Shown piece by piece: positions 1 through 64,000 of a stretch of DNA of 64,000 nucleotides. Every line of letters begins with the position of its first letter. The first letter of the stretch is position 1. Made by a program: the position numbers and the translations under genes. Source of the stretch: Candidatus Latescibacterota bacterium (GTDB lineage Bacteria > Latescibacterota > UBA2968); contig OZ242010.1 of the NCBI GenBank assembly GCA_965204745.1, positions 3,008,001 through 3,072,000 on the forward strand, read 5' to 3'. Below the pieces are notes generated by a model. That model did no database searches. It had not been told where the DNA came from and saw nothing but the letters and a program-made list of their open reading frames with translations.

Positions 1-765
1 ATTGGTATCGATGCCGATGTAGTTGCGTTTTAATCGTTTCGCGGCCACGGCAGTTGTTCCCGAACCGATAAAAGGGTCCAATACCCTATCATCTGCCTGC
101 GTGAAGAGTTTGATGAACCACGTTGGCAAATTTTCGGGAAAGGCCGCGCTGTGATTGCGATTGGAACATTCAGTCGCCAAATGAATGACGTTTGTGGGAT
201 ACACTTTGTCTCTGCCCACCCAATTGGACACATTTTTGCCAAATCCACTCTCGGCTTTCGATTCGTCCCTTTTTTGGTCGGTTTCGCTCAAGTTGTTCAA
301 CCGCTTCTTTGCCCACTCCCCGACTGGCACCATAACCGCTTCTTGGTACATCCGGAAATTTCGGTGTTTGTTAAACTGCAAGAGTCTCTCCCACGAATCT
401 CGAAAGCGATTGGGCCATTTTCCCGGATATGAATTTTTCTTGTGCCACATAAATTCTTCTGTCCACAGCCAACCTTGCTCTCTCATCTTCAAAATCAATT
501 CTATGACGTACGTATGGCGTTCTCCGTTGACAACCCGCTCTTTGATATTGAGAATAAAGGTTCCGGTGGGTTTTAATACGCGCAAGAATTGTTCGGCTTT
601 GGGGAGAAACCAATCGACATAGTCCCCTGGCTTGACGCCCCCATAAGTATTCGCCCTGCGATCCGCATACGGGGGAGACGTGAAAATGAGATCGACAGCG
701 TTCTCCGGCCATTTTTTCAATACGTCTTCGCAATCGCCGTGAATGATTTGATTTACAAAATCCAT
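1..765 (-). CDS. Site-specific DNA methyltransferase, beta class (probably N4-cytosine), partial: runs off the window edge
   Basis: Hand-translated (not in the ORF track): MDFVNQIIHGDCEDVLKKWPENAVDLIFTSPPY...HSAAFPENL...VLDPFIGSGTTAVAAKRLKRNYIGID. Motif IV SPPY precedes motif I DPFxGSGT; GGAG upstream. Confidence 0.9.
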   Translation of the reverse strand, partial: MDFVNQIIHGDCEDVLKKWPENAVDLIFTSPPYADRRANTYGGVKPGDYVDWFLPKAEQFLRVLKPTGTFILNIKERVVNGERHTYVIELILKMREQGWLWTEEFMWHKKNSYPGKWPNRFRDSWERLLQFNKHRNFRMYQEAVMVPVGEWAKKRLNNLSETDQKRDESKAESGFGKNVSNWVGRDKVYPTNVIHLATECSNRNHSAAFPENLPTWFIKLFTQADDRVLDPFIGSGTTAVAAKRLKRNYIGIDTN

Positions 766-816
766 CCCATCTTTCTCCATTCAGCAACGGCCTCCCCGAC
801 TGCATGGCGGTTTCGC

Positions 817-1122
817 TTACGCGGCTTTGGGGTCTGAACTTTTGGCGTCGGGGGTCTTTTTGGACTTCGATTTTTTAGCGTCCGATTTTTTGCCGCTCTC
901 GGCTTCCTTGTCTTTTTTCGCCGCCTCTTTGTAGCCTTCGCTGCGGTAGTCCGTGATGTAAAAGCCCGATCCCCTAAAAATGAGACCCGCGCCGCCGCTG
1001 ATGAGGCGTTCAACTTCGCGCTCCCCGCATTCGGGACAGATGCGAATGGGGTCCGCGGTGATGGCGTGAAAGGCTTCAAATTCATGCTCGCATGCGGTAC
1101 ACGCATATTCATACGTCGGCAT
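817..1122 (-). CDS. FmdB-family zinc-ribbon protein
   Basis: MPTYEYACTAC...CPECG...IFRGSGFYITDY signature with Lys-rich tail; start moved to MPTY. Confidence 0.88.
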   Translation of the reverse strand: MPTYEYACTACEHEFEAFHAITADPIRICPECGEREVERLISGGAGLIFRGSGFYITDYRSEGYKEAAKKDKEAESGKKSDAKKSKSKKTPDAKSSDPKAA

Positions 1123-1285
1123 AACAAATCCTCTGTGTTGAGGTGATGGTGAACAGAGTCCCATGCAGCACAGTGCCCGATAGCCACGCACGCACTAGAT
1201 TTCAACTTTGGGGTATTGCTCGAGAAGACACTCTGATGCAACAAGGGCATTATCGTCTATGAAATAGCTTTCAGCGATTTAGCCC

Positions 1286-1789
1286 TTACGGACCGGTTGA
1301 CAGATTTTCGCCCATACAAGGTGTAATCCAGCCTTGGAGAATGATCACCAAGATCAGCGAGACTGCGCCAATATAAAGCAAGTACAAATTGGTCAAAAAA
1401 AAGCGCCCACTTCCTTCACTGGTGCCTGCTTGTTTCCAAGTATTTGGAAATAATCCCGATTTCGCATCATCATAAACCCCTGGCTGGTAAAGTTTCAGCG
1501 CATCTTCAATACGTGCCAAAACCCTCTGTTGAGCTTTGAATCCTTTCATAATATCTCTCAGATATGATCGGTGAAACACCAAAACGATAATTGCGATCAC
1601 GCTCACCACAACGACTTTTTGAATGAGTGACAAGGTTATGTTTTCTTTTATGATCCAGCCAATTATTGCAAAACAAATCCCCATGAACCAAAGACACGTT
1701 TTATGGACACGTTCCCGCATGATATGGATAGCTTTATGACGGGCTTCGGCGCTGGCAAGCAAAACCTGGATTTTCGCCTGTTCTTCCAT
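1286..1789 (-). CDS. Three-transmembrane protein, putative CBASS effector
   Basis: Three hydrophobic segments (LWFMGICFAIIGWII, VVVVSVIAIIVLVF, LYLLYIGAVSLILVIIL); last gene of the low-GC CD-NTase operon. Confidence 0.7.
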   Translation of the reverse strand: MEEQAKIQVLLASAEARHKAIHIMRERVHKTCLWFMGICFAIIGWIIKENITLSLIQKVVVVSVIAIIVLVFHRSYLRDIMKGFKAQQRVLARIEDALKLYQPGVYDDAKSGLFPNTWKQAGTSEGSGRFFLTNLYLLYIGAVSLILVIILQGWITPCMGENLSTGP

Positions 1790-2204
1790 TTTTTTCCTTT
1801 AAGCGTCTTTTGCCATTTTGATGAGGGACTTCTTCGCCATACCATTCACCTTCTTTTGTCCAATACTCGTAGCAAAAAAGCCAGAAAGCTGCCCAAGGAA
1901 CAATGGTCTGGGCAATGATCTTATCTTCTGACCACAGCCAATCTGGAGGGTAATACAGACAAAGAGATTTGTCCTGATAGCGATGAGGGGCATCATGGAC
2001 AATTCTGGGTTTAGTCACAAAAACAATAGGGCTTATTGGGCCTCGATAGCGAATATCTACCTTATAGTCGGGAGAATCCTGTTGGGGTCTCAACGTTCCT
2101 CGCCAGCGAGAGCGTTCATATTTGAATTGAGGAAAATACGCTTTCATCCAGTAGATTTGAAGCCCTATATCTGGCTTAGACCTGGGAATCCAAATGCGTT
2201 TCAT
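1734..2204 (-). CDS. Prokaryotic E2 (ubiquitin-conjugating-like) protein of a short type II CBASS
   Basis: W-G-L-P...Y-V-I-Y...PH-Y....LCLYYP...W.....IA-TIVPW...WL..YE-W...G-W-G-E pattern; ATGA overlap with the CD-NTase stop. Confidence 0.8.
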   Translation of the reverse strand: MKRIWIPRSKPDIGLQIYWMKAYFPQFKYERSRWRGTLRPQQDSPDYKVDIRYRGPISPIVFVTKPRIVHDAPHRYQDKSLCLYYPPDWLWSEDKIIAQTIVPWAAFWLFCYEYWTKEGEWYGEEVPHQNGKRRLKEKNGRTGENPGFACQRRSPS

Positions 2205-3250
2205 GATCCGTATGACCTATGTTTTGGCACAGAGACACTTCTGCCGCCTTCTGGCTTGTCCAAAGTAATCTCTCCGCTGGCTTTGACAGAGACGCCACCA
2301 ACTCCCACAGCCTCCGCCATTTTTGCCCCACCGCTTAACGTTTTTGGAAAATAGGAATCGCCGAATAATTCCTGCCAGAACTTGATGTTTTTTTCTTTTT
2401 CTTCTTCCTCATAGGCTTGGCGAGCCTTTCGCGTTGCCCAATCAAATCTCTTTTTGAACAGCGCAAAGTGCTCGCTGTCCCAATTTTCCGCCAGATCTTC
2501 GGATTCTAATGAAGGATTGCAAACCTGTGGTTTGGACAGGCAATTTTTTAAGTTGCGATTCAACGCCTCCATAACATCAACCAAGGTCTCTGCATCAGAG
2601 GGAGAACCGACAACATCCCCTGTCTCGAAACAACGACCAACAAGCGTCGTGAGAATGATTGACTTTGGGGCGGTATCTCTGCCCATCTTTAGATTTCGCC
2701 AGTGCTTCAACATTTTCACAATTCTACAAAATTTGCCCCCTGATTTAGCATCGACAGATTTTACCCATTCAATATACCCCATCGGATTAGTACGCTTCCA
2801 AGGTGTCCATTCCTCTTTTGTGGGAATCAGTATGGATCCTGTTTTCTCGCTTTGAGCAGGCACAACATCGAGGTGAAATTCACCGGCATAATTAATCCTA
2901 ACACATCGGTTCTTTTCGCGCACTTTGCCTCTGAAGTTGTGGTTATTTCTCAAGCGGTTGGCAAACCACCGGATCACCTTTGAAGGTTCTTGTCTCTCTC
3001 TGGACCATTCTGAAATATCCAGCACGATAACCGCATCTGCATCAAACTTATCTCCTTTCTTAATCGGTATAACCGCGGTGTTAATCGCCACCGATCCTTG
3101 CTGAAAAAGAGCAACTTTGACATCAGAAATCGGAACATCAGCATCAGAAAACATCTCTAAATTTGACATTGCTGATGCAATCCGCTCGCGACGTCTCTTT
3201 TTGAGACTGATTTGATAGTGAAACTGCTTGAAGTGTTTGTTAAGTTTCAT
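2201..3250 (-). CDS. cGAS/DncV-like nucleotidyltransferase (CD-NTase, SMODS; CdnG-like)
   Basis: QGS...FDADAV, KNRCVRINYAGEFHLDVVPA, TNP-GY-EW, VKMLKHWR, PKSIILTTL, NPS...EDLA..W; C-terminus HRSYGS. Confidence 0.9.
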   Translation of the reverse strand: MKLNKHFKQFHYQISLKKRRRERIASAMSNLEMFSDADVPISDVKVALFQQGSVAINTAVIPIKKGDKFDADAVIVLDISEWSRERQEPSKVIRWFANRLRNNHNFRGKVREKNRCVRINYAGEFHLDVVPAQSEKTGSILIPTKEEWTPWKRTNPMGYIEWVKSVDAKSGGKFCRIVKMLKHWRNLKMGRDTAPKSIILTTLVGRCFETGDVVGSPSDAETLVDVMEALNRNLKNCLSKPQVCNPSLESEDLAENWDSEHFALFKKRFDWATRKARQAYEEEEKEKNIKFWQELFGDSYFPKTLSGGAKMAEAVGVGGVSVKASGEITLDKPEGGRSVSVPKHRSYGS

Positions 3251-3440
3251 CTAACAGCTCCTTTCGGATAAGGGTAATGTGACTATGGACATGCTATCTA
3301 TTAAGCAATATACATGCCAGTGAGCCTGAAAATTTGCAATTTGATATAGAACAAGGGGTTATGTTTGGATGGGGATTTTGGGGATTTTGGTCGGGTTGTC
3401 AGAGTGTCCGAAGTTTTGCCAGATTGTCAACGATGGGCGC

Positions 3441-3476
3441 GAAAAACGGGCCGCACTGTCAGGATGCGGCCCGTTT
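3441..3476 (-). terminator. Rho-independent terminator after sucC
   Basis: 12-bp stem AAACGGGCCGCA/TGCGGCCCGTTT, followed by a T run on the minus strand. Confidence 0.75.
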
Positions 3477-3543
3477 CTGTTTGGGATGCGGGAGGCGTTT
3501 TTCGCGTCCTTGAACCGATAGCCCCGCCCGTGTGTGGATCACA

Positions 3544-4710
3544 TTATGCCGCGCGTTGCACTGCGGCGACGACGGCCTCGGCGGCTTCTTTGAGTTTTCG
3601 GGCGACGGCAAATTCGAGGCCCGAGTTTTCGAGAATTTGCGCGCCTTCTTCTGCGTTGGTGCCTTGCAGGCGAATGACCAGGGGCACGTCGATTTCGATG
3701 TCTGTGAGGGCCTCGACAACGCCCTCGGCCACGCGGTCACAGCGCACGATGCCGCCGAAAATGTTGATGAGCACGGCTTTGACGTCGCTGTCGGACGTGA
3801 GAATCCGCATGGCGTTTTTGACGCGCTCGACATTGGTGCCGCCGCCCACGTCGAGAAAATTGGCAGGGGATGATCCCGCGTATTTGACGATGTCCATCGT
3901 CGCCATCGCCAGGCCCGCGCCGTTGACCATGCAACCGACTTCGCCGTCGAGTTTGATGTAGTTGAGTGCGAATTGCGAGGCTTCGACCTCGAGGGGTTCT
4001 TCTTCATCCAAGTCGCGCAGGGCTTGGATGTGCGGATGGCGGTACAGGGCGTTGTCGTCGAAATTCATCTTGGCGTCCAAGGCCAGGACGTCGCCGGTTT
4101 TGGACACGACCAGGGGATTGATTTCCGCGAGCGAGCAATCGGTTTCCGCGTACGCCTTGTAGAGGGCGGTGATGAATGCGACGCCCTGCTTGAGTTGATC
4201 GCCTGAAAGCCCGAGGCCGAGCGCGAGGCGCCGCGCTTGAAAGGGCTGGAGGCCCACGCCCGGATGCACCTCTTCTTTTAGGATTTGCTCCGGCGTGGTC
4301 GCGGCCACCTCTTCGATGTCCATGCCGCCAGCGCGCGAGGCCATCACCACGAGGCGCGATTGTGCGCGGTCGAGCACGATGCCCAAGTACAATTCGTGGT
4401 CGATGTCCGTGGCCTGCTCCACCCAAACGGATTTGACCTCTTGCCCTTCGGGCCCGGTTTGCGGGGTAACGAGGTGCATGCCCAAAATTTCAGACGCCAC
4501 CCGTTTGGCTTCGGCCGGGTCGGCAGCGAGTTTGATGCCGCCGCCTTTGCCGCGCCCACCGGCGTGGATCTGCGCCTTGACGACCACTTGTCCGCCGAGG
4601 GCTTGGGCGATGGCCTCGGCATCTTCAGCCGTGCGGGCAACCCCGCCTTCGGGCACGGGCACGCCAAAGGATTTGAGGATTTCCTTGGCTTGGTATTCGT
4701 GAATTTTCAT
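3544..4710 (-). CDS. sucC: Succinate--CoA ligase (ADP-forming) beta subunit
   Basis: MKIHEYQAKE, VVKAQIHAGGRGKGGG, GCMVNGAGLAMATMD, NIFGGIVRCD. Confidence 0.97.
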   Translation of the reverse strand: MKIHEYQAKEILKSFGVPVPEGGVARTAEDAEAIAQALGGQVVVKAQIHAGGRGKGGGIKLAADPAEAKRVASEILGMHLVTPQTGPEGQEVKSVWVEQATDIDHELYLGIVLDRAQSRLVVMASRAGGMDIEEVAATTPEQILKEEVHPGVGLQPFQARRLALGLGLSGDQLKQGVAFITALYKAYAETDCSLAEINPLVVSKTGDVLALDAKMNFDDNALYRHPHIQALRDLDEEEPLEVEASQFALNYIKLDGEVGCMVNGAGLAMATMDIVKYAGSSPANFLDVGGGTNVERVKNAMRILTSDSDVKAVLINIFGGIVRCDRVAEGVVEALTDIEIDVPLVIRLQGTNAEEGAQILENSGLEFAVARKLKEAAEAVVAAVQRAA

Positions 4711-4729
4711 CGTTGGCTCCTTTCCAATG

Positions 4730-5821
4730 TCAAACCGCATATCTCGCCAGCACATCGCGGTCGATTTCAATGCCCAGCCCCGGCGCGTCCGGGATGGGCA
4801 CCGCGCCATCCACGGCGCGAATCGGGTTGCGGGCCAATTCGGTTCGCAACCCGTTTTCCGTCATGTCGTATTCAAACAAGGAGGGGAGAGGATGGAGCAC
4901 CTCCGGCGCGTCCGGGATGGTGGCTTGCCAATGCACAGTGGCGGCCAGGCGGATATGCCCGCCCCACATGTGCGGCAACACGCGCACGTAATTCGCGCTC
5001 GCCATCGCCGCGATCTTGCGGCATTCGCTAAACCCGCCCGCAATGCTGATATCGGGTTGCACGATATCCAAGGCGCGTTGCTGGATCAACTCGCGGAACG
5101 CCCATCGCCCGGCCAGGCCCTCGGCGCCTGCAATGCGGATGGGCAGCGCGCGTTTGACCGCCAAGTACCCGCGCACATCGTCGGTGGGCAAAGGCTCTTC
5201 GTACCAAAACAAATCGTTGTGCGCGATCTTCTGCCCCACGTCAATAGCCGTGCCCACGTCATAGCCGCAGTTGGCATCCACGGCAAACAACACCCGATCA
5301 CCAATGGCCTGCCGGATCGCGGTGGCGTTTTTGACATCGTAAGCCGCGCCAAATCCGATCTTCATTTTTATCGCGGGAAACCCCAGATCGACGTATTTCT
5401 TCGCCTCATCCACGAGCACCTGCGTCACATCCGGGCGGTCCTTGCAAAATAACCCGCTGGCATACGCGGGAATTTCGTCTCGCACCTTCCCGCCCAAGAG
5501 TTGATAGATGGGCATCTGCAAGGCTTTGCCCATCAAATCCCACAGCGCGATGTCGATGCCGCTGATCGCACGCGGACTGACCCCATCGTCAAACAACGCC
5601 TGCCAAATCGCGCCGCAATCAAACGGGCTATGTCCGATGATCCGCGCTTCAACCGCGGCCCTCGGCACTTCGCCCGAGCCCTCGCCCCAACCGACCAAGC
5701 CATTGTCCGTCATGATCTCGACGATCTGCGCGTTCCTACTCGTGGACCACCCCCGCGAGTTTGCGAACTTTTCCCGCAGTGGATACCGCAAGCGATGGGT
5801 TTTGACGTCGGTGATTTTCAT
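4730..5821 (-). CDS. Mandelate racemase/muconate lactonizing enzyme family protein
   Basis: GIDIALWDLMGK, KMKIG, VDAN, WYEEP, GAEG, QPD. Confidence 0.92.
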   Translation of the reverse strand: MKITDVKTHRLRYPLREKFANSRGWSTSRNAQIVEIMTDNGLVGWGEGSGEVPRAAVEARIIGHSPFDCGAIWQALFDDGVSPRAISGIDIALWDLMGKALQMPIYQLLGGKVRDEIPAYASGLFCKDRPDVTQVLVDEAKKYVDLGFPAIKMKIGFGAAYDVKNATAIRQAIGDRVLFAVDANCGYDVGTAIDVGQKIAHNDLFWYEEPLPTDDVRGYLAVKRALPIRIAGAEGLAGRWAFRELIQQRALDIVQPDISIAGGFSECRKIAAMASANYVRVLPHMWGGHIRLAATVHWQATIPDAPEVLHPLPSLFEYDMTENGLRTELARNPIRAVDGAVPIPDAPGLGIEIDRDVLARYAV

Positions 5822-5851
5822 GGGAGTGTCCCCTGTGGTTGCCTCTCGCCG

Positions 5852-8749
5852 CTATTGCACGAACAGATCGTCCAATGTGACGGGTGTGACTGTGCCGAGG
5901 GCGTCGAGGGTGCTGAGGTCGAATTTGGAGGTGTCGCCCATGATGGAGATGAGTTTGGGACGCTTGGCGATGTGCTGTTTGTGGAAGTCGAGCACGAGCG
6001 GGAACTCGGCTTGGCGGATGTGCGCGAATCGCGCCTCGCGCGGGTCGGGCGTTTGGTCGCGCCGTTCCCATGTTCGCAGGACGCCGGGCAGGTCGCGGAA
6101 TTTGATTTTGGCGACGCGATACCGGTTGATCACCGAGTTTTTGGCGTCGTCAAACCGCTCGGGCGATTCGGGCAAGTCGTCGATCAATTCGACCAATGCG
6201 GTCACGGCTTCGGGGGTTTTGTCGGCTTGGCAACCGATATAGCCCCACATCACGTTTGGATCATGGCTGCGATTGCCCAAGTCGTAGCGGGCAAACGTGG
6301 CGTAGGCCAAGGCGCGGGCCTCGCGCAATTCCTGAAACACGATACCGGACATGCCCCCAGAAAAATAATCGTTGTACAGGTCGATAGCCGGGCGCAAAGT
6401 CGCGTCGAACGCGCCGTCGCCAAATTCGACAAAGACTTGGGATTGCGCGGTTTCTTTGTGAAAAAAGCGGATTTCGGTTTTGTCCGGCGCGCGCACGACG
6501 AAGTGCTGATATGGCGGCGGCGTTTTGAGGTCGCCGTCGACCGCGAGGTGCTTTTTGACCGCGGCGAGGACTTCCGCGATGGGTTTGGACCCCGCGTAGA
6601 TCAAGGTGTGTTCGTACGCGGGCAGCCCAGAGATGAGGCCGTGCAGGTCTGCGACCAGGAGTTTTTGCAGGGCCTCGGCAGAGATGCGGCGTTTGTACGA
6701 GGAGTGATCCCCGTAGCGACTGTAGTAGCGCAGGGCATTGCGGATGGCGCTGGGGTCCTTTTTCTGGTCTTCGCGTTGCGCGAGGGTGATTTTGACGAGC
6801 TCGTCCAGCGTGGCCTGATCCGCCGTCGGGTTCTGGATGTATTTCACCATCAGCGCGAGGGAGGCGTCGAAATTTTCATCCAAGCCGGAAATGCGGATAT
6901 TGGTTTCGTTGTCCGACACGCCGATGCCGAAGTCCGTGCCGAGTTTGTACCATTCCTTTTTGAGCGCGTCCGGAGACAGGTCGCCTGCGCCGGATTTGTC
7001 CATGAGTGCGCGGGCCGTGCCCAGGCGGTTGTCCTGATACGCGCCGATATCCACGCTGAGGCTGAAGGCGAAGAGGTCGTTGACCGGGTTTTTGACGTAA
7101 TAGAGTTTGACGCCGTCGCGCACGTCGGCTATCGCGTAGTCTTTGTCCGTGACGAATACGGGCGTGAGTTCCTCTGCGGGCAGGGCCAAGACATCTTTGG
7201 CAAAGGCGGATTGCCGCGTGGGGTCGATGTCGATTTTGTCGATTTTGGGCTTGTCGATTTTGGGCAAGTCGTGTTGTTCGTCAATGCGATAGCCCGCGAC
7301 ATAGTGCTCGCCAAAGTAGTGGTTGGCAACGCGCACGACATCTTCGCGGGTGAGTTTGTCCATGCGGGCGAGTTCTGCGACCTCGCGATCCCAGTCGGCA
7401 AATCCCAAGAACGCACTCGTCATTTGCCGGACCCGGCCCGCGTTGGATTCCAAGCCGCGCTTTTGCGATTTCTTGAAATCCGTGACGATGGCTGCGAGCA
7501 GGCTTTCGTCAAATTCGCCGCGTTTGATCATGGCGATTTGATCCAGCAGGAGGCGCTCGACCTCGGCGAGGGTTTGCCCCTTTTTGGGAATGCCCCACAG
7601 GTATTGCGCGCCGTAATCGTTGAGCAAGTAGGGATAGCTGCCCGCGCGCCTGACTTGTTGCTGTTGTACGAGGTTGAGGTTGATGAGGCCCGCGGTGCGG
7701 TTGTCCAAGATCATGTCGATGAGCTTCAAGGCTTCGGCGTCTTGGTGGTTGCGGTGGTTTGTGCGAAACGCGAGCAACACGTATTCCTCGCCCTGAAATT
7801 TGACGGTGTCGCGCTCCACGCTATGGATGGGCGGCTCGTCCCAGGTGTCGACCGCGGGCAGGTCTTTGGCTTCCCACGCGGAGAAGTGGTCGTCGATGAG
7901 TTGGATGGTCGCGTCAATGTCGATGTCGCCGGAGATGCTGATCGCCATGTTGTTGGGCACGTAATAGGTGTCGTAGAACTGATACATGTTTTTCAGAGAG
8001 GGATTTTTGAGGTGCTCCACCTCGCCAATCGTGGTTTGCTGGCCGTAGGGGTGATTTTTGTACAGGCGTTTGTTCACGGCTGTGCTGATGAGGCGGCTCT
8101 TGTTGTCTAAGGTGCGGTTTTTTTCCTCATAGACGACTTCGAGTTCGGGTTGAAACAGGCGAAAGACCGGGGTTTGAAATCGCTCGGATTCGATTTTTGC
8201 CCAGTGCTTGAGATAGTTGCTGGGCAATCCCACTTTGTACACGGTTTCTTCGTGCCAGGTGTGCGCGTTCAAGCCGGTTTCGCCCATGGCCTTGTAGAGT
8301 TTGTCGAGTTCGTTGGGGATGGCGTATTGCGCGGCCAGTTGAGACGCTTTGTTGATCTCGGCGTAGATGGCTTCGCGTTTTGCCGGGTCCGTTTCGCCAA
8401 AGTGTTGTTCGTACAACGCGACGATGCGGTCGAGATGCGCGCGTTCTTTTTCGTAATCCAGCGTTCCCATATTTCGCGTGCCCTTAAAGAGCATGTGTTC
8501 CAAGTAGTGCGCGAGGCCCGTGGATTCGGCGGGATCGTGCTTGCTGCCCGCGCGCACCGAGATTTCAGCGTAAAACCGCGGTTCCTCGCGGTTTTCCGAG
8601 AGATAGACCGTCAGGCCGTTGTCGAGTTTGTAGATGTGTGCGGCCATCGGGTCGTCGGGATTGGGCGCGTTGACGCGCTTGAACCCGGCAAAGACGGGCG
8701 AAGCGAGCAGTGAAAGGGCGAGCAGCGAGAGGGCGAATGATTTAAGCAT
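5852..8749 (-). CDS. M16 (insulinase-family) zinc peptidase with signal peptide
   Basis: GLAHYLEHMLFKG inverted zinc motif; FQELREARALAY; hydrophobic N-terminus. Confidence 0.93.
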   Translation of the reverse strand: MLKSFALSLLALSLLASPVFAGFKRVNAPNPDDPMAAHIYKLDNGLTVYLSENREEPRFYAEISVRAGSKHDPAESTGLAHYLEHMLFKGTRNMGTLDYEKERAHLDRIVALYEQHFGETDPAKREAIYAEINKASQLAAQYAIPNELDKLYKAMGETGLNAHTWHEETVYKVGLPSNYLKHWAKIESERFQTPVFRLFQPELEVVYEEKNRTLDNKSRLISTAVNKRLYKNHPYGQQTTIGEVEHLKNPSLKNMYQFYDTYYVPNNMAISISGDIDIDATIQLIDDHFSAWEAKDLPAVDTWDEPPIHSVERDTVKFQGEEYVLLAFRTNHRNHQDAEALKLIDMILDNRTAGLINLNLVQQQQVRRAGSYPYLLNDYGAQYLWGIPKKGQTLAEVERLLLDQIAMIKRGEFDESLLAAIVTDFKKSQKRGLESNAGRVRQMTSAFLGFADWDREVAELARMDKLTREDVVRVANHYFGEHYVAGYRIDEQHDLPKIDKPKIDKIDIDPTRQSAFAKDVLALPAEELTPVFVTDKDYAIADVRDGVKLYYVKNPVNDLFAFSLSVDIGAYQDNRLGTARALMDKSGAGDLSPDALKKEWYKLGTDFGIGVSDNETNIRISGLDENFDASLALMVKYIQNPTADQATLDELVKITLAQREDQKKDPSAIRNALRYYSRYGDHSSYKRRISAEALQKLLVADLHGLISGLPAYEHTLIYAGSKPIAEVLAAVKKHLAVDGDLKTPPPYQHFVVRAPDKTEIRFFHKETAQSQVFVEFGDGAFDATLRPAIDLYNDYFSGGMSGIVFQELREARALAYATFARYDLGNRSHDPNVMWGYIGCQADKTPEAVTALVELIDDLPESPERFDDAKNSVINRYRVAKIKFRDLPGVLRTWERRDQTPDPREARFAHIRQAEFPLVLDFHKQHIAKRPKLISIMGDTSKFDLSTLDALGTVTPVTLDDLFVQ

Positions 8750-8842
8750 GGCGAACTCCTTTTAAAGTGGGTGTGGGATGACGATCCTCCCCGTCTCGGA
8801 GCAGGGGAGTCGGTTACAATATACAAAGTCCAAGGCTCGTGT

Positions 8843-10075
8843 TCAACCATTTACGCAGTCTTCCGGGCGGATTTGATCCAAGCGTTGGATGACGTCCTTG
8901 GGCTGGATGCGGGTTTTGAAGAAGAAGACGTGCCCGGGCACATCCTCGAAATCCTTCTCTTCCACATTGAGATCGCGGGAGACCGCGACGACGAGGTCTT
9001 TGCGCCGGGCAAGGCGGAGTTTGTCGAGTTTGCGGCGCAGGTAATCCGGATGCCAGAAGCCGACGATTTCGAGCAGGGCCGTGCGCCCGTCCGGATGTCG
9101 GAAGGCGAAATCGGGGATGAAGACCGTGTACTTGAGGTTCACAATTTCGGTTTCGCGCTCGAGTTGCCAGTCGGTTTTGGCCTTTTCAAAACGCACGGCA
9201 AAGGTTTCTTCGAGGAGCGAATCGTACGCGGTTTGGTCTTTGTAGTGCGACGACAAGTCGTGGTTGTGGTCCAAGACAAAGTCGCCTTCTCGACCGTCTT
9301 TGAGCCGGACCGTGGCCTCCATTTTCCAGCGCGTACACAAGAGCAGGGCCGGGAGGAAGACCGCCATCTGAATCCCGTACTTTTGCGATAGGCGAAACAG
9401 GCTGATGGGGCCGTCCAAGACGATTTCGTACCCCGCGTCCCGGTCGCCGCGGATGTCGTGGATCAGGCGGTAGAACTTGATGAATTTGAAGAGCTGTTTG
9501 TAGCGCACGGGCAGGTTGCGATGCACCGAGAGGCGCATGCGCGTGCAGCGATAGAACATGGCTTGGGCCAGGGCCACGTTATAGCGATTGAGCAACCACG
9601 CGGGATCGGGCGCGTCAAAGTGGTCGAGGAGGTGGTTGAGGGGCAGGTCCGCGTACAAGCCGTGCGCGATGTTTTCCGCAGCGGTCTGGTATTGGAGGGC
9701 GACTTGGTCGAGGATGTGTTCGCACGTGACCGGGTAGAGGACGTCGGGTTCGCGCACGATGGGGTGGTTTTCCCGGCTGAGCGCGAAGACCCGCGTGCGG
9801 ATTTCTTCCGGTTCGGCGATGCTGTCGATGCGAAACTCGCAGCGGTTGTCTTCGAGCAATTTGGCAAGGCCGCGCTGAATGCGATAATCCGTGGATTCCG
9901 CGGCGCGCATGTCCAACGCGCCGTGCAATTCCCCGCGGGATTTGCCCTGGTGATCCGCGAAGATGGCGATCATTTCCTGCGCCAACGCAATGATGCCGGG
10001 CGCGGTCACATCCACATAGCGCGGCTCGATGTACGGCCCGCGCCGGCGCACGAGCAAGAGGTCAGAGGTGAGCAT
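8843..10075 (-). CDS. DUF790 family (Bax1-like) predicted endonuclease
   Basis: MLTSDLL, LYADL, RYNVALAQ, DGP-SLF....KYG, FIPDFAF...LEIVGFW..DYL..KL. Confidence 0.85.
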   Translation of the reverse strand: MLTSDLLLVRRRGPYIEPRYVDVTAPGIIALAQEMIAIFADHQGKSRGELHGALDMRAAESTDYRIQRGLAKLLEDNRCEFRIDSIAEPEEIRTRVFALSRENHPIVREPDVLYPVTCEHILDQVALQYQTAAENIAHGLYADLPLNHLLDHFDAPDPAWLLNRYNVALAQAMFYRCTRMRLSVHRNLPVRYKQLFKFIKFYRLIHDIRGDRDAGYEIVLDGPISLFRLSQKYGIQMAVFLPALLLCTRWKMEATVRLKDGREGDFVLDHNHDLSSHYKDQTAYDSLLEETFAVRFEKAKTDWQLERETEIVNLKYTVFIPDFAFRHPDGRTALLEIVGFWHPDYLRRKLDKLRLARRKDLVVAVSRDLNVEEKDFEDVPGHVFFFKTRIQPKDVIQRLDQIRPEDCVNG

Positions 10076-10992
10076 TATTCGGCGTAGGAATGGGCGTCGT
10101 CGAGGTCGAGGAGGTCAAACCACGTCTTGACGTCCGTGCGGCCTGGGGCCACGCGGTCGCGCATGGCGTTGAAAAATTTAAGTTGCTGATCGCCTTCGGG
10201 GCCTTTGCCAGACAGGGCCGCGTTCATCTGCGCGATTTCATCTGGGGTGCGATCCGCGTGTTCGAGAACCCATTCGACGCCAAGGGCGAGGTGGATCCCG
10301 GGTTTAATTTGGGTGCGATCCGTGTGTTCGAGAACCCATTCCCCGAGTTCGATGTCGTTGACGTGGTGATAGGCCGCGTCTTGGAATTGATCCGCGGAGA
10401 TGCCGAGGAAGCCGAGGATGGCTTGGTCCAAGGGGCTGTTGTAGATGTACCCGTTCAATTTGTCGATCCGCGCGGCCCGCGCTTTATCGGCCATGCGCGA
10501 CACGCCGTACAGGCCGGCAACATCGCGGTTGTAGGGCGAGCGCGGCGCCCGTTGCGTGAGGTCCGTTTCGCGGAAACAACCCCAGTCGTCGAGTTCCATG
10601 GATTGGAGCATGGTTTTCACTTTGTCGGGGTCCGCGTCGTATTTTTCGAGGCGATCTTTCAGGCGTTGGCGGCTCGCGTCGTCAAAAGGCTCCCAGGCGA
10701 GGAGGTCATCGTTGTACGCTTGGATTTCGCGTTCTGTTTTCGGGGCGTTTTCGCGCAACCAGTCGCAGAGTTCCGCGTCGTCCATGCGCTGCGCCGCGTC
10801 TGCAAATTCACCTTGCGAGAGGCCGAGAAATTCGAGCACGATTTTGTCCAAGCCCGAGTTGTCGCCATAGAGGTGGTCGCCCATCGTGCCCGCGCAATGC
10901 GCCCGCGCCTTATCGGTCAATCGCGCCAGCGAGACAATGCCGAGCATCGAGATGTTGCTCGGCCGGCGCGGCGGTTGTTTGGTGAGGTCCAT
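10075..10992 (-). CDS. DUF5069 domain protein (two tandem domains)
   Basis: DLT...PR-P...G.....R..DKARA...Y....LD...L-FLG module occurs twice. Confidence 0.75.
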   Translation of the reverse strand: MDLTKQPPRRPSNISMLGIVSLARLTDKARAHCAGTMGDHLYGDNSGLDKIVLEFLGLSQGEFADAAQRMDDAELCDWLRENAPKTEREIQAYNDDLLAWEPFDDASRQRLKDRLEKYDADPDKVKTMLQSMELDDWGCFRETDLTQRAPRSPYNRDVAGLYGVSRMADKARAARIDKLNGYIYNSPLDQAILGFLGISADQFQDAAYHHVNDIELGEWVLEHTDRTQIKPGIHLALGVEWVLEHADRTPDEIAQMNAALSGKGPEGDQQLKFFNAMRDRVAPGRTDVKTWFDLLDLDDAHSYAE

Positions 10993-11129
10993 AGATATGC
11001 CTTTCTAAGTGAATGGGGTTTTGGATGGCTTCGAGCGCAATATAGCCTTGGATTGGCTTCAGTGCAAGATTACTCTGCCCCATCCAAATTCGCATTACGA
11101 GATGGCTTGTTTTTTTGAAGATAAAACAA

Positions 11130-11200
11130 TTGACTTTTGAAACGCGAATTACTAAGTTAAGGCCGGTGTCACGTTGTGGTGAATTGTGGTGGATGAGGGG
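11130..11200 (+). promoter_or_regulatory. Sigma70-type dcw promoter with MraZ-box-like repeats
   Basis: TTGACT-17 bp-TAAGTT (11130-11158), then TTGTGGT repeated with 10-nt period upstream of mraZ. Confidence 0.65.
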
Positions 11201-11245
11201 TTTAGGCATATCGGCTTGTAAAATTAGTTCCCTTGGGTTTTCCGC

Positions 11246-11695
11246 ATGTCCAATAATCGCCCACAATTTTTTGGGGAATTTGAAAACATCCCCATCGACG
11301 CGAAGAACCGGTTGATCGTGCCCGCGCCATTGCGAAACGCGTTGCCCAATGGGGTGACGACCATTATCGTCACGCAGTGGTTCGATGGCTGTTTGGCGGC
11401 GTTCGACCCCGAGGGCTGGCGGCAACTCATCGATCAACTGCTCAGTATGGGCCATTCACAAGTTAAGACGAGACAACTGGTTCGGAAAATGGCGGGGAGC
11501 GCGTCAGAAGTCAAACTCGACCGCCAAGGCCGCGCCTTGATCCCGCGAAAGCGGTTGGATTCGGTCGGCATTTCAGACCGCGCAACCCTCACGGGCGTGA
11601 TCGACAAAATTGAAATTTGGGACCCCGACCGGTATGACGAAGCACAAGACAACACGGATCTCGAGAGCATCGCAGAAAATTTGGAATGGTATTGA
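11246..11695 (+). CDS. mraZ: Division/cell wall cluster repressor MraZ
   Basis: FFGE....IDAKNRL-VP, LDRQGR-LIP, IEIWD. Confidence 0.95.
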   Translation: MSNNRPQFFGEFENIPIDAKNRLIVPAPLRNALPNGVTTIIVTQWFDGCLAAFDPEGWRQLIDQLLSMGHSQVKTRQLVRKMAGSASEVKLDRQGRALIPRKRLDSVGISDRATLTGVIDKIEIWDPDRYDEAQDNTDLESIAENLEWY

Positions 11696-11769
11696 ATATT
11701 CCGAAATACAGAATAAATATGCAGAATAAATATTCGCATACTCGACTATCCTAAAAAAAACAATCTGTT

Positions 11770-12744
11770 ATGCACCACAAGGCTCCGGCATATCACGTCC
11801 CAGTTTTGGGGTCAGCCGTGTCAAATTACCTCGTAACCGACCCCGATGGAATATACGTCGATGCCACGTTGGGCGGGGGTGGGCACGCCGAACTGTTGCT
11901 CGAGTGCTTGGGAGAATCTGGCAAATTGATCGGCATCGACCGCGATCCTCGTGCCATCGCGGTTGCGACCAAACATTTGAGCGCGTTCGCAGATCGGGTC
12001 TGCGCGGTGCGAGCACCTTTTTGGAATCTCCGCGAGATCTTGACCGCTCGGGGCATCGCGTCTATCGCGGGTATTTTGTTCGATTTGGGGGTCTCGTCTC
12101 ACCAGATCGACCAGGCGGATCGCGGGTTCAGTTTTCAGCGAGATGGCCCGCTCGATATGCGAATGGGCCCGGATGCACCATGCACGGCCCGCGACGTGGT
12201 CAATTTGTATTCGCAACGAGACTTGACCCGCATCATCAAAACTTATGGCGAAGAGCGCGCGGCCGGGCGCATCGCCCGCGCGATTTGCCAGAACAGACCT
12301 TTTGATCGCACGGGCGATTTGGCCCGGGTGATTGCGCGTCACAGTTGGGGGCCGCAACGACGCAAAACACTCGCGCGGGTTTTTCAAGCCCTCCGCATCG
12401 AGGTCAATGACGAGTTGACGCATCTCGAAGACGCGCTCCAAACCGCGGTTGATTTGCTTCAACCCGGCGGGCGCGTCGGGGTTTTGTCGTATCACGGATT
12501 AGAGCACCGCGTAGTCAAACGGGTTTTTGAACGGGGCACGCGCGATTGTATTGGGCCGGTCGATCTGCCCGTGTGCGCTTGCAACCGACGGCCCGTGTTG
12601 ACGCTACCAACGCGGCGGCCCCTCCGCCCAGACGAATCGGAGATCGCCCAAAACCCCCGAGCGCGCAGCGCGGCGTTTCGCGTGGCGCAACGCCTCGAGG
12701 TTTCCGCGCAACCATGGGCATGTCATCGAGGAACTCGGTCGTGA
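11770..12744 (+). CDS. rsmH: 16S rRNA C1402 N4-methyltransferase
   Basis: HVPVL, DATLGGGGH, DLGVSSHQID...RGFSF...GPLDMRM, FQALRIEVNDEL, NPRARSA. Confidence 0.96.
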   Translation: MHHKAPAYHVPVLGSAVSNYLVTDPDGIYVDATLGGGGHAELLLECLGESGKLIGIDRDPRAIAVATKHLSAFADRVCAVRAPFWNLREILTARGIASIAGILFDLGVSSHQIDQADRGFSFQRDGPLDMRMGPDAPCTARDVVNLYSQRDLTRIIKTYGEERAAGRIARAICQNRPFDRTGDLARVIARHSWGPQRRKTLARVFQALRIEVNDELTHLEDALQTAVDLLQPGGRVGVLSYHGLEHRVVKRVFERGTRDCIGPVDLPVCACNRRPVLTLPTRRPLRPDESEIAQNPRARSAAFRVAQRLEVSAQPWACHRGTRS

Positions 12745-13079
12745 AATTTATTCGGAAAATGAAGCGCGACATCGCGTCGAAGAAGCCGGATCCAGAACCG
12801 CGCCAGCCGTGGGGAATTTATCGCTCTGGGCTTTTGGCGGTCATTATTTTGGTCTTGGGCCTGTTGATTTACATGTGGGGGCACGTGCAAACCCTGCGAC
12901 AGGGCCGGGAGATCGACCGGTTGCGCGCCGAGCGCAAGACCTTGTTGCACCGGCAAGCGCGGCTCACAGCGCGCACGGCGGGGTTGAAGCAGAGCAATCG
13001 CATCCGCGATATCGCCGCGCGCGACTTGGGCATGGTGTTCCCAACTGAGCCGCCGAAGAATTTGTATTTGAGCAGGTAA
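12741..13079 (+). CDS. ftsL: Cell division protein FtsL
   Basis: Single TM helix plus coiled coil ending RI..IA...LGM; lies between rsmH and ftsI; GTG start overlaps the rsmH stop. Confidence 0.8.
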   Translation: MKFIRKMKRDIASKKPDPEPRQPWGIYRSGLLAVIILVLGLLIYMWGHVQTLRQGREIDRLRAERKTLLHRQARLTARTAGLKQSNRIRDIAARDLGMVFPTEPPKNLYLSR

Positions 13080-13084
13080 ATTTT

Positions 13085-15157
13085 ATGGATACCCGATTGA
13101 AAATCATCGCGCTGTGCGGCCTGGGATTCGCGCTGCTATTGGCGTTTCGGCTGGCGTCTTTGCAGGTCTGGTCCGTAGATGCGTACGCGGATCAGGCGCG
13201 CAGCCAGCACGTCAAGAAGCGGGTTTTGCAAGCGATCAGGGGGCGCGTTTTTGATCGGCACGGCCAGGTGTTGGCGACCAATCTCGAATCCCAATCGTTT
13301 TTTCTCAATCGCATCTCGGACCGCGACAGCATGCGGCAGATCGCCGTGCAATTCTCCCAGCGGTCCGGGCAGGACGAAGCCGCTATCCTCAAAAAGATCG
13401 ACCGCTCGCGCTCTTTTGTGTGGCTCGCCCGCCACGTCATCGACGCGCCATCGCCCGAGGAATTGCCCGAGGGCATCGGGCGCATCGTAGAGATGCGGCG
13501 CAGTTATCCGATGGGGTCGTTGGCCGGGCAGGTGTTGGGCTATACGGATACCGATGGAAAGGGCATCGAGGGCATCGAGCGCGCGTTTGATCCGCTGTTG
13601 AAGGGCAAGGCGGGCGAGTTGTCCGTGCGCGTGGATGCGCGCGGGCAGATGCTCAGCACCTTGGGCGCGGTTCGGCAGATGCCGGAAAATGGCGACGATT
13701 TGACGTTGACCATCGACGCGGATTATCAGGCCATTGCAGAGGAAGAGCTCCTCAAGGGGATGGAAAAATTCGACGCCAAGAGCGGCATTGCCATCGTGAT
13801 GGACCCGCAGACGGGCGATATTTTGGCCCTGGCAAACGCGCCGTATTACGATCCAAATGCGTTTTCAAAATCGGAACTTTGGGTGCGCCGCAACCGGGCC
13901 GTGACCGATCAGTTCGAGCCGGGGTCCACCTTTAAGGTCGTGGCTTTTGCCGCCGCGCTCGAGGCGGGGTTGGTCGATCCCGAAGAGAAAATTTTCTGTG
14001 AAAACGGGCGATTGCTCGTTGCGGGCGGCAAGGTGATCCGCGATACGCACCCGACCGACTGGCTGACCGCGCGGGAAGTGATGGAAGAATCGAGCAACAT
14101 CGGCACGATTAAAATCGCGCGCAAACTGGACAAAGGCCCGCTGTATCGGCAGATTCGCATGTTCGGCTTTGGCGCGAAAACCGGCGTGGATTTGCCGGGC
14201 GAAGTCGCGGGCCAATTGCGGCATCCGGATGCGTGGTCCAATCGCTCGCTGGAAACCATCTGCATCGGGCAAGAGATCGCCGCGACCGCCCTTCAAGTCG
14301 CCGCGGCATACAGCGCGATAGCCAATGGCGGGCGGCTGATGACCCCGCGCATTTTCATCCAAGCGTCTCGGGAAGGCACGCAGACGGTCGAAGAAGGGGC
14401 GGCCAAAACGATTCGGCGGGTGATGTCGCCCCAAACCGCGCGCACGCTCGCCGATATCCTCGAGGGCGTTGTGGCGCGCGGCACGGGCAAAACCGCGCGC
14501 ATCCCCGGGTATCGAGTCGCTGGAAAAACCGGCACCGCGCAGCAGGTGAAGGAGGGGCAACCCGGGTACGACCCCAATCGCTACATCACGTCTTTTGTGG
14601 GATTTTTGCCGGTTGAACGCCCCGAACTCCTGTGTCTGGTCGCTATCGACAGCCCCAAAGATATCCACTGGGCGAGCATGGTTGCGGCGCCTGTGTTTAG
14701 CCGCATCGTGCAGCGCATCTTGAGCCTGCGCCAAGCCCCGTTGCGCCACAGCGCGCCCTTGGTGGAAGAACAGCCCCTCCCGCCTGCGCGTGCGGATATT
14801 CACTTGGTGGGCCTCTCGCGCAAAGCCGCGACCGACGCGCTCAACCGCTTGGGCATGACCTATCACATCGCGGGCGAGGGCGACCGGGTCGTGGGGCAAC
14901 ATGTGGATGTTGCGGAAAACAGCGTTTCCCTGTTTTTGTCCTCTGCGGCCACAGGGCAGCGCGACAGGGATGCAAAATCGCTTTACATGCCCGATGTGCG
15001 CGGGGCGCCCTTGCGCCAAGCGGTCGCACAACTGACGCAGTTGGGGCTTCAGATCAAAATTTCGGGCAGCGGCCGGGTCATCGCGCAAGTGCCCGATCCG
15101 GGGGTTCCGGTGAAACTGGGAACCGTGTGCGAGGTGGAATGCAAACGCGAAAGTTAG
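13085..15157 (+). CDS. ftsI: Penicillin-binding transpeptidase FtsI with PASTA domains
   Basis: RG...DR-G, EPGSTFK, SSN, GKTGTAQ; C-terminal PASTA repeats. Confidence 0.93.
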   Translation: MDTRLKIIALCGLGFALLLAFRLASLQVWSVDAYADQARSQHVKKRVLQAIRGRVFDRHGQVLATNLESQSFFLNRISDRDSMRQIAVQFSQRSGQDEAAILKKIDRSRSFVWLARHVIDAPSPEELPEGIGRIVEMRRSYPMGSLAGQVLGYTDTDGKGIEGIERAFDPLLKGKAGELSVRVDARGQMLSTLGAVRQMPENGDDLTLTIDADYQAIAEEELLKGMEKFDAKSGIAIVMDPQTGDILALANAPYYDPNAFSKSELWVRRNRAVTDQFEPGSTFKVVAFAAALEAGLVDPEEKIFCENGRLLVAGGKVIRDTHPTDWLTAREVMEESSNIGTIKIARKLDKGPLYRQIRMFGFGAKTGVDLPGEVAGQLRHPDAWSNRSLETICIGQEIAATALQVAAAYSAIANGGRLMTPRIFIQASREGTQTVEEGAAKTIRRVMSPQTARTLADILEGVVARGTGKTARIPGYRVAGKTGTAQQVKEGQPGYDPNRYITSFVGFLPVERPELLCLVAIDSPKDIHWASMVAAPVFSRIVQRILSLRQAPLRHSAPLVEEQPLPPARADIHLVGLSRKAATDALNRLGMTYHIAGEGDRVVGQHVDVAENSVSLFLSSAATGQRDRDAKSLYMPDVRGAPLRQAVAQLTQLGLQIKISGSGRVIAQVPDPGVPVKLGTVCEVECKRES

Positions 15158-15161
15158 AGCC

Positions 15162-16595
15162 ATGCGCCTGCAAAATTTGTTGGTCGATATCCCGCATCAC
15201 ACCTGCGGAACCAATCCCGATATCCGGGGCATTGCAACCCATTCGGGGCGCGTGCGAGAAGGCGACGTGTTTGTCGCGCTCGGTGGCGACGTGGATTTTG
15301 CAGACAGGCACCCCTTTGTTCCGCAGGCGGTTCGCGCAGGTGCCAAAGCCGTCGTTGCCGAGCGCGAAGTCGATGCGGGCGACACGGTGGTCGTGCAAAC
15401 CGAAAATACGCATCGCGCACTCGCGCATATCGCCCGCAGGTTTTACGGGTGCCCGACCGATGCGTTGACGATGATCGGGGTGACGGGCACGAATGGCAAG
15501 ACGTCGACCGCGCATCTCATCTACGCAGTGCTCGACGCGGCGGGGTTGGCACCGGGGTTGATTGGGACCATCGAACATCGACTCGGTCCAGACCGCGAGG
15601 TGTCGAATAATTCCACGCCGCAAGCGCACGACCTGCACCGCTTGTTTCGCGGGATGATCGACGCGGGTTGCCGGTCCGCCGTGATGGAGGTGACGTCGCA
15701 CGGGTTGGCACAAGATCGGGTGTTGGGCATCGATTACGACCTGGCCGCGTTCACCAATTTGACGCGGGATCACCTCGATTATCACGACACGCCAGCGGCG
15801 TACTTGGCGGCCAAGGCGCGGCTTTTTGACGGTCTGCGACCAGAGGCTTACGCGATAGTCAATGCGGATGATGCGGCGTGCGGCGCATTGATCAAAAACT
15901 GTTCGGCGCGCTTGTGGCATTATGGGCGGTCGCGCGATGCGCGGGTGCGGATTGTGGATGGGCGGGCGAAGCGGCTTTGGTTGCAAACGCCGGTTGGCGA
16001 GATGGCGCTAGAACTCGCGCTGCAGGGGGCGTTTCAATTGTACAATGTCGCGGCCGCGGTCAGCGTTGGTTTGGCACTGGGGGTCGCGCCTGAAATTATC
16101 GCGGAGGCGTTGCGCGAGGTTCGGGTGCCGGGGCGGTTTGAAGGCGTTGATTGCGGGCAGGATTTTGCGGTGGTTGTCGATTATGCCCACGCGCCCGACG
16201 GGTTGAAAAACGTGTTGCAAACCGCGCGCACGTCTGCCGATGGGCGGTTGATTTGCGTGTTTGGTTGCGGCGGGGACCGCGACCGAGGCAAGCGTCCCAC
16301 GATGGGCGCGTTGGCCGCGCAACTGGCGGATTTGTCGGTGGTGACGTCGGACAACCCGCGCACCGAAGACCCGGACGCGATTATCGCCGATATTTTGCCC
16401 GGCATGGGAGATGCGCCGCATCTCGTCGAACCGGATCGCAGGCGGGCTATCGAAAAGGCGATAGCCAAAGCGCGGCCCGGGGATTTGGTGTTGATCGCGG
16501 GCAAAGGGCACGAGGATTATCAGGAAGTTTGCGGGGTGAAGACCCCATTTGACGACCGCGAAGTTGCACGGGAAATTTTGCGATGGAAGGTTTGA
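15162..16595 (+). CDS. murE: UDP-MurNAc-dipeptide:meso-DAP ligase
   Basis: GVTGTNGKTS, TNLTRDHLDYH, DYAHAPDG, TSDNPR, AGKGHE. Confidence 0.96.
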   Translation: MRLQNLLVDIPHHTCGTNPDIRGIATHSGRVREGDVFVALGGDVDFADRHPFVPQAVRAGAKAVVAEREVDAGDTVVVQTENTHRALAHIARRFYGCPTDALTMIGVTGTNGKTSTAHLIYAVLDAAGLAPGLIGTIEHRLGPDREVSNNSTPQAHDLHRLFRGMIDAGCRSAVMEVTSHGLAQDRVLGIDYDLAAFTNLTRDHLDYHDTPAAYLAAKARLFDGLRPEAYAIVNADDAACGALIKNCSARLWHYGRSRDARVRIVDGRAKRLWLQTPVGEMALELALQGAFQLYNVAAAVSVGLALGVAPEIIAEALREVRVPGRFEGVDCGQDFAVVVDYAHAPDGLKNVLQTARTSADGRLICVFGCGGDRDRGKRPTMGALAAQLADLSVVTSDNPRTEDPDAIIADILPGMGDAPHLVEPDRRRAIEKAIAKARPGDLVLIAGKGHEDYQEVCGVKTPFDDREVAREILRWKV

Positions 16596-17944
16596 CCCTA
16601 TCAGACGTGATCCGCGCGGTGCGAGGCCGCTGGCTGGGCAAAGGCGATCCCGCTGCGATTGTGCCCACGGGGGTGAGCATCGATACGCGCACGCTCGAGC
16701 CGGGCGACGTTTTTTTTGCCCTGCCCGGGGCGCGGGTGGACGGTCACCGATTTGTCGCCTCGGCATTTGAAAAGGGCGCGTGCGCGGCGGTGGTCGGCGA
16801 GCAGTGGGGCACATCCCCTGCTGACGTGATCGCAGTCGAGGCGACGGATTTGGCCTTGGGCGATTTGGCGCGGGCGTATCGCAGGCGGTTCGACATTCCG
16901 GTGATCGGCATTACCGGGAGCAATGGCAAGACCACCACAAAGGATATGGTGTCCGCGGTGTTGGGCACGCGGTACCGGGTTTTGGCGACGCAGGGCAATC
17001 GCAATAACCGGTTGGGCTTGCCGCTCACGCTGTGTCAGTTGTCCGCAAACTACGACGTGGCGGTGATCGAAATGGGCATTAGCGAACGCGGTGGCATGCG
17101 CTATTTGTGCGAGATTGCACAACCGACGATGGGGATGATCACCAACATCGGCCCCGCACATATTGAATTTTTTGGCTCCGTAGAGGGTGTGGCAAAAGCC
17201 AAAGGGGAACTTCTGGATTATCTAAATGAGTCCTCAGTGACTATCTTGAATCTCGATGATCCGTTTTTGTTCAAGGAGAGAGCAAATGTTAAGGGGAGAC
17301 TCCTTGGCATTGGCATCGAGCAGATATGTCAGTTTCGTGGGGAGGGACTCAAACTGGACCGGAAGGGCTTGGGTCATTTCTCTCTGCGGGGCCATTCTTT
17401 TTTTCTGCCCATTCCGGGCATGCACAATGCGTACAACGCGCTGATGGCCGCGGCCACGGGTTGGGCACTCGATGTACCGTTGGAAGATGCGGCCCATGCG
17501 CTGGCGAATTTCGCGCCGACCAAATTGAGAAGTCAGGTGCTAGAACGCGCTGGGATTCGCCTGATCAACGACGCGTACAATGCCAATCCCGCGTCGATGC
17601 GGGCCGCGCTGAAGACCCTCTCGCACATCGAGGTATCGGGCAGGCGGGTCGCTGTGGTGGGCGATATGCGCGAGTTGGGCACCATGACCTGCGATGCCCA
17701 CCGCGACTTGGGCCGCGAAGCCGGAAACCGGCAAATTGACGCCCTGTTCGCCCTGGGCGATATGGCGCCCTTAGTGGTCGAAGGCGGTCGCGCTGCGGGC
17801 ATGGCCCAAGCCTGGGCGTACGCGGATCGAGACGCACTGACCGGCGCGCTGCGGGCATATCTAAAGCCCGGGGATTGCATGCTCGTCAAAGGCTCGCGCG
17901 GCATTGCGATGGAAGGCATCGTCTCCGCGCTCGGATTTGGATGA
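16583..17944 (+). CDS. murF: UDP-MurNAc-tripeptide:D-Ala-D-Ala ligase
   Basis: GITGSNGKTTTKD, INDAYNANP, GDMRELG, VKGSRG. Confidence 0.96.
   Translation: MEGLTLSDVIRAVRGRWLGKGDPAAIVPTGVSIDTRTLEPGDVFFALPGARVDGHRFVASAFEKGACAAVVGEQWGTSPADVIAVEATDLALGDLARAYRRRFDIPVIGITGSNGKTTTKDMVSAVLGTRYRVLATQGNRNNRLGLPLTLCQLSANYDVAVIEMGISERGGMRYLCEIAQPTMGMITNIGPAHIEFFGSVEGVAKAKGELLDYLNESSVTILNLDDPFLFKERANVKGRLLGIGIEQICQFRGEGLKLDRKGLGHFSLRGHSFFLPIPGMHNAYNALMAAATGWALDVPLEDAAHALANFAPTKLRSQVLERAGIRLINDAYNANPASMRAALKTLSHIEVSGRRVAVVGDMRELGTMTCDAHRDLGREAGNRQIDALFALGDMAPLVVEGGRAAGMAQAWAYADRDALTGALRAYLKPGDCMLVKGSRGIAMEGIVSALGFG
17196..17370 (+). other. Rod-like nested hairpin embedded in the murF coding sequence
   Basis: Six collinear helices read by eye (see findings); locally atypical, lower-GC codon usage. 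Confidence 0.55.
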
Positions 17945-18130
17945 AGGACCTACCCCCTAACCCCCTTCCTGCGAGGAAGGGGGGAATGGCGAGAGGTTGT
18001 GCGAGGGGTTTGGGTTTCCAGGGCGTGATCTATTTGCTCAAAGCCATCAGAACAGCTAGGGAGACAAACCTTCAAAAAGCCATGCGCTCCCCCTTTCCTT
18101 GTAGGAAAGGGGGCCGGGGGGATAGGTCCT
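17945..18130. mobile_element. Palindromic MITE-like element
   Basis: Imperfect terminal inverted repeats AGGACCTACCCCC.../...GGGGGATAGGTCCT, each arm containing a CCCCCTTCCT-x-AGGAAGGGGG hairpin; a lone end copy at 28260-28285. Confidence 0.6.
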
Positions 18131-18266
18131 ACGAGGAAGGGGAAGAACATCCATCGTTCGTTTTAAGACCCGTTCTAAGGGGCGATTCTATAATGGATGA
18201 CACGTTCATGTCTTTGGATGATGGGTTGCAGCTTGCTTCTTACTCGCTTTCTACTCTTAATTCGCG

Positions 18267-18594
18267 TTGACAACCGACCACTGACAACTGACAACCGCCC
18301 CTACGATCTCACGTCTCGCCTTTGGGCGGGGCTGGGCGGCCTTCTCACCTCTTGCATCTCACCTCTCACCGCTTGGGGCGGTGGGGCGGGGACTGACAAC
18401 TGACCACTGACAACTGACCACTGACCACTGACCACCGCCTATTGCTTCGGGCGAGCACGGAGGCATCGCCCCTACACATATCGCTCACCTTTTGTGCCTT
18501 TTGTGCCTTTTGTGGCTAAAATTCCATCTCACCTCTTACCGCTTTGGGCGGCGGGGCGGGGACTGACAACTGACAACCGACCACTGACAACTGA
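18267..18594. repeat. Mosaic of (CTGACMA)n heptamers, CTCACCT-type heptamers, TTTGTGCCT repeats and a GTAG-type REP
   Basis: Tandem units directly visible; REP TGTAGGGGCGATGCCTCCGTGCTCGCCCGAA on the minus strand near 18447-18477. Confidence 0.85.
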
Positions 18595-18598
18595 TTTT

Positions 18599-19804
18599 AT
18601 GGCACTCGTGAACGAACAAGAAGCGCATCGGACTTGGATTTCACTGCTGCTCACCGTGGTCATGCTCGTGGGCTTGGGGCTGGTGATGGTGTATAGCGCG
18701 AGTTCTGGGTTGGCGCAACTGCGGTTTGACAATGGGCATTTTTTTCTCAAACGCTGGGGCATTCGCATGCTCATCAGCTTGGGGGTAATGGTCGTGTTGA
18801 TCCACATCGACTATCGGGTGTGGCGCAAGTACGCACGGGTCCTGCTGGCGTTGGGGTTCGCGCTTTTGATGGTGGTGCTCGTGCTCAAGGTGTTGGGCAT
18901 TGGCAAGGTGCGCGGCGCGTATCGCTGGATCCCCTTGCCGGGCGGGCAGTTTCAACCCGCGGACATGATGCGAATGGTGCTGGTGCTCTACTTGGCGGAT
19001 TCCCTCACGCGCAAGCAAGACGTGGTCGCAACTTTCAAGGCCGGCTTTTTGCCCCACGCGATTGTCATCGGCACGGCGATGGCGATGATCATCCTGCAAC
19101 CGGATTTGGGCACGGCCCTGGCGATTGGGCTGACCTGCGCGGCAATGCTCTTTTTGGCCGGCGTGCGCTTGCGCCATCTGATTGCGACGAGTGTGGGGCT
19201 GTTGCCCTTTTTGTACGTGATCGTCTTCGTGTTGGGCTATCGCCGCGAGCGCGTGATGACGTTTCTCGCCCCGAGTGCTGACGTACACGACACGGGCTAT
19301 CACTTGGCGCAATCCCTGCTCGCACTGGGCAGCGGCGGGGTGTGGGGCACCGGGTTGGGGCAGGGCCAGCAAAAGTATTTCTTTTTGCCCGAGCCGCATA
19401 CGGATTTTGTGTATAGCATCGTGGGCGAAGAACTCGGCTTGTTGGGCACACTGCTCGTTTTGATTTTGTTCTTGATCTTTGGCCGGCTGGGCTTTCGCAT
19501 CGCCCGCAAGGCGCCCGATACGTTTGGCTTTTTGTTCGCATCGGGCATTACGATGACGATTTTGATTTACGCTTTGATCAACATGGGTGTGGCGACCGGG
19601 CTGCTGCCCGTCACGGGACTTCCCCTTCCCTTTATCAGCTACGGTGGTTCCGCCTTGATGTTCACGCTCGCTGCAACGGGCGTTTTGATCGGCATTGGTC
19701 GGGCGAGTTCCCGAAGCGGTGCCCATCGCTCGCCGCATACGTCGCAAGCCAGTCCCCGGCACGCGGTGTACAGACGGCGTCCTCTCACCATTTCCCCGCG
19801 TTGA
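18599..19804 (+). CDS. ftsW: SEDS peptidoglycan polymerase FtsW
   Basis: GLVMVYSAS, GA-RWI, FQP, QPDLGT, LPEPHTDF, GEELG, LPFISYGGS; start moved downstream of the repeat tract. Confidence 0.95.
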   Translation: MALVNEQEAHRTWISLLLTVVMLVGLGLVMVYSASSGLAQLRFDNGHFFLKRWGIRMLISLGVMVVLIHIDYRVWRKYARVLLALGFALLMVVLVLKVLGIGKVRGAYRWIPLPGGQFQPADMMRMVLVLYLADSLTRKQDVVATFKAGFLPHAIVIGTAMAMIILQPDLGTALAIGLTCAAMLFLAGVRLRHLIATSVGLLPFLYVIVFVLGYRRERVMTFLAPSADVHDTGYHLAQSLLALGSGGVWGTGLGQGQQKYFFLPEPHTDFVYSIVGEELGLLGTLLVLILFLIFGRLGFRIARKAPDTFGFLFASGITMTILIYALINMGVATGLLPVTGLPLPFISYGGSALMFTLAATGVLIGIGRASSRSGAHRSPHTSQASPRHAVYRRRPLTISPR

Positions 19805-21177
19805 ACGATTTGACTATGGTTGGATTCGACGCTGGAACCCGAGTGCATTTTGTCGGCATTGGCGGCATCGGCATGAGCGCGTTGGCCGAATTGCTCGCGC
19901 TACGCGGGTGCATCGTCTCGGGTTCCGACCGCCAGGCCTCGCCCCTGACCCGGCATTTGGCACACTTGGGCATGCCCATCCAAATTGGGCACGCGCCGCA
20001 GGCGGTACCCCAGGCGGATTGCGTCGTGTACACGTCGGCGACAGATGCCGACAATCCAGAGAGACGCGTTGCCCGAGAACGCGGCATTCCCTTGGTGCGG
20101 CGCGCGGAGTTGCTCGGGCACCTCGCGCGGGCACACCCGACGATTTGCATAGCGGGCACGCACGGCAAGACCACTACCACGGCGATGATCGCGGAAATGC
20201 TCACCGCCGCGGGATGGGATCCCACCGTGCTCGTGGGCGGGATCATGCGGGGGAGGAAATCCGCATTGCGCCTGGGCGAGGGCGGGTTCTGGGTGGTGGA
20301 AGCCGATGAGTACGACCGCTCGTTTTTGACCTTAAAACCACAACTTGCCGCGGTGACCGCGCTAGAGCCGGATCACCTCGATTGCTACCGAGATATGGAC
20401 GATATTCGCTCGACATTTGAACGCTTTGTCAATGCCCTGCCAGACGATGGCTGCGCGGTGTTGTGTGCGGACGCGCCCGAGATTCGCAGGCTCGATCTCG
20501 ACGATCGCTTTGAGACGATCACCTGCGGGCTGATGGCCGGGGATTTGCGCGCGAACGCCATCGCACAAGCCGGGTTTGGCATGGAATTTGACGCGGTGAC
20601 AAAGGATGCGCGGTTGGGGCATGTGCGCCTTCGCGTGCCGGGAGAACACAACGTGAGCAACGCGCTGATCGCGCTCGGGGTGGGCATCCATCTGGGGTTG
20701 GATTGGGCAGAGATGCGCGCGGGCCTCGAGGGGTTTCGCGGGGTGCATCGCCGGTTTGAGGTGCTCGGTCGGGCGCGGGGGATCGCCGTGGTCGATGATT
20801 ACGCGCATCATCCCACGGAAGTTGCGGCGACCCTATATGCTGCGAAGCGCGGCTGGGACGGGCGCGTCGTGGTGGCGTTTCAACCGCATCTGTTCACGCG
20901 CACGCGGGATTTTGCCGATGGCTTTGTCCGGGCGTTGCGAGAGGCTGCCCGCGTGTGGATCACCGAGATTTATCCCGCACGCGAGGACCCCATCGCAGGG
21001 GTCGATGGACAATGGCTCGCGGATCGGATTCCCGGGGCGCAGTACGCGCCCACGTTGGGCGAGTTAAAAACTGCATTATTGGACGATTTGCGCGCTGGGG
21101 ATTTGCTGTTGGTGATGGGCGCGGGCGATATCGAGACCGTGGCTGGCGACGTTTTTCAAACTCTGCGAGAGATGTAA
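19801..21177 (+). CDS. murC: UDP-N-acetylmuramate--L-alanine ligase
   Basis: HFVGIGGIGMSALA, AGTHGKTTTT, VEADEYDRSFL, DDYAHHPTE, FQPH; start may be ATG 19816. Confidence 0.96.
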   Translation: MNDLTMVGFDAGTRVHFVGIGGIGMSALAELLALRGCIVSGSDRQASPLTRHLAHLGMPIQIGHAPQAVPQADCVVYTSATDADNPERRVARERGIPLVRRAELLGHLARAHPTICIAGTHGKTTTTAMIAEMLTAAGWDPTVLVGGIMRGRKSALRLGEGGFWVVEADEYDRSFLTLKPQLAAVTALEPDHLDCYRDMDDIRSTFERFVNALPDDGCAVLCADAPEIRRLDLDDRFETITCGLMAGDLRANAIAQAGFGMEFDAVTKDARLGHVRLRVPGEHNVSNALIALGVGIHLGLDWAEMRAGLEGFRGVHRRFEVLGRARGIAVVDDYAHHPTEVAATLYAAKRGWDGRVVVAFQPHLFTRTRDFADGFVRALREAARVWITEIYPAREDPIAGVDGQWLADRIPGAQYAPTLGELKTALLDDLRAGDLLLVMGAGDIETVAGDVFQTLREM

Positions 21178-21180
21178 GCG

Positions 21181-22101
21181 ATGCGCGATAACCACTGCGA
21201 TTTGCTCGCGCGAGAGCTCGAAGCGCGATGCCGGGGCAAACTCAAGCGCGATGAGCCGTTGGGCAAACACACGACTTTTGGCGTGGGCGGCGCGGCAGAT
21301 CTGTTTTTCGCCCCGGCCGATCTCGAGGATTTGGCGCGCGCCGTGCCATTGCTGAAAGATGCGGGCGTGCCGATTTTCCCCTTGGGCGGCGGGACGAATA
21401 CGCTGGTGCGCGATAGCGGGTTTCGCGGGTTGGTGGTTTCGCTCACCGCGGGCGCACGGCAACTAAAAATGGGCGGGGATGAGGTGGTCGCCCAGGCCGG
21501 GGCGAGTACGCAAGTGGTGGCGCGGCAATGCCAGCGCGCGGGCAAGTCCGGCTTGGAATTTGGTTGCGGGATCCCAGGCAGCATCGGCGGCGCGATTTGG
21601 GGCAATGCAGGTGCGTGGGGCGGCGAGACGCTGGAGGCGTTGACGCGGTTGCGCGGCGTGGATCTCGGCACGGGCCAAGCCCTTTGTCTCGCGCAGGCCG
21701 ATATTTCGTTTGGGTATCGGTACGCGGATCTGCCCGAGGATCTGCTCATCGTCGAAGCCGGGTTTCGCGTGGCCGAAGGCGATCCCCAAGCCATCGCCGG
21801 GGACATGGATCGCATGTTGGCAGAGCGGAAGGACACACAACCCCTGGCGAACCGCAGTTGTGGGTGCATTTTTAAGAATCCGCCAGGGCACTCTGCGGGC
21901 GCGCTCATCGATCGGGCCGGGTGCAAGGGCATGGCGGTCCGCACGGTTTCGGTTTCAGAGGTGCATGCCAATTTTATGGTCAATTTGGGTGGGCATTCCG
22001 CCGACGATGTGCTCGCGTTGATCGAGCGGGTTCGCGCACGCGTTTTTGAGGTTCACGAAGTTGAACTCGAGACAGAAGTCCAAATCGTAGGAGAGCCATA
22101 A
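21181..22101 (+). CDS. murB: UDP-N-acetylenolpyruvoylglucosamine reductase
   Basis: HTTFGVGG-A, GIPGSIGGA..NAGAWG, FGYR, FKNP, HANF. Confidence 0.95.
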   Translation: MRDNHCDLLARELEARCRGKLKRDEPLGKHTTFGVGGAADLFFAPADLEDLARAVPLLKDAGVPIFPLGGGTNTLVRDSGFRGLVVSLTAGARQLKMGGDEVVAQAGASTQVVARQCQRAGKSGLEFGCGIPGSIGGAIWGNAGAWGGETLEALTRLRGVDLGTGQALCLAQADISFGYRYADLPEDLLIVEAGFRVAEGDPQAIAGDMDRMLAERKDTQPLANRSCGCIFKNPPGHSAGALIDRAGCKGMAVRTVSVSEVHANFMVNLGGHSADDVLALIERVRARVFEVHEVELETEVQIVGEP

Positions 22102-22121
22102 CCTTTTTTGAGGAGGGGTTT

Positions 22122-22922
22122 ATGTCGAGACAGAGAGCGGGTTACACGTCTTACAGGTCTGGAAAGAATGTGTTTTTGAATGCGCGGCCCGTGCAGAGGC
22201 GACCGCGCAGGTTCGCGCGCTGGGCGATGGTGATGACCGTGTTGGGCCTGCTGGTCGTGGGCATTCAAAATGCCTATTCCTCGCTGGCGGATTCCGAGTT
22301 TTTTCGCATGGCGCGGATCAAGGTGCGCGGCAATACCCTGGTGGCTGACGCGGATGTGATCGCGTGGTCGCAGTTGCAGGTGGGCACCAATTTGTTCGCC
22401 TGTGATATCGCCTCGGCAACCGAGCGCATCGCGCAACAGCCGATGGTCAAAAAGGCACTGCTGTTGCGAGAACCGCCAGAGACGCTGGTGATCGTTTTGG
22501 AAGAACGCCGTCCCGTGGGCATGGTGAACGCGCCAGAGGGGTTGATGGGCTTGGATGCGTCTGGCAAAATTTTTCCCCTGAAGCCTTCTGCACAAGTGGA
22601 TTTGCCCATTTTGACCGGCATAAGTTCGCATCGGGACGCCGACGGGCGGTGGACGCGCGCACTGGCCGGGTTTGTGGCGGAGTTGCAAATCCGCACGCCG
22701 GCGTTTTGGCGCGAGATTTCAGAAATTCGCACGGATGATCCCCGGTCCGCGACCGTGTATTTGGTGGCCGATGATTTGGCCCTCAAAATGCGTTTTGAAA
22801 ACCCGGAACAGCAGATTCGGAATTTCCGCGCCTATACCCAGGCCGCATCCCCGCCTGGGCGAGCCCTCGCGTATATCGACTTGCGGTATCGGGATCAAGT
22901 GGTCGTGGGCAAGCGCGAATGA
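22122..22922 (+). CDS. ftsQ: Cell division protein FtsQ/DivIB
   Basis: TM helix, POTRA domain, YIDLRY motif; immediately upstream of ftsA. Confidence 0.9.
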   Translation: MSRQRAGYTSYRSGKNVFLNARPVQRRPRRFARWAMVMTVLGLLVVGIQNAYSSLADSEFFRMARIKVRGNTLVADADVIAWSQLQVGTNLFACDIASATERIAQQPMVKKALLLREPPETLVIVLEERRPVGMVNAPEGLMGLDASGKIFPLKPSAQVDLPILTGISSHRDADGRWTRALAGFVAELQIRTPAFWREISEIRTDDPRSATVYLVADDLALKMRFENPEQQIRNFRAYTQAASPPGRALAYIDLRYRDQVVVGKRE

Positions 22923-24157
22923 GTGAAAGGACACGCACGATGGATCGAATCGTTGGACTCGATATTGGCACCACCAAAATTTGCGCGATAGTGGCGGAAG
23001 TGGAAGAGGATGACGCGGTCAAAATTACGGGCTTGGGCAGCAGCCCTTCCGACGGCCTCAAGCGCGGGGTGGTGGTCAATGTGGAACAAACCGTGCAGTC
23101 GATTCGCACGGCAATCGACGCGGCGCAGGAGATGTCCGGCACGCGCATCGGCGCGGTTTACGCGGGCATTTCCGGGGATCACATCCACAGCGTGAATACG
23201 CGCGCCGAGGCACCCGTGTCCGGGCAGGACAATGAGATTACGCCGGATGATACGCAGCGCGTGGTCAAAGCAGCGGAAGAGGCCGTGCCCATTCCAAAGG
23301 ATCAGGAGATCATCCATGTGTTGCCGCAGTCGTTTGAGGTGGATGGACAACCGGGGATCAAGGATCCAGTCGGCATGTCCGGCGTGCGCCTCAAAGCGGA
23401 TGTGCATATCGTTACTGCGGCCGTGACATCCGCGCAAAATATTTGCAAGAGCATTCGCCGCGCCGGGTTAGAGGTGGCGGATTTGGTGCTGGGGCCCATC
23501 GCGTCGAGTCGCGCGGTTTTGACCCCGGACGAAGAGGAGATGGGCGTGGCGCTGATCGATATCGGCGGGGGCACGACCGATTTGGCGGTGTTTTACGACA
23601 GCGCGGTTCGCCATACCGCTGTGGTGGGCTTGGGGGGCACAAATGTGACGCAGGACATGGCGATTGGTTTGCGGACGCCCTGGAAACAAGCCGAGACCCT
23701 GAAGTGCGAACGCGGTTGCGCCTTGAAATCGCTGGTGGCCCTCAACGATATGGTGGATGTGCCAGGGGTTGCCGGGCGGCCCGACCGACAGGTGTCGCGC
23801 ATGAAGATGACCTCGATTATCGAAGCGCGCCTGGAAGAGATTTTTGTCTATGTGAACCAAGAGATTCGACGCACCGAGTACGCGAATAGGCTCGGCGCGG
23901 GCATCGTGCTCACCGGCGGCGGCGCCACGCTTGAAGGCAGCGCGGAACTCGCCCAAGAGGTTTTCGACATGCCCGCGACAGTGAAGCATCCCCAAGACGT
24001 GACGGGCCGCAATGTGAAAGACCCGGTCTATTCGACGAGCGTGGGGTTGTTGTACTTTGGGCTGTACAATCCGAATCACGGTTTTATGGCGGACGAAGGC
24101 GATTTTTTGGATTCGGTCTTTGGCCGCATGAAAAACTGGATTCGCAATTTTTTTTGA
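22919..24157 (+). CDS. ftsA: Cell division protein FtsA
   Basis: GLDIGTTKI, PVGMSGVRL, LIDIGGGTTD, GIVLTGGG. Confidence 0.97.
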   Translation: MSERTRTMDRIVGLDIGTTKICAIVAEVEEDDAVKITGLGSSPSDGLKRGVVVNVEQTVQSIRTAIDAAQEMSGTRIGAVYAGISGDHIHSVNTRAEAPVSGQDNEITPDDTQRVVKAAEEAVPIPKDQEIIHVLPQSFEVDGQPGIKDPVGMSGVRLKADVHIVTAAVTSAQNICKSIRRAGLEVADLVLGPIASSRAVLTPDEEEMGVALIDIGGGTTDLAVFYDSAVRHTAVVGLGGTNVTQDMAIGLRTPWKQAETLKCERGCALKSLVALNDMVDVPGVAGRPDRQVSRMKMTSIIEARLEEIFVYVNQEIRRTEYANRLGAGIVLTGGGATLEGSAELAQEVFDMPATVKHPQDVTGRNVKDPVYSTSVGLLYFGLYNPNHGFMADEGDFLDSVFGRMKNWIRNFF

Positions 24158-24187
24158 TGTGCTAACCGCTCATGCAGGAGGTATCTC

Positions 24188-25435
24188 ATGGTAACATTTT
24201 CTATTCTGAACGCCGATAGCCACGCCAAAATTCGGGTCGTCGGAGTCGGGGGGTCGGGTGGCAATGCGATCAACCGCATGATCGAGTCGGATTTGCAAGG
24301 CGTGGAGTTCATCGCCATCAACACCGATGAACAAGACCTCGAAATGTCGCAGGCGTCTCGGTGCATCCAAATCGGGCGCAATGTGACGCGCGGGTTGGGC
24401 GCAGGCGCGAATCCGGAAATCGGCGCGCAGGCCATCGAGGAGGATCGCGACGAGGTCGCCGAGGTCCTGTCCGGGTCCGATATGGTCTTTGTCACCGCGG
24501 GCATGGGCGGGGGCACGGGTACTGGCGCTGCGCCCATCGTGGCCGATATCGCCCGCAGTGCGGACGCGCTGACCGTGGGCATCGTGAGCACGCCGTTTAA
24601 GATGGAGGGCATGCCGCGCATGCGAAATGCCCAATCGGGCATCGACGCGCTGAAGAAGGCCGCGGATACCGTGATCATCATTCCCAATCAGCGCCTGTTG
24701 GAGATCAGTTCCGAAGACACCACCTTGCGCGATGCGTTTTTGATCGCGGACGATGTGTTGTTGCAGGCCACGCGGGGGATTTCCGATTTGATCACCATCC
24801 CCGGCATGGTGAATCTCGATTTTAATGACGTGCGTACCGTGATGCAATCCGGGGGCGACGCGCTGATGGGCACGGCCGAGGCGACGGGCGAGAACCGCGC
24901 TGTGAACGCAGCCGAGAAAGCATTGAACAGCCCCTTGCTCGACAATGTGTCAGTCGCAGGCGCGCAAGGGGTGTTGGTGAATATCTCGGCGAGCAGCGAG
25001 TTGAAGTTGTTCGAGATGGATCGCGCGGTGAATCTCATTACCGATGCCGTGGGCCACGAGGCCAATATCATCTGGGGCACAGTGCTCGACGACAGCATGC
25101 GGGACGAGTTGCGCGTGACCGTGATCGCCACCGGGTTCAATAAAAATCCGTCGGATAAGGTGCATTCCAACGGCGCGAATCTATCCTATCACCCGACCGC
25201 GAAGCCGAGTTCCGAGACCGACGACGAGACCGACCCATCCGAGATCGAGACCGACGACGAGAATGTGCCCGCTTATATGCGGAAGTACGATGTGCCCGCG
25301 TTTATGCGGAAAACGGACGCCCGAGATGATGATGGCGATCTCGATTTGGACACGGACGAAAAACCAGAAAAAGACCGCGTGTCTGACGATCTGGACTACC
25401 CATCCTTCCTCCGCAGGCAGGTGCAAGGGGGGTAA
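24188..25435 (+). CDS. ftsZ: Cell division protein FtsZ
   Basis: GVGGSGGNA, GMGGGTGTG, NLDFNDV. Confidence 0.98.
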   Translation: MVTFSILNADSHAKIRVVGVGGSGGNAINRMIESDLQGVEFIAINTDEQDLEMSQASRCIQIGRNVTRGLGAGANPEIGAQAIEEDRDEVAEVLSGSDMVFVTAGMGGGTGTGAAPIVADIARSADALTVGIVSTPFKMEGMPRMRNAQSGIDALKKAADTVIIIPNQRLLEISSEDTTLRDAFLIADDVLLQATRGISDLITIPGMVNLDFNDVRTVMQSGGDALMGTAEATGENRAVNAAEKALNSPLLDNVSVAGAQGVLVNISASSELKLFEMDRAVNLITDAVGHEANIIWGTVLDDSMRDELRVTVIATGFNKNPSDKVHSNGANLSYHPTAKPSSETDDETDPSEIETDDENVPAYMRKYDVPAFMRKTDARDDDGDLDLDTDEKPEKDRVSDDLDYPSFLRRQVQGG

Positions 25436-25700
25436 GAGGGGAGAGGCAAGAGGGGAGAGGCAAGAGGGGAAGAGGGGAGAAGGGAGACGTATTCAAAATC
25501 TTGGTGGAACTGATCGCTGACCCCTTGGGACGCAAGGCCAGGGTCACGCACACGGCGGGGTGAGGCCGCACGGCCGGATGGGGAGGCGAAGGACACAGCG
25601 CAGGGGAAGGGCGAAGCGGCGGTAGGGCGGTGGGGGGCTCTTGCCTCTTACTTGGGGATAGGGCTTGCGGTTGGGCGGATGGGCACGCACGGGCCGCTCG
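25435..25700. repeat. Purine heptamer tract (RAGAGGS)n plus degenerate G-rich REP-like motifs
   Basis: GAGAGGC/AAGAGGG units; GGGCACGCACGGG motif shared with 34690-34800 (reverse) and 62891. Confidence 0.7.
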
Positions 25701-25714
25701 GCAACGAGGTGTTA

Positions 25715-26929
25715 TCACAATGCGACTTTGGCCTGTTGTTGTTCTTTGGGTGAGTTCAAAACCGGATAGGCTTCCACGGGTGCAAATCCGGGCGCGTCAA
25801 TGGGTGGGATTTTGGCTTGCGCCCTTTCAATGGCCGGGCCGAGGCGTTCGGCTTTTTTGGCAATGTGGATTTCGTGTCGCGCTTTGAAATCCGGCAACAC
25901 GGCTTGGGCGAAGCATTCGAGGGATTCGCAGATGTGATCGTGTTTGTTGTTCCCGGCTTGCTGGAGAAAGACGACTTGATCGACGCCGATTTTTTCCATG
26001 CGCTCGAGGTGGGCGCGAATCTCGTCTGGCGTGCCGATGCAGCGCGCGCTTTCTTTGGGTTCGGATTTGTTTTGCTGGAAATCCGCCCACAAGTCAAACG
26101 CGCCCGGCACATGGGTGCCGTGCTTGTAATAATGGGACAGGGCATAGCTGAAAAATTGAAAGCCTTCCAGACCGCGTGCGCGTGCGATGGCCCCATTTTC
26201 GTGGCACATAAACCCGGCGACCATTGCAATGGTGGGGTTGACCGCTTGACCGAGGGGTTCGCATGCGGTCTCAAATGCGGTGTAGTATTCCTCGACCCAG
26301 TACTTGGCTTCCTCGGGTTCGATAAAGGCAAAGGTGAGCGCGCCCATGCCATGTTTGCCGGCCCAGCGAATGCTCTCTCGGGTGGAACAGGCGACCCACA
26401 GGGGCGGGTGGGGCTTTTGCAGGGGTTTGGGTACGATGTTGCGTTCGGGCATGTCAAAAAACGCGCCCCGATACCCCGGGTACGGTTCTGACACGAACAT
26501 CTTGGCGGTCTCGCGCACGGTCTCTGCCCACATGGCTTTTTTTTGCGCGACCGGCACGTTGAATCCTTCGAGTTCGGCGCGCGAGGCCGATTCGCCCGTG
26601 CCCCATTCCACGCGCCCGTCGCTGATCAAATCCAGGGTTGCAATGCGTTCGGCCACGCGCGCGGGGTGGTTGTAATTCGGAGGCATGAGCACGATGCCGT
26701 GTCCCAAGCGGATATTTTTCGAGCGTTGGCTACACGCGGCGAGAAACACCTCTGGCGCCGAGGAATGGGAATATTCTTCCAAGAAGTGGTGTTCCACTTC
26801 CCAAACGTATTCGATGCCAACGCTATCGGCGAGTTCGACTTGCTCGAGCGCGTCCTTAAAAAGCTGGTGTTCGTCTCCCTCTGTCCAGGGGCGGGGGATT
26901 TGGTGTTCGTAAAAAATGCCAAATTGCAT
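25715..26929 (-). CDS. LLM-class flavin-dependent oxidoreductase
   Basis: MQFGIFYE, WEVEHHFLEEYSHSSAPEVFL, HPARVAERIATLDLIS-GR, PKPLQKPHPPLW. Confidence 0.92.
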   Translation of the reverse strand: MQFGIFYEHQIPRPWTEGDEHQLFKDALEQVELADSVGIEYVWEVEHHFLEEYSHSSAPEVFLAACSQRSKNIRLGHGIVLMPPNYNHPARVAERIATLDLISDGRVEWGTGESASRAELEGFNVPVAQKKAMWAETVRETAKMFVSEPYPGYRGAFFDMPERNIVPKPLQKPHPPLWVACSTRESIRWAGKHGMGALTFAFIEPEEAKYWVEEYYTAFETACEPLGQAVNPTIAMVAGFMCHENGAIARARGLEGFQFFSYALSHYYKHGTHVPGAFDLWADFQQNKSEPKESARCIGTPDEIRAHLERMEKIGVDQVVFLQQAGNNKHDHICESLECFAQAVLPDFKARHEIHIAKKAERLGPAIERAQAKIPPIDAPGFAPVEAYPVLNSPKEQQQAKVAL

Positions 26930-26994
26930 GCCGATCTCCAGTGTTCGACAAGGCGGGCCTCGTTGGTCGTCTTGATGATACACAACAATTCGCC

Positions 26995-28242
26995 ATGATG
27001 CCAAAAATAATTAAATCCGAGTTGCTGATCGTTCACCCTGACGCCGCGCCCATTCCGCAGGGGATGATCCTCGTCAACGCGGGGCGCGTCTTGGATGTCG
27101 GGACGGACCTCGCCTTGCCCGCGGGCGCAGAGGTGGTGGATTGTTCGGCCTATACGGTGATGCCCGCGCTGATCGATTCCCATGTGCATATCACGATCAA
27201 CAATCGGTTCGAGCTGCCCTTGAGCGCGCATTTTGATCTGGACGCGACAACGGCGGTGTTGCGCGGGGCGATGAATCTGCGGAGCGATCTGGCATCGGGC
27301 GTGACGACCATGCGGGTTTTGGGGGATCGCCCGGGCATTGAAAAGGCGTTTCAAGGGGCGATAGACCGGGGCGAAGCCGTGGGGCCGAGGTTGCAGGTGT
27401 GCGTGCGGGCATTGCGACCGAGCCACGGAACCGCGCCTTTTCTGTGTTTTCCCGCGGATGGTGAAGCGGAATTGGCGTTGAAAATCCGGGAAAATTTTGC
27501 CCAGGGCGCGGACTGGACCAAGTTGTTCATCACCAACGTGCGACAAGGCGATGCGTACGAAGATTATATCCGGGGCGATTTGACGGATGTGCCCGCGTAC
27601 TCGAGACGGGAAATTGAAACGGCCATTGCCGCATCGCACGACTTGGGCATCCCCGTGGCCGCGCATGCGATAGGCGGGCCGGCCATGCGCTGGGCACTAG
27701 AAGCCGGGATCGACAGCATTGAGCACGCCAATTTGTCGACCGAGGAGGATGTCGCGCTGTTCGCAAAATCGGGCGCGTATTTGAGCGATCCAAATTTGCA
27801 ACTGTTTTTTGACGATGAGGTCGGGTTTGCGACCTTTCCAACCTGGGCGTGGGATTGGTGGCGCGACCGGGTCAAACGCGCCCGCGACTCGACCGCAGAG
27901 CATTTGCCCGAAGCGATTCGCGCAGGCGTCAAGGTGTGTTTGGGCACCGATAGCACGCACGCAACGCTCTGGCGCGAGGCAAAGGCACTCGTCGGCTTGG
28001 GCGTATCGGAAACAGACGCGCTCAAGGCGGTAACGACAAATACCGCCGAGATGCTGGGCATGGCGGATCGCGTGGGGCATCTGCGCGCCGGGATGTTCGC
28101 AGACGCGATAGCCCTTTCGGGCAATCCGCTCGAGGATATCGCGTGCTTGCGCGATGTGAAACTGGTGATGAAAGCGGGCGAGGTTGTAACAGATGTTTTG
28201 TGCGGTGCAAGCGGTGTTTTCAGCGATGAACGGGAGAGGTGA
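26995..28242 (+). CDS. Amidohydrolase-family protein
   Basis: MPALIDSHVH, GVTT-R, AAHA, SIEH, GTD, G.L..G..AD...L-GNPL-DI. Confidence 0.9.
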   Translation: MMPKIIKSELLIVHPDAAPIPQGMILVNAGRVLDVGTDLALPAGAEVVDCSAYTVMPALIDSHVHITINNRFELPLSAHFDLDATTAVLRGAMNLRSDLASGVTTMRVLGDRPGIEKAFQGAIDRGEAVGPRLQVCVRALRPSHGTAPFLCFPADGEAELALKIRENFAQGADWTKLFITNVRQGDAYEDYIRGDLTDVPAYSRREIETAIAASHDLGIPVAAHAIGGPAMRWALEAGIDSIEHANLSTEEDVALFAKSGAYLSDPNLQLFFDDEVGFATFPTWAWDWWRDRVKRARDSTAEHLPEAIRAGVKVCLGTDSTHATLWREAKALVGLGVSETDALKAVTTNTAEMLGMADRVGHLRAGMFADAIALSGNPLEDIACLRDVKLVMKAGEVVTDVLCGASGVFSDERER

Positions 28243-28427
28243 AACGTAAGATGGGAGACGGAAGGGGGTTAGGGGGGTAGGTCCTAACAAAAAGACAAGT
28301 ACGCAATGGATCCAACGCTTAATTCGCATTGCTAATACCAATTTGATTTTTTATTATCCTAATTTTTCAAATAGTGGTCTTCTCATTTCTCGCGTCTTAC
28401 TTCTCGCTACTTTTTCGGAGAACCGAA

Positions 28428-28859
28428 ATGCTCGTTGGTATATCCCCGCTGTTCAGCCCCGAATTGCTCGCCGCGATCTATCGCATGGGACACGGCGATG
28501 AGATTGTGTTGGCCGATGCCCATTTTCCCGGGCACTCGGTCAATGCCCATGTTCTGCGGGCCGATGGGTTGGGCATTGCCGATTTGCTCGAAGCCATTTT
28601 GCCCCTGTTCGTGCTGGACACGTATGTGGATAGCCCGGTGTTCATGATGGATGCCGTGCCCGGCGATGCGCTCGATCCCGAGGTTGAAGCCTCTTACCGC
28701 GCTGTGATTGACAGGATTTGGCCCGACACGCCCCCAGTTGCGCGTGTTGAACGCTTTGCGTTTTACGAACAGGCGAGCCATGCCTTTGCCGTGGTGATGA
28801 CCGGAGAAACCGCCAAATACGGCAATATCATTCTCAAAAAAGGCGTGACGCCGGTTTAG
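28428..28859 (+). CDS. fucU: L-fucose mutarotase / RbsD-FucU family
   Basis: SPELL....[38 protein letters not shown]. Confidence 0.92.
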
Positions 28860-28865
28860 AGGTCT

Positions 28866-29159
28866 CTAACTCGTTTTCTCCAAAGCCCGCAAAACTGCCT
28901 GGGGTTCGTGGGCTGCCACCTGCAATAACACCCGTGCGGGTCCTTGAGGAGTCTGATTTCCGCGTTCCCAGCGACGCAGTGTCCTGAGGCTAATACCAAA
29001 TGCAGCCGCAAAGGCCGTTTGCGTCATACCGACCCGTTTCCGGATGGCTTTTACATCAGTGGTCTGAGGGGGATGCTCAACCGCCTGACTTGTCTGGCCT
29101 GCCGCGTGTTCAATCGCTTCTGTTAATCCTTGTTTAATACTTGCAAAAACCTTACCCAT
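28866..29159 (-). CDS. HTH antitoxin (HigA-like)
   Basis: F-SI.QGL.EA...DVKAIR...GMTQ..FA..FGIS..TL..WE.G...P.GPA..LL. Confidence 0.88.
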   Translation of the reverse strand: MGKVFASIKQGLTEAIEHAAGQTSQAVEHPPQTTDVKAIRKRVGMTQTAFAAAFGISLRTLRRWERGNQTPQGPARVLLQVAAHEPQAVLRALEKTS

Positions 29160-29162
29160 GAG

Positions 29163-29492
29163 TCATCTCCATGTCTCGATCAAGGTGTGGACGAGGGCGC
29201 GTAATGCACGGCGTTCAGATGGGTTGAAATCGTCTTTCGCGCCTTTGCCGAACACGGTTAAGAGGTAGAGCGGCATCTGCTCGTTGTGGTAGTAGTAGAT
29301 GACCCGCACACCGCCGCGCTTACCTATCCCTGGGCGTGTCCAGCGAAGTTTTCTGATCCCTCCCGTGCCACGCATGATGACGCCTGCCTGGGGATGCGTT
29401 GCCAGATAATTGACCAACTCATGGCACTCATGCGCGGATAGCAACCGATTTGCTCGGCGCAAATATTCAGGTAATTCCACTACAGTATGCAT
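29163..29492 (-). CDS. RelE/HigB-family toxin
   Basis: P.AG....GTGGIRKLRW...G.GKRGG.RVIYYY; toxin-first gene order. Confidence 0.9.
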   Translation of the reverse strand: MHTVVELPEYLRRANRLLSAHECHELVNYLATHPQAGVIMRGTGGIRKLRWTRPGIGKRGGVRVIYYYHNEQMPLYLLTVFGKGAKDDFNPSERRALRALVHTLIETWR

Positions 29493-29626
29493 GAAGGCGA
29501 ACAATCCAATGGTGAATGAATAAATGTTTTATGATACAGCATCGAAAAAATAATGGCAAGAGAGAACTGGATTTCCATTCTCGAACCCGTCCGAAAGAAC
29601 GGGTTGTTCAGATAAGGAGGTGTCCG

Positions 29627-31381
29627 ATGGCTGTGACGACACTCGTGCGCGTTGAAGATATTCCCGAAGATGGGATTGTTGCCGTGAATGTGGACGGGCA
29701 TGCGATTGCGCTGGCAAAGTCGGATGGCGCGATTCGGGCGGTGGATAACCGATGCCCGCACATGGGCTATCCGCTGAGTGAAGGGTCGATTCACAATGGG
29801 TTGATCATCTGCCACTGGCATCACGCGCGGTTCGATTTGGTCAGCGGGTGTACGTTTGATCCGTTTGCCGATGATGTTCGCAGTTATCCGGTGGCGGTGC
29901 AGGATGGCGAGATTTTCGTGGATGTACATGCGACGCATCCGGATCCGGTAGGGCATTGGAAGCGGCGGTTGAGCGAGAGTTTGGAGCAGAATATCAATTT
30001 GGTGATCGCCAAGGCGGTGATCGCGCTGCGGGCGCATCGGGTCGATGGCGATGAGATCGCGGAGATCGGTGCGCGGTATGGCGCGTTGCGGCGGCGTCAG
30101 GGTTGGGGTCCCGCGCTGACCATTTTGACGTGTATGGCGAATGTGGTGCCCAAGTTGGCCCGCGAGGATCAGGTGCTCGCGCTGTACCAAGGGTTGTTGC
30201 ATGTGGCCCGCGAGACCAATAATGCGTCGCCGAGGATCGTTTTTACGCCCTTGCAAACCGAAGACCTCACGATGGCGCGTATCGAGGAATGGTTCCGCTA
30301 TCTCATCGAGGTGCGAAATGCCGATGGCGCAGAGCGCGCGTTGCTCACGGCGATTTCTATGGGCGCGACGCCCGCGGAGATGTGCGATATGATGGTGGCC
30401 GCAGCGACGGATCACTTTTATCGAGACGGCGGGCATGTGCTGGATTTTATCAACAAGGGCTTTGAAATGCTGGATCGCATCGGGTGGGACAAAGCCGACG
30501 AGATTTTGCCCTCGCTCGTGGGGGTGTTGTCGCGGTCGCAGCGCAGCGAAGAGCTCAACCGCTGGCGCAGTCCCATCGATCTGGTGCAGTTGTTGAACGC
30601 CGCTTTTGACGCACTCGAGGATTTGGTTCGAGAGGGCAAGGGAAAGACATGGGACGATGCGGATGCGTTGACGGACATTTTGTTGGGCGATGATCCCCAT
30701 GCGATAGTGGATGGGCTGAAGACCGCATTTGCCGAAGGCGCGACCCTGACGCAGTTGACGCAGACCTTGGCCTATGCCGCTGCGGTGCGGATTGCGCGGT
30801 TTCACACGAAGAATGAGTTTGGCGATTGGATCGCGGTGTTGCACACGCATTCGGCGGCCAATGCCCTGCATCAATGTGCAAAGCGCGCGCCGTCATTGGA
30901 ACTGGCGCGGGGGATTTTCCACGCTGCAATGGCCCTGTACTTCGACCGGTGGTTCAACAAACCGGCGGCGAGATTGCCTCGGGATCAGCGCGCGACCCAA
31001 CAGTTGCCAGAAGACGCGGATGAATTGCTCGATTCTTTTGTTACCTTGCTCGACACCCAAGCGCAGGTCGATGAGGCCGGGCGGATCGCCTATCGGTACT
31101 TGTCTTTGGGCCATCCGCGTGCCGCCCTGTGCGAACGCTTGGGCCATGTGTTGTTGCGAGAAGATGCCGAGTTTCACTCGTTCCAGATGCTCGAGTCCGC
31201 GTTTAGCCAAGCCGAAGAGCTCGATGAAGAACGCGCGCGCATGACGCTGGTGGCCGCGGCGCGCTATCTGGCCGCGCATGCCCCCACGGCCCGCGCTTTG
31301 AAACAGACGGCAAATTTGGCCCTTCGGCTCCACCGCGGCGACGACCTTTCGGCGGAAGATCCAGATGAAGAGATGGGATGA
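29627..31381 (+). CDS. Rieske [2Fe-2S] domain protein with large helical C-terminal region
   Basis: DNRCPHMGYPL...CHWHHARFDL; AAGGAGG RBS. Confidence 0.85.
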   Translation: MAVTTLVRVEDIPEDGIVAVNVDGHAIALAKSDGAIRAVDNRCPHMGYPLSEGSIHNGLIICHWHHARFDLVSGCTFDPFADDVRSYPVAVQDGEIFVDVHATHPDPVGHWKRRLSESLEQNINLVIAKAVIALRAHRVDGDEIAEIGARYGALRRRQGWGPALTILTCMANVVPKLAREDQVLALYQGLLHVARETNNASPRIVFTPLQTEDLTMARIEEWFRYLIEVRNADGAERALLTAISMGATPAEMCDMMVAAATDHFYRDGGHVLDFINKGFEMLDRIGWDKADEILPSLVGVLSRSQRSEELNRWRSPIDLVQLLNAAFDALEDLVREGKGKTWDDADALTDILLGDDPHAIVDGLKTAFAEGATLTQLTQTLAYAAAVRIARFHTKNEFGDWIAVLHTHSAANALHQCAKRAPSLELARGIFHAAMALYFDRWFNKPAARLPRDQRATQQLPEDADELLDSFVTLLDTQAQVDEAGRIAYRYLSLGHPRAALCERLGHVLLREDAEFHSFQMLESAFSQAEELDEERARMTLVAAARYLAAHAPTARALKQTANLALRLHRGDDLSAEDPDEEMG

Positions 31382-31579
31382 GGTAGTGAGACGAGATGGA
31401 AGTTTAGCCACGAGCGGGGTACAACTGGCGACAGCCAGTTCAAAGGCACTTTAGCCACGAAAAGCATGGAAAACACAGCATGAACGGGTTTTAACCCTTT
31501 TTGTGTTTCTGTGCCTTTTGTGGCTATGTACTAAACTGATTCAACGACACGTAGTCCTTAATTATTTGTACGGGAGCCG

Positions 31580-33400
31580 TCATATAATCCCATACAGCGG
31601 CCCGCCCTTTGCGCCGAGGGCATCTACTCTCTTCGCGATCTCGGCATCCTCGACGAGCGGTGGCGCGTGGTGGGGCTTGTGGCGGGCGTCGATCATGAGC
31701 GGCCCGTTACAACCCCAGTGTTTGTGGTCCACAAAGCTACTCACGCCGTAAATATCGTGCGACGGATTGGACCGGGTGAACGTTACCCAAAGAAAATTGT
31801 CGAGGGTGCGCGTGCTAAACGCGCTGTCATCCACAACGAGAATGAGCGGCAAGCCGTCGAGGGATTGCGGCGCGAGCGTCTCGGCGAGGCGTCGCATGTC
31901 ATCGCCGCCCTCTGTGAACGCGGGGCCTTCGACAGCCGCGACGCCAGGCAGGGCAATGGCGGGATTTTTGAAGCCATCGAGCAAGGTGAGATCGGGCGGA
32001 ATCTCGCATGAGAGATCTCGGCGTTTGCGCCCGGCCGCGGCGATCACCACTTTGGAGCCTTCGTTGAACCCAGTGCCCGAATAGTCCAACGTGTCAATCG
32101 TGGTGCGGGTCTGAAAATGCAGGTCGCGCCGCCAATCCACGCGCTCGAGGATGTGGACGAAATAATTTTTGATGTGATGGGTATCGAGATCGGGATTGTC
32201 TTCATAAGCGCAAATAAAGAGGTATTTCGCCAAAGAACACGCGCCAAACCCGAGCAGGGCATTGCCCAGAGTGAGAATTTCCTGCGGTTGCCGCTCCCGA
32301 TAGGGCACATAGCGTTCAGAACCAATGGCGATGAGCAAGGGATGCACGCCCGCGGCATCCACGGCATTGATCGACTTGAGTCCGGGAATCTCAACCGGCA
32401 CCATCGGCCCGGTGATCTCGTGGATGAGCAGGCCAAACGCCGTGTCTTCCTGCGGTGGTCGTCCCACCACTGTGAAGGGATAAACCGCGTCTTTGCGATG
32501 CCAAACACGGTCGACGTGCAGAACCGGAAACTCGTGCGTGAGGCTGTAATAACCCAAGTGGTCCCCAAACGGGCCTTCGGGCTTGGTCTCCCTGGGATGC
32601 ACCGCGCCGGTGATGACAAAATCCGCGTCCGTGGAAATGACGTGGGCCTGCTTGCGCGCATACCGAAACCTGCGCCCGGCCAAGCCCCCGGCAAAAATGA
32701 CCTCGGACAACCCCTCGGGCAAGGGCATCACCGCCGAGAACATGTGCGCGGGCGGGCCGCCGATAAAGACGCTCACGCGCAACGGCTCGCCGCGCTTGAG
32801 GGCATTGGCGTGGTGAATGCCAATATCGCGGCGGATCTGGTAGTGGAGACCGACTTCCGCATTTTGTCTGTACTCATTGCCCGCGAGTTGGATGCGGTAC
32901 ATGCCCAGGTTGCTGTTCATCATCCCCGGCTCGTCCGGGTCTTCGGTATAGACTTGGGGCAAGAGCACATAAGGGCCCCCATCGTCGGGCCAGCATTGAA
33001 TCTGCGGGAGTTGGTCAATGGTCGTCTCGTGGTTGAGCACCGCGCCCGACCGCACTTTTTTGGGCAAGGTGTGAAACGCGATCTTGGCAATGCCCATCCC
33101 TCGCCACGGCGCACGGAGAAACGCCACGGGATCGGCCTTGGCCTCGATGAGGCGTTGCACCCATTTCAGGGTTGCGCGAAAGAGAAAACGCGACCGCTCG
33201 AGCGTGCCAAAGAGATTGGACACCGCCGGGAACGGGCTGTTCTTCACATTGGCGTAGTAAATGGCCGGGCCATGGGCTTGAAAAACGCGCCGATGGATCT
33301 CGGCCATCTCCAAATGGGGATCCACTTCCCGTTCGATGCGGACGAGATACCCATTGCGCTCGAGGTCGTCAACGCACTGTTTAAGGGACTTGTATCTCAT
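31580..33400 (-). CDS. UbiD-family decarboxylase
   Basis: NLGMYR, EGPFGDHLGYYS, TVVGRPPQED, DTLDYS. Confidence 0.92.
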   Translation of the reverse strand: MRYKSLKQCVDDLERNGYLVRIEREVDPHLEMAEIHRRVFQAHGPAIYYANVKNSPFPAVSNLFGTLERSRFLFRATLKWVQRLIEAKADPVAFLRAPWRGMGIAKIAFHTLPKKVRSGAVLNHETTIDQLPQIQCWPDDGGPYVLLPQVYTEDPDEPGMMNSNLGMYRIQLAGNEYRQNAEVGLHYQIRRDIGIHHANALKRGEPLRVSVFIGGPPAHMFSAVMPLPEGLSEVIFAGGLAGRRFRYARKQAHVISTDADFVITGAVHPRETKPEGPFGDHLGYYSLTHEFPVLHVDRVWHRKDAVYPFTVVGRPPQEDTAFGLLIHEITGPMVPVEIPGLKSINAVDAAGVHPLLIAIGSERYVPYRERQPQEILTLGNALLGFGACSLAKYLFICAYEDNPDLDTHHIKNYFVHILERVDWRRDLHFQTRTTIDTLDYSGTGFNEGSKVVIAAAGRKRRDLSCEIPPDLTLLDGFKNPAIALPGVAAVEGPAFTEGGDDMRRLAETLAPQSLDGLPLILVVDDSAFSTRTLDNFLWVTFTRSNPSHDIYGVSSFVDHKHWGCNGPLMIDARHKPHHAPPLVEDAEIAKRVDALGAKGGPLYGII

Positions 33401-33438
33401 AGAAGCAACCCCAGGCATGTCCCGGCAGGTGTAAGCCG

Positions 33439-33474
33439 GGATGAACACGGATGAACACGGATGAACGCGGATGA
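33439..33474. repeat. 10-mer tandem repeat (GGATGAACAC)n
   Basis: About 3.5 copies between ubiD and acuI. Confidence 0.8.
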
Positions 33475-33549
33475 GAAGTAGGTGAGGGCGTGGCCCGGTT
33501 AGCCACATGCAAGCACGACGTCAGCAATTCATTCACGGAGGAACACACC

Positions 33550-34539
33550 ATGACGTCATATCGCGCACTGGTCGTACGCGAGGCAAACGGGCAATACTCG
33601 CGGGCAGTGGAAGAACGACGGATCGAGGAATTGCCCGAAGGCGAGGTTTTGATTCGGGTGAGATATTCCTCGCTCAATTACAAAGACGCGCTCTCGGCAA
33701 CCGGGCATCGCGGCGTGACCCGCTCCTTTCCGCACATCCCGGGCATCGATGCGGTGGGCGAAGTGGTCGAAAGTGCGGTCGCTGATTTCGCGCCTGGGGA
33801 CAGGGTCTTGGTCACGGGCTACGATCTGGGCATGAACATCCCGGGCGGATTTGGACAATTCATCCGCGTACCCGCGCATTGGCTAGTCGCGCTTCCGGTA
33901 GGTATGACGATGAAAGAGAGCATGGGATATGGCACAGCCGGATTGACCGCGGCCCTGTGCGTCCATCACCTCATCGAAGCGGGCGCGACACCAGAGGGCG
34001 GCGACGTCGTGGTCACGGGCGCGACCGGCGGCGTGGGCAGTTTGTCCATAGCGATATTGGCAAGAGGTGGTTTTCGAGTCGTGGCGGCCACGGGCAAGGT
34101 CGCGGAGGCCGATTTTCTGAAACGCCTCGGCGCGTCTGCCATCATTGATCGGCGCGAATTGGACGCCCCGTCAGGACAGCCCATCTCGTCTGCACGCTGG
34201 GCCGCGGGCATAGATACCGTCGGCGGGAACATCTTGTCAACCCTCATCAAAACAACGCACTACCGCGGCGCGATAACATGTTGCGGTTTGGTCGCATCGC
34301 CGGAATTGAACACCACCGTCTTTCCATTTATTCTGCGCGGCATCAAACTGATCGGCATCGACTCGGTGTTGTGCCCCATGGACTTGCGGGTAAATCTGTG
34401 GCAGCGACTCGCAACGGATTGGAAAATCAACGCGCTGAACGATCTGACGACCGAGTGCGAATTACAAGACCTCGATGGGCAAATAGACCGCATCCTAGCC
34501 GGGCAAATGCGCGGGCGAGTTGTGGTCAATTTGGGGTGA
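33550..34539 (+). CDS. acuI: YhdH/AcuI-family NADPH oxidoreductase (acryloyl-CoA reductase-like)
   Basis: YSSLNYKDAL, GTAGLTA, VTGATGGVGS, TVFPFILRG. Confidence 0.9.
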   Translation: MTSYRALVVREANGQYSRAVEERRIEELPEGEVLIRVRYSSLNYKDALSATGHRGVTRSFPHIPGIDAVGEVVESAVADFAPGDRVLVTGYDLGMNIPGGFGQFIRVPAHWLVALPVGMTMKESMGYGTAGLTAALCVHHLIEAGATPEGGDVVVTGATGGVGSLSIAILARGGFRVVAATGKVAEADFLKRLGASAIIDRRELDAPSGQPISSARWAAGIDTVGGNILSTLIKTTHYRGAITCCGLVASPELNTTVFPFILRGIKLIGIDSVLCPMDLRVNLWQRLATDWKINALNDLTTECELQDLDGQIDRILAGQMRGRVVVNLG

Positions 34540-34843
34540 GCGGTCAGTGGTCAGTTGCCACCCCGCCTAACCCCTTCGGTGAGATGGGAGAGGTGAGAGG
34601 TGAGGCAACCCCGACACCGCCCAAGCGGTCAGTGGTCAGTGGTCAGTGGTCAGTGGTCAGTGGTCAGTTGCCCCGCTCGTTCCGCTCTGCCGCCCGTGCG
34701 TCCCCGTCCCGACACCGCCCCGCCCTGTGCGTGCCCTACCCAGCCACCCAACCGCCCGTGCGTGCCTCACCTCGCCACCTCGCCACCCGTGCGTGCCCGT
34801 CCCGTCCCCTGCCCCGCTCGTGGCTAAACTCTCATCTCACCTC
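34540..34843. repeat. (TCAGTGG)n tract with degenerate CCCGTGCGTGCCC repeats
   Basis: About six heptamers at 34627-34668; four CCxGTGCGT motifs; CCCCGCTCGTGGCTAAACT shared (reverse) with 31400-31420. Confidence 0.85.
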
Positions 34844-35886
34844 AACCACTCGTCTAAATGCCGCGCCACAAACGCATCGTCATTCAAATGCGGATAAGCC
34901 GCATGCACGCGGTCGATCTCCTCGGCTTGCCCGCGCGACAGGCCCTCATTGGGATTCAGGCACCAGATCCCCTCGAGAAGCCCCTGCCTTCGCAACACCT
35001 CGTGAACGCCCGCAATACATCCCGCAAAGGCATTGGGCGCGTCAAAAAACGCCGCATTGCAATCCGTCACCTCAACCGCTCGCGTGAGCATTTCCCGGGG
35101 CACATTTCCGGATAGGGCAATTTTCTGGCAGGCGCGCAACATCTCCACCGCCTTCTTTGTCCACGCGGCCCAATGCCCCAAAAGCCCGCCCACGATCCGC
35201 ACCTCTACAACCGCGCCTTCATGCACAAGCCGATGAGTCGTCAACAGATCCATCACGATATTGTCGTCATTGCCCGTGTACAGCGCGATGTGTTCTGCGC
35301 GTCCCGACGCCACGACCCCGCGAATCACCTCCAGCGTTTGATACCGGTTAAACGGCGCGATCTTAATGCCCACCACCGCCTCAATCTCGGCAAAACGCCG
35401 CCAAAACGCAAACGGCAAAACGCACCCGCCCACGGCCGGTTGCAGATAAAAACCCATTATCGGCATCACCTCGGCAATCGCTTTACAGTGCGCGATCATC
35501 GCATCGACAGACGCGCCGGCAAAAGCGCGCAAACTCACCAATCCGATCTGATACCCGCAATCGCACGCGGTCTCCGCCTCTGACACGGCCTGCCGCGTAT
35601 GGCCCACGATGCCCGCCACCCGAATAAAATCAGCCGATGCTTCGGCATCCATCACATTCGCGGTCAGTTCCAAAACAGGGCGGTACAAATCCCACTGGGG
35701 ATCGCGGATCTCAAACTGCGTGGTATGCACGCCCACGGCCAACCCACCCGCGCCCGCAGCGATATAATAGCGCGACAGCGCTCGTTGCCGCCGCTCGTCC
35801 AATTTTCGCTCCGCGGTCAATGCCAGCGGATGCGCGGGGATCACCTGCCCTTTTTTAAGTGCCCTTGCCACATCTCTCGATGCCAT
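34837..35886 (-). CDS. Dihydrodipicolinate synthase-family protein
   Basis: VIPAHPLAL, AVGVHTTQF, FYLQPAVGG, IKIAPF, YTGNDD. Confidence 0.88.
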   Translation of the reverse strand: MASRDVARALKKGQVIPAHPLALTAERKLDERRQRALSRYYIAAGAGGLAVGVHTTQFEIRDPQWDLYRPVLELTANVMDAEASADFIRVAGIVGHTRQAVSEAETACDCGYQIGLVSLRAFAGASVDAMIAHCKAIAEVMPIMGFYLQPAVGGCVLPFAFWRRFAEIEAVVGIKIAPFNRYQTLEVIRGVVASGRAEHIALYTGNDDNIVMDLLTTHRLVHEGAVVEVRIVGGLLGHWAAWTKKAVEMLRACQKIALSGNVPREMLTRAVEVTDCNAAFFDAPNAFAGCIAGVHEVLRRQGLLEGIWCLNPNEGLSRGQAEEIDRVHAAYPHLNDDAFVARHLDEWLR

Positions 35887-35908
35887 CTGCCTCTCCTCCA
35901 AACTCTCG

Positions 35909-36514
35909 CTACCGGTTCGACATCCTCGCCACCTCGGCGCGATAATCCGCCGGCGTATCCAAATCCCTCAAAATCCCCTCGTCATCGACCGGCACCTCCA
36001 GCGTATCCTCTGGGTACCCGCGCACGACCGGCTTGAGGCCCTGATCCCCTGAAAGGCTCAGAATCTCGCGCTGATAACGCGACAAATTTATCAGCACCGG
36101 GTGCCCGCGCTTTCCCCCGGACACGGGAATCACAATGCCCTTATCGCCTTCCCGGTACGCCCTCAGCACGGCCCGAACCGCGTTCAGTGCGATCTGCGGC
36201 TGGTCACCAAGTGCAATCAGCGCGGCATCTGCATTGGCAGGCAAACCGCGCAACCCGCAAAGCACGCTGGAAAACATCCCCTCGGGGTACGCCTCATTCA
36301 CGCAAAATCGCACGGGCCTCTCGCGCAGACTCTCGCGCACGGCCTCTGCATCGTGCCCCAAAACCACCGCAACGCCAGCGAGCCTTGCCCCCAACAGCGT
36401 ATCGACCACGGCTTGCAACACCGTCTTATCGCCAAAGGGCAACAACTGTTTGGTCGCCCCCATGCGGCGCGCCATACCCGCTGCCAGCACCAACCCGTAA
36501 ATTTGATCGCCCAT
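35909..36514 (-). CDS. MocA-like nucleotidyltransferase (molybdenum cofactor cytidylyltransferase family)
   Basis: LAAGMARRMGATKQLL, LGDQP, GHPV, GD.G, DLDTP.DY. Confidence 0.88.
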   Translation of the reverse strand: MGDQIYGLVLAAGMARRMGATKQLLPFGDKTVLQAVVDTLLGARLAGVAVVLGHDAEAVRESLRERPVRFCVNEAYPEGMFSSVLCGLRGLPANADAALIALGDQPQIALNAVRAVLRAYREGDKGIVIPVSGGKRGHPVLINLSRYQREILSLSGDQGLKPVVRGYPEDTLEVPVDDEGILRDLDTPADYRAEVARMSNR

Positions 36515-36660
36515 GGTTCGTATCTTTTCCAAAACGCGAGAAAACAACAATTTATTAAAATACCTTGACTTTTTTTGCACAGGCATTAAATTTTCGGGGG
36601 TCACGAGCAAACGGGATGTGGGCATCTCGCCCACGCCGTACAGACGCGGAGGTGACGACA

Positions 36661-36897
36661 GTGATTTGCGAACAGTGTGGCAAAGTTCCCGCAACCAAGG
36701 CACAAACGCATATCGAAAACAGCATCAAGCGCGTGCGCTATCGCTGTGATACCTGTGCGGCCCTCTCCTCTGCCCCCAAATTAGACCGTCCGTGCGCGCA
36801 GTGCAAACAGCGCGAAGGCGAGATCAAACTCATCCGCCTGCGGCCGCATGGTCGCGTGGTGACGTATCTATGTCCAGCGTGTGCTGGCGTCTCGTGA
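36661..36897 (+). CDS. Small protein with two McsA-N-like zinc modules (four CxxC)
   Basis: GGAGGTGA RBS and GTG start; CEQC...CDTCA and CAQC...CPACA; TTGACT-16-TAAATT upstream. Confidence 0.7.
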   Translation: MICEQCGKVPATKAQTHIENSIKRVRYRCDTCAALSSAPKLDRPCAQCKQREGEIKLIRLRPHGRVVTYLCPACAGVS

Positions 36898-36941
36898 ACG
36901 CTCCTGCCACTCCTCACCGCAAGTCTCATTCCCCTAACTCT

Positions 36942-39900
36942 ATGAACTCCAACAATTTTATCGACCCGCCCGTTGCTGATCGGCCCGTGCCATTTTGGAT
37001 CTGGAACGGCACTATCGAAGAAAACGAAATCGTTCGCCAAATCCGCGAAATGGCCGACAAGGGGCTTGGCGGTTTTTGTCTGACAACCGGCCCCGGCCTG
37101 CGAACCCCCTACTTGTCCCAAATGTGGTTTGACCGCGTGCAACTGGCGATTGAAACCGCAAAAGAATGCGGCCTCCACGTCTGGATCCACGACGAATATC
37201 GCCATCCCGGCGGCATGGGGGCAACGCAAGTCACCTTGAACCATCCCCAATTCATCGCACGCCAACTCACCTTCCGCGAAACCACTGTGCAAGGCGGGCA
37301 ACTCGTCGATCTCGTCTTGCCTTGGGCGCCCGTGTTGCAAGCCCTTGCCGTTCCCGTGCGCCGAGACCGCTACCTGTGGCTGGAAAAACAAGACCTCAGC
37401 GCGTACTTGGGCGTCAATCACCAAGGCCACGCCTTGCGCGACAACGATTCCGTGCCCGCCTATCATCCCCATACCTACATATCTTTTCACCCCACCCGCC
37501 GCCTGTATTGGAAAGCCCCGACCGGGCGCTGGCGCGTGATCGTCTTTTTGCAAGAACCATCGGCAACCCCGGCGCATCCGGGCTTACACCTCGACCGGTT
37601 CAACCCAGAGTCCGTCCGAGCCATGCATCAGGCCATTCAACAACCCTATCTCGACCGATTTTCCGATCATCAAAGCAAAACCCTACAAGGCATCCTAACC
37701 TCGGAAACGCGCTTTTCCCACGACCGCCTACCGTGGTCGTCCATCTTGCCCTCCTACTTCAAATCGCGCAATGGGTACGATCTCCTCGCGTGCTTGCCCG
37801 CCCTCATCACCTATTTTGGCCTCAACACGAGCCGCATTCGCTACGATTATTTTCAAACCCTGAGCGAATTGCAACACCGGCACAACAACGCGCGCTGTGC
37901 GGACTGGTGCAAAGAACACGCCCTCCAGTACGCGAGCAATACGACCCCACTCCGCAATGCCCACCGCAGTTCAATCCCCATACCGGGCACGAGCAGCGGG
38001 CACGAGAAAATCGACAGTGACCGCGCCATCTCCTATCGCCACAGCGCGGGATTTGCCACCGCACTAAGCGCGCAAACCACTGTGGGACGCACCCTCGACA
38101 CCGGTTTTCAAAACGCGGGCTGGGGCCTCACCCTGCGAGATATGAAAGTACAACTCGATGCCCTCGGCGTGCAGGGAACCAATTTCTTCGTCCCCCACGC
38201 CTTTTGCTACACCCTCGACGGCTTGCGAAAACACGCCACCCCGCCATCCCTATTCCATCAAAATCCCTACTGGAAACACTTCCGCCTCTTGTCTGACTAC
38301 GCGGCCCGGCTCGCCCATCTCTTGAGCCAAGGCCAGCAAGTCGCCGACATCGCGCTCCTCGACCCGGTCACCAGCCTGTGGACGCATCTCGCGCATCCCT
38401 ATCACAACTGGTCCTATGTCGGCTACGACCCGGATGAAGAAACCCTGGCCCAAAACCTCGTTGCGGACTGGGCCTGCATCACCCGCGCCCTGCATCACAT
38501 GCAACGCCCATTTCACAGCCTCGACCCGGCCTTCCTCGCCCGAGCAAACATCGTCGACCGCCAACTGCAAGTCGGCAAAGCGCGCTACGCGGTTCTGGTC
38601 ATTCCCCCCATCACCAATTTGGAACGCGCAGCTTTTGAGAAACTACGCACATTTATCCAAACGGGCGGGCTCGTCATCGCGCTGGGGTTATTGCCCGTCG
38701 AGGATATTCAAGAGGGGGCATCGGTGGTGGAGGGATTTTCCCGGTTGACCGACATGGAACCGAACCGCATGATCCGCGATTATACCGGGCACGAATCCGG
38801 CGTCCACCTCTTGCGCCGCGACAACTTCCAATTTATCCGCACGGGGGGCACCATCGTAGAAAATGAGGCGACCACCATGCTCGAACGCCTGCTCGACGAA
38901 ATCCTACCGCGTCGCGTCCACCTCTTATCGGACGGAAAAAACGCAGACCCCATCCAATATCACCACCGCGCCGATGAAAAGCACCAGCTCTTCTTTTTCG
39001 TCAACACGGAAAACGCGCCCATCACAACGCAACTCAACATCCCCGCCTCGGGGCAAATCGAGCGATGGGACTTGGAAACCGGCGACCGCGCGCCCCTCGC
39101 AGCCGAATCCACCGGGGAAATGAGCCGTTTCAGCCTGCACTTTGATCGCCTGCAATCGCACATGATCGTCACCGATCAACCGCAACGAGAAGCACGGCCC
39201 CAAGCTCCTGCGCCAGAACTGTTCAAACTCGACTTACGCGGTCAGTGGAAAATCGATTTAGAAGAAGACAACGCCCTGCGCTTGGACAAATTCAAAATTC
39301 GTCCCGATCCCGAAAACAAGGGCATAGATCGCGGCTGGCATCAACCGACCTACTCCGACAGCTGGTGGGCTAAAACGCGCCCCCGACCTTTTGAGAATCC
39401 CGCGGAAAAAACCGCGTATTGGTACCGAACCAACTTTATCGCCGACATCATCCCCAGCAAATTGTCTTTGGTCATGGACCGCAGCGCGATTCAGGGCACC
39501 TATCAGATTTACCTCAACGGATTCCAACTGCCGGACAATGCGTTCCGCCCCACCTTCCGCTACGATCACGCCAACGCGACCTGCACTCTCGTTCAGCGCA
39601 TCGCCAAAGGCAAAAATGTGATCGCCATTCGCTTGGAGGCCGCCCGCCCGGGCGATGGCCTCGTCGATGCCCTGTACCTCTTCGGGCGTTTTCAAGTCAA
39701 ATCCTGGCGCGGGGTCTATCGCAGGCTCGCCCTCCCACGAGAAACCGGCCCCCTCTTCGACTTCAACGCCTCAGGGCTTCCCTTCTTCGCCGGCACTGTG
39801 GCATACAGCCAAGACATCGTGCTATCAACCCTGCCCCAAACCGAGCATTTTGAAATCGACCTCGACCACATGATGGAAAAACGGGCCGATGCTGTGGAAA

Positions 39901-40085
39901 TCAAAATCAACGGCCAATCTCTGGGCGTGCGCGCCTGGCCGCCCTATCGCTGGACTGCCGACACCGCATGCCTCAAACAAGGCAAAAATCGCGTCGTCAT
40001 CCGCGTCACCAACACACTCGAAAAATTGCTCACAGGCATGGCATTTCAGCCGCGAACACGCAAAATGGTTCCGGTCGAAATCTGA
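36942..40085 (+). CDS. Large glycoside hydrolase-like protein (GH106/alpha-L-rhamnosidase-like)
   Basis: RPVPFWIWNG, GLRTPYLS..WF, W..DE...P.G, RYDY, PP....QNPYW, GLPFFAG, V...PPY, G.N...I.V.NT. Confidence 0.75.
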   Translation: MNSNNFIDPPVADRPVPFWIWNGTIEENEIVRQIREMADKGLGGFCLTTGPGLRTPYLSQMWFDRVQLAIETAKECGLHVWIHDEYRHPGGMGATQVTLNHPQFIARQLTFRETTVQGGQLVDLVLPWAPVLQALAVPVRRDRYLWLEKQDLSAYLGVNHQGHALRDNDSVPAYHPHTYISFHPTRRLYWKAPTGRWRVIVFLQEPSATPAHPGLHLDRFNPESVRAMHQAIQQPYLDRFSDHQSKTLQGILTSETRFSHDRLPWSSILPSYFKSRNGYDLLACLPALITYFGLNTSRIRYDYFQTLSELQHRHNNARCADWCKEHALQYASNTTPLRNAHRSSIPIPGTSSGHEKIDSDRAISYRHSAGFATALSAQTTVGRTLDTGFQNAGWGLTLRDMKVQLDALGVQGTNFFVPHAFCYTLDGLRKHATPPSLFHQNPYWKHFRLLSDYAARLAHLLSQGQQVADIALLDPVTSLWTHLAHPYHNWSYVGYDPDEETLAQNLVADWACITRALHHMQRPFHSLDPAFLARANIVDRQLQVGKARYAVLVIPPITNLERAAFEKLRTFIQTGGLVIALGLLPVEDIQEGASVVEGFSRLTDMEPNRMIRDYTGHESGVHLLRRDNFQFIRTGGTIVENEATTMLERLLDEILPRRVHLLSDGKNADPIQYHHRADEKHQLFFFVNTENAPITTQLNIPASGQIERWDLETGDRAPLAAESTGEMSRFSLHFDRLQSHMIVTDQPQREARPQAPAPELFKLDLRGQWKIDLEEDNALRLDKFKIRPDPENKGIDRGWHQPTYSDSWWAKTRPRPFENPAEKTAYWYRTNFIADIIPSKLSLVMDRSAIQGTYQIYLNGFQLPDNAFRPTFRYDHANATCTLVQRIAKGKNVIAIRLEAARPGDGLVDALYLFGRFQVKSWRGVYRRLALPRETGPLFDFNASGLPFFAGTVAYSQDIVLSTLPQTEHFEIDLDHMMEKRADAVEIKINGQSLGVRAWPPYRWTADTACLKQGKNRVVIRVTNTLEKLLTGMAFQPRTRKMVPVEI

Positions 40086-40091
40086 AAAACG

Positions 40092-40216
40092 GTGAGAGGT
40101 GAGAGGCAAGACGGGAGAAGACCTACACTCACTGATCGCCTCTTACGTCTTGCCTCTTACGTCTTACGCCTTTCATCTTACGCCTTTCATCTTACGCCTT
40201 TCATCTTGCTTCTCAC
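40092..40216. repeat. Heptamer tract (CTTACGY/CTTTCAT)n
   Basis: About 11 tandem 7-mers between two convergent genes. Confidence 0.85.
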
Positions 40217-42319
40217 CGGCAACACAGGCACGTCAGGATGCTCTCCCAGCAGATATTTCCGTAGCAGGTACTCATAAATTTGCACAAAGTCGCCGCGGCC
40301 ATTGTGCGCGTTGTAGAAATGGCATATCGGATTGGGATTGACTTCCAAAACGAAAAACCCATCGCGGCTCGCGATCAGGTCCAGCGCGTAAAACCCCAAA
40401 TCCAACACCCGATTCAACGCGCGGATCAGCACGCGAAACTCATCCAGTAATCCCTGATCCGCGACCGGCACCGCGACGCCACCCGCCCGATGCAGGGGAT
40501 TGAGATCCGCGCCTTCAATGGCCGCGTCATTCTGCTTTTGATAGGCCAGCAACACCTCGTCTCCACTCCCCACGATGCGGTATTCAGGCCCCTCGATATA
40601 CGCTTGGATCAACAGCACATTGTCAAATCGGCTACTGTCGATACACAACTCGCGCAACCGCGCCTCCAAGCCCGCGGCATCCGCCTCCAAATACACGCCC
40701 TGCGCCATAGACCCGCGATTGCGTTTTACCACCACCGGAAAAGACATGCGTCGCATCGCATCCGCCGCGATAGCCGCGACAGAAGCGTGCGTCTTGTACC
40801 GATCAAAACGCCGATCCGCCAGCGGATTAAACACCGTCATCGTCTTTGGAATCGCGATAGCCGCCCGCTCAAACAACTCGTATTGATACCCCTTGTCCTC
40901 CGCCAATTTCGCGGAAACATAATCGTTGAACGGGTGTTTGTTCCGCAAAAAATACAGGGACTTCCCCGTTCGTGTCACGCGCACCACATTGCCATCTGCC
41001 GACACCGCGTCATAGCTTATCCCCAACTTTCCGCAGGCGATTTCGAGACAGCGCAGGCTTTCGAGGATCACATCCTCGCTGAAACTGTCCTGCTCTCTGG
41101 GCAAACCCAACACCTCGCGGGCCAGCGCGACCAGATGCAATGACCCCGTCACGCACACGGGCCGCCTGGGCGCGTCCGTCAAAAAATCCAATCCCCCTGA
41201 TTCGCACCGCACGCGCAACCCTTTGGGCACCTGCGATTTTAAGCGCGCCACGGGAATGGCTTTGGGATGCGCGGACCGCGTCAAAACCACCTCTGCACAC
41301 ACCGGCGAAAGCGCGTGTAAAATGCCCCGCGCATCGTGCCCTTCATTCACACCCACCACAAAGAGCCACTCGTCTGCCAGCGGTTGCAAATCTTTGACCA
41401 ATGCGCGAACCGCAGCGGGATTGTGCGCCCCATCCAAAATCAAGGGCGGGGTTTTCCGAACCACTTCAAACCGCCCGGGCAACTGAAACCGCGACACCAC
41501 CTCCTGCACCCGTTCATCCGGCAACGCCACCCCTGCTCCGTCCGCGATATGCCGCGCCACCACCACAGAGAGCGAGGCATTCTCCCGAAATGTCGCCGGC
41601 CGATCCGCAACATCGACCACCTCCCCACCGACCACCTGCAACGCGGCCCCTCGCTGCGCGCAGGCTCTTTTTAGCAACGCCAACACCTCGGGCACCTGTT
41701 GCGACCCCGTGAACAGGGGCCTGCCGCATCGCGCAATCTGCACCTTATCCGCCGCAATCTGCGTCAGGGTATCGCCCAACACCGCCGTGTGATCCAAGTG
41801 AATGGCAGTCAAAACCGCGACGTGTGAATCCCACGCATTGGTCGCGTCAAATCGCCCGCCTAGGCCCACCTCAAAAACCGCCCAATCCACATTCGCCCGC
41901 GCAAAGTGATCGGCGGCCAGTACCGTAATCGCCTCAAACTTGCTAAACGCCCCCAAGCCCTCGCGCTCAAAATCTCGGGTCTTCTCGTAAAACCGCGCCA
42001 CCCCCTCGGCCCACGCCGCTCGCGCAATCACCTCGCCATCCACGCGGACGCGCTCGCGCACCGTGTGCAAATGCGGCGACGCATAAAGCCCCACGCGAAA
42101 ACCCGCGCTTTGCAACAAATCGGCCAACAGAGAACTCACCGTGCCCTTGCCATTTGTGCCGCCCACAACAACGGACCGAAACCGCGCTTGGGGATCGTCC
42201 AACCGCGTCAACAAGGTATGCACCCGCGGCAAATAATTCTCCAACGGTCCCTCGACCGGTTCACCCGTTTCCCAATCGGGCAGTGTATTGAGAAACCGAT
42301 TGCTCCGAAAATAATTCAT
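40187..42319 (-). CDS. FolC-like folylpolyglutamate synthase fused to a C-terminal ATP-grasp domain
   Basis: GTNGKG, SPHL....ER, EVGLGGRFDATN, DHT..LG, PGRFE, LDGAHNP; then DK, PVVVK...GS...GV, LIQ.YI.G.EYR, ALD......LEVN.NP. Confidence 0.85.
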   Translation of the reverse strand: MNYFRSNRFLNTLPDWETGEPVEGPLENYLPRVHTLLTRLDDPQARFRSVVVGGTNGKGTVSSLLADLLQSAGFRVGLYASPHLHTVRERVRVDGEVIARAAWAEGVARFYEKTRDFEREGLGAFSKFEAITVLAADHFARANVDWAVFEVGLGGRFDATNAWDSHVAVLTAIHLDHTAVLGDTLTQIAADKVQIARCGRPLFTGSQQVPEVLALLKRACAQRGAALQVVGGEVVDVADRPATFRENASLSVVVARHIADGAGVALPDERVQEVVSRFQLPGRFEVVRKTPPLILDGAHNPAAVRALVKDLQPLADEWLFVVGVNEGHDARGILHALSPVCAEVVLTRSAHPKAIPVARLKSQVPKGLRVRCESGGLDFLTDAPRRPVCVTGSLHLVALAREVLGLPREQDSFSEDVILESLRCLEIACGKLGISYDAVSADGNVVRVTRTGKSLYFLRNKHPFNDYVSAKLAEDKGYQYELFERAAIAIPKTMTVFNPLADRRFDRYKTHASVAAIAADAMRRMSFPVVVKRNRGSMAQGVYLEADAAGLEARLRELCIDSSRFDNVLLIQAYIEGPEYRIVGSGDEVLLAYQKQNDAAIEGADLNPLHRAGGVAVPVADQGLLDEFRVLIRALNRVLDLGFYALDLIASRDGFFVLEVNPNPICHFYNAHNGRGDFVQIYEYLLRKYLLGEHPDVPVLPVRSKMKGVR

Positions 42320-42414
42320 CTGACTCCTTCAAACCGAAATGCGAGTTGATTCCTAAATTTTTTGTCCTATCATGGTCTGACCTGTCGCGATGATCGCCAC
42401 GAGCGGAGGCCGTT

Positions 42415-43569
42415 ATGGAACGCATCGTCGATCCCAAGTATCTCTTCGCTTTCTCCTCCCAAACCGGTCGGCCCTACCACTGCAAGTGCTATTGGGAAAA
42501 CCTCTACGTCTTTGTCTATGGCGCGAATCGCGTGCTCGTGGCAACGCGCGCGGTCCCCTTCAGTTCCCTGCACGAAGCCCTCTACGCCGCCTTCAAAGGG
42601 CAGCGCGGCAACGCCCTCACGCAACATCTCTTGCCCGAAGCCCTGCAACGGCCCCATCTCAGCGTGTTCAACAATGCCTCTCCTGTGCAAACCTTTGCAG
42701 ACGACATCTCTGCACTCGTCCCGGAACAAAGCTCGCAACTGCCCGAAGAACGCATTGCAAAAACAGAAGCGCGCATCGAAGAAGCCGCGTCTCGCATCAT
42801 GATCGCGCAGGGCATAGAAGGCGGCCTAGGCAGTTTTGCCGCTGACGAAACCACGCCCTTTCTCGCCCGAGACGAACCCGGCGACCTCACGCAATCCTTC
42901 GGCGGCGACGAAGACGCCGCGCTGATCCAAATGAGCGTCCAGATCGACGCCGTCATCAAAACCCAAGTGCGCGAAACCCTGCAAGCCATGTACAAAAACG
43001 CATCCACCAGTCGCCCCGGCGACCTCGAAGCCATGGACAACAGCTACTCATTTGACATCGCCGCACGCCTATACACCAACCCCCGCTACCTCGGCTTTGT
43101 GCGCCGCCTCATCAGTGCCAAAGGCAGCTATGCCTCCCCGGTTGTGCGCGACTTCCTCAAGTTTTACGTGCGTTGCTTCAACATCAAATTTGCCGACCAC
43201 CTGCGCCAAAGCAACGACCCCGACCTAGCGCGCCAACGCCTCGAAAGCGCGTTGGGCCACGAAAAGATCGGCTCCCATCACTACCTCGACTACCACGACC
43301 TCACCATCTTGGGCCGCGTCTTTCAAGGCGACCTCAAACGCGATCCCGACGACCCGGACCAGACCCCCCACAGGTTCAAACTCCACGCCTCCGTCACCCC
43401 CCAAAATCTCCGCCTGTGCGAAATCCGCGATCCCATCCAGCGGTTCACGATCCGCAAATTTGTCGAACACACCTTCAATACCAATCACAACATCAAAAAC
43501 ATCCACTACATCCGAAACAGCCGCGTGTACACCCTCGGCTCTTCAAAAATCCCACCGCTTTGGCGATAG
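42415..43569 (+). CDS. Hypothetical protein (384 aa)
   Basis: GGAGG RBS, gene-like codon usage, no long competing ORF; family not recognised. Confidence 0.7.
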   Translation: MERIVDPKYLFAFSSQTGRPYHCKCYWENLYVFVYGANRVLVATRAVPFSSLHEALYAAFKGQRGNALTQHLLPEALQRPHLSVFNNASPVQTFADDISALVPEQSSQLPEERIAKTEARIEEAASRIMIAQGIEGGLGSFAADETTPFLARDEPGDLTQSFGGDEDAALIQMSVQIDAVIKTQVRETLQAMYKNASTSRPGDLEAMDNSYSFDIAARLYTNPRYLGFVRRLISAKGSYASPVVRDFLKFYVRCFNIKFADHLRQSNDPDLARQRLESALGHEKIGSHHYLDYHDLTILGRVFQGDLKRDPDDPDQTPHRFKLHASVTPQNLRLCEIRDPIQRFTIRKFVEHTFNTNHNIKNIHYIRNSRVYTLGSSKIPPLWR

Positions 43570-44783
43570 TAGTCCTCATCCAGCACAAACGCGCCGCCTC
43601 GGGGGCGTAGCCACGACGCCTGGGGCATCGGGTATTCGGAAAGCATGCGCGCCCAGGTGCCGTAATTTTCCGGGCCATTGGACTCCATCAATCCCCCCTG
43701 CACGCCTGGGAACGCGGGCAATCGCGCAGCCACATTCTTGTTCCACTCCACCAGCACGGGCACGCACGCATTATCGGCCACAAAACACGGCACCCCTGCC
43801 AATGTCGCGGCCTCGATCATGCGAAACGCCAGCGACAGCGTCTTGCCCGCGGGCTTGATCGCCATCGCGCCATATCCCTGTTCCAAACGGGTATGCACAT
43901 CTGCAACCGTCTCGATGCTCTCATCCCCTGCAAACCGCGCGGGCAAGCCGTGGACATCCACCTCTGCCGGACGAGAAAACGGCTCCTCGATCAACGCGAT
44001 GCAATCCAAAAACCCCTCGCGCTGTGCATAATCCAACAACCGCGCCATGCTATCCTTTTCGGCATACCGCCCATTGGCATCCAAATAATAGAGCACCTGG
44101 CCCGAATCCGTCATCTCGGTCTCGTACTGACGGGCCAACCGATGCACCCGCGACAAACAGGCCATATCTTTCTCCACCATTTCGGCTTCATCCCCCGGAT
44201 GCCCAATTTTGATTTTCAGAATGTACGCGCCATCATCTAAAATCGCCCGCAATTCATCTATCGGCAGGGTATAACTCACCGCGGGCACGAGCGCGACATG
44301 CGATTGGCGATGCGACAAAAATGCGTGAAACTCCTCTGGAATCACAGCATCAAAAGTCGTCAGGCCCCTCCGCTTTGCGTGCAAAAGCCAAGCCGCATTG
44401 TCTAGCGCGACCAGCGCGATCAACGCAAATGTGCGCCGCAAATCCGCAAGCCCCGTCACCGTCTTTCCGTACAAAAAAACATCGTTTTCAACCGCGTCGA
44501 ACATGTCTATCGGATCGGCAAACGCCCGCCCTTTGACCTGCTGAAGCGCGAATTCCAAAAGAGACGCTTGAAGCAAATTGCCGCCCATTTCCGTATGCGC
44601 CGCAAACACCGCAGCATCTGACCACAACACGGCCAACCCGCCCAACCCGAACGCCTCATACCCATCGGCATCTTTCAACCGCACCACGAGATTCCACTTC
44701 TCGTGAAACGCCGATCCCTTAAACGCAAAGGGTCGCGCAAACGGCTCGCGCTGAATTTCCAAATCCGTTTCGACAATGTGCAT
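43506..44783 (-). CDS. Enolase-superfamily protein (Ala-Glu epimerase-like)
   Basis: LKIKIG, LDANG, IEEP, GDES, AIKP. Confidence 0.82.
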   Translation of the reverse strand: MHIVETDLEIQREPFARPFAFKGSAFHEKWNLVVRLKDADGYEAFGLGGLAVLWSDAAVFAAHTEMGGNLLQASLLEFALQQVKGRAFADPIDMFDAVENDVFLYGKTVTGLADLRRTFALIALVALDNAAWLLHAKRRGLTTFDAVIPEEFHAFLSHRQSHVALVPAVSYTLPIDELRAILDDGAYILKIKIGHPGDEAEMVEKDMACLSRVHRLARQYETEMTDSGQVLYYLDANGRYAEKDSMARLLDYAQREGFLDCIALIEEPFSRPAEVDVHGLPARFAGDESIETVADVHTRLEQGYGAMAIKPAGKTLSLAFRMIEAATLAGVPCFVADNACVPVLVEWNKNVAARLPAFPGVQGGLMESNGPENYGTWARMLSEYPMPQASWLRPRGGAFVLDEDYYRQSGGIFEEPRVYTRLFRM

Positions 44784-44823
44784 GATGTCGTATCCTCATC
44801 CATTGGGATTCGTTCCTTGTAGG

Positions 44824-44974
44824 AAGTAAGAGGTAAGAAGTGAGAGGTGAGAAGGCCACCCAACAGCCCATCCACAAGTAAGAAGCAAGACGGGAGAGGT
44901 GAGAAGGCCACCCAACAACCCATCCGCAAGTAAGAGGTAAGAAGTGAGAGGTGAGAAGGCCGCCCAACAACCCC
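44824..44974. repeat. Three tandem 52-bp units built from purine heptamers
   Basis: AAGTAAGA...GAGAGGTGAGAAGGCCRCCCAACA starting at 44824, 44876 and 44928. Confidence 0.9.
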
Positions 44975-45042
44975 AAAACCCGATGCCCTTCGTTGATGAA
45001 TCGGCCTGAAAGCGGCCAGTCTCCCCGGCCCCCGTGCCTGTC

Positions 45043-45420
45043 CTATTTCATCCCCGCGATGATGTCCAAGAGCACGAGATACGCGCCCGTATCGCCAAAA
45101 ATGGGCGTGCGGGTCGGTGGGTTTTCCGGGAAAAATTCCGCGTACGCGTCGTTGAAATCCGAAAATAGGGCGCGATCCTTGAGGATGGCCGTCACCTTCA
45201 AGGTGTTGTCGAGCGACGTTCCCGCGTCTTCGAGAATGCCCGAGATATTGGCGAGAATGCACCGGGTCTGAGTTTTGATGTCGTCCCCGACAATTTCATC
45301 CGTCTCTGGATCCACCGGCGGTTGGGCCGAGATGAAAATGAGGTCGCCGTAGATCACGGCTTGCGAATAGGGAAATTTGGGAATGTTACCGCGGTTGCTG
45401 GTGAAGGGTTGTTTTTTCAT
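45043..45420 (-). CDS. RidA-family protein
   Basis: PYSQA, Q.P.DP, QT...L.N...IL..AG.SL, F..FN..Y..FF...PP.R; AAGGAG RBS. Confidence 0.88.
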   Translation of the reverse strand: MKKQPFTSNRGNIPKFPYSQAVIYGDLIFISAQPPVDPETDEIVGDDIKTQTRCILANISGILEDAGTSLDNTLKVTAILKDRALFSDFNDAYAEFFPENPPTRTPIFGDTGAYLVLLDIIAGMK

Positions 45421-45481
45421 GGTCATCTCCTTGGCGGTGGTCGGCGGTTACAGACAGAATATAATGCTCATTAAAAAAAAA

Positions 45482-45664
45482 GGGAATTATATACTTGAAT
45501 AAACCCAATGCCCTTTGCATCCCTTTTAAGCTTCTCCTAACGTCAAATCCTTGTCTGTGGGCACGGTATCCATTGCAAATTCCTCGAAAAAACAATACTC
45601 TCATTCATTGTCTTAAGGAAAAAATATAATAACATAGACTCGTCTAGTTAAGTATATAATTCCC
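45482..45664. mobile_element. 183-bp MITE, IS1595 (ISNwi1-type) ends
   Basis: Perfect 15-bp TIR GGGAATTATATACTT/AAGTATATAATTCCC with at least A8 on both flanks (putative TSD); AT-rich, no ORF. Confidence 0.75.
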
Positions 45665-45685
45665 AAAAAAAATAAAGAGGTACAG

Positions 45686-46141
45686 ATGAAGTTGTTTCGC
45701 CTAAAACGATCTCTCGTATTGCCGCTTTCAATGGATGAGGCGTGGTCATTTTTCTCCAATCCGCAAAACTTGGGCAAAATTACGCCCCCGAAAATGAACC
45801 TCATACCGACCCATCCGCTACCCGATGCGATGCACCCCGGGCAAGTGATCGCGTATCGCGTGCGAATCGGACTTGGGATTTCAGTGAACTGGGTGACGGA
45901 GATTACGCATGTCGATGCGCCGCATTTTTTTGTGGATGAACAGCGTTTTGGGCCGTATAAATTTTGGAATCACTTGCATCGTTTCGCGCAGCATGCTCGG
46001 GGGGTGCGAGTTGAAGACATCGTGCATTATGGACTTTATGGCGGCATCTTGGCGCGGGGGATCCACGCCGCACTTGTGCGCCCGCAACTCGAGGCGATTT
46101 TTGATTATCGCAAACGGGTTTTGGACGATCTCTTCGTTTAA
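45686..46141 (+). CDS. SRPBCC-family protein
   Basis: AW.FFS.P.NL..ITP, W.TEIT.V....FVDEQRFGPY.FW.H.H, IFDYR. Confidence 0.9.
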   Translation: MKLFRLKRSLVLPLSMDEAWSFFSNPQNLGKITPPKMNLIPTHPLPDAMHPGQVIAYRVRIGLGISVNWVTEITHVDAPHFFVDEQRFGPYKFWNHLHRFAQHARGVRVEDIVHYGLYGGILARGIHAALVRPQLEAIFDYRKRVLDDLFV

Positions 46142-46205
46142 TGGAACGCCCCGCCGTGTCGCGTAGTCTAAAGACGAAAATAATGATTTGCAAAGGAGGC
46201 CGTGC

Positions 46206-46883
46206 ATGTCTGTCAATCGCCGACATTTTCTCGTTCAAGCCGCTACATGGGGTGCTGTGGCATTTGCAGCGCCGGGGGTTTTCGCCGAACAACTCACGCG
46301 CACGCCCCGACAGACCGAAGGGCCGTTTTATCCAGACGAGTTGCCTCTGGATGTCGATAATGATCTCGTGGTGATCAACGACGCGATTACGCCAGCCGTC
46401 GGGGAAATCACGCACTTGACCGGGCGCGTTTTGGATGTGAATGGCAATCCCGTCAAAAACGCGCTGGTGGAAATCTGGCAGGTGGATAGCCGTGGCATTT
46501 ACATTCACACCGATGCCCCGCGGCGAACGCGGCGAGACGTGAACTTTCAGGGCTTTGGGCGTTTTGAAACCGGATCGACAGGTCAATATCGCTTTCGCAC
46601 CATCAAGCCCGTGCCTTATGGCGGCGCGCGTACCGCGCATATCCATTTTGCGATTGACAAAAATGGGCATCGGCTTTTGACCACGCAACTCTACGTGAAG
46701 GACAATCCGGACAATGCGTGGGATTTCATCTTTCGGCATTCCGACCACGCGACCATGCTGTCCGCCGCGTTTGAGCCTTTGCCCGGCTCTGAAATCGGCG
46801 AATTAACGGCCAATTTCGATATCGTGATCGGCGAGACGCCCGAAGACCGAGAACGAGACTGGGGCCGGCGGAGGAGGCGATAA
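46206..46883 (+). CDS. Intradiol ring-cleavage dioxygenase (protocatechuate 3,4-dioxygenase-like) with Tat signal
   Basis: NRRHFL; TEGPFYP, EIWQ.D..G.Y, FRTIKPVPY, RTAHIH, TTQLY. Confidence 0.88.
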   Translation: MSVNRRHFLVQAATWGAVAFAAPGVFAEQLTRTPRQTEGPFYPDELPLDVDNDLVVINDAITPAVGEITHLTGRVLDVNGNPVKNALVEIWQVDSRGIYIHTDAPRRTRRDVNFQGFGRFETGSTGQYRFRTIKPVPYGGARTAHIHFAIDKNGHRLLTTQLYVKDNPDNAWDFIFRHSDHATMLSAAFEPLPGSEIGELTANFDIVIGETPEDRERDWGRRRRR

Positions 46884-47017
46884 AAATATCAACGCGCCCC
46901 TTGCGGATAAACTCACTTTTGGGTATTCTTTTGTCATAGATGGCGTTTCCATTTGTTGCTTCAATGGAGTAAATCGCGATCTCAATTATCTGCCACAACA
47001 ACGGAGCGATTTGATAC

Positions 47018-47530
47018 ATGCTGGATTTAGACGATCTCGGTCATGGGCTTCCGGCTATCACGCCGAACTTCGGCAAGGCACTGGCAGAAGCCGGGGGCGT
47101 ATGCTTGGAATCACAAGGGCATGTACAAGGCGTTCAACTTCTCGTCAGAGGGTACAAAAATAAACGCTATCCCTTAGCGTGGCCGCCGGTTACTGATCAA
47201 ACTCGCAGATGCTGGAATGACCCAGAGGTTGCCACTGAACACGGTGCGGTGGGTATTGCGGTTTTGCTGGCACAGAAGGAAATCGGCTATACAGTGATCG
47301 AGCGTTCTCAAAAAGGTACCGGCTTTGATTACTGGATGGGAGACGAGTCAAGTTTTCCCCTCCAGAAGAAGGCGCGGCTGGAAATATCGGGTATTCGCAG
47401 GGGAAGTGACCGCGTGAAGACGCGAGTCAGGCAAAAATTGAGACAAACCGACCCATCTGATGGGTCGAAACCGGCTTATGTCATTGTCGTTGAATTTGGA
47501 TATCCCCTTGCGGAGGTTCAAAAAAAATGA
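47018..47530 (+). CDS. Predicted PD-(D/E)XK-like nuclease
   Basis: ATE.GA...RS.KGTGFDYW...ARLEISG...K..Q...VVEF; GGAG RBS; lower GC than neighbours. Confidence 0.6.
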   Translation: MLDLDDLGHGLPAITPNFGKALAEAGGVCLESQGHVQGVQLLVRGYKNKRYPLAWPPVTDQTRRCWNDPEVATEHGAVGIAVLLAQKEIGYTVIERSQKGTGFDYWMGDESSFPLQKKARLEISGIRRGSDRVKTRVRQKLRQTDPSDGSKPAYVIVVEFGYPLAEVQKK

Positions 47531-47871
47531 GTGTTAGCGATTCCCACCATAAGGCCATGGATTTTGCGGAACACGCCCTTTTGGCACGCATACGAGGCCG
47601 TCGAGAAGACGCAATTGAGTTTTCTAAGAAGGCATTGGAGCATGAACTCGTTGCCATTCGGAAACTGGATGAGCGCGGCGAGCGTGTCGAGCCAACGTGG
47701 TCTGTGTTGCACCGCAGTGCCGGGTGGCTGGCGTTTAACTGCAATCAGTTTCGTCGCGCCGAGCAGTTGGCGCGCAAAGCCCTTGCTGGCAACCCACACC
47801 CAGAGATCGCAGATGAATTACGCGAACTTTTAGTGGAAATATATCGCACTTTGGAAAAAGACCTCTATTAA
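47527..47871 (+). CDS. Small all-helical TPR-like protein coupled to the nuclease
   Basis: ATGA overlap; H..AM..AE.A...ALE.E..A, EPT.SVLHRSA..LA, AE.L...AL.G.P..EI..EL. Confidence 0.7.
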   Translation: MSVSDSHHKAMDFAEHALLARIRGRREDAIEFSKKALEHELVAIRKLDERGERVEPTWSVLHRSAGWLAFNCNQFRRAEQLARKALAGNPHPEIADELRELLVEIYRTLEKDLY

Positions 47872-47927
47872 CGGATTTAACCCTTGAACAGATCGTTGCA
47901 CAAGGGGTGAAAGTCTTGTAGTTAATC

Positions 47928-48235
47928 TGTTGGTCATTGTTGATTGTTTGGTGTATGTTTTGTGTCGTATTTGTTCTTTGAAAAGTGAAGCGGGATAGGC
48001 CGTTGCTGATAAAGACATGTCTGCGACAGCGACAACCAAGCGGCAGACCTAAAATCTCCTATCAGCGTAAAATCCACAGGAAGAATAGGAAATACTAACT
48101 ATTCACTTGCGCGGCTAGCTTGACCGAGCAAGTAAAAAACGGACGTGGAGGTGCTGTAAGACGGACAAGAGGTTGTATGTGCTTGGACGCTGGCCTGATG
48201 AAGCGTCAATTTCAGTTGGTCAACAATGATCAACA
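47928..48235 (+). ncRNA. Candidate ~310-nt structured non-coding RNA
   Basis: 18-19 bp end-to-end helix enclosing several nested helices; weak TTGCAC-17-TAGTTA promoter just upstream. Confidence 0.45.
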
Positions 48236-48335
48236 AGAAAGGAGCGGGGTTGGTACTTCATGACCGGTTGCGCGATAAAAAAATTAAATGGCCTGAAATA
48301 AAGGAAATATAGCCCCATAGAATTGGAGATTCGCT

Positions 48336-48698
48336 TTGCGACGGTTTAGCCACATATTTACGGGCATCGCGTTGCGCGTGGTTGTCGCGCTGACGCTCGT
48401 CGGCATGGTCGCGCCGTGTCTGTGTTGGGCGCACGAGCGGCCGAGTTGTCACGCCACCGCAGAGATGGACGATTGTTGTTGTTCCAAAGACGCGACTGTC
48501 GATAGCGACATGCCCGTGCGCGGCCTGGCTGTTTTGCCGATTGAATGGCAAAATCCACCGTTGGATTTGATGCCCGCGATGTCGCCCATTGCCGTGCTTT
48601 CCCATCCCATATCCCTTCCTCTTTTGGGGCCTGATCGCGGCGGGTCATTGCGATCACCGCCCTGCCTGTACCTCCTCCACGCCACATTCCGCTTGTGA
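48336..48698 (+). CDS. Cys/His-rich leader protein with C-terminal RSPP (DUF2946/CutF/CruR-like)
   Basis: Signal-like N-terminus, CLC...SCH...DDCCC, Pro-rich linker, RSPP; GGAG RBS; first gene of the metal-efflux operon. Confidence 0.6.
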   Translation: MRRFSHIFTGIALRVVVALTLVGMVAPCLCWAHERPSCHATAEMDDCCCSKDATVDSDMPVRGLAVLPIEWQNPPLDLMPAMSPIAVLSHPISLPLLGPDRGGSLRSPPCLYLLHATFRL

Positions 48699-48771
48699 TA
48701 TTCCCCGTCTGACTGGCGTCGCGAATGTTTTACCCGTCCCTTTATACGCCCCTATTTTCTGGAGGTGACCG

Positions 48772-50040
48772 GTGCATGCACTTCGGGCCATGATCGGGCT
48801 GTGCGTCATGGGCATATCCGTCTTGCCATTGCGGGCAAATGAACTGGATTTGGACGCGCTGATTCAAGAGGCTTTGAAAAACAATCCCAACTTATCGGTT
48901 TTGCGGGCGCGGCTGTCGGCCCTAGAAGCAAAAATCCCGCAGGCAGGCGCGTTGGACGACCCATCCTTCCGCTTTGAGGCGAGCAACATCCCCCTGAGCA
49001 ATTTCGATTTGAACCGCACGCCCATGAGCGGCAATCAACTGATGGTCAGCCAAAAATTGCCCCTGCCGGGAAAACAGCGGGCACGCGAGCGCGCCGCCCA
49101 ATTTGCAACAGACGCCGTGGCGTGGCAGTTGCGCGACAGAGAACGCGCCATCGCCAATGCGGTCAAACAGCCGTTTTTCTTCCTGGCGTATTTGACCCGC
49201 GCCATCGCCATCACGCAAAAGAATCGGGTGTTGTTACAAGACCTCGTGCGAATCGCCCGCACGAAATACGCGGTCGGCAAGGGGTTGCAACAAGACGTAT
49301 TAAAAGCCCAAGTCTCCCTCTCGGAATTGGACGCGCAACTCATCGGCCTTCGCGCAAAAAAACAACTGGTCGAGGCGCGGTTGAACGCGGTGTTAAACCG
49401 ACCCTTGCAAAGTCCGATAGGCGCGCCGCCAGACACCATCGGCCTTTCGCCCGCGCCCTTGGCCGCCGATGCCCTGCACAAAATCGCGGATGAGGCGCGG
49501 CCATCCCTGCACGCCATGGCGCGATGGGTTGCGATGTGGCGGGCAAATGTCGAGGTGGCACAGCGCGATTACTGGCCGGATGTCACGCTGAATTTGAGCT
49601 ACCGGCAGCGCGGGTTCGCGCCCAAGGATCCGGGGCGCGATTTTATCTCTTTCGGCGTGGGCATTCAAGTGCCCATCTTTGCCCGCCGCAAGCAGCGACA
49701 GCAGATCGCCGAGGCGCGGGCGAACCTGCGCGAGGCCGAGGCGCGCGAGGCCGCTGAACGCCAGCGGATTCACTACGACATTCAACGCTTGGTGATCGAG
49801 GCCACCCAACACCGGGAAAACGCCGAGTTGTTTCGCACCGCGATGTTGCCGCAAGCCGAGCAATCGCTGGCGTCCGCCCTGTCTGGATACCGGGTGGATA
49901 AGGTGGATTTTTTGACCTTGTTGGACAATCACATGACCTTGTTGAATTTTGAGATCGCGTATTATCGGCATGTCATTGCCCACGAAAAACGGGTGGCCGA
50001 TTTAGAGGCTGTGGTCGGCAGGCCACTCCACGCGGATTAG
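48772..50040 (+). CDS. TolC-family outer membrane efflux protein (CusC-like)
   Basis: AL..NP.L, Q..PLPGK, Y..G...QQDVLKAQV, Y.....DFLTLLD. Confidence 0.88.
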   Translation: MHALRAMIGLCVMGISVLPLRANELDLDALIQEALKNNPNLSVLRARLSALEAKIPQAGALDDPSFRFEASNIPLSNFDLNRTPMSGNQLMVSQKLPLPGKQRARERAAQFATDAVAWQLRDRERAIANAVKQPFFFLAYLTRAIAITQKNRVLLQDLVRIARTKYAVGKGLQQDVLKAQVSLSELDAQLIGLRAKKQLVEARLNAVLNRPLQSPIGAPPDTIGLSPAPLAADALHKIADEARPSLHAMARWVAMWRANVEVAQRDYWPDVTLNLSYRQRGFAPKDPGRDFISFGVGIQVPIFARRKQRQQIAEARANLREAEAREAAERQRIHYDIQRLVIEATQHRENAELFRTAMLPQAEQSLASALSGYRVDKVDFLTLLDNHMTLLNFEIAYYRHVIAHEKRVADLEAVVGRPLHAD

Positions 50041-50050
50041 GAGGTCGAAA

Positions 50051-51388
50051 ATGAAATACGTCATCCCAATGTTGGCATTGATAGCGGGCTTTGCCGGCGG
50101 CGTCTATATCGCGGGCGATCCGCACACAGAACACACGCAGGCCGGGGCGAAATACATCTGTCCCATGCACCCGACAGTGGTGTCCGACAAGCCGGGCACT
50201 TGCCCCATCTGCAACATGGACTTGGTGGCAAAAGAAATGGATGGGGAACACAGCGCGCAACCCGACCGCTACATCTGTCCCATGCACCCGACAGTGGTGT
50301 CCGACAAGCCGGGCACTTGCCCCATCTGCAACATGGACTTGGTCAAAAAGGAGACCGATCCCGCGCCCTCGCAAAGCGGACAAGTGCAGATCGACCCCGC
50401 GACCATTCAGAACCTCGGCGTGAAAACGATGGTCGTAAAACAACAACCCTTGACGCGCACCATACGCGCACTGGGCCGGGTGGATTACGACGAGACCCGG
50501 ATCATGGACGTGAACAGCAAATTGGCCGGGTGGGTCGAACAACTGTACGTGGATTACACGGGCCGCTGGGTCGAACGAGGCCAACCCTTGCTCGCGCTTT
50601 ACAGCCCGGAACTCGTCGCGGCGCAAGAGGAGTATTTGACCGCGCTGGATTACGCGGACAGAATGCGAGACGGGGCGAACAAAGACATGGCACAAAATGC
50701 CGCGGATCTGCTGTTCGCCGTGCGGCAGCGGCTGTTGTTCTGGGATATTTCAGCGGCTCAGATCGCCGAGTTAAAAAAGAAGCGCGAGGTCGGGCGCACC
50801 ATGCCCATTCTCGCGCCGAGGTCCGGCATCGTGACGCACAAAGACGTGCTAGAAGGCGCGCATATTGCATCCGGGCAACACCTGTATCGCATCGCGGATT
50901 TGTCCGTGGTGTGGATTTACGCCGATGTGTACGAATCCGAAATGTCGTGGATCTCCAAAGGGCAACGCGCCGAGGTCGCGCTCGCGTACTTGCCGGGCGA
51001 GCGATTCGATGGCAAAGTGGATTACATTTTCCCCTTCATGAATCAAAAAACGCGCACCGTGCAGGTGCGGATGGCCTTTGACAATGCAGACGGCGCGCTC
51101 AAACCCGATATGTACGCGCATGTGGTGATCCGCCCCGAAGTGGCCCGCAACGCCCTCGTGGTCCCCGCGCAGGCCATCATCCATTCGGGAACGCGCCGCA
51201 TCGTCATCATCGCGCACGGCAATGGCAAATTTGCCCCCCGCGAAATCCGCACAGGCGTCGAGGCCGAAGACGGGTACGAAGTGCTCACCGGCCTAAACCC
51301 GGGCGACCAAATCGTCACCGCCGCACAATTCTTGATCGATTCCGAAAGCAATTTGAGAGCGGCATTGGCGGGGTTTGAAGGCGGGTAG
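50051..51388 (+). CDS. CusB-like periplasmic adaptor with two heavy-metal-binding domains
   Basis: YICPMHP.....PG.CPICNMDLV twice (identical 74-nt copies at 50153 and 50270); YSPELV.AQEEY, LKPDMY, FLIDSES. Confidence 0.9.
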   Translation: MKYVIPMLALIAGFAGGVYIAGDPHTEHTQAGAKYICPMHPTVVSDKPGTCPICNMDLVAKEMDGEHSAQPDRYICPMHPTVVSDKPGTCPICNMDLVKKETDPAPSQSGQVQIDPATIQNLGVKTMVVKQQPLTRTIRALGRVDYDETRIMDVNSKLAGWVEQLYVDYTGRWVERGQPLLALYSPELVAAQEEYLTALDYADRMRDGANKDMAQNAADLLFAVRQRLLFWDISAAQIAELKKKREVGRTMPILAPRSGIVTHKDVLEGAHIASGQHLYRIADLSVVWIYADVYESEMSWISKGQRAEVALAYLPGERFDGKVDYIFPFMNQKTRTVQVRMAFDNADGALKPDMYAHVVIRPEVARNALVVPAQAIIHSGTRRIVIIAHGNGKFAPREIRTGVEAEDGYEVLTGLNPGDQIVTAAQFLIDSESNLRAALAGFEGG

Positions 51389-51403
51389 GAGGGGAGAGGT
51401 AAG

Positions 51404-51430
51404 CTGACCACTGACTACTGACTACTGACC
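51404..51430. repeat. (CTGACYA)n heptamers
   Basis: About four copies between the adaptor and the ABC ATPase. Confidence 0.75.
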
Positions 51431-51436
51431 AATCCA

Positions 51437-52123
51437 ATGGACACAAACAAATCGAACATCGCACTCGCGGTGCAACGCCTGACCCGCATTTATACGAGTG
51501 GGGGGCAACCGCTTACGGTTTTGGACGACGTCACGTTTTCCATTCTCGAAGGGCAGACTTGCGCGATTGTGGGGCCTTCGGGCAGTGGCAAGACCACGTT
51601 GCTCGGCCTGTGTGCCGGGCTTGACCGGCCGAGTTCTGGCACGGTCGCGCTTTATGGCGTGGCCCTCGATAGCCTCGATGAGGACCAACGCGCAGCCATT
51701 CGCAATGAGTACGTGGGCTTTGTGTTTCAGAGTTTTCAACTCATTCCCACCCTCACGGCCCTTGAAAATGTGATGGTGCCCCTTGAACTGCGCGGCGAAA
51801 CCGGGGCCTTTGACCACGCCAAAGAATTGCTCGACCGCGTGGGCTTGAGGGACCGGCTGACGCATTATCCCGCGCAACTCTCGGGCGGCGAGCAACAGCG
51901 CGTAGGGATCGCACGGGCGTTTATCAACCGGCCGCGCATCCTCTTTGCCGACGAACCCACGGGCAATCTCGACGCGGATACCAGCCAGACCATCGTCGAT
52001 TTGCTCTTTGACCTCAACCGGGAATCGGGCACGACCCTGGTCTTGGTTACGCATGATCGCGACTTGGCCGCACGCACGCAGCGCGTCATCACCCTGAGAT
52101 CGGGAAGGGGATTTGCCGAATGA
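51437..52123 (+). CDS. ABC transporter ATP-binding protein (YbbA/LolD-like)
   Basis: GPSGSGKTT, LSGGEQQR, FADEPTGNLD. Confidence 0.93.
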   Translation: MDTNKSNIALAVQRLTRIYTSGGQPLTVLDDVTFSILEGQTCAIVGPSGSGKTTLLGLCAGLDRPSSGTVALYGVALDSLDEDQRAAIRNEYVGFVFQSFQLIPTLTALENVMVPLELRGETGAFDHAKELLDRVGLRDRLTHYPAQLSGGEQQRVGIARAFINRPRILFADEPTGNLDADTSQTIVDLLFDLNRESGTTLVLVTHDRDLAARTQRVITLRSGRGFAE

Positions 52124-54678
52124 ACAACCCGCGACCATCTCAAAAAAAGGGCATCGCGCTTTTTGACGCATGGACGTGGCGCATGGCATGGCGCGACAGC
52201 CGCACGTATCGCAGGCGGTTGTCGCTCTTTATCTCCTGCATTGTTATCGGCGTGGGCGGGTTGGTTGCGGTGCGGTCTTTGGGCGACAATTTGCAACACG
52301 CGGTCGATAGCGAGGCGCGGTCGCTCTTGGGGGCGGATTGGCGCGTGAGCAGCCAACGCGCATTCGCGCCGGCAATCGATTCTTTGTTCGCCTCGTGGGG
52401 CGGGGCGCAATCCCGGGAAGTGCGTTTTGCGTCGATGGTGTTTTTTCCCGAAACCGGGGGCACGCGCTTGGTGCAGGTGCGCGCGCTCGAAGGCGGCTTT
52501 CCCTATTACGGCGCGTTTGAGACCGCGCCCCTAGCTGCGGCGCGAACATTCCAGCGGGATGCGACGGCGTTGCTCGACGATGGCTTGCTCGTTCAATTTG
52601 GCGTGCAAGTCGGGGATTCGGTACGCATTGGCAACCACGCCTTTGTCATTGGCGGGCGCATCAAAAAAATCTCGGGGGAGACCATGGCCTTTGCCACAGT
52701 CGCGCCGCGCGTGTACATTCCCCTGTCCCATCTCGACAAAACGGGCCTCATCAAGTTTGGCAGTTTGGCGTCTTACGCGGCCTATTTCAAATTCGATGAC
52801 GAGACGCAACTCCCCAGGCTTCGCAAGCAGTTGCGCCCCTATCGCCAAGAACACAATTTGCGGACCGAGACCGTTGTCAGTCGGCGAGAACGCTTGGACA
52901 GCACGTTGGGCAATCTGTACATTTTTTTGAGTCTGGTCGCGTTTGCCGCGCTGTTGCTCGGCTGTATCGGCGTTGCCAGCGCGGTTCACGTGTACGCGCG
53001 TCAAAAAATCGGCACGGTCGCGATTCTGCGTTGCATGGGCGCGCAGGCCGGGCAGGTCATGGGCATTTACGGCATTCAGGCCGGGGTTATGGGCCTGATC
53101 GGCGCGGGTTGTGGCGCGTTGCTCGGCGTGGGCATTCAGTATCTTTTGCCCGGGGTGCTCGCGCAAATCCTGCCAGTCGAACTCGAGATTCAACCCTCTT
53201 ACAGCGCGATTGTGCAGGGGTTTGGCATTGGGCTTTTGCTCTCCGTGCTCTTTGCCCTGCTTCCCTTGTTGCCGGTTCGGCACACGTCTCCCCTGCATAC
53301 CTTGCGCGCATCTTTTGAAGATGTGCGTTCTAAAATTGACCCCATGCAAGTGGGAGTGGTCGGGGGCATCGGCCTCATTGTCGCGGGCTTGGGCATCGTG
53401 CAGACCGACAGCGTGCGCTTGGGCTTGGGCATTGCCGCGGGATTTGCCCTCGCTTTTGGGGTGCTCATCGGCGCGGCGTGGCTCATCGTCAAGACCGTGC
53501 GCCGCTTCTTTCCCGCAACGTGGCAATACGTGTGGCGGCAGGGCCTGGCGAACCTGTATCGGCCGCACAATCAGACGACCATTTTGATGCTCGCGCTGGG
53601 CCTCGGCACGTTTCTCGTTGCCACGCTCTACATCGCGCAGGCTGCGATCCTCGCGCAAATCGCCATTGCGGGGCGGGACAACCGCCCGAATTTCGTGCTC
53701 GTGGATGTGCAAACCGATCAGATCGAAGACGTGAGCGCGTTGCTCGACGTGCAGGGCCTGCCGGTCCTCCACCGCGCGCCTATCGTTACCATGCGCCTCA
53801 AATCCATTAAGGGGCAGGACGCGCGGGCCTACGGCCGAGAGAACGATGTGCCGCGCTGGGCCATTCAGCGCGAATATCGCTCGACCTATCGCAACCACCT
53901 CTTTGACTCGGAACGCCTCATCGCCGGCGCGTGGGTCGATGCGGAACGCACGGACGAACCCATCCCCATTTCCGTTGAACGCGATATCGCGCGATCCCTG
54001 CGCGTTTCACTGGGGGATACCCTGATTTTTGACGTCCAAGGCGTGCCTATGCAAACCGCGGTTCACAGCTTGCGCGAAGTGGATTGGCAACGCATTCAGC
54101 CCAATTTTTTCGTGGTCTTTCCCAAAGGCGTGCTCGAATCCGCGCCGCAGTTCCACGTCTTGACCACGCGCGTGCAGACGACCGAACAATCGGCTGCGTT
54201 GCAACGCACGCTGGTGCAACGCCATCCCAATGTCTCGGTGGTCGACCTCGGCCTCTTGCTCAAGACCATCGACGACGTGCTCTCGCAAGTCGCGTTTGTC
54301 GTGCGCTTTATGGCCCTGTTCAGCGTGGTCACCGGGCTTATCGTGCTGGCCGCCGCGGTGACGACGAGCCGGTATCAACGCATCCGGGAAGCGGTTTTGC
54401 TCCGCACCTTGGGCGCGTCTCAAAAGCAGATTCGGCGCATTCTCTTGCTCGAATACACGTTCTTGGGCGCGCTCGCGGCACTGACCGGCTTGCTGTTGTC
54501 TATCGCCGGCGCGTGGGCCGTTACATATTTTGTGTTTGACATCGACTTTGCCCTGCCCACGTGGGCCATTGCCGGGGTCTTCGCGATAGTGACAGTGCTC
54601 ACCATCGCGGTCGGCATGCTCAACAGCCGCGGCATTGCCAACCGCCCCCCGCTCGAGATTTTACGCGCCGAGGAGTGA
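52120..54678 (+). CDS. FtsX/MacB-type ABC permease (YbbP-like)
   Basis: MAWRDSR, LLGAD, YYG, R.VDW....PNFF..F, LRTLGAS; two permease halves. Confidence 0.9.
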   Translation: MNNPRPSQKKGIALFDAWTWRMAWRDSRTYRRRLSLFISCIVIGVGGLVAVRSLGDNLQHAVDSEARSLLGADWRVSSQRAFAPAIDSLFASWGGAQSREVRFASMVFFPETGGTRLVQVRALEGGFPYYGAFETAPLAAARTFQRDATALLDDGLLVQFGVQVGDSVRIGNHAFVIGGRIKKISGETMAFATVAPRVYIPLSHLDKTGLIKFGSLASYAAYFKFDDETQLPRLRKQLRPYRQEHNLRTETVVSRRERLDSTLGNLYIFLSLVAFAALLLGCIGVASAVHVYARQKIGTVAILRCMGAQAGQVMGIYGIQAGVMGLIGAGCGALLGVGIQYLLPGVLAQILPVELEIQPSYSAIVQGFGIGLLLSVLFALLPLLPVRHTSPLHTLRASFEDVRSKIDPMQVGVVGGIGLIVAGLGIVQTDSVRLGLGIAAGFALAFGVLIGAAWLIVKTVRRFFPATWQYVWRQGLANLYRPHNQTTILMLALGLGTFLVATLYIAQAAILAQIAIAGRDNRPNFVLVDVQTDQIEDVSALLDVQGLPVLHRAPIVTMRLKSIKGQDARAYGRENDVPRWAIQREYRSTYRNHLFDSERLIAGAWVDAERTDEPIPISVERDIARSLRVSLGDTLIFDVQGVPMQTAVHSLREVDWQRIQPNFFVVFPKGVLESAPQFHVLTTRVQTTEQSAALQRTLVQRHPNVSVVDLGLLLKTIDDVLSQVAFVVRFMALFSVVTGLIVLAAAVTTSRYQRIREAVLLRTLGASQKQIRRILLLEYTFLGALAALTGLLLSIAGAWAVTYFVFDIDFALPTWAIAGVFAIVTVLTIAVGMLNSRGIANRPPLEILRAEE

Positions 54679-54700
54679 GTATCCACAGATGAAAGGCGAG

Positions 54701-56890
54701 ATGAAAATGGCACGGCTTCGCGGGATTGTCGAGCGCATCACATTTCAAAATGAAGACAGCGGCTATACGGTCGCCCGATTGCAGGTGGAAGACCCCGTCC
54801 ACGCGGCGTCGCCAGATGGGTTGGCGACCATCGTGGGCGAAATGTTGTCGATCAACCCGGGCGAGACCGTGGTTTTGGAAGGGGAATGGACGAATCACAA
54901 GCAGTACGGCGCGCAATTCAAGATCGCGTCCTATCGGACCGTGCAGCCATCGACGGTGGAGGGCATGCGCCGGTATTTGGGGTCCGGGTTGATCAAGGGC
55001 ATCGGGCCGGTGACGGCCAAGCGGATCGTGGATCACTTCGGGCGCGAATCCCTACAAGTCATCGAGCGCGACCCAGAGCGGTTGGTCGAAGTTGAGGGCT
55101 TGGGGGCGAAGCGCGCCAAGTGGATCGTCAGGGCTTGGGAGGACCAGCGCGAGATTCACAATGTGATGCTGTTCTTGCAATCGCACGAGGTGGGCACGGG
55201 ATACGCGGTCAAAATTTGGAAGCGATACGGGCAACAAGCCATCGAGGTCATTCGGGAAAATCCCTATCGCCTGTCTGCGGATGTGTGGGGCATCGGGTTT
55301 TTGACTGCGGATCGCATCGCGCAAAAAATGGGCATTCCCGCGCATTCGGACCGGCGCGTTCAGGCCGGCATTTTGCATGTGTTGCACGAGGCCGCAGACA
55401 AGGACGGGCACGTGTTTTTGCCCGAAGACGCGCTTATCGAATCATGCGCGCAGGCCCTCTCGGTGCCGGTGGACGCCATCCCCCCGTGCGTGGCGCAACT
55501 GGTGCGCGACGAGGCCATTGTCGCCCATGAGGAGCGGGTGTATTTGCCGCATTTGTACTATGCGGAACAAGGCGCGGCAACGCGGTGCTATCAGTTGTCG
55601 CAGGTGGCGCGCATTGAATTGGGCGATATCCCGGCCGAGATCGCGGCGATAGAACAGCGCGATGGCGTAGTGTTCGCGCCCGGTCAGAAGTTGGCGTTGC
55701 AAAAGGCATTGTCGCACAATTTGCTGGTGCTGACGGGTGGACCGGGTACGGGCAAGACCACGGCGATTAAGGGCCTGATCGCGCTTTTGGAGGCGCGAAA
55801 AAAGAAGATCGCGCTGGCAGCCCCCACGGGCCGCGCGGCCAAGCGGATGTCCGAAGCCACCGGGCACGAGGCCAAGACCATCCACCGCTTGCTGAAGTTC
55901 AGCCCGTCCGAGATGGCTTTTGAGAAGAATTTTGAAAATCCGCTGACAATTGACGCCCTGATTGTGGATGAAATCTCGATGGTGGATACGGTGTTGATGA
56001 ACAGCTTGTTGCGCGCTGTGCCCATCCGCGCGTCGGTGGTTTTGGTGGGCGATGTGGATCAGTTGCCGTCGGTCGGCGCGGGCAATGTGTTGAAAGACGT
56101 GATCGCATCCGGCATCGTGGAGGTGGTGGAACTCAACGAGATTTTTCGGCAGGCGCGAACGAGCCGCATCATTACCAATGCCCACGCGATCAACCGCGGG
56201 GAAATGCCCAATTTGCGAAATGACCGAGCCGCGGATTTCTTTTTTTTGGAGATCGCCGAACCAGACCGAGTCGTGGAGGCGATTTGCGGCTTGTGTGCAT
56301 CGCGCTTGCCGCGCACGTATCGCTTGGACGGCATCGAGGATATTCAAGTGCTGGTGCCGATGTATCGGGGCGAGACCGGCGCGAACAATCTCAATCGCGT
56401 GTTGCAAGACCGGTTGAACGCCCGCGGGCCTGAACTCAACCGGGGCGGCGTGCAATTTCGGGTGGGCGACAAGGTGATGCAGGTGCGGAATAACTACGAC
56501 CGCGATGTTTTTAACGGGGATATCGGGCGCGTTCACGCGATAGACGACGAGGAACTCCATGTGCGGTTTCAGCAGCGCGTTGTGGTCTATGAGTTTTCGG
56601 AATTGGACGAGTTGGTGCTGGCTTACGCGATGAGCGTCCACAAGGGCCAAGGCGCGGAGTTTCGCGCTGTGGTGATGCCCCTGACCACGCAACACTATAT
56701 GATGTTGCAGCGCAATTTGCTGTACACGGCCATTACCCGGGCGCGGGAACTGGTGGTCATCGTGGGTACGAAACAAGCCCTCGGCATGGCCGTGCGGAAC
56801 AATCAGGTCGCCATGCGACACACGACCTTGGCACAGCGCATTCGCGCCGGACTCGCCGATGAAACCGCCGGAATAGACGCACAGGCGTAG
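54701..56890 (+). CDS. recD2: ATP-dependent RecD-like DNA helicase
   Basis: YLGSGLIKGIG, NPY.L, GGPGTGKTT, APTGRAAKR, DEISM, GD.DQLPSVG, YA.SVHK.QG.EF, LYTAITRA. Confidence 0.94.
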   Translation: MKMARLRGIVERITFQNEDSGYTVARLQVEDPVHAASPDGLATIVGEMLSINPGETVVLEGEWTNHKQYGAQFKIASYRTVQPSTVEGMRRYLGSGLIKGIGPVTAKRIVDHFGRESLQVIERDPERLVEVEGLGAKRAKWIVRAWEDQREIHNVMLFLQSHEVGTGYAVKIWKRYGQQAIEVIRENPYRLSADVWGIGFLTADRIAQKMGIPAHSDRRVQAGILHVLHEAADKDGHVFLPEDALIESCAQALSVPVDAIPPCVAQLVRDEAIVAHEERVYLPHLYYAEQGAATRCYQLSQVARIELGDIPAEIAAIEQRDGVVFAPGQKLALQKALSHNLLVLTGGPGTGKTTAIKGLIALLEARKKKIALAAPTGRAAKRMSEATGHEAKTIHRLLKFSPSEMAFEKNFENPLTIDALIVDEISMVDTVLMNSLLRAVPIRASVVLVGDVDQLPSVGAGNVLKDVIASGIVEVVELNEIFRQARTSRIITNAHAINRGEMPNLRNDRAADFFFLEIAEPDRVVEAICGLCASRLPRTYRLDGIEDIQVLVPMYRGETGANNLNRVLQDRLNARGPELNRGGVQFRVGDKVMQVRNNYDRDVFNGDIGRVHAIDDEELHVRFQQRVVVYEFSELDELVLAYAMSVHKGQGAEFRAVVMPLTTQHYMMLQRNLLYTAITRARELVVIVGTKQALGMAVRNNQVAMRHTTLAQRIRAGLADETAGIDAQA

Positions 56891-56905
56891 CGAGTCGCGT
56901 CTTTA

Positions 56906-57182
56906 GAGACATCGATCATACGGGAAATGAGGAACAGACATTCCGTACGGATCATGCGGTGCTTGTCTCAAGCGTTTAGCCCTAAAGCATTGTTGGTTGC
57001 CTCCGATGCCTTCGGCGACCTACTTTTTTTCAACAGCAAAAAAAAGTAGGCAAAAAATGCCGCTCTCAAACGCCGAGGGGCTTGCACAGCGCAAAGCGCT
57101 TTTGTAACAGCACGACATGCGTTGGCCTGCAAAGTGGGTTGCAACATGGATGTTGGTTGCGAGACGGACTTGCGCGCTGTGC
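56906..57182. repeat. Intergenic cluster of three long imperfect palindromes
   Basis: GAGACA/TGTCTC (56906-56969); CCTACTTTTTTT/AAAAAAAGTAGG (57019-57050); GCACAGCGC/GCGCTGTGC (57084-57182). Confidence 0.6.
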
Positions 57183-57379
57183 GTGATGGCTTTAGCGGAT
57201 GGGCTTTTGCGATGGCATGGTTGCCATGGCTTCTCTGAATGACTGCGGAACGTCAAGGGGTTCGCTTGCTGTCAGTATATCGCATCGGGCCAACAGCAAT
57301 TTAATTTGGTATTGCAAAAGCGTCATGACGAATTTGCGTTCTGGTGAGCGTCGCGTAGTCAAAGCATCTCTTGCCTCGC

Positions 57380-58009
57380 TCAACACAGCTCGATTTTTTG
57401 ACGAATGCACGCGCTGAGGTCTCGAACAGAAACAGCCCCCTCGCGCAACAGGAGGGCGCGGTGCGTGGAGACATCGACCAATGTGGAGGGCGTTGTGCTG
57501 GCAGACGGGCCACCGTCGAGAATGAGATCGAGGTGATCGCCGAGCGCGTTTTGCACTTCATGAGCGGAGCGCGCAGACGGGGTGCCCGAGCGATTCGCGC
57601 TGGTGCTGGTGAGAGGGCCGCCCAATGCGGTCAGCAGTTGCGCGGCGATGGGAGAACTGGAATGGCGCAAGGCAATGGTGTCGCGCTCGCCCTGCAGGAA
57701 AGGTGGGAGGTTTGGATTGGCTTTGAAAATTAGGGTGAGCGGCCCGGGCCAAAACGCGCGGATGAGCGTTTGCGCGGTCGGCGAGATGGCGCGGACGAGT
57801 GTTGCGAGGTCGTCTGCGCCGCGAATTAAGAGGATGATGCCCTTGGTTTCCTCGCGGTCTTTGGCGATGAAAATTTTTTGCATCGCTTCCCTGCGATACG
57901 GATCCGCACCGAGTCCATAGACCGTCTCGGTCGGATAGGCAATCAAGCCGCCGTTTTTGATCTGCTCGGCAGCGCGCTGGATGTTTTGAGGGGTCGGTGG
58001 GGTGATCAT
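57380..58009 (-). CDS. tsaC: L-threonylcarbamoyladenylate synthase (Sua5/YrdC)
   Basis: YPTETVYGLG, K.R, FWPGPLT, TSTSANRSG, PSTLVD. Confidence 0.92.
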   Translation of the reverse strand: MITPPTPQNIQRAAEQIKNGGLIAYPTETVYGLGADPYRREAMQKIFIAKDREETKGIILLIRGADDLATLVRAISPTAQTLIRAFWPGPLTLIFKANPNLPPFLQGERDTIALRHSSSPIAAQLLTALGGPLTSTSANRSGTPSARSAHEVQNALGDHLDLILDGGPSASTTPSTLVDVSTHRALLLREGAVSVRDLSACIRQKIELC

Positions 58010-58016
58010 AAAAAAG

Positions 58017-58204
58017 GGGAGAGGTGAGAGGCAAGAGGCAAGAGGCAAGACATGAAAGGCGTGAGAGGTGAGAGGCAAGACGGGAGAAGGCAACTGCGCT
58101 ATTCCGATCAAGAGATCAGTGGTCAGTAGTCAGTGGTCAGTGGTCAGTGGTCAGTGGTCAGTGGTCAGTGGTCAGTGGTCAGTGGTCAGTGGTCAGTGGT
58201 CAGT
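58017..58204. repeat. Purine heptamers followed by (TCAGTGG) about 12.7 copies
   Basis: Direct reading; TCAGTGG run at 58116-58204. Confidence 0.92.
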
Positions 58205-58274
58205 CCCCGCCCATCGCCGCCCAAAGGCGGTTCGCAGATCATGCAGAGGGCGCAAAAAAATATCATAGCCCGCG

Positions 58275-58499
58275 CTATGCGGCAAAGTCGAGCATTTCGA
58301 GGATGATGCCGCGCTTCCATTGCTCTTGTGCTTGGCGGAGCAGTGCCTTGTTCACCGATTCGGAAATGTATTCTTCCCCACAATTGTCACAGATTTGTGC
58401 AGGTACTTTTTTGAAGACGACGGTTGTCTGGCCGCGTTCCAAGACAACAGTGGTGTCTCCCGCTGTGGTAATCCCATGGCGACAAATCGCGCATTTCAT
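58275..58499 (-). CDS. YgiT/MqsA-type zinc-finger protein (orphan antitoxin-like)
   Basis: MKCAIC..G....G.TT..LER......FK.VPA.ICDNCGEEY. Confidence 0.88.
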   Translation of the reverse strand: MKCAICRHGITTAGDTTVVLERGQTTVVFKKVPAQICDNCGEEYISESVNKALLRQAQEQWKRGIILEMLDFAA

Positions 58500-58666
58500 C
58501 TTCTCCTCCTCCGCCAGGCTTCCTTACCAAATGTAAGCAGGCGAATGGGCATTGTCAATTATGGGTTGATATGGCCTGTTTTTTGTATTTTATTCAGACA
58601 GTTGACACATCTCGGTCGTTTGCGTACGCTATGGAAAGTTGCGTCATTTCCCCGACGGGAGTTCCT

Positions 58667-59551
58667 GTGAAATACATTATCTCGTTCATTCTCATTTTAA
58701 CCTGCGGCCTATTCTCTGCCGAGGCCAACACAGCGGCGCGCAAGGTCGGGTTTGTGCTGTTGCGCGAGGGCGTGGGCGCGCGGTCGGCTGCGATGGGCGA
58801 TGCACAGACCGCTGTGGTGGGCGATCAGACGGCTGCGGTTTGGAATCCGGCAGGCGTCGCGGCAATGCGGGGCAAACACTTTGTTTTGGCGCACCACCGC
58901 TCGTTTCAGGGTATCAAACAGGGCTATGGCGGGTGGGCCTACGGCAATGGCAAGCGCGGGATCGCGCTGAGTTTGGGCGTGTATGGGACAGGGGGATTGG
59001 AAGCGCGCCGAGAACCGACCGCGAGGCCAGCGGGGCTGTTTAGCGTGTATGACCTCCATGCGGGCCTGTCTTTTGCACAAAAAATAGGGCGGCGAATCCA
59101 CCTGGGATTTTCGGTTCGGGCGTTGCACGAGAACATCGGCCCGGAAAGCGCGTGGGGGATGAGCGTGGATCTAGGCGCGTTGTATCGCCTGTCCGAACAC
59201 TGGATGCTCGGCGCGGCGTATCGGAATTTTGGCCGCACCGCACGCTTGGACCGCGAGCGCGTTCCCTTGCCCCGGGTGTTTCGCATGGGCGTTGCGTGGT
59301 CTTGGCGGGCATGGGTGACATCCGCAGATTTTCGCCTGCCAGCGATGGGCAAGCGCGGGGCGCATGTCGGCATCGAGTACGGGATTATGGACAAATTGTT
59401 TTTGCGCGGTGGCCTGCAAACCGGGCACGATACGCGCACCCTGTCGTTTGGGCTGGGCATTGCGCGGCGCGCCTGGCGCGTGGATTACGCCTTTGTGCCC
59501 GCATCCCACGGCTTGGGCAACGCGCATCGCATCGCGGTGGGGATGAGGTGA
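58667..59551 (+). CDS. PorV/PorQ-family outer membrane beta-barrel
   Basis: GARSAAMG.A........A..WNPAG; alternating beta-strand pattern, LRGG, DYA; signal peptide from GTG 58667. Confidence 0.8.
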   Translation: MKYIISFILILTCGLFSAEANTAARKVGFVLLREGVGARSAAMGDAQTAVVGDQTAAVWNPAGVAAMRGKHFVLAHHRSFQGIKQGYGGWAYGNGKRGIALSLGVYGTGGLEARREPTARPAGLFSVYDLHAGLSFAQKIGRRIHLGFSVRALHENIGPESAWGMSVDLGALYRLSEHWMLGAAYRNFGRTARLDRERVPLPRVFRMGVAWSWRAWVTSADFRLPAMGKRGAHVGIEYGIMDKLFLRGGLQTGHDTRTLSFGLGIARRAWRVDYAFVPASHGLGNAHRIAVGMR

Positions 59552-59613
59552 GGAGCTATCGGCTTTGGGCGGGCTGACAACTGGCGACTGACAACTGACA
59601 ACGCGAGGATCAA

Positions 59614-62600
59614 ATGAATACGAACACTTTTGACTTCAACGCGACATCCCTCGCACGAGCGGGGTTTCGAGATGCAGAACGCGCGGTACAAAATCTCGAG
59701 GGGTTGACCGACCCGAGCGTTTATGGGCAACTGCCCGACGGGTTTTTGCAGGCGTTGACCGCCGCGCCCGATCCGGATCTGGCGCTGAACAATTTTGATC
59801 GCGTGGCGCGGGCCATGGTTCGGCGCGAAGACTTTGCGCGCCACCTCGATGCGAATGCCGAGTTGTGCCGCATGCTGGTGTACGCGCTCGGGGGCAGTTC
59901 GTTTATGGCCGATGTTTTTGTGCGCGATTCCGAGACGTTTTTCTGGCTGACGGAAAATCCCAATCGGATCGCAGAGGCGTCTGACAAAGCGCGGTTGCTC
60001 GCGGATTTTGATCGGGAGGTTGAGGCGAAAGATACGCGAGACGACAAGCTCAACGCCGTTCGGCGCGCGGCGCGGCGCGAGTTGTTGCGAATCGGCGTGG
60101 GCGATTTGGCGGGTCATCGCGCCATCCAATACGTGGCGGCCGATTTGTCGATCTTGGCGGATGTGTGTTTGCAAAAGCTGGTCGATATTTTGCTACCGGA
60201 TTTGCAAGCGCGTTACGGCAGGCCCCGAGACGTGAAGGGGCAACCCGTGGATTTTGCGATCATCGGTTTGGGCAAATTGGGGGGGATGGAGCTCAATTTC
60301 AGTTCGGACATCGACTTGATGTTCGCGTACAGCGCGGGGGGGAATACCGATGGCGCGAGGGCCACGACCAATCAGGAATTTTTCACCCGATTGGGCGAGC
60401 AAATTGTGCGCGCCGCAACAGAAGTGACCTACGAGGGGTTTTTGTATCGCACGGACATGCGCTTGCGGCCCGATGGCGCGGCCGGCGCGCTGGTGATGCC
60501 CCTGAGCGGATACGAGAGCTACTACATGCTGCGGGGCGAGTTGTGGGAGCGGCAGATGCTGATCAAAGCGCGGTGTTGCGCCGGGTCGAGCCGCCTGGGC
60601 AATCGGTTTTTGGACATGGTAAAACCCTTTGTTTATCCGCGCCATTTCGATATGAGCCCGGCGACCGAGATCAACCGCATCAAAGGGCGCATCGAAGAGG
60701 GCATCGGGCGCAAAGGGCAACGCGAAACGCATCTGAAATTGCGCTCGGGCGGCATTCGGGATATCGAATTTATCGTGCAGTGCCTGCAATTGCTCGTGGG
60801 GCGCGTACACGAAAATGCGCGTTCAGACAATACGCTCGAGGCCATTCGGCAGTTGCAAGGGGTGTCGGCGCTGTCGGACGAAGAAGCCGATAAGTTGAGA
60901 AATGCCTATGTCTTTTTCAGGCGTTTGGAACACCGCTTGCAGATGATGCACAACCGCAGCGATTATTCCCTGCCGGAAACAGAGGAGGAACAGCGCGTTA
61001 TGGCGCGCACGATGGATGTGGCGTCGGCACGGGCGTATCGCAAAACACTGGACGATCATTCGAAGGATGTTCAAGAGGTGTATGCCGGTGTCTTTACCGA
61101 GGCGCAAGAAAGCGAGGGCCGGTCTATCGGCGCGCTGGTCAATATGGAGGTCGGCGATGCAGAGGCCATCGGGCTCTTAAAAGAGATCGGCTTTGACCGC
61201 CCGACAGAGGCGCATCGCAACCTCATCTATTTGGCTTATGGGCATGTGCCGCGGCTTATGGGCACCCAAGCGCGGCAGAGTTTTACGGAATTGGCCCCCG
61301 CATTGATGCGCGCGCTTCAGGATTCGCCCGATCCGGATCAGGGGTTGAAAAACTTGGAAAGTCTGGTGTCTGCTTATGGCGCGGGCGATATGTTTTTCCG
61401 AATTTTGACCGTCCATGACGGGTTTCGCAAGTTGGTGCTGTCTCTGTGCGTCGGTAGCCAATTTTTGGTGCAGGTGATCACGCGCAACCCCGGCTTGCTC
61501 GATTGGCTGGTTCGGCCAGAGGTTTTGTATTTCGATCCCGAGGCAGAAATTTTGCACCTGAGCCCCGGCGCCGCTGCTTTGCGCGAACAACTCCGCGTGC
61601 AAATCGAGCGGTATGGCGACACACCCGAATTGGTCGGCGCGTTGAACGCGGTCAAAAACCGCGAGTTGTTGCGCTTTGGCACGCGCAATTTGGTGGATTT
61701 GACGGATACGTTTGAGACGTTTGAAGCCCTGACGATGTTGGCCGATGCCGTGGTGCAAGTGGTCTATGAGGTGGTGTACGCGCGCTTGGTGGCAAAGCGA
61801 GGCGTGCCGCGCAATCCGCAGGGCGAAGAGGTCGGTTTTGTGGTATTGGGCCTCGGCAAGATGGGCGGGGGCGAATTGAGCTTTGGCTCGGATTTGGATA
61901 TCGTGTTTGTCTATGGCGAAGATGGCGAGACAGATGGCGCACGTCCGCAGGGGAATTTGCAATTCTTTATCGACTTGTCGCAGCAGATGATCGCGATGCT
62001 CGGGCAAAACACCCCGCAGGGCAAGCTCTATCCGGTGGATGCGCGGTTGCGCCCCGAGGGATCGGGCGCGCTTTTGGCCCTGTCTTTGGAGGCGTATGGC
62101 AAGTATTTGGACACGCGCGCATCCACCTGGGAGCGGCTCGCGCTTTCCCGCAGTCGGGTCGTTGCCGGCGATCCGGCTTGGGGCGAAAAGCTGATGAATT
62201 TGTTCGAGCCGTTTGTCGTGGGCACCGGATTTTCAGATGCCGAGGTCGCCACCATGCTGGATATTCGCAAGAAAATGGAACGCAAAGATGGCCCGAAAAC
62301 CGGGAAGTCCTTGAGCATTAAAACAGACCCGGGCGGGATCGTGGATATCGAGTTCATCGCCCAAATTTTGCAGTTGCAACACGCCAAAGATCACCCCGAG
62401 CTCCGCAGTGCTAATACGCTCGACGCGCTTTGGCGATTGGTCGGCGCCGGGTTTTTGGAGGCCGAAGACGCACGCGATCTCCAGCAGGCGTTTGTGTTTT
62501 TGCGTACAGTCGAAAAAGTGATCAGACGCCAAGACGAACAAGCGCGCACCCGCCTGCCCGCCGAAGACCGCGCCCTGACCGCATTGGCACGCGCCATGGG

Positions 62601-62694
62601 GTATGAGACAGCCGAGGCGTTTGGCGATGCCCTAAAAAAAGAAATGACCCAAACGCGGGCGATTTTTGACCGGGTGGTTAAAAGTGAGAGGTGA
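59614..62694 (+). CDS. glnE: Bifunctional glutamine synthetase adenylyltransferase/removase
   Basis: Two copies of GLGK.GG.EL.F.SD.D, D.RLRP.G, WER, GGI.DIEF. Confidence 0.93.
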   Translation: MNTNTFDFNATSLARAGFRDAERAVQNLEGLTDPSVYGQLPDGFLQALTAAPDPDLALNNFDRVARAMVRREDFARHLDANAELCRMLVYALGGSSFMADVFVRDSETFFWLTENPNRIAEASDKARLLADFDREVEAKDTRDDKLNAVRRAARRELLRIGVGDLAGHRAIQYVAADLSILADVCLQKLVDILLPDLQARYGRPRDVKGQPVDFAIIGLGKLGGMELNFSSDIDLMFAYSAGGNTDGARATTNQEFFTRLGEQIVRAATEVTYEGFLYRTDMRLRPDGAAGALVMPLSGYESYYMLRGELWERQMLIKARCCAGSSRLGNRFLDMVKPFVYPRHFDMSPATEINRIKGRIEEGIGRKGQRETHLKLRSGGIRDIEFIVQCLQLLVGRVHENARSDNTLEAIRQLQGVSALSDEEADKLRNAYVFFRRLEHRLQMMHNRSDYSLPETEEEQRVMARTMDVASARAYRKTLDDHSKDVQEVYAGVFTEAQESEGRSIGALVNMEVGDAEAIGLLKEIGFDRPTEAHRNLIYLAYGHVPRLMGTQARQSFTELAPALMRALQDSPDPDQGLKNLESLVSAYGAGDMFFRILTVHDGFRKLVLSLCVGSQFLVQVITRNPGLLDWLVRPEVLYFDPEAEILHLSPGAAALREQLRVQIERYGDTPELVGALNAVKNRELLRFGTRNLVDLTDTFETFEALTMLADAVVQVVYEVVYARLVAKRGVPRNPQGEEVGFVVLGLGKMGGGELSFGSDLDIVFVYGEDGETDGARPQGNLQFFIDLSQQMIAMLGQNTPQGKLYPVDARLRPEGSGALLALSLEAYGKYLDTRASTWERLALSRSRVVAGDPAWGEKLMNLFEPFVVGTGFSDAEVATMLDIRKKMERKDGPKTGKSLSIKTDPGGIVDIEFIAQILQLQHAKDHPELRSANTLDALWRLVGAGFLEAEDARDLQQAFVFLRTVEKVIRRQDEQARTRLPAEDRALTALARAMGYETAEAFGDALKKEMTQTRAIFDRVVKSER

Positions 62695-62870
62695 GACGGG
62701 AGAGGTGAGACGTAAGACGTAAGACGGGAGACCGTAGGGGCGGTGCCCCTGTGGCCGCCCGAAGATACAAGAAGTAGTCAGCGGTCAGCGGTCAGCGGTC
62801 AGTTGTTAGTTCCCTGACTTTTGGTTTTAATCCGCGTAATCCCTTAATCCGCATAATCCGCGATTCAGAT
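62684..62870. repeat. Heptamer tracts, a GTAG-type REP and (TAATCCGCR)-type 9-mers
   Basis: RAGACGK units, GTAGGGGCGGTGCCCCTGTGGCCGCCCGAA, GTCAGCG x3, TAATCCGC x3. Confidence 0.85.
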
Positions 62871-62934
62871 ACGGCGGGGCGGAGAGGAAGGGCACGCACG
62901 GGTTTTAGAGGCGATCCATTGAGATTTGGGTCGC

Positions 62935-63933
62935 CTATTTGTTTTTGAAATACGCCCGCAATTTGCACGTCAACGGATGCGCGGATAGGGGGTGGGCGAT
63001 TTGATGCAGGTGTTGCGCGATTCGGGCGTTGATATTTTGCCAAGGCGATGATCGTGCCGAAAGGCAAAGGCGTGCGGCGGAGAGGTGATAGATGAGGTGA
63101 TGGGCGTCCAAGCGTGCGTGGATGATTTCGGCGGGGGTATCGTACAATTTGGATGCCGAGTTCGCGTAGTGTCGCGCAAGTGCGGGTGTGAGCAGGCTGA
63201 CGACGCGGCCCTTGGGATGGTGCGCGCCGAGGGCGGTCGTGTATTGTACCAGCCGGCGTTCGGGCCAGTCGTAGCCGATTTTGGCGAGTTCGAGAACGGT
63301 CGCCGTCCCCATATTTGAACACGCGATGTTGCGGGCGTTGTAATCGGTGGGGCCGAGCGCGGGCGCGGCGCGGGCGAGTTCTTCGACGAGTGCTGTCCAT
63401 GTCGGCAAGAGGTCGGGCGCGGTGGGCGTTGCGAGTGTGGGCAGTGTTTCGCCGAGGGATTGGGTGAGGTGCTGCCAGTGTTCGCGCAACGCATCGGCAT
63501 CACAGCCGGGCGCGATGCGTGAGGCGAAGTTGGGCGGGTGATGGTGAAAGGCGTTTTCAAGGGCGCGAAGGGTGTGGATGACGCTGCGGGCGAATGGGTT
63601 GGGATCCGCGGTTTGACATATATCGTCGAGGGTTTGATCCCCGCACCATTCGCAGACGACCAAGCCCTCAGCGGGTTCGGTTGCGATGATGCGCGGCACC
63701 GAGACGCCATGGGCGAGCAGGTGGTCTGTGACCCGTTGTTCCACCGCGAGCAGGTCATAGGGCTTTCCGCACGTGAGTGGGGCAAACAGATGGTGTTTAA
63801 CCGCGAATACGGATCTGACAGTGGTGACTTTCCAAACCGCATGGGCGCACGATTCGGAGACGGGTTCGATTTTCTCAATCCCCTGCTGGTCGGGCAAGTT
63901 GGCGCGGAACAGGCGGTGGATGGTTTCGGTCAT
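62935..63933 (-). CDS. APH/choline-kinase-like phosphotransferase-fold protein
   Basis: AVK, E....HL...GV.VP.I, EW.G, GPTDYNARN as a variant of HxDxxxxN. Confidence 0.65.
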   Translation of the reverse strand: MTETIHRLFRANLPDQQGIEKIEPVSESCAHAVWKVTTVRSVFAVKHHLFAPLTCGKPYDLLAVEQRVTDHLLAHGVSVPRIIATEPAEGLVVCEWCGDQTLDDICQTADPNPFARSVIHTLRALENAFHHHPPNFASRIAPGCDADALREHWQHLTQSLGETLPTLATPTAPDLLPTWTALVEELARAAPALGPTDYNARNIACSNMGTATVLELAKIGYDWPERRLVQYTTALGAHHPKGRVVSLLTPALARHYANSASKLYDTPAEIIHARLDAHHLIYHLSAARLCLSARSSPWQNINARIAQHLHQIAHPLSAHPLTCKLRAYFKNK

Positions 63934-64000
63934 GGGCAAGTGGGGAAAGATCGCGGAGAGCGCAGATTGACATTTGAGGGGACGTTGTATATTTTGCTGT

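Follow-up and report, generated by a model that had tools for sequence, protein, structure and literature searches.

A probable IS607-type mini-element without genes and with an omegaRNA-homologous core in a Candidatus Latescibacterota genome

The locus and its empty counterparts

The intergenic stretch 47872-48335 of the window, as the whole analysed sequence of 64,000 nt is called here (G000:C1:3008001-3072000 in genome numbering), has a G+C content of 0.39-0.49, lower than that of its surroundings (~0.55), and raises the question of what its paired ends enclose. The original prediction saw in it a stand-alone multi-helix RNA with its own promoter, ribosome binding site and short ORF, either working with a pair of upstream nuclease genes or left behind as the leader of a deleted gene. 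The pairing itself is real, since 47928-47946 matches 48217-48235 over 19 consecutive positions, four of them G-U, both in the letters and in the MFE fold. At the DNA level the same arms make up a 16-nt inverted repeat, 94% complementary (47928-47943 and 48220-48235), and the folding energy of the element lies weakly below that of shuffled sequences independently of the strand (z -2.33 and -2.32 on the two strands).

The flanks were searched in 25 relatives, and the six with a short match abutting the site were fetched. In all six the frame reads through the site to the end of a 254-aa ORF (..LEQIAAQGGLILYNPDTQKKIKWPELREI), into whose sequence the window element was inserted after a GGGG run. 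The left remnant of the split gene (47866-47907, plus strand; codons ..LTDLTLEQIVAQG) ends in this run, and when 47908-48247, which includes one GG, is taken out, the frame and the Gly-Gly codons are recovered. The segment so delimited on the plus strand measures 340 bp and holds no ORF, and the CGG at its right tip belongs to it because no CGG occurs there in the relatives. The 20-codon ORF with a TTG start that follows (48250-48312, plus strand) does exist, but it is no gene of its own placed after an RNA: because the relatives read through in frame, it represents the last 20 codons of the interrupted gene, ending ..KKIKWPEIKEI where the 254-aa ORF of relative G006 ends ..KKIKWPELREI. Similarly, the AAGGAG hexamer that had been taken for a ribosome binding site is present, but as part of a conserved transposon right terminus. 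The proposed promoter, TTGCAC-17-TAGTTA, stays at chance level; a consensus scan of 47500-48700 returned no site, and its TTGCAC hexamer (47896-47901) falls within host coding sequence beyond the repeat and has no counterpart at the other two closely similar copies described below. A promoter and terminator scan gave no promoter-like site and one terminator-like site, again at chance level (minus strand, 48328-48313).

The genes around the insertion are conserved in relatives without the element. Just to its left (window 47829-47866), ~750 bp of relative G006 are missing, which correspond to most of the 254-aa ORF, of unknown family, and to the 3′ end of a TPR-like ORF (144 aa); the 114-aa ORF of the window (47527-47871) is the truncated version with a new stop, and its scar is ~40 nt away from the left edge of the element. 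The idea of an orphan leader holds to a small extent, most of a gene being missing here, but the stub ORF is the 3′ tail of that gene and not one led by an RNA. As for the supposed nuclease pair upstream, neither ORF matched a nuclease or defence family in Pfam, NCBIfam or PADLOC, and the second gave only weak, sub-threshold TPR matches. A retron, DRT or Abi context found no backing either, since a scan of 18 neighbouring ORFs (40-55 kb) turned up neither a reverse transcriptase nor an Abi gene, and PADLOC had no match.

A second copy of the same type, c5434 (G000:C1:5434330-5434670), splits a hicA-type toxin gene in sense orientation. One of the two relatives fetched for this site, G010, has a readable empty site, and the other, G009, is divergent and not alignable; G010 has an intact ortholog (HicA_toxin, E 1.3e-10), and the junction differs only by a synonymous GGT/GGG change. 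As at the window site, taking out the element with one GG gives back the frame that the relative shows. For the third copy, c3848, no orthologous site was found, its left flank being another repeat. This copy adjoins a 714-nt stretch (G000:C1:3847731-3848444) that is present in at least 12 genome copies at 96-97% identity and forms a further insertion sequence, whose opposite strand bears a transposase-like ORF of 337 aa.

An empty allele of the window site itself was recovered from one other sample, in which contigs of runs X2 and X6 skip exactly 340 nt (joint 47902-48243). This allele has the length of the precise product and is one base off the product of a precise GG crossover, with C in place of the G that is found in the filled allele and in all six relatives (GGG to GCGG); the element's right end has this C as its -3 base. 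A chance SNP could account for it, flank divergence being ~1%, and so could a footprint of excision or an allele escaping TnpB.

Family members and the RNA fold

The window element belongs to a family within its genome. Its own group, the A-type, comprises three copies of 340-341 bp that are 98% identical over ~345 bp. The B-type has three copies of 487-505 bp, and the C-type one full copy of 485 bp and one truncated at the 5′ end (c5275); all of these lack tnpB, which gives eight tnpB-less copies, three of A-type and five more diverged, among them the strongly diverged c3401 with its insertions. A core of 254 nt (47958-48211, plus strand), a putative omegaRNA scaffold, is common to A, B and C and was found in three B/C copies at 82-87% identity, plus two partial copies; A differs from B and C outside the core only. 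Moreover, ~74-nt matches lie at the 3′ ends of the ORFs of four full-length elements, the T-type, which carry tnpB only and measure 1368-1481 bp; their ORFs encode 412-413 aa, one of them reading 444 aa from an upstream start. The neighbours are unrelated at each copy, which contradicts an RNA partnering the genes upstream. A DNA search found the window element in none of 60 other genomes, 20 of them of the same genus, and a 28-nt degenerate core motif had no exact match in metagenome or viral contigs.

The junction upstream of the core is identical in all tnpB-less copies, which argues that they descend from one tnpB-less ancestor, from which they have diverged by 13-18%. The eight were aligned from the start of the core to the right tip (alignment A1), where RNAalifold returned 48 pairs in seven helices. 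On the plus strand, the 5′ domain (47993-48075) comprises helix 1 (47993-47996/48072-48075), helix 2 (48004-48015/48055-48067) and helix 3 (48019-48024/48043-48048), and the 3′ domain (48105-48207) comprises helix 4 (48105-48114/48124-48133) and helix 5 (48142-48146/48203-48207), together with helix 6 (48150-48155/48192-48196) and helix 7 (48159-48169/48182-48191). Standard pairs fill 98.3% of the 359 cells, against 93.4 ± 0.6% in shuffles (0/500), and both sides have changed at 14 of the 48 pairs (9 of the 21 in the 5′ domain), against 5.6 ± 1.3 in shuffles (0/500) and 0-2 with partners slid by 1-3 columns, figures that come from an alignment which both yielded and tested the structure, whose rows are related sequences of a single genome, with three near-identical ones among them, and in which the diverged c3401 contributes several of the double changes. 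The pattern indicates that compensatory substitutions have preserved an RNA fold among the tnpB-less copies and, since these share one tnpB-less ancestor, that this preservation continued after the loss of tnpB.

A conserved multi-helix RNA had therefore been recognised rightly, although not in all its parts. The supported helices coincide with four of the six inner helices first listed, all six of which can be read in the sequence: GGAT/ATCC, GCTGATA/TATCAGC and GTCTGC/GCAGAC are retained through compensatory changes among the eight members, and ACTTGC/GCAAGT shows one compensatory pair. GACGCT/AGCGTC is present but invariant across A1, hence uninformative. The outer pairing proposed for GTATT/AATAC occupies just 57.6% of the A1 cells, and that of GTTCTT/AAGAAT reaches 90.5% yet shows zero compensatory changes, so that neither pairing is supported. 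The warning that the ends could be those of an insertion sequence was on the right track, for transposon ends are present and the element occurs in several copies; the outcome named as refuting, a multi-copy MITE devoid of internal covariation, was encountered by half, since the copies are multiple but covary.

The same figures weigh on the best-placed rival, namely that the locus is an inert relic: a remnant of a TnpB insertion sequence after internal deletion, still moved and copied, whose inherited fold no longer has a function. The empty promoter scan, the 5′ truncation of c5275 and the strong divergence and insertions of c3401 would suit such a relic, but unconstrained decay over 13-18% divergence would not be expected to leave 98.3% of the cells paired and 14 pairs changed on both sides, and we regard this reading as unlikely.

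The T-type ORFs are TnpB by their matches to OrfB_IS605 (E up to 3.6e-20), Cas12f1-like_TNB (~1e-21) and HTH_OrfB_IS605 and are ~80% identical to one another. The nearest solved natural structure is ISDra2 TnpB (3e-40), above which an AI-designed nuclease ranks, and the T-type protein is nearer to ISDra2 TnpB than to the 8iaz chain, which we take to be ISFba1 TnpB. Alignment to a solved nuclease showed the RuvC motif positions retained in the four ORFs. Two more distant TnpB-like frames (G000:C1:91729-92850 and 4480401-4481087) share 26-31% identity with the T-type protein. In the four full-length elements, the last ~40 tnpB codons (~371-411) and the sequence downstream are homologous to 48097-48211 (tblastn, aa 371-411), which suggests that the 3′ half of the core is the site of the TnpB guide RNA (omegaRNA) scaffold, the homology applying to the 3′ domain only. 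Within the T-type tnpB region the ACTTGC/GCAAGT helix is replaced by CGAC/GTCG. The 5′ domain (47993-48075) has neither clear DNA homology to tnpB nor a demonstrable counterpart inside it; RNAalifold on the T-type 3′ regions only (n = 4) gave 91 pairs with 3 compensatory, too few sequences to judge helices 1-3 in tnpB.

Outside the genome, the closest relatives of the T-type protein, out of 12 loci, come from two Caldilineaceae MAGs (45% identity); 24 metagenome loci do not exceed 41%. The RNA comparison covered the two Caldilineaceae loci, and BLASTN of the core against the remaining relative loci gave nothing meaningful. In both (L026:2653-2800 and L027:2641-2790) the motifs and helices of the 3′ domain recur after tnpB, with 5 of 17 pairs compensatory across 10 sequences and right ends reading ..GGAGAYCGG, so that this un-annotated omegaRNA type appears to reach another phylum. 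Rfam had no match at the gathering threshold in the whole window; a permissive scan of 47600-48600 returned RefA1 alone (E 5.9, noise), and the 12 family loci gave Ms_IGR-5, below gathering, and a miRNA match, both in locus L019 and unrelated to the element. The covariance model of RAGATH-18, the core of the IS607 reRNA, matched neither 47600-48600 (E ≤ 10) nor the 12 family loci (E ≤ 1).

Junctions, ends and the IS607 assignment

All 12 copies close on the right terminus GAGCGG, followed by unrelated flanks, and NGGG precedes the left end in all 11 that have one; in the window the TAM-like GGG lies at 47905-47907 and the junction GG at 47906-47907 (plus strand). A GG thus stands before the left end (11/11) and another closes the right end (12/12), with no further target duplication, and the GCGG of the right end differs from the NGGG of the left flank at -3. 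AG as crossover dinucleotide, which the ambiguous AG at the 340-nt skip had hinted at, was rejected for insertion because CGG would then be flank, yet it is missing from the relatives at this position, and because left ends of variable length would be required.

Every element carries a subterminal inverted repeat whose sequence varies by type and which in most of them begins 17-30 nt inside the left tip and 11-13 nt inside the right one. In the A-type these distances are 20 and 12 nt, so the repeat is subterminal and not terminal. Its left arm in the window (47928-47946, plus strand), near-palindromic with TTGGTCA .. TGATTG, shares this geometry with other family members and lies within the left end (47908-47957), which is specific to the A-type and unlike the ~200-nt left end of B, C and T copies. 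The right end (48212-48247) contains the right arm (48217-48235) and the terminus ..GAAAGGAGCGG (48237-48247), which includes AAGGAG. Arm mismatches in the T- and B-types are of the kind A.C, C.A or A.A, with no wobble pairs, which argues that the complementarity of the ends is a feature of the DNA and not an RNA helix. The comparison identifies the presumed 19-bp closing stem as the subterminal inverted repeat of transposon ends, whose arms may be two copies of a protein-binding site.

The genome, 97.65% complete in a single contig, has no match to the Y1 transposase (PF01797). On the other hand, it has six serine recombinase genes (PF00239), three without stop codons and three with an in-frame stop, and none inside the window element. 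All six serine tnpA genes lie in elements of 1765-1787 bp, the S-type, that also bear a distinct tnpB (G000:C1, near 210494, 1989429, 2876228, 3134478, 4119935 and 4364223). S-type junctions read AGG+AG on the left and ..TC+AG on the right, and S1989, with TG at both, pinpoints the crossover dinucleotide; S-type and T/A/B/C junctions appear to follow the same logic. According to the available text of the CboIStron work, IS607 elements move through a circular double-stranded intermediate with a strict GG core dinucleotide and a 5′-TGGG target or TAM, and their guide scaffold ends in UCGG, the -3 base discriminating target from right end (10.1101/2023.11.20.567912); the TAMs given for IS607 TnpBs in the ISFba1 study are AGGAG or GAGGG (PMC11061315). 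The window element was placed in the IS607 family because of its GG junctions, the NGGG left flank, the lack of Y1 and the six serine-recombinase IS607 copies, and the comparisons indicate mobile DNA with sharp boundaries and IS607-type junctions.

A closer alignment of the ends suggested a mixed origin. The A-type right end aligns to S-type right ends with scores of 12-17 (z 4.2-9.3, 0-3/300 shuffles), and its left end to those of S4364 (score 17, z 3.4, 3/300 shuffles) and S1989 (score 14, z 2.4, 8/300 shuffles), both of which belong to the three S-type copies whose tnpA is intact; with the ends of T, B and C it has in common the last ~9 nt alone. The inverted-repeat consensus is TGTTGRTCATTGTTGA in the A-type versus TGTTGACYATTRTTG in S4364 and S1989. 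Because its end repeats match resident S-type IS607 copies, the A-type looks chimeric. Recognition by the TnpA of S4364 is not assured, given that the spacing from left tip to repeat is 20 nt in the A-type versus 16 nt in S4364. Nor would an end swap be strictly needed for mobility, since T1804 and T5320 are near-identical though their repeats are unlike those of the S-type, which suggests recent mobility of T-type ends too.

Proposed mechanism, rivals and related systems

Altogether, 47908-48247 is very probably an IS607-type mini-element with an omegaRNA-homologous core, and the full explanation that we consider likely is that of a non-autonomous, tnpB-less IS607 miniature with a left end, a guide-RNA scaffold and a right end. 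Both candidate helper genes, for TnpA and TnpB, are present in the genome. A resident serine recombinase TnpA would bind the near-palindromic subterminal repeats at both ends and would excise and insert the element as a circle with crossover at GG, a role for resident TnpA that seems rather more credible than not. Transcription would come about probably by read-through from the host gene, given that two of the three A-type copies lie sense-oriented in genes. The transcript would then be processed into an omegaRNA by T-type TnpB, with a predicted guide of ~20 nt after ..GCGG (48248-48267, plus strand, where the host gene resumes too), placed by analogy with the published TnpB guide directly 3′ of the right end (10.1101/2023.11.20.567912, in the text available). 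TnpB supplied in trans by T-type elements would cut the emptied site through its GGG motif and guide match, and repair from the sister copy would restore the element; the filled site would be protected because its right end reads GCGG and not GGG. Cutting of vacated sites by TnpB with restoration of the element has been shown for IS605 and IS607 elements in the published accounts consulted (10.1101/2023.11.20.567912, PMC11061315, PMC10055086), and a guide-RNA role of this kind was suggested for PATEs by Meers et al. in the accessible part of their paper (PMC10055086). That the omegaRNA of the window family functions in trans is an evenly balanced proposition.

A bolder version of this mechanism, which we put forward tentatively and with some doubt, is that the A-type is a natural two-parent chimera and an RNA-only selfish element, with the ends of one IS607 lineage and the guide scaffold of another TnpB lineage, which would parasitise the TnpA of one and the TnpB of the other, and that the X2/X6 allele would be an excision survivor that escaped TnpB cutting. 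If true, this empty allele would amount to field evidence of guide-RNA-driven retention for a gene-less element.

A domesticated guide is a far weaker contender than a relic. Under it, the tnpB-less copies would direct TnpB or a nuclease-dead relative to fixed sites for regulation, in the manner of TldR-type repressors; guide-bearing loci without an adjacent nuclease gene do occur in the genome, and domestication of TnpB with its guide RNA has been published (10.1101/2023.11.30.569447, as far as its available text goes). Fixed targets are nonetheless hard to reconcile with the unrelated flanks after ..GCGG in all 12 copies, with copies that are recent insertions into genes (the 254-aa gene and hicA) and are missing from 60 relatives, and with the RuvC motif positions kept in the four TnpB ORFs, which makes this reading highly improbable. 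The stand-alone RNA of retron, DRT or Abi style, or leader of the downstream ORF, with which this analysis began, had in its favour an end-paired multi-helix architecture beside small ORFs, but is refuted by copy number and empty orthologous sites, its copies having unrelated neighbours, the relatives keeping the neighbouring genes without it, no reverse transcriptase, Abi or PADLOC family lying adjacent, and AAGGAG and the ORF being accounted for by a transposon terminus and a split host gene. Annotators may take from it the warning that a structured RNA followed by a ribosome binding site and a short ORF can be a transposon terminus and the tail of a split gene.

The non-autonomous miniature that we favour has its closest counterparts in IS607 elements with TnpB and omegaRNA/reRNA, such as the CboIStron (10.1101/2023.11.20.567912) and ISFba1 (PMC11061315), as these are described in the parts available. 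They share an identical dinucleotide (GG) at both junctions with no other duplication, a G-rich motif abutting the left end (NGGG in the window family; TGGG, GAGGG or AGGAG in print) and, in the CboIStron, a scaffold ending ..CGG in which C at -3 marks the right end, with the guide RNA at that end. The window element differs in lacking tnpA and tnpB at 340 bp, in an RNA that is not RAGATH-18 by Rfam, and in ends and RNA core that come apparently from two IS607-type lineages. PATE-like minimal IS200/IS605 elements with omegaRNAs, as presented in the accessible text of Meers et al. 2023 (PMC10055086), are likewise non-coding and non-autonomous, keep ends and guide scaffold, and need TnpA and TnpB in trans, as the window element would by inference. 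According to that text, PATEs depend on a Y1 transposase for their movement as single strands, and their hairpin ends come with TAM/TEM motifs, whereas the window element has subterminal inverted repeats of double-strand type, GG junctions and a genome without Y1 transposase. With bacterial MITEs it shares small size, lack of coding capacity, multiple copies, inverted repeats, a predicted mobilisation in trans and a mosaic of modules, but its repeats are subterminal, no duplication exceeds GG and the interior is a covarying RNA fold instead of filler, so that it would be better called MITE-like than a classical MITE. The RNAs of retrons (msr/msd), DRT and Abi systems resemble it in being structured and in having paired ends; unlike them, it has no adjacent reverse transcriptase or effector, is multi-copy with differing neighbours, and owes its end pairing to a transposon repeat at the DNA level.

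OmegaRNA-bearing PATE-like elements had already been mentioned for the IS605 family in the available text of PMC10055086. Full-text literature searches and passages of a 2026 review (PMC13565253), supplements aside, brought up neither an end-swapped chimera nor a naturally occurring IS607-type element that lacks genes and has a guide-RNA core. TnpB guide RNAs are usually studied beside their nuclease gene, and here eight gene-less copies kept the fold after the loss of tnpB, which argues that the guide RNA alone can be a unit of selection, now in the serine-recombinase (IS607) branch; such modularity was suggested by Meers et al. for IS605 PATEs (PMC10055086, in the part available). The apparent end swap offers a testable case of hitch-hikers retargeting to whatever transposase the genome provides. 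For practical use, the family offers an un-annotated omegaRNA type for which Rfam has no model, together with a likely target motif of GGG type and a minimal donor of natural origin with which transposition and retention could be assayed.

Finally, the ~200-nt left end of B, C and T4230 contains a long hairpin in which GCAAGGC/GCCTTGC and GCCACGC/GCGTGGC replace each other in compensatory fashion between copies, nested in a CCGCCG..CGGCGG stem and followed by a T-run. It looks like a terminator, which would insulate these elements from outside transcription.
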